A stretch of 19,257 bases of DNA from an uncultured archaeon (GCA_964645535.1 CAZYCQ010000061.1:1-19257); one strand, 5' to 3'; shown: positions 1-19,257, counted from the stretch's first letter. Notes: generated from the sequence alone by a model not told the origin. A program made the numbers and translations.

Positions 1-159
1 GGATTTTACGAATGATTGGTGGCACCACTTCAACATTCATTTGTTTATCCTTAAGCTTGATGGTCTGTAAATGGCAAATTCATAAATCTCCTTATTTCTC
101 CATACACTCCTTTCACAATTGCTTTATTTCAAACAGTTCAAGTTTATCATAGAGGTCTC

Positions 160-1254
160 ATGACAGATCAAACAAAGAAAATAATTATTGGTACGGCAGT
201 TGTTGTAGGGATTGTTGCTCTGCTCTTTCTGCCAGCCTTGTTTTCATCACGGGCAGTCACTTTGAATGGAGCAGGATCAACTTTTGTTAATCCACTTATG
301 TCTACATGGTCCGATTATTACACCGCAAATGTTTCATCCGATGTTGAAGTAAACTATGCATCCATTGGAAGTGGAGGCGGTATTCGCCAATTGTTGAATA
401 AGACAGTTGATTTTGCTGCTTCTGATGCACCGATGAATGCGGAAGAATTTGCGAGTGCAAAAAATGTCCTTCATATCCCCATTACCGTGGGTGCAGTTGT
501 TGTCGCATTCAATATCCCGGGAATTAATGACTTGAAAATGACAGGAGAGGTAGTTGCAGATATCTTCCTAGGGAAAATCACAAAATGGAACGATCCTGCA
601 ATAGCTGCATTGAATCCAGATGTTACCCTTCCATCTGAAGACATCATTGTTGCACACAGATCAGATGGATCAGGAACTACCTTTGTCTTTACCGATTATC
701 TTTCACATGTCAGTACCGATTGGAAAGAGCAAAAAGGAACCGGAAAATCCATTGATTGGGCTGTCGGACTTGGAGGTAAAGGAAATGAAGGAGTCACCAA
801 GCTTATTTTGGACAATGAATATTCCATCGGATATATTGAACTATCCTATTCAGAAACGAATAACCTCAACACAGTCAAGCTTCAAAATCAAGCAGGAGAG
901 TTCGTTTCACCAAGCATCCAGAACATCAAGAATGCAGTAAACAATGCAGCAGCAAGCCTTCCGAAAGGAGATGAGAGTTGGGAGGATGTTTCAATAGTTG
1001 ACGCTCCTGGAAGCGGTTCTTATCCTATTGTAAGTTTTGTGTACTTGATGGTTTACAAAGATTTGAACAATGTGGAAGATAAAGAGGTGGCCCAAGCACT
1101 TGTAGACTTTATCTGGTGGATTGTTCATGACGGTCAATCGTTTGCAGAACCCCTGTATTATGTAGGATTGGCAGATACAGTCATTTCTCTGAACGAGAAT
1201 ACAATTGGGATGATCAACTTTAACGGAGAATCTCTGGTTCTTCCATCCTCATAA
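160..1254 (+). CDS. pstS: Phosphate ABC transporter substrate-binding protein PstS, N-terminally membrane-anchored
   Basis: Motifs GAGSTF, NYASIGSGGGI, VDFAASD, HRSDGSGTT, GKGNEGV, IGYIE and YPI are typical of PstS. Hydrophobic N-terminal helix without a lipobox Cys. AGAGGT just upstream. First gene of a pst cluster. Confidence 0.96.
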   Translation: MTDQTKKIIIGTAVVVGIVALLFLPALFSSRAVTLNGAGSTFVNPLMSTWSDYYTANVSSDVEVNYASIGSGGGIRQLLNKTVDFAASDAPMNAEEFASAKNVLHIPITVGAVVVAFNIPGINDLKMTGEVVADIFLGKITKWNDPAIAALNPDVTLPSEDIIVAHRSDGSGTTFVFTDYLSHVSTDWKEQKGTGKSIDWAVGLGGKGNEGVTKLILDNEYSIGYIELSYSETNNLNTVKLQNQAGEFVSPSIQNIKNAVNNAAASLPKGDESWEDVSIVDAPGSGSYPIVSFVYLMVYKDLNNVEDKEVAQALVDFIWWIVHDGQSFAEPLYYVGLADTVISLNENTIGMINFNGESLVLPSS

Positions 1255-1369
1255 GGGAGAGAGAAATAGGGGAGGGACATTAGTACAAAAATGGAGATCG
1301 GAAATTTGATTTTTGATGTAAATTGTTTTATTCAATACACCATCCATACAAGTAACGGAGGTAATCATC

Positions 1370-2317
1370 TTGCTGAAACATGAGATTGAAGAAATGAACG
1401 AAGCCACTGCCCCCTTCGTTGGAAAGACGTCGGAAGACACATGGTTCAAGTTCATCGTTATGGGGTTGGGAATAGGGGTGCCAATTTTTCTATTGTTCCT
1501 CTATTTGGAGGCTTTGCTATCGGAATCCCGTTTGGCCATAGAAACCTTTGGATTTGAAGTAATTACAAATACGAGGTGGGATCCAGTCAAGGACATCTAT
1601 GGGGTAGGAACATTCATTTATGGGACTATAATGACATCAATTTTGGCGATCATCATTGCCTTGCCCATCAGTATTATGGCTTCCATCTACATCTATGAAT
1701 TTGTTCCCATTAGATACAAGAAGTTGGCAAGAACCTTGGTTGATTTGCTTGCAGCAATACCGAGCGTCATCTACGGTCTTTGGGGCATTTTCGTGTTGAT
1801 ACCCTTCCTCAGAAACACATTATTTGCGTTTTTGGAGGTTTTTGGGGTAAAAATCACCAGTGGATATTCAATTTTCACAGCAGGACTGGTTTTGGCAATT
1901 ATGATAACCCCAATCCTCATGAACATCATCATCGAAGGATTTGACACAGTTCCGGTCACCCTCAAAGAGGCAATGATAAGTCTGGGAGCAACTCGATGGG
2001 AGGTAAGTAGAAAAGTTGTCCTTCCAACAACGAAAACAACGGTTTTTGTTGCCTTGATGCTTGGGTTAGGAAGAGCCTTGGGAGAGACAATGGCAGTCAC
2101 CATGGTAATTGGCAACGACAACAATCCTCCAACCTCATTATTTGACATTTTCAGTTCAGGGCAGACAATCAGTTCCCTAATTGCAAACGAATTCAGTGAA
2201 GCAGCAGGTCAACTGTATTTTTCAATGATTTTTGAGTTAGCTCTTATTTTGTTTGTGATTACCTTCTTTTTCAATACTGCGGGGATTTTCATCCTGAATC
2301 GTTTGAAGGAGGAATGA
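1370..2317 (+). CDS. pstC: Phosphate ABC transporter permease PstC
   Basis: Multi-TM protein with W-x-P, LAAIPSVIYGLWG, the EAA-like loop EAMISLGATRWE and RALGETMAV. TTG start preceded by GGAGGT. Confidence 0.94.
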   Translation: MLKHEIEEMNEATAPFVGKTSEDTWFKFIVMGLGIGVPIFLLFLYLEALLSESRLAIETFGFEVITNTRWDPVKDIYGVGTFIYGTIMTSILAIIIALPISIMASIYIYEFVPIRYKKLARTLVDLLAAIPSVIYGLWGIFVLIPFLRNTLFAFLEVFGVKITSGYSIFTAGLVLAIMITPILMNIIIEGFDTVPVTLKEAMISLGATRWEVSRKVVLPTTKTTVFVALMLGLGRALGETMAVTMVIGNDNNPPTSLFDIFSSGQTISSLIANEFSEAAGQLYFSMIFELALILFVITFFFNTAGIFILNRLKEE

Positions 2318-2321
2318 AATT

Positions 2322-3206
2322 ATGGAAGAGAACAAAAAGGAAAATATGTTAAGGATTGAAGACAGCGGTCATTGGAAATACAGACAACTGGTAAATTATC
2401 TCATGAATGGAATTGCCCTCCTCTGCTTTATCGTAGTTCTTGTCCCATTAATTAGCGTAGTTGTCCAAGTGTTTGCCAATGGTCTTCAGGCATTTTCATT
2501 TGAGATACTGTTTCGGGAAGGAGGATCTCCTCTGAACAAACGTACAGGGATTTTCCACGCGATATTGGGAACCCTTCAAGTAACCGTCATCGGAAGTTTA
2601 TTGGGAATACCATTGGGAATTGCAACAGGAGTATATCTAGAGTATTTTGGCAAGGGTCGTTTGAATAATTTGTTACGAATCGGTATTGACACCATGGTCT
2701 CCATTCCCACCATCATCACAGGCGTTGTAGTTTGGGGATTGATCGTATTGGCCATGAATTCATTTTCTGTGTTGGCAGGAGGCATTTCACTGGCATTTAT
2801 CATGATTCCTATCATTGCAAAAACCACAGAGGAAATGATTCATTTGGTTCCCAAATCCTATGATGAAGCAGGATATGCTTTGGGACTTAGTGAAAGCAGA
2901 ACCGCAATGTCAATTGTCATACCAATGGCATCTAAAGGGATTGCTTCAGGAGTTTTGATTGCAGTAGCTAGGATTATGGGAGAAACCGCGCCATTACTCT
3001 TTACGGCATTTTTCAGTCAACGAGCTCCAAGGAGCATTACAGAGCCAAGCGCAACCCTCCCAGTGCTTATTTTCAATTACGCAATTGCCCCTTATGACAA
3101 TTGGCATAATCTTGCTTGGGTTGCAGCGATGATTTTGGTTGCATTAAATTTTGGGGTGATTTTCATTACACGGAAGATGTTTGGCGGTACGCCAGGGAAG
3201 TGGTAA
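2322..3206 (+). CDS. pstA: Phosphate ABC transporter permease PstA
   Basis: [24 protein letters not shown] and [10 protein letters not shown] motifs. Follows pstC after 4 bp with GGAGG upstream. Confidence 0.94.
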
Positions 3207-3207
3207 T

Positions 3208-4017
3208 ATGGCAATTAGAATCGATACAAGTCAGATTATTGAAGAGGAAATTGATACACGAAACAAGGTTGAGGTTCATCAATTAAATGCTTTTTACGGA
3301 GAGAAACAAGTACTCTTTGACATCAATGTCGTTTTTCCGGAAAGAAGTATAACTGCAATAATTGGACCTTCAGGTTGTGGAAAATCAACCTTTATCAGAA
3401 CATTAAACAGGTTACATGAGCTTAATGAAGGGGCTAGGATAGAAGGAAAAGTCCTTCTAGATGGCTATGACATCTATGCTCCGGAAGTAAATCCTGTACT
3501 TGTTCGAAGAAAAATAGGGATGGTCTTTCAAAAACCAAATCCGTTTCCGAACATGACCATCTATGACAACGTTGTAGCAGGATTAAAACTCCAAAACATT
3601 AAGGACAGCGAGACCCTAGATGAAGTCGTGGAACGTACATTGAAGGTGGTTGGACTTTGGGATGAGGTTGCGAATGACTTGAAAAATAAAAGAGGAACGG
3701 ATCTTTCAGGAGGACAACAGCAAAGGCTTTGTATTGCAAGGGCAATTGCTGTTGAACCAGAGGTCATCCTTATGGACGAACCGACAGCATCATTAGATCC
3801 ACAATCAACATTGGTTATTGAAGATTTGATGAGGGACCTAAGGAAAAAATACACCGTCATTGCAGTAACCCACAATATGCAACAGGCGGCGCGAGTCTCG
3901 GATTTCACCATGTTCTTATATAATGGAAAGCAGATTGAGCATGGACGAACTCGGGATGTGTTCGAGAAACCAAAAGAAGAGTTGACAGAACATTACATTA
4001 CAGGGAGGTTCGGATAG
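3208..4017 (+). CDS. pstB: Phosphate ABC transporter ATP-binding protein PstB
   Basis: Walker [21 protein letters not shown], signature [14 protein letters not shown], Walker [18 protein letters not shown]-terminal YITGRFG. Start moved from the track's 3181 (TTG inside pstA) to the ATG at 3208, 1 bp after the pstA stop. Confidence 0.97.
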
Positions 4018-4664
4018 TGACAAGAAAAGAGTATACGGAAAAATTGGAGCTTGTAAAGTCTTCACTCAATGAATTGCTTGAAATGGCCCGTGAAATTTTG
4101 GAACAGATGTTTAAATCTATCGAGGCACCCCATACCAAAGTGGAAGAAGCTGAAAATCTTGATAGGAAAGTTCGTCAACGAACCAAAGACCTCTTGGATT
4201 TATGCACGGAAATTGTAACGTTACAACAGCCAATGGCAACAGATATACGCCTTGTGCTTTCAGCAATTCGTATAAAAAATGATATCGAAAGGAGTGTGAG
4301 AGATTCGCTACATATCATCAGGATGAAACTTGGTGAGAAATCAACACAAGATTCTGTATTTTTCGACACATTAGGGCAAATTCATGATGTACTGAACAAA
4401 ATGATCGACATCTTGGAAGAATCTCTGCGAACCCGTAATGCGGAAATCTTGTTGGAATTATCCAATCTTGATGAGGTCATCGATGATTATTATGACAGGG
4501 CGAATGAACATCTCAGGAAGCAAATCAAGGAAGGAGGAGATGTCGAAGCCAATATCGATCGCCTTCAGGCAGTCCGCATGATTGAAAGAATCGCAGATCA
4601 TTTCTGCAATATTGCAGAAAAATTATATTATGTACATACAGCAGAAATAATTCGAATCGCTTAG
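4017..4664 (+). CDS. phoU: Phosphate signalling/uptake regulator PhoU
   Basis: Helical protein with QQPMATDIR, DIER, DEVID and IERIADHFCNIAE motifs. GTG start overlaps the pstB TAG (TAGTG). Confidence 0.92.
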   Translation: MTRKEYTEKLELVKSSLNELLEMAREILEQMFKSIEAPHTKVEEAENLDRKVRQRTKDLLDLCTEIVTLQQPMATDIRLVLSAIRIKNDIERSVRDSLHIIRMKLGEKSTQDSVFFDTLGQIHDVLNKMIDILEESLRTRNAEILLELSNLDEVIDDYYDRANEHLRKQIKEGGDVEANIDRLQAVRMIERIADHFCNIAEKLYYVHTAEIIRIA

Positions 4665-4675
4665 GGTATCATCAA

Positions 4676-5410
4676 TTATTCAATTTTTTTACGAATAAGA
4701 CCGAGAACAGGAATTGCAAATAACAATCCAAGTAAGGGGAATGGACTGCCATTTTGAGTAGCATATATGTCAACAGTTGCTCCAGCAGGTGTCTCACCTA
4801 CATCTGCAATAGTCACAGATAACTCGTCATCAGAGTGCCAAGTATGATAGGTCAAAGTGTCTGAACTTTCATGGGCTGCAAAGAAGAATCCATATGTTCC
4901 ACCGATTTCCCAATTGTGGTCTTGTCCAGCTGTATCATCAGAAGCTAGAGGGAAACGAAGTTCAACGGTAGTAATTCCATTTTCTTCAGTTCCAGCAACT
5001 TCGATCGGAAATTGGGAATCATCCACGATTGGAGGAGTATTTCCAATAGCATGATAGTCTTGTGCGGTTGCAACACCATTTTTAACGGACGAAATCACCA
5101 TATCCGCGCCGGTCATTCCAGCACCAGGTTCGTTCATTCCGAAACCGACCCATCCAGTGAATTCACCCCATAGGGCTATGAAAATGTGGGTTTTGTTGTG
5201 ACCCCAAGCAACATTGAGGAAATAATTTTCGGAATCTAGGTGATCTGCAACCTTGAATGTTGTGGGGTATTCTCCGTCATCAACTTTTCCATCCAGTTTT
5301 GCAGATGCAAAATCACTGTAATAAAGTGTGGTATTAGCTGCATTGCTTGGAAACGTTGAGATCATAAGAATTGTTGCAATAAATGCAGAGAAGAGTAGCC
5401 CTTTTTGCAT
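4676..5410 (-). CDS. Secreted, C-terminally anchored DOMON-domain protein (DOMON-A), putative heme-b binding
   Basis: Signal peptide ending SNA-A, LDG-x4-GEY, the DOMON-like core GWVGFG-x6-GMTGADMV, DYHA, E-NG-T-VE, and a late YH. Tail GSPFP, hydrophobic helix, RKK. Start placed at ATG 5410 (MQKGLL) because it gives a clean signal peptide and has a TATA-like box upstream; the track starts at 5458. Confidence 0.8.
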   Translation of the reverse strand: MQKGLLFSAFIATILMISTFPSNAANTTLYYSDFASAKLDGKVDDGEYPTTFKVADHLDSENYFLNVAWGHNKTHIFIALWGEFTGWVGFGMNEPGAGMTGADMVISSVKNGVATAQDYHAIGNTPPIVDDSQFPIEVAGTEENGITTVELRFPLASDDTAGQDHNWEIGGTYGFFFAAHESSDTLTYHTWHSDDELSVTIADVGETPAGATVDIYATQNGSPFPLLGLLFAIPVLGLIRKKIE

Positions 5411-5434
5411 GTGATCCTTTACTAAAGTAAGCCA

Positions 5435-5441
5435 TATAAAA
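5435..5441 (-). promoter_or_regulatory. Putative archaeal TATA box for DOMON-A
   Basis: TTTTATA on the minus strand about 25-31 bp upstream of ATG 5410, flanked by GCCA...TGGC. Confidence 0.45.
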
Positions 5442-5639
5442 TTTGGCACAGAGACCATGGCATTTTTCCAGCATTCACACAGACATTTTGTAAAATTGAT
5501 AAGAAATAGTTCAATTAAATTGCATATTTCGGGCGACAGGTTATTGAATTGTTATGGATCAAGCTACATTTTCAGGATGTCTTCAAAGGCAAAAGAAAAT
5601 CATAATCAATTGATTTTTTCGTGTGTAAAAGGTGGTCAA

Positions 5640-6950
5640 TTAATTTTTAGTGGATCGGGCAATCAACCAAGTTAGGATGTAGCAGATAAGCGCGAGGAGA
5701 ACGAAAACGACATAACCTCGAGCGTAACCAATGGATCCCATTTGATCAACAAATGCACCTAGTATTGGAGGAATTACAAATCCTCCAAATGCACCAAGAC
5801 CTCCGACCCATCCTGAAGTACCTCCAACAGCATCAGGAACTGCCTTTGGAACCAATTTGAAGACAGCCGCATTCATGATTCCCATACCGACAGCCAGAAT
5901 AACCATTCCAAGGATTGAAAGCCCATATATTTCACTGAAGGTCATAATCAGGGCACCGACAAGAAGAACTGAAATACCTCCGAAAAGGGTTTGAGTTCCA
6001 CCAATTGAATCGGAGATCTTTCCCGCGTATACCCTGACAAGAGAACCAATCACTATGAAAATTCCGTTAAGGATCAATGGAATCCCAAATTTTATGTCAT
6101 CTGCAATCACAATGGGATCTGGGCCATAGAAATCAACCCAATATTTCTTGAACCAAGTTCCCAATGCAATGAAACCACCGAAAGAGGTAAAGTAAAGACT
6201 CACCAATGCCCATGTCTGCCAATGCCTTCCTGATGCTTTCAGACTTTGAATCAGTTTATATTTGGGGAAAAGTTCCTGACCCTTTTCCTTGGCAACCCTG
6301 ATGGCTTCCTCTTTTGAGACACCTTGATTAAGTAATTGGAAGTAGTATGCATCCTTTCCTATTCGGAAATAGATGAAAGTTCCAATTGCAAGGAGAACTA
6401 GCCATAAAAGATATGAATTGGCTACTCCGATTGTTGCAAGAGTGATTGCCATGATGAATGAAAAGATGCCAGGAGCAAGATTTCCAATTCCTGCGTACTT
6501 CCCAAGTGCAGAACCCTGATCTTTTTGTTTGAACCAATATGCAACTTGACTGATACCTACAGAAAATGTAGCGATACCGCAACCTGCCAAGAATCCAAAG
6601 AAAAGGATCAATGGGTACATACCTTTGGTAAGAGTTCCGTTCTCCAATGAGAGCCCAAAGAAATAAAGTCCAGCCATTCCAACTATTGAAAGGACAAGAA
6701 GAACCAAGATGGGCTTTCTACCACCCACATCATCAGTCCAAGCCGAAAATGGGATTCTAAGGAGAGATCCGGAAAGATTGGGCATCGCGACCAAAAGGCC
6801 AGCCAATGTTCCAGAAAGTCCAAGAGCGACGTTGAATTCGGTAGCTGTTGAGCCAAGGGCAACTACAGCGGCAAATCCAATAAAAAAGCCAATAGTTGCA
6901 CCCCAAAGACCTTCATCAGGAGTTCCTTCTAGTTGATATTCTTTTGTCAT
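5640..6950 (-). CDS. narK: NarK-family nitrate/nitrite MFS transporter
   Basis: About 12-TM MFS protein with the two nitrate/nitrite porter arginines (GSLLRIP, GSLVRVYAG), Gly-rich nitrate-signature segments (GKYAGIGNLAP, GWVGGLGAFGGF) and Y-x3-FGGF. Directly downstream of narI. ATG 6950 preferred because it follows AGGTGA; the track gives GTG 6959. Confidence 0.92.
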   Translation of the reverse strand: MTKEYQLEGTPDEGLWGATIGFFIGFAAVVALGSTATEFNVALGLSGTLAGLLVAMPNLSGSLLRIPFSAWTDDVGGRKPILVLLVLSIVGMAGLYFFGLSLENGTLTKGMYPLILFFGFLAGCGIATFSVGISQVAYWFKQKDQGSALGKYAGIGNLAPGIFSFIMAITLATIGVANSYLLWLVLLAIGTFIYFRIGKDAYYFQLLNQGVSKEEAIRVAKEKGQELFPKYKLIQSLKASGRHWQTWALVSLYFTSFGGFIALGTWFKKYWVDFYGPDPIVIADDIKFGIPLILNGIFIVIGSLVRVYAGKISDSIGGTQTLFGGISVLLVGALIMTFSEIYGLSILGMVILAVGMGIMNAAVFKLVPKAVPDAVGGTSGWVGGLGAFGGFVIPPILGAFVDQMGSIGYARGYVVFVLLALICYILTWLIARSTKN

Positions 6951-6959
6951 TTTCATCAC

Positions 6960-7646
6960 CTAATTTCCACGGCTTCTATTCCAGATAACAATCTGGGGAG
7001 TTCGCCATGCATATCGAATTGGATAGAGCATCAGGTGCCCTAATCTTGTGAACGGGATCATGGCAATCAGCACCATTCCATTAACGAAATGCAGATGCAA
7101 AAGCCAGTCAGATCCTGCAAAACCTGCAACAGTAGAATAATTTGGGTTCAGTGTGAACAACGATCTCAACCAAGGAACCATGGTTGAAATAAACCATTGA
7201 GACCCAAATCGATATTTAATTGCGACAGTCATTCCAGTTACGATCTGTGTTGAAAGGTCTCCAAGCACAATCCAATCAGCAGCAGTCGTGACTGCCCGAA
7301 CCCTTTCATTGGTTATTCTACGGTAAATAAGGATAGCCATTCCCAAGATAGAGAATCCTGCAAGAGCCCACCCGGTGTATTCCCAGAATTCCCGATTGGA
7401 ATCTGTAACTAACCTGTTGAATAGATCCGGGAACAAAATCCCTAGAATATGCATGGACAGGATTGCAATAATCGAATAATGCCAAAAATAGGAGCCAAAG
7501 AGAAGTGTTTCCTTGTCTCCTAGAAATTCGGAAGATTGACTGGAGACTGAATATTTGTCGTAGCTAATTCGGTATATCCAGCCGATCACAGCCAATGTGA
7601 TAGCCACATATGGAAAAATAAGGTAAAACAACATGTCTATTGCCAT
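6960..7646 (-). CDS. narI: Respiratory nitrate reductase gamma subunit (di-heme cytochrome b, quinol oxidising)
   Basis: FPYVA, SSQSSEFL, heme-ligand His pairs in WHYSIIAILSMH and HLH...PFTRLGH, and YRR...RVR. AAGGAGG upstream of the start. Confidence 0.95.
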   Translation of the reverse strand: MAIDMLFYLIFPYVAITLAVIGWIYRISYDKYSVSSQSSEFLGDKETLLFGSYFWHYSIIAILSMHILGILFPDLFNRLVTDSNREFWEYTGWALAGFSILGMAILIYRRITNERVRAVTTAADWIVLGDLSTQIVTGMTVAIKYRFGSQWFISTMVPWLRSLFTLNPNYSTVAGFAGSDWLLHLHFVNGMVLIAMIPFTRLGHLMLYPIRYAWRTPQIVIWNRSRGN

Positions 7647-8305
7647 TTTGATTCCTCCTTCTTACCTTTCCTGATCCATTGGTCAATTCCGCTATTGTCA
7701 GGAACAGGTGACGAATGAACAGGTAAGGACACAGTTTCCCGAGTTTGAATTTTGTCCTCAGGTTTGCTCAAATAATTGTAGATGGAAAGGAAAAGAGAAT
7801 AGAACGCTAATCCCGCAGAGACTGATTGGGGTTTGTCCTCAGGCCTTACTTTTGTCCAAATGATGCGTTTCAGAGAGGGGAGCAAAGCACTTTGGACAAT
7901 TTCATGGGTAAGAACTTCGTTTGGAAATTTAGAGACAAAATCAAGAAGCACCGAGAAATGATCAGGAAGTTCCCCTTCAACAGAGTAGCCGTGGGATCTA
8001 AATCTTTTCTTAAGCTCAACAAGAAATGTGCTTCTCAAATAACTTTCGCCAAAGAGATAATAACCGACATAAGGTGAAATGTGGTAGTTCAGTTCAAACA
8101 TTTCCGTATAGTAAGATTGGACATCAATCAGCTCCAATGGACGTATGAACTCAAGAAACGTTTTGAAGTCATCATTGCAATTTAGTTTTTCAAAGCATTT
8201 TTCAGCTACTTCAAGATAATCCTCTTCGGGATAGGCAAGCAGTTTCGCAAATAATGAAACCACTTCGGGATCCAAGGGTTCATACGCTAGAGCCATAATT
8301 TCCAT
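7637..8305 (-). CDS. narJ: Nitrate reductase molybdenum-cofactor assembly chaperone
   Basis: LLAYP, Y-x3-F, YVGYYLFGESYLR and GELPDH motifs. Lies between narH and narI. ATG 8305 follows GGTGAT at the narH stop; the track's 8377 start lies inside narH. Confidence 0.9.
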   Translation of the reverse strand: MEIMALAYEPLDPEVVSLFAKLLAYPEEDYLEVAEKCFEKLNCNDDFKTFLEFIRPLELIDVQSYYTEMFELNYHISPYVGYYLFGESYLRSTFLVELKKRFRSHGYSVEGELPDHFSVLLDFVSKFPNEVLTHEIVQSALLPSLKRIIWTKVRPEDKPQSVSAGLAFYSLFLSIYNYLSKPEDKIQTRETVSLPVHSSPVPDNSGIDQWIRKGKKEESKWQ

Positions 8306-8306
8306 A

Positions 8307-9818
8307 TCACCATCTCCTTTCCGGTACGGATTTCTTCCCGAAACCACCTTCCATCTTCTTGGCGAACGGATCCACAAATCCTTCGATTTGGGCTTCCCTT
8401 GCCAAAGGTGGAATTACGAAGCGTTCCTCCATTGTTGGAAGGCTGGTTAATTGAAAGATCGCTTCTGCCTCAAATGCAGAAGTCTTGCCTTCTTCAAGGG
8501 CAGTGGCAACCTCCTCAGGAGAAATGTCTCCAAGTTCCTGTGCTCTCTTGAAGATACGAACCGCCATGAGTTTCTTGTAGGTTGCATAGATAATATCCTC
8601 GTTCCCTGCGGAGAACAAGGAGGCCATGTACTTGATCGGGATCCTAGCCTTGTCGATATCACTCATTTGAGGCTTGCGATCATTCAAATCTCCTTGTTGA
8701 TCATAAATTCCGTTCCTTTTCCTTCCGATTATAGGGAGAAGTGGAGGAACATAGAACAACATGGGTAAGGTTCGATATTCAGAATGCAAAGGCAAGGCGA
8801 TTTGCCATTGTTTAACGAACTTGTAAATTGGAGAGTTCTGGGCAGCTTCGAGCATTTTCTCATCAATGCCGTTTTCTTTTGCCTTCTTAATGACCTCCGG
8901 ATCAAAGGGATCAAGAATAAGTTCATTTCTTATGCCATCCACCAATTCAGAGTCATCCAAAGCGGCAACCTCAGTTATCTTTTCTGCATCGTACAGAAGA
9001 ACTCCGAGATATCGTATTCTACCGACACAGGAGTGGAAACATGCAGGTGCCTGCCCAGTTTCAAGTCTGGGATAACAGAGAAGGCATTTCTCCGATTTAC
9101 CGGTACTCCAATTGTAGTACACTTTTTTGTAAGGACAACCGGAGATGCACATTCTCCACCCCTTGCAATTATCTTGATTGATCAAGACAATACCATCTTC
9201 ACCCCGTTTGTAAATTGCACCTTGAGGACAGGCTGCAAGACAGGTAGGGTTGACACAGTGATTACAGATTCTTGGAAGGTAGAAGAAAACCAAGCGTTCC
9301 AATTCATTGAGTTGATCCTTTTCCTCCTGACTAAGTCCTTCAAGATTAATGTCGTTCCTTGCATAGAGTTCAGAACCACTGAGATCATCATCCCAACTTG
9401 GACCCGATTTGATGTCAATATATTTCCCAGTTACCCTAGAAATGGGTTTGGCTACTGGTTGATCATTGGACTGTGGAGCTGTGAAAAGGTGCTCATAGTC
9501 ATAGGTCCATGGTTCATAATAGTCATCCATTGTTGGAAGATGGGGATTTCCAAAGATATTCTTACCCAAGGAGCTAAATTTACCGTTAACCTTCAAAAGG
9601 ATCTTGTCACCCTTCTTGATCCAACCACCCTTGTACTTTTCCTGATCTTCCCATTTGTGTGGATAACCAGTACCAGGTTTAGTTTCCACATTATTGAACC
9701 AAGCATATTCGACACCTTTCCTGTCGGTCCAAATATTCTTGCATGAGATGCTGCAGGTGTGGCATCCTATGCATTTATCCAGATGAAATACCATTGCAAT
9801 TTGCGATCGTACGTCCAT
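8307..9818 (-). CDS. narH: Respiratory nitrate reductase beta subunit (Fe-S)
   Basis: LDKCIGCHTCSISCK, PRICNHCVNPTCLAACP, CKGWRMCISGCPY (Trp replacing Cys, the [3Fe-4S] site), KCLLCYPR...CFHSCVGRIRY, LHSEYRTLPM. ATG 9818 follows AGGTGA; the track gives GTG 9827. Confidence 0.97.
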   Translation of the reverse strand: MDVRSQIAMVFHLDKCIGCHTCSISCKNIWTDRKGVEYAWFNNVETKPGTGYPHKWEDQEKYKGGWIKKGDKILLKVNGKFSSLGKNIFGNPHLPTMDDYYEPWTYDYEHLFTAPQSNDQPVAKPISRVTGKYIDIKSGPSWDDDLSGSELYARNDINLEGLSQEEKDQLNELERLVFFYLPRICNHCVNPTCLAACPQGAIYKRGEDGIVLINQDNCKGWRMCISGCPYKKVYYNWSTGKSEKCLLCYPRLETGQAPACFHSCVGRIRYLGVLLYDAEKITEVAALDDSELVDGIRNELILDPFDPEVIKKAKENGIDEKMLEAAQNSPIYKFVKQWQIALPLHSEYRTLPMLFYVPPLLPIIGRKRNGIYDQQGDLNDRKPQMSDIDKARIPIKYMASLFSAGNEDIIYATYKKLMAVRIFKRAQELGDISPEEVATALEEGKTSAFEAEAIFQLTSLPTMEERFVIPPLAREAQIEGFVDPFAKKMEGGFGKKSVPERRW

Positions 9819-9827
9819 TTCATTCAC

Positions 9828-12800
9828 CTACCATTCGAGCTTGTTCAGCTTCTTGACCAAGACAAAAGTGTCTCGGTTCACGCCTACCGGACCCCAATAA
9901 TTGAAGCCGTAGGTCCATTGTGCATAACCTCCTGCCAAAAGGAGAGGATTCAGCTTGACCCGTGTCAGACTGTTGTGTCCACCACCTCTTTTTCCACGTT
10001 CTTCAGATTTGGGAACAGAAACCGTTCTTTCAGGAGAGTGATAGATCCAGCAGGTTCCTCTCGGAATTCTGGAACTTACAATAATCCTGGTCACTACCAC
10101 ACCATTGTCATTGATAACTTCAACCCAATCATTGTCTTCTACACCAATTTTTTTGGCATCATCTGGATGAATCCAAGCGGGATAGCAACCTCTACTCAAT
10201 TCCTGCATTCTCAGGTTATCACCATAGGTGGAATGGATGTGCCATTTGCCGTGGGGGGTGATATAGTTCAGCAGGACACTCTTTTCTGGGGAAGTATTAT
10301 CTACATCACCAGTGGCCTTAGGTACCAATTTTGGCTTGAACGTGGGGAATTGTTCACCAAAATCGACATAGAGAGGATGATCAAGATAAAGATGCTGTCG
10401 ACCACTTAAAGTACGCCATGGGACATATTTCTCAACATTTTGGGCATAACCTGTATAAGCCCTTCCATTATTGACAATTCCAGACCAGAAAGGTGAAGTC
10501 AGTATTCTCCGAGGCTGTGTTTTGAGATCTTCAAAGGTATAACGGATACTACGGGTATCATCAGCTAAATCAGACAATCCAGTCAGACCAGTTTTGGCTT
10601 CGAGAGTTTTGAAGGCCCGGTATGCCAATTCACCATTGGATTCGGGAGCGAGAGCCAAGATCAGATTTATGGCATCCAAGGCATCCTCCAATCTCGGATA
10701 ACGTTTACCACCCCATTCAATGGCTCTCATGTGTTTTGGATCTGGTGAACGAGTGGTTGGAAGACTGGCCAATTCATCATAAATATCCTTGATATCAAAA
10801 CGGATACCATGAGCACCCAATCCATTTTCCCTTGCTTTTGGACCATATGAAATAAACCTGTTGTAAAGATCGACATAATTCCTTTCAGTAATCGCAAGAT
10901 GGAAACCAGTCTTCCCGGGAATATAATCAATGTCATCATATTTCCAATCTTGGAAGGTGGGTTGTGACAATTCATCTGGGCTATCATGAGCCAATGGTTT
11001 GGTCACGATATCCTTGACCGGTTCAGGCAGATATTCTTTTGCCAGTTCACTCACTTTCTTGGCAAAGCTCTTGAAAATATCCCAATCAGATCTGGCTTCC
11101 CAAGCAGGAGGTGTGGCCATCCCCAATGGATGAACAAATGAATGCATATCTGTGGTGTTGAGATCATTCTTTTCATACCACATTGCAGTTGGAAGCACAA
11201 TATCGGAATAGAGAGCGGAAGTATCCATTCTGAAGTTAATGTCAACAACCAAATCCATCTTGCCCCTTGGGGCTGGCTCCCTGAATTCAACATCCTTAAG
11301 GTGATCCTTGGCTTCTTCATCCTTGATGGAATTATCATGAGTGCCCAAATAATGCCTCAAGAAATATTCATGTCCCTTGGCACTGGACATCAATGCATTG
11401 CCTCTCCAGATGAAAAAGACCCTTGGCCAATTCTCAGGAGCATCTGGATCCTCAACAGAAAGTTTGAGCTCTCCAGAATTAATCTTTTCAGCCACATATT
11501 TCTTGATTCCATCGTCATCGGTATATCCAGCTGCCTTTGCTTCTTCAATAATCTTCAATGGGCTTTTGTTGAACTGGGGATAGAATGGCATCCATCCATT
11601 TCTTACAGCACGTGCAATGTGATCTGCAACATTTCCCTTTCCATATTTTGTTCCATTGGGGAGAGAGGCATATTCACTGAAGTCCCCTTCATATCTGAAC
11701 TGATCAGAGTGAATATAATGCCAAGTTGGAGTTTGTTGAACCCTTGGAGGTCCGACCCAGTCAGTGGCCATTGCTACAGATAGCCAAGAGGTCATCAGGG
11801 TAAGTTTTTCCTGTCCCACATAATGGTTCAGACCACCACCATTCTTTCCAACACAACCAGTCAGAATCAAGGCAGTTATGGGACCACGGTACATGAGAGA
11901 ATTGTAGTACCAGTGGTTGACACCAGCACCGGTAATGACCATTGATCTACCTTCAGTGTTTTCAGCATTTGTGGCAAATTCTCTGGCAAGTTTGATGACA
12001 GTGTCCCGTCCAATTCCAGTAAATTTCTCTTGCCAAGCCGGAGTGTATGGAGAGGTTTCATCATCGTAATCTGCGGGATACTCGCCGTTCAATCCCCTAG
12101 ACAAGCCGAAATGACCAAAAAGAAGATCCAAGGAAGTAGCGACATAGACAGGACCATCAGGAGTTTCCAATTTTTTGGCAGGGATTCCTCTGATGAATTC
12201 TTTTTTCTCGCCAAATTCAGTGAATTTGACATTGATGACCTCATCATGATCTTCCAAAAGTGTCAATAATGGGTCAATTTCATTACCTTCATGATCTTTA
12301 TTCAGTAAATTCCATTTTCCTTGATCTTCTTTCGCGTGTCTAAATCCAATTGTTCCAATGGGAATTTTTACGTCCTTTGTTTTTTCATCAATTACAAGAA
12401 GTTTCCAATCTCCATTTTCAACATCCTTGTATTTCTCCAATCGATTGGCCCTCAGGAATTGACCAGGGGAATAGACATCCCCATCCTTTCTCAATTCAAC
12501 CAAGAAGGGCGTATCAGTGTATTTTTTAAGATAATCAATGAAATATGGAACTTGCCGGTCAATGTAATATTCCTTCAAAATCACATGATTGACAGCAGCC
12601 CACATTGCATGATCTGTTCCTGCATTAATTGGAATCCACCAGTCTGCAAACTTAGCAGCCATACTGAAATCAGGTGCAACGCAAACAAACTTGGTTCCAA
12701 CATATTTTGCCTCCGAAATGAAGTGCACATCCGGAGTTCGTGTCATGGAAAGATTGGAACCCATTGACACGATATATCTGGCATTGTACCAGTCTGCACT

Positions 12801-13472
12801 TTCCGCGACATCTGTCTGCTCACCCCAAGTTTCAGGGAAAGAATTGGGCAGATCACAATACCAGTCATAGAAACTTAGATTCACCCCACCCAGCAGTTGG
12901 AGGAATCTTGAACCACCTCCGTAGGAAAGGTAACTCATTGCAGGAATGGGAGAGAAGCCGAAAACACGATCTGGACCATATTTCTTGATTGTATAGATCA
13001 CAGAGGTAGCGATTATTTCCAAGGCTTCATCCCATGAGATTCTCTTGAAACCACCCTTGCCGCGAGCTTGTTGATATTGCTTGCGTTTTCTTTCATCTTC
13101 AACAATTGATGCCCAAGCTTCAATCAGGTCTTTATGTTCTCGTTTTGCATTTTTCCAGTACCTGTACAATGTATTGCGAATGTAAGGGTACTTGATTCTA
13201 AGTGGGCTGTAGACATACCATGAGGCAGAAATACCTCTTTGGCATCCACGGGGTTCATATGGGGGAAGTTTTTCTTCTAGGAGTGGATAGTCCGTCGCCT
13301 GCAATTCCCAAGTGATTATTCCGTCTTTAACAAAGACATTCCATGAACATCCACCAGTGCAATTTACACCATGAGTGGATCGGATGACTTTGTCATATTG
13401 CCACCTATTCCTGTAAAATTCTTCCCACTGTCTGTTTTTTGGATCAATTAAATCAGTTATCCAGTTTTTCAT
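9828..13472 (-). CDS. narG: Respiratory nitrate reductase alpha subunit (Mo-bisPGD), no Tat leader
   Basis: 1214 aa. FS0 motif [12 protein letters not shown]...PRGCQRG, Mo-ligand region [56 protein letters not shown]-x-G-x-NRD. GAGGTGA upstream. Confidence 0.98.
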
Positions 13473-13481
13473 GATTTCACC

Positions 13482-14240
13482 TCAGTAAAACTTACCATTC
13501 CTCCAGATGAAAATACCAAGGAGGGTCAAAAATCCCCAAAACAAAATAGGGGACAGATAATCGGTTTCTCCGTTTCCACCCGTTGATCCTCCCAATGCAA
13601 CCGTAGCTTGAGCAGGTGTTTCACCTTGACTCGCAATCTCAACAGTGAATAAATCAGAGTGCCATGTATGATATGTAAGAGTATCACTGCTTTCATGGGC
13701 TGCAAAAAAGAAACCATAGGTTCCTCCCACTTTCCAATTGTGATCTTGACCTTCGGTGTCATCAGAGGTCAAGGGAATAACCATCTCAATGGTTGTTTGG
13801 CCATTTTCTTCCTTACCAGCAGCATCAATAGGAAATTGGTTCGTATCTTGCGTCGGAGGTACATTTCCTGTGGCGTGGTAATCACCAACAGTAACCGTTG
13901 AACCTTCAACTGATGCAATAACCATATCTGAACCTGCCATTCCCTTTCCAGGTTCGTTCATTCCGAAACCGACCCAACCCGTTAATTTCCCCACAATACC
14001 CATGGCAAGGTGGGTTCCATTATGGCTCCAAGAAACAGTAATAAAGACATTCTGTTTATCCAGATGATCAGGGACATCAAATGTTGTTGAATACTCGCCT
14101 TCGTTGATCGTTCCATCCAAATTCAATGAACTAAAATTGTTATAGTATAGTTTTGTATCTGCTGCATTCACCGAGAATGGGACTAGAAATAGCATCATCC
14201 CGATTATGAATGCCCATAAGGTACGAATTGGCACAACCAT
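13482..14240 (-). CDS. Secreted, C-terminally anchored DOMON-domain protein (DOMON-B), first gene of the nar operon, putative heme-b binding
   Basis: Signal peptide ending VNA-A, LDG-x4-GEY, GWVGFG-x6-GMAGSDMV, DYHA, YHTWH, Gly-rich linker and C-terminal TM helix. Stop codon lies 9 bp before the narG ATG. Clear paralog of 4676..5410. Confidence 0.82.
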   Translation of the reverse strand: MVVPIRTLWAFIIGMMLFLVPFSVNAADTKLYYNNFSSLNLDGTINEGEYSTTFDVPDHLDKQNVFITVSWSHNGTHLAMGIVGKLTGWVGFGMNEPGKGMAGSDMVIASVEGSTVTVGDYHATGNVPPTQDTNQFPIDAAGKEENGQTTIEMVIPLTSDDTEGQDHNWKVGGTYGFFFAAHESSDTLTYHTWHSDLFTVEIASQGETPAQATVALGGSTGGNGETDYLSPILFWGFLTLLGIFIWRNGKFY

Positions 14241-14254
14241 GATTTTGGAAAGTT

Positions 14255-14278
14255 GCGATACTTATTAAAGTATATCGC
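14255..14278 (-). promoter_or_regulatory. Putative nar-operon promoter: TATA-like box inside an inverted repeat
   Basis: GCGATA (14255-14260) N12 TATCGC (14273-14278) encloses TTTAATAA on the minus strand (14269-14262), 22-29 bp upstream of ATG 14240. Confidence 0.5.
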
Positions 14279-14621
14279 CCCTATTTGGAAAATTGCTTTA
14301 AAAATTCAAGTATTTTTAGATCTAGACCATAAGATGTGCACAATATTTGGACAAAGCGTATGGAAAAAATAAGCGGAAAGAATTCCCAAGATGTTTCGAT
14401 TTGCAAAGACCATTATCGCACTTGGAGGAAAAGATAATTAGAAATGAAACGGGAAAAGTCAAGGATTCTGCCTAGCAATTTTCTAAAAAAGGCATCTATG
14501 TTGGAATGAAACTTCAATTGAAGTCGATTTGCATTGGAAGGGATAGTTTCACTCAATTATATTTGAGTTCTTCTTCGGAGTAAAAGGAACTGCTTATTAG
14601 GAAGAGATAAGTAGATACCTC

Positions 14622-15440
14622 ATGCCAGAAGGTCCAGAAGTTGAAGTGGTAAGAAGAGGACTTCTTAGGGCAAAAGGAAAAAAAATTGTTGAAGCACGTT
14701 TCTCAGATCATCCAAAATATCGTTATCTGCAATCTGAGAATTTTATAGGAACATCAATCCAAGATATTGAACGATTTGGTAAATTTCTGGTTTGGAGATT
14801 TGAAAACGGCTTAAAAGTCCTTAACCATCTCGGGATGACTGGGATTTGGAGATTATTGGCAGGGAATTTGAAGGATCACAATCTGAGCCATCAAAAAGTC
14901 ATTTTCCAACTTGAAGGTAAGGAATGGCTGGTGTTTGAGGATACTAGAATTTTTGGAAAATTCGAAATAATCAACGAACTGCCATCAAGTATCAAAGCAT
15001 TGGGACCGGATATCCTCAAAGAAAATTTCGATTTGCCAGAATTCATCAGGAGGGTCAGGGGGAAGGGGAAAAAACCAAGAAGGCAAGAGATTGGAAAACT
15101 TCTTTTGGATCAAACAGTGGTAGCGGGATGTGGGAACATCTATAAATCAGAATCCCTTTTTCAGGCAGGAATCAGTCCTTTCAGGGAAGCAAATCAGCTA
15201 AAGGATGAAGAACTCAAGGTTTTGGCAGAAAGTTTGATTGAAGTTGCAAATAGAGCACTCAGCTCAGGAGGATCGACACTAAGAGATTTTAGTTCAGTTG
15301 AGGGGTATGCAGGTCTCATGCAAAATGAATTCCTTGTTTATGGACAAGAAGGAAAACCGTGTCACAGATGTAGCACGCGGATAGAAAAGAAAAAACAGGG
15401 GGGAAGAAGTACATTTTATTGCCCGAATTGTCAATTTTAA
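14622..15440 (+). CDS. mutM: Fpg/Nei-family DNA glycosylase/AP lyase (MutM-like)
   Basis: N-terminal catalytic PE (MPEGPEV), RFGKFL, HLGMTG, DTRIFG, LGPD, H2TH LLDQ-x2-VAGCGNIY, GGSTLRDF loop and a C-x2-C-x16-C-x2-C zinc finger. Confidence 0.9.
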   Translation: MPEGPEVEVVRRGLLRAKGKKIVEARFSDHPKYRYLQSENFIGTSIQDIERFGKFLVWRFENGLKVLNHLGMTGIWRLLAGNLKDHNLSHQKVIFQLEGKEWLVFEDTRIFGKFEIINELPSSIKALGPDILKENFDLPEFIRRVRGKGKKPRRQEIGKLLLDQTVVAGCGNIYKSESLFQAGISPFREANQLKDEELKVLAESLIEVANRALSSGGSTLRDFSSVEGYAGLMQNEFLVYGQEGKPCHRCSTRIEKKKQGGRSTFYCPNCQF

Positions 15441-15444
15441 TTGC

Positions 15445-16188
15445 CTAGTTTCGTCTTCTCCCCGAATGCTTTTTGCTTCGCATCATCATGATAATCATCA
15501 TTCCACCTAAAAAGGGAAGTGACTGCAGCTGTGCAGAACTGGAGGAAATGGAGGCATCACCCCCCCTCAGGACAATAATCCAGCTCAAATGGTAATCGAC
15601 AAAATTTACAGTTCCATTTCCTTCTCCTTCAAAATAGACCACAAAAAGGGCTTTATCAGAATTGTCTACAGGACGAGGTTCGCCTTTCTGGTTAAATCCA
15701 GTTTCATAAAATGGTGTGAAAAACAGTCCATCGATTGTTTCAGTCGAAATTAATTCAATGACGTCAACCATCTCATGTTGATCATTTTTGTACCTGCTTG
15801 CATGCCGATATGTCCGTGAAATGTTGTCTGGCTCCATAACGGATCTATCAGCGGATTCCCACTGTTTTGTGTAGGAAGAAAAATTCGGAGACAAAGGAGG
15901 TGCCTGTTGTTCTATCTGAAACAAAGCGAACGTGAATTTGCCTTGTCCATCAGTTCCATTGATGTGGAACAACAGCTCAAATTCACTTCCGGATGGAACG
16001 ATCATCTGATAGGGGTTTCCTGATTGAACAGAAATTGGATCCATAGGGATTGTATCAGGCCATCCATAATACGGGTTTTCCGGATCATTGATAGGATTGA
16101 CTTTTACAACCGGATCATGAGGAAAAGCCGCTACAGGGACTAGAAGAAAAATCAACGAAAAAATTAAACCAAATTTTTTGTTCTTCAT
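15445..16188 (-). CDS. Hypothetical secreted/surface protein with C-terminal hydrophobic segment and basic tail
   Basis: MKNKK plus a hydrophobic signal peptide. Ser-rich linker, LPFLGGMMIIMMM and RSKKHSGRRRN at the C-terminus. ATG 16188 lies 4 bp after the S8 stop; the track start 16218 overlaps the S8 gene. Confidence 0.7.
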   Translation of the reverse strand: MKNKKFGLIFSLIFLLVPVAAFPHDPVVKVNPINDPENPYYGWPDTIPMDPISVQSGNPYQMIVPSGSEFELLFHINGTDGQGKFTFALFQIEQQAPPLSPNFSSYTKQWESADRSVMEPDNISRTYRHASRYKNDQHEMVDVIELISTETIDGLFFTPFYETGFNQKGEPRPVDNSDKALFVVYFEGEGNGTVNFVDYHLSWIIVLRGGDASISSSSAQLQSLPFLGGMMIIMMMRSKKHSGRRRN

Positions 16189-16192
16189 GATA

Positions 16193-17524
16193 TCACAACC
16201 AATTACCGTTACCTCCACTAGAGAGAGGGTGAATAAAATTTAATCCTTCAGAATAGGCAATATCGAACAGGCGACCTAAATTTATAAATCCTACACCAAG
16301 AAATTGATCAGGATTATTTGGTTGAGAAGAAGCCCGTTCAAGCATTCTGACAAGTAAATTAAGTGAAGGGCTTTCATACCATCCAAATGTTTTATAATGG
16401 CCAAGATTAAATGCATAGATTGCAACTAATGCAGCAGCAGCAAGCATCGGAGCTGCAATACTTGTTCCGCCGATTACAGCGGGGTAGACTCTTCCTTGAA
16501 AATAATAACTCATTAGAGTTATAAAATGTGCAGGCATAGCAAACCTTACTGGTCGGGAAGTGCTTCCCCATGAAGAACATATTATGCGGGCATTTTTCCA
16601 ATCATGGCAATTTGAAATACCATATTCAGAACGTCCACTTAATGATCCTGTACTTGAATAATAGTTTTCGTAGAAAAGATAAGTTCCACCAATTGTCCTC
16701 CATTCGCCCCGATTCTCATGATCAATGGATGAAACAGGGAAGAATTCAGGATAAGAATTGGGAATGCCTCTACTTTCATCTCGGCCTTGATTGCCGATTG
16801 CAGTTACCATAAATATTCCTTTGGAATAAAGACGTTTCACATGTGAATTATAGAAATTTTGTGCACTACTAGGCCATTCAATCGCTGTGACAATTACACC
16901 CACATTTAAACTGTCAATATTTGCTAGTAGAAAATCCCAAAATTTCCCATTTCCAAGCGACAAACCATAATCCGTATCAAAGGTCTTTATATCAACAATT
17001 ATAACTTTTGCTCCTCTTGCAATACTAGCAAGAGCAGAAAGTACCCAAAATGTGTGATCAAAGGTATGTTCTTTATATGCAGTATTATATCCCAACTTCT
17101 TTTCAATATTTGAAAGATAATCAAATGTTTCAGAACCTTGATAGCCATAGGTAACTACTTTTCTATTCGCAACATCCCAGGTCCAATAGGACAAAATATC
17201 TACATAGTAATTATTATCACCACCTATTTGGAGTGATGCCCATTGATCAACGGGTATCCCTTGATCAATCACCATTATAGTCTTTTTGTAGTCACCATCG
17301 TTTGGCACATGATTAAGCCAAGGACTGCAATTAATAAATGATAGGTGAGATGCAGTGCAATCATATACTTTCTCAAGAGGTTCGGGGGATGGAAGAGCTC
17401 CTTCCTTTGCATTACTAGTGCGCAAAACAATTGGTTTATCATCAACTAGATGAGGAAGACCAATCAAATTGCTTGAAAGCACAATACTGACCAACATAAT
17501 TGATTGTAATTTCAGAGTTAGCAT
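16193..17524 (-). CDS. Divergent S8 (subtilisin-like) serine peptidase, probably secreted
   Basis: Catalytic elements in subtilase order: IMVIDQG (Asp), DHTFWV (His), AIGNQG (oxyanion Asn), GGTSIAAP (Ser), and a C-terminal GVGFIN. Hydrophobic N-terminus. Confidence 0.78.
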   Translation of the reverse strand: MLTLKLQSIMLVSIVLSSNLIGLPHLVDDKPIVLRTSNAKEGALPSPEPLEKVYDCTASHLSFINCSPWLNHVPNDGDYKKTIMVIDQGIPVDQWASLQIGGDNNYYVDILSYWTWDVANRKVVTYGYQGSETFDYLSNIEKKLGYNTAYKEHTFDHTFWVLSALASIARGAKVIIVDIKTFDTDYGLSLGNGKFWDFLLANIDSLNVGVIVTAIEWPSSAQNFYNSHVKRLYSKGIFMVTAIGNQGRDESRGIPNSYPEFFPVSSIDHENRGEWRTIGGTYLFYENYYSSTGSLSGRSEYGISNCHDWKNARIICSSWGSTSRPVRFAMPAHFITLMSYYFQGRVYPAVIGGTSIAAPMLAAAALVAIYAFNLGHYKTFGWYESPSLNLLVRMLERASSQPNNPDQFLGVGFINLGRLFDIAYSEGLNFIHPLSSGGNGNWL

Positions 17525-17532
17525 GTATTTGT

Positions 17533-17549
17533 AAAAAAAAAAAAAAAAA
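17533..17549. repeat. A17 homopolymer (T17 on the minus strand) within a very A-rich intergenic tract
   Basis: Counted directly: 17 consecutive A at 17533-17549, with further A runs up to about 17590. Confidence 0.9.
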
Positions 17550-17692
17550 TTATAAAAAGATATTGATGAAAAAAATTAAAAAAAGAAAAATATTTTTTTG
17601 CATGATTTACATAAAAACTTCAATAAATCTTCAACAAGTAAATTTTACGAATGGGACGAATAGGGTAATTTAACCATTATCCTTGGGATGCT

Positions 17693-18409
17693 TCATTCAA
17701 TGGCCACTTCAAGTCTTCGAATTCCGCGACCTTTGTTTTTGTGTTTGAGAATCTTGAATGATTCTATTTCCCTTGTTGATTTTACATGAAGCCCACCATC
17801 AGCCTGTCTATCCACATTTCCAATGGAAACGACCCGTATTGTTTTCAGCCCTTTAGGGAGGATATTTGATTTGGTTCTGATCAGTTCCGGATGTGTTTCA
17901 AGAGCTTCAATGGGGAGAATTTCAGCTGACGTCTGATGATTTTCATTGATGATGGTGTTCATTTCTTTTTCAATCCATTGCAGTTCCTCCTTTGTAAAAT
18001 TTCGAGACAAGTCGAAATCAATTTTTGCTTTTTGTGGAGTGATATCGCTTCCTGTCACTAATGCATCAAATTTTTTCCAAATGAGAGATGAGAGGATATG
18101 GAGGGCGGTATGCAATTTCATCATGGAATAGCGGCGTTTCCAATCGATTTTCAGAGTTACTTTCTCATTCAATTTGAAACCGGGATTCTGATCGAATACA
18201 TGAAGAATCCTCTCATCGAATTTTCGGACATCCACTACGTTAGCCACTCCAGATTTGGATGAGATGGTACCATAATCTGGTTTGACACCGCAGGATCTAC
18301 CAAAGAAAATGGTGCGGTCAAGTATTATACCTTCATCAAGAATCTCAATGACCGTGGCAGTAGTTTCTTTCAGATAGGCATCGGAATAATAAAGAAGTTC
18401 AGTCTCCAT
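17693..18409 (-). CDS. alaX: AlaX-M-type trans-editing protein (alanyl-tRNA editing)
   Basis: 238 aa. TELLYYSDAY, ILDRTIF, IDWKRRY-x-MMKLHTALHILS (HxxxH), IRVV-x-IG-x-VD-x-QADGGLHVKST-x-EI and NKG-x3-RR. Confidence 0.88.
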   Translation of the reverse strand: METELLYYSDAYLKETTATVIEILDEGIILDRTIFFGRSCGVKPDYGTISSKSGVANVVDVRKFDERILHVFDQNPGFKLNEKVTLKIDWKRRYSMMKLHTALHILSSLIWKKFDALVTGSDITPQKAKIDFDLSRNFTKEELQWIEKEMNTIINENHQTSAEILPIEALETHPELIRTKSNILPKGLKTIRVVSIGNVDRQADGGLHVKSTREIESFKILKHKNKGRGIRRLEVAIE

Positions 18410-18604
18410 ATTGTTAGTGGAAACATTGTGATTTATTATTCTGTTCCCTGTTGATATTCATGAAACTTTAGATTTAGAGGGAAAGATTTGTCTGGTTGTC
18501 CTATTTCTGAAAGGATTTTTTGTTATGATTTGTATTTCTTTTTGAATGGAAATTTTTTTTTACTTAATTACGTCATCCTATCTGAAAAGCAATAGTGATG
18601 CAAA

Positions 18605-19257
18605 ATGAAGATAAAACTACTTTTTTTGATCAAAATGGGGGTATTAGTTAATATTATTCTGATTTCTTTGGTTTCTTTCTCATTGGCAGGGAACAACAAT
18701 TACTCTTTTACAACAAAGAATTCCCTTATATCAAGCCCAGTCAGAGAATTTGAAACAGGGGATACTACACCAATCAGGATTTCTGGCAATGATGACTTCA
18801 GATCCCAAGCTGAGGCCAATGGATGGGCGGGAGATGGGAGCTTAGAGAATCCGTATATTATTGAAGGGTATACTATCGAAGTTCAGGAAACCCATGCAAT
18901 AAGCATCTCAGATACGAATCTTTCTTTTATTGTCCGTGACAATAAAATTTCTGGAATTGTAGCTTATTTTAGTGCTATCCATTTATATAATGTAGTCAAT
19001 GGCATCATTGAAAACAATCAGATAGAAAATTGTGTTGATACAGGAATTGAATTGGAAAATACGAACAACACTATTATTCGATCTAACACGGTTCAGTTCG
19101 GGATGTCAATCGCTGGAGCAGCAGCAATTAAATTAATGAATTCCCATTATAATGAAGTCGTGGGAAATACTATTTTAGATTTTAAATATAATGGGATTAG
19201 TGTTTATCACTCACAAATCAATTGGATTGAAGGTAACAGAATTGAAATTACTAAGCC
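18605..19257 (+). CDS. Partial (runs off the window) secreted right-handed parallel beta-helix protein, NosD/CASH-like
   Basis: Translated by hand; open from ATG 18605 to the window end: MKIKLLFLIKMGVLVNIILISLVSFSLA...PIRISGNDDF...GWAGDGSLENPYIIEGYTI..., then repeats such as AIHLYNVVNGIIENNQI, GIELENTNNTIIRSNTV and GISVYHSQINWIEGNRI. Confidence 0.85.
   Translation, partial: MKIKLLFLIKMGVLVNIILISLVSFSLAGNNNYSFTTKNSLISSPVREFETGDTTPIRISGNDDFRSQAEANGWAGDGSLENPYIIEGYTIEVQETHAISISDTNLSFIVRDNKISGIVAYFSAIHLYNVVNGIIENNQIENCVDTGIELENTNNTIIRSNTVQFGMSIAGAAAIKLMNSHYNEVVGNTILDFKYNGISVYHSQINWIEGNRIEITK

Follow-up and report, generated by a model that had tools for sequence, protein, structure and literature searches.

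A predicted DOMON cytochrome heads the narGHJI-narK operon in a family of Heimdallarchaeia

NarGHI is among the best-known respiratory enzymes and, to our knowledge, its standard picture holds no extra redox subunit except NarC of Thermus. What would a DOMON protein do at the head of an archaeal nar operon, in the slot where Thermus carries a membrane-anchored, outward-facing cytochrome c? The window in which this question arises (the whole stretch of DNA analysed, 19,257 nucleotides) is the entire contig of a Candidatus Heimdallarchaeota MAG with a genome completeness of 89%. Profile searches combined with a reading of its sequence gave, on the minus strand (to which all coordinates below refer), the gene order DOMON-B, narG, narH, narJ, narI and a narK-like gene, and the statements that the original prediction had made on this locus at the sequence level all held, whether on the DOMON-B open reading frame, its signal, transmembrane (TM) helix and cysteine content, its junction with narG or its Met and His residues.

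DOMON-B (13482..14240), the first gene of the operon, encodes 252 amino acids and matches the Pfam DOMON profile PF03351 over residues 67-182 with 68.3 bits (cut-off 32.7, E 9.5e-19), together with weak Pfam matches to CDH-cyt and DUF568. Its product starts with a Sec signal-like segment (residues 1-26, MVVPIRTLWAFIIGMMLFLVPFSVNA followed by ADTK), continues with a beta-sandwich (approximately residues 29-202) and a Gly/Thr-rich linker, and ends with a C-terminal TM helix (residues 229-249 in the AlphaFold model, nucleotides 13494-13556) followed by WRNGKFY, while no Cys is found in any of its 252 positions. The Sec-type signal, the C-terminal helix, the lack of Cys, the Met of GMAGSD and the His of YHTWH are thus all present as foreseen, and sequence and model together support the view that DOMON-B is an outward-facing, membrane-anchored DOMON protein of the cytochrome type.

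The AlphaFold2 model of DOMON-B (pLDDT 90.3, approximately 11 strands) found its best Foldseek matches among the cytochrome b domains of pyranose and cellobiose dehydrogenases (6jt6, 4qi3 and 1d7b), followed by EbdC (2ivf_C) and NxrC (7b04), both within the top five; the Foldseek probability was 1.00 for each of these five structures and for 4zel, and CBM9 and the dopamine beta-hydroxylase DOMON also occurred among the fold matches. With PF03351 scoring above its cut-off and haem-b cytochrome domains as the best fold matches, the profile and structure searches came out in favour of a cytochrome-type DOMON, as did the family-wide conservation of two residues. Among 310 related DOMON domains, the column of Met101 (GMAGSD; codon 13938..13940) holds Met in 290 of 304 aligned domains (95%), the others including Lys (6) and His (5), and the column of His191 (first His of YHTWH; codon 13668..13670) holds His in 237 of 238 (99.6%). 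The second His of the same motif, H194, is a His in 49 of 221 aligned domains only, and the His residues of DOMON-B other than His191 are 15-35% conserved across the set. Met101 is also invariant in 11 close orthologues and His191 in both ortholog alignments (A1 and A2), so that these two are the polar residues conserved throughout the family. On the strength of this conservation and of the fold class, we propose Met101 and His191 as the putative axial pair of a haem b; they presumably correspond to Met65 and His163 of cellobiose dehydrogenase (CDH), judging from the fold class and a rough alignment to Pfam CDH-cyt. DOMON-B is therefore probably a haem-b binder.

The enzyme encoded downstream looks like an ordinary nitrate reductase. 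narG (9828..13472; catalytic subunit, 1214 amino acids), narH (8307..9827; Fe-S subunit) and narI (6960..7646; dihaem-b membrane subunit, PF02665 E 5e-53) each exceed the cut-off of their NCBIfam equivalog, with 1476.8 bits against 1084 for TIGR01580, 637.9 against 524 for TIGR01660 and 117 against 105.6 for TIGR00351, respectively. The narJ chaperone gene (7637..8377; PF02613 E 1.8e-9) and the last gene of the operon, encoding a narK-like MFS nitrate/nitrite transporter (5640..6959; TIGR00886 E 1e-39, MFS_1), match their families under the NCBIfam cut-off. The start of narJ is uncertain: its TTG-initiated open reading frame overlaps narH by 71 nt, and a near-identical record (L004) calls a 222-amino-acid product. 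Residues H56, H66, H186 and H204 of NarI are invariant in an alignment of five orthologues, and no twin-arginine (Tat) signal was seen when reading the N-terminus of NarG. Equivalog scores, the four haem-ligand His of NarI and a Tat-less NarG are what one expects from a membrane-bound NarGHI facing the cytoplasm.

How tightly is DOMON-B tied to this enzyme? The junction (13473..13488) reads ...TTTTAC TGA GGTGAAATC ATG, with 9 bp between the DOMON-B stop codon and the narG ATG at 13472, and the TGA overlaps a GAGGTGA Shine-Dalgarno-like site, exactly as had been described. A junction of this type (gap of 9-14 bp, stop codon beside a GAGG motif) recurs in 7 independent contigs, including those of the genomes G001, G002, G006 and G007 and two more metagenome contigs, while DOMON identity across them falls to 41%; the succession of stop, GAGG and ATG is kept in five species. 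Since so many independent contigs share it, the adjacency of DOMON and narG is not due to chance, which bears out the placing of DOMON-B as gene 1 of the operon, and we propose from the sequence that the two genes are translationally coupled on a shared transcript. Upstream of DOMON-B lies a candidate archaeal TATA box, TTTAATAA (14262..14269), centred approximately 26 nt before the ATG, and G002 carries the similar TTTAATTA at the same distance in an upstream region that is otherwise poorly conserved. Such an element would yield a leaderless or short-leader operon transcript.

Comparing genomes, we found a DOMON gene in all five narG-bearing genomes of the Heimdallarchaeia family f1, whereas G003, a relative of the host in genus g1 (93% complete), lacks both narG and an orthologue of DOMON-B. 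The genes flanking the operon vary (fpg/pst in the host genome G000, PRC/EamA in G001), and DOMON therefore travels with nar. DOMON-linked NarG proteins form one clade in the NarG tree (support 95/96), within which DOMON-B keeps the first position while NarG diverges to 65% identity; the DOMON tree does not unite the nar-linked proteins from G006 and G007 with those of genus g1 in a single resolved clade. Surveying narG neighbourhoods gave a mixed outcome for the adjacency that the original prediction had expected in relatives: it was found in the 7 contigs, but four orthologous nar operons, from four genomes of families f4 and f6, carry no DOMON or other extra gene. DOMON is thus lineage-specific, and a nitrate reductase of this type does not require it.

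The likeness to Thermus goes beyond gene order. NarG is 59.6% identical to that of Thermus thermophilus and approximately 49% identical to proteobacterial NarG, NarH is 57% identical to Thermus NarH, and Thermus gave the best match when both were compared against 317 plasmid records. Since NarG is closest to Thermus NarG, the analogy with NarC is stronger than the original prediction could know. Thermus narC is also gene 1 of its operon, encodes 262 amino acids and ends 2 bp before narG, and its product shares with DOMON-B a signal peptide, an outward redox domain, a single C-terminal TM helix and a basic tail. In contrast, NarC is a dihaem cytochrome c with two CxxCH sites (CASCH and CQACH), whereas DOMON-B is a DOMON beta-sandwich with no Cys and hence no such site, and blastp detected no sequence similarity between the two proteins. 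DOMON-B does therefore sit in the NarC position, with a similar length and topology. Experiments on NarC have shown that NarG does not mature without it, that NarI is its interaction partner and that it delivers electrons to Nir and Nor (PMC7694296).

Neither NirK nor a sirohaem nitrite reductase was detected in the host genome, so that this downstream role of NarC has no evident target there; nitrite export is expected on the same ground. Within the 89%-complete genome, searches also found no cytochrome c maturation gene of the PF01578 family (CcmC/CcmF/CcsA) and no complex III cytochrome b (PF00033), while a CuA oxidase is present, its CoxB bearing the CuA motif; this gene content suggests that the host may need a carrier that is not of the c type. 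Other DOMON proteins are available. DOMON-A (4676..5458; PF03351 E 5e-17), a paralogue 60% identical to DOMON-B, lies 181-230 bp downstream of the narK-like gene and therefore probably has its own promoter; its true start is likely an internal Met at 5410, giving 244 amino acids. It is nested in the genus-level clade of nar-linked DOMONs, which identifies it as a recent duplicate; the near-identical record carries it too, and so does one other genome, where it adjoins phoU, but the corresponding position in G001 and G002 lacks it. A trio of genes for a DOMON, a Tat-signal 4Fe-4S protein and NrfD occurs in three genomes, the host being among the carriers, and a further DOMON paralogue adjoins the ETF-QO genes fixC/fixX.

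Considering these results, we regard it as somewhat probable that DOMON-B is a Sec-exported, helix-anchored b-type cytochrome that stands in for NarC, as a non-homologous replacement, in a Thermus-type NarGHJI-NarK operon of one Heimdallarchaeia family. In its beta-sandwich, Met101 and His191 would ligate a single haem b, and the protein would sit beside NarI on the outer face of the membrane, where it would connect the distal haem and quinol site of NarI to other outward redox proteins, such as further DOMONs and possibly the CuA oxidase. DOMON-B would then be a branch through which electrons leave or enter, and it might have a part in assembly as well. Judging from sequence, model and analogy, it is probably a new fourth component of the textbook enzyme NarGHI.

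If DOMON-B were instead a haem-b carrier that is co-expressed with nar but makes no physical contact with NarI, it would belong to a pool of DOMONs that are tethered to the membrane and carry electrons between the NrfD/FeS/DOMON module, the oxidase and further partners; it would be induced with nitrate respiration as the chain is remodelled and would not be a built-in subunit of Nar. The expansion of the DOMON family in these genomes and its ties to several respiratory modules fit such a pool, as does a near copy, DOMON-A, outside the operon and probably under its own promoter, and families f4 and f6, with their DOMON-less operons, demonstrate that NarGHI can do without a subunit of this kind. 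A free carrier would however be expected to drift in position, and its first place and coupling-type spacing are kept down to 65% NarG identity, which counts against this explanation; DOMON-B was moreover lost along with nar in G003. We therefore consider an independent carrier unlikely.

The enzyme could also run toward nitrite oxidation, or act as a quinol:DOMON oxidoreductase, with DOMON-B as the exit from NarI to the CuA oxidase in place of a bc complex. This is the direction in which a CuA oxidase without any detected complex III cytochrome b or cytochrome c maturation gene would point, and haem-b DOMONs have potentials above that of the NarI distal haem in known systems. Precedents exist in Thermus, where NarC/NarI can substitute for complex III, and in Nitrobacter, whose NXR with a NarC-like cytochrome runs this same architecture in reverse (PMC7694296). 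Yet an 89%-complete genome leaves room for an undetected bc complex, the role of such a complex could already be filled by the separate DOMON/FeS/NrfD module, and the score of NarG is that of an ordinary narG equivalog, all of which makes this explanation quite improbable. Equally little credit goes to a DOMON-B with no redox role, as a surface sugar-binding (CBM9-like) or cell-envelope module or as a haem protein for binding or buffering the nitrite or NO that NarK releases: the fold does include sugar-binding and non-haem members, with CBM9 and dopamine beta-hydroxylase among the matches, and nitrite is expected to be exported, but the Met/His pair, the defining feature of cytochrome-type DOMONs, is kept nearly throughout the subfamily, cytochrome domains are the best fold matches and paralogues sit with quinone-linked redox genes.

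Returning to DOMON-B as a stand-in for NarC, a wider and doubtful extension would be that this Heimdallarchaeia family runs an extracytoplasmic electron chain free of c-type cytochromes, built from membrane-tethered DOMON b-cytochromes with NrfD, NarI and CuA-oxidase branches and giant DOMON wires. The DOMON/Tat-FeS/NrfD complex would then be a quinol oxidase resembling alternative complex III, and the NarI-DOMON pair a second quinol:DOMON branch, functionally equivalent to NarC-NarI of Thermus; both would pass electrons to the CuA oxidase or receive them from external donors, and the part of multihaem cytochrome wires would be played by giant haem-b proteins of 12-19 DOMON repeats. No known archaea are more closely related to eukaryotes, in which DOMON cytochromes are otherwise best known, than the Asgard lineage Heimdallarchaeia, whose respiratory chains are being used to reconstruct ancestral eukaryotic metabolism.

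How does DOMON-B compare with other known systems? The DOMON/NarG/nitrate passages of one preprint on Heimdallarchaeia describe DOMON proteins as 'putatively electron-transferring' beside coxABC in Hodarchaeales and Kariarchaeaceae and note narGHJ in deep-sea and hot-spring Heimdall MAGs, and they contain no link between DOMON and nar (bioRxiv 10.1101/2024.07.04.601786). The proteins described there share with DOMON-B the archaeal class and a place beside a respiratory complex; among contigs of 12 family-f1 genomes, we found no member of the DOMON-B subfamily near COX1. The combination of DOMON with narGHJI-narK, new to the original prediction, was not described in the literature that we searched either. 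EbdC, SerC, DdhC, NxrC and Orf7 of archaeal pNar are haem-b gamma subunits of type II DMSO-reductase-family enzymes (EB_dh; 2IVF chain C, 7B04). Like DOMON-B, the EbdC/SerC/NxrC group consists of DOMON-like beta-sandwich proteins accessory to a NarG-family molybdoenzyme, with one haem b known for the group. EbdC-type subunits are however soluble and belong to Tat-exported, outward-facing alpha-beta enzymes without NarI, whereas the Heimdall enzyme faces the cytoplasm with its NarI and DOMON-B is TM-anchored, with no match to EB_dh (PF09459) at E <= 0.01. The cytochrome domains of cellobiose and pyranose dehydrogenases (PF16010) and plant AIR12/CYBDOM proteins are extracytoplasmic haem-b carriers with Met/His ligation, and the former (1D7B, 4QI3, 6JT6) are the closest to DOMON-B in structure; these proteins are nevertheless eukaryotic, fused or tethered to flavin/PQQ dehydrogenases or cytochrome b561, and unconnected to nitrate respiration. 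Compared with Thermus, finally, the NarC slot is occupied by a conserved protein that is unrelated to NarC, which suggests that equipping NarI with an outward-facing cytochrome is a solution that recurs, and that a haem-b DOMON may be the way in which a host without cytochrome c biogenesis meets that need.

The source genome is a 3.6-Mb MAG of an Asgard archaeon (class Heimdallarchaeia), of which the window is one entire contig (C61). On its minus strand, seven genes lie in one orientation: a gene for a 252-aa DOMON protein (DOMON-B, 13482-14240; 68 bits for Pfam DOMON versus a cut-off of 32.7), narG (9828-13472), narH (8307-9827), narJ (7637-8377), narI (6960-7646), a narK-like MFS gene (5640-6959) and, about 200 bp further on, a paralogous DOMON gene (DOMON-A, 4676-5458). 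NarG, NarH and NarI passed their NCBIfam equivalog cut-offs, NarG lacks a twin-arginine signal and NarI has four invariant histidines (His 56, 66, 186 and 204), so that the encoded complex is a cytoplasm-facing NarGHI. The longest narJ ORF opens with a TTG codon and shares 71 nt with narH; since a shorter product of 222 aa is called in a near-identical public record, the true narJ start probably lies further downstream. The same cluster (99.6-100% protein identity) is found in the public record GCA_003696825.1. Elsewhere in the window, a 257-aa protein without family match is encoded by a gene overlapping an upstream subtilase-like (Peptidase_S8) gene by 26 nt (15445-17524, minus strand), and a NosD-like/right-handed beta-helix protein (18605-19255) is truncated by the contig end; the latter probably belongs to the generic surface beta-helix proteins and is no evidence for nitrous-oxide reduction.

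DOMON-B almost certainly belongs to this nar operon. As the original prediction had read, its TGA stop overlaps a GAGGTGA motif and lies 9 bp before the narG ATG, and the protein has a signal-like N-terminus (ending VNA/AD), compatible with Sec export, no cysteine, and a hydrophobic C-terminal helix followed by a basic tail. Since TTTAATAA is located some 26 nt upstream of the start codon of DOMON-B, and this ATG has no ribosome-binding site in front of it, DOMON-B may be read as leaderless and as the opening gene of an archaeal operon. No operator-like repeat common to the DOMON-A and DOMON-B upstream regions was found. That the C-terminal helix might be a cleaved sorting signal was not supported: the archaeosortase/exosortase family PF09721 was not found in the genome, a weak result since the control matched only in M. 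jannaschii.

An AlphaFold2 model of DOMON-B (pLDDT 90.3; alignment of 35 sequences) was compared with solved structures using Foldseek, and the best match was the cytochrome b domain of pyranose dehydrogenase (6jt6), followed at ranks 2-5 by a cellobiose dehydrogenase cytochrome (4qi3), the EbdC subunit of ethylbenzene dehydrogenase (2ivf_C), a second cellobiose dehydrogenase cytochrome (1d7b) and NxrC (7b04), with the dopamine beta-hydroxylase DOMON domain and CBM9 modules further down. The anticipated cytochrome-type DOMON fold was thus recovered, its top matches being haem-b cytochrome domains. An exhaustive profile-free search gave 628 relatives, the best 150 of which supplied 310 domain instances for an alignment. 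Both proposed axial ligands proved to be conserved family-wide: the position of Met101 (GMAGSD) is a Met in 290 of 304 aligned domains and a Lys or His in 11 more, and that of His191 (YHTWH) is a His in 237 of 238. Lys and His both serve as haem ligands in known systems. The remaining DOMON-B histidines are retained in only 15-35% of the wider family. Judged by sequence, the Met101/His191 pattern is the expected signature of Met/His haem-b ligation. Because a profile search of PDB sequences detected no homologue (best E 0.28, with spurious FABP matches), the presumed equivalence of this pair to the ligands of solved DOMON cytochromes is based on fold class rather than on a residue-level superposition. 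Altogether, we consider it quite likely that DOMON-B binds haem. A second cofactor site made from eight conserved histidines was discarded, only His191 being kept family-wide; His73, His77 and His182 are invariant only within 11 close nar/fixC-type DOMONs, where they may have a function peculiar to this subfamily, for example in contacting the propionates or at a second site.

The DOMON-narG junction (gap of 9-14 bp, stop beside a GAGG motif) recurs in four relatives (G001, G002, G006 and G007) that, together with the window's genome (G000), represent three genera of one family (f1), and also on the metagenome contigs L051 and L052; among the junction contigs, identity goes down to 41% for DOMON and 65% for NarG. 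The nar genes are flanked by fpg and pst/phoU in G000 versus a PRC-barrel gene and EamA in G001, and the DOMON gene therefore travels with nar as a unit; a CDP-archaeol synthase is among the neighbour genes in related contigs. In G007 (L041:11850-15123), narI is followed by a gene with only 25% identity to the narK-like gene of the window; here the operon-end transporter has been exchanged and DOMON-narGHJI retained. The same-genus genome G003 (93% complete, 10 contigs) lacks narG as well as a DOMON-B orthologue; the closest DOMON in it is a fixC-linked paralogue.

Only 9 of 400 Asgard genomes carry narG, and a survey of its neighbourhoods showed that, among these nine, the predicted adjacency holds for one family and not beyond it: a DOMON gene is present in all five narG-bearing f1 genomes, and the nar operons of two other Heimdall families (f4 and f6, two genomes each) contain no DOMON gene and no other extra gene, so that DOMON-B is an add-on and not a necessity. 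In the NarG tree, the Heimdall sequences form a single clade (support 98/98) that divides into DOMON-linked (95/96) and DOMON-less (100/100) branches, and one gain or one loss therefore accounts for the DOMON distribution. DOMON-A falls inside the genus-level nar-linked clade of the DOMON tree and is a recent duplicate. Scanning metagenome contigs with an alignment of close orthologues (A1) gave three weak partial matches only, and tblastn with DOMON-B as query gave no match among 72,556 plasmids.

Turning to the redox context, no CcmC/CcmF/CcsA family member, multihaem CxxCH protein, bc-complex cytochrome b, NirK or sirohaem nitrite reductase was found in the 89%-complete genome of the window. 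This genome encodes two haem-copper oxidases; on contig C39 (L055:2712-7466), coxB, coxA and coxC are clustered with a haem O synthase gene, and the CuA motif of its CoxB (CAEFCGAGH..M) implies an outward-facing one-electron donor. A third DOMON gene (394 aa) lies directly before genes for a 4Fe-4S protein and an NrfD-type membrane protein on contig C32 (L037:6982-10589, minus strand), with tatA/tatC at L037:12009-13349, and this trio recurs in two other Heimdall genomes (L035, L036), where the Fe-S protein carries a Tat signal. In known complexes, such a Tat-FeS/NrfD pair partners a molybdoenzyme or c-type cytochromes, and the trio looks like an alternative-complex-III/Psr-like quinol module with DOMON in the usual place of cytochrome c. 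Another paralogue, 42-48% identical to DOMON-B, adjoins fixC/fixX-type ETF-quinone oxidoreductase genes repeatedly in Heimdall genomes (L007:9947-12424, L031:50-2210, L034:4375-6678), including genomes without nar; the relatives P0012, P0024 and P0048 have no nar linkage. Giant DOMON relatives also exist (P0008, P0009, P0016 and P0027, with 12 matched stretches in 2531 aa and 19 in 4632 aa) and, because the Met/His pair is retained throughout their aligned repeats, these could possibly be haem-b counterparts of multihaem cytochromes; no contig was found for the 12-repeat protein P0008. Next to COX1, no DOMON of the DOMON-B subfamily was found in 12 family f1 genomes. Fused coxA-coxC-sized frames are present in this family and match the account of Kariarchaeaceae in the accessible part of a bioRxiv preprint (10.1101/2024.07.04.601786), which also describes DOMON proteins adjacent to coxABC in Heimdall archaea and, separately, the occurrence of narGHJ in deep-sea MAGs; no DOMON-nar connection was found in that part. 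The failure to find Ccm and bc genes, the CuA oxidase and the DOMON links to Fe-S/NrfD, ETF-QO and cox genes suggest that DOMON b-type cytochromes perform the work of c-type cytochromes in the Heimdall lineage.

What DOMON-B may do for nitrate reductase is best seen beside Thermus. Among 317 NarG-bearing plasmid records, the closest NarGs were those of 14 Thermus records (59-60% identity, full length), with proteobacterial NarGs at about 49%; the window's NarH, NarI and NarJ are 57%, 36% and 30% identical to their Thermus counterparts. The T. thermophilus nar operon starts with a gene for a 262-aa 'c-type cytochrome', NarC, that ends 2 bp before narG, in agreement with the gene-order and topology analogy originally drawn. 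In NarC, a signal peptide and a C-terminal TM helix accompany two CxxCH motifs; its sequence has no similarity to that of DOMON-B. In Thermus, NarG depends on NarC for its maturation and membrane attachment; NarC also shows a strong two-hybrid interaction with NarI and, under repression of complex III, can hand electrons to the reductases for nitrite and NO, and in Nitrobacter the same layout works in the reverse direction, for nitrite oxidation (PMC7694296).

We cautiously favour DOMON-B as a fourth partner of NarGHI, a haem-b protein facing outward that would stand in for NarC, and give about even chances to its docking directly on NarI. Co-folding of NarI with mature DOMON-B and three haems scored 0.01 (mark 0.32), a result with no bearing on binding in either direction. 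When NarI was compared for unusual divergence in the DOMON-bearing operons, identities between clades were all about 35%, Thermus included, versus about 60% for NarH; family f1 has a specific 3-5 residue insertion (GFAGSDW) at NarI residues ~174-180, in the outer TM4-TM5 loop before the His186 ligand, which NarI of the DOMON-less Heimdall operons lacks and which is shorter in that of Thermus, a possible docking feature that is only suggestive. As no nitrite reductase turned up, the established downstream function of NarC lacks an evident acceptor in this genome; plausible electron partners of DOMON-B would be the CuA oxidase or other DOMON proteins. In line with the original expectation, a full-text literature search (nitrate reductase, Asgard, haem b) returned no description of this DOMON-nar arrangement. 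Neither the NarGHI operon nor the concept of an additional cytochrome of the NarC type is new in itself; a Cys-free DOMON in a NarC-type role, in Asgard archaea, would be. On sequence comparison, the Heimdall nar operon is of the Thermus type, with an unrelated protein of equal size and topology in the NarC slot.
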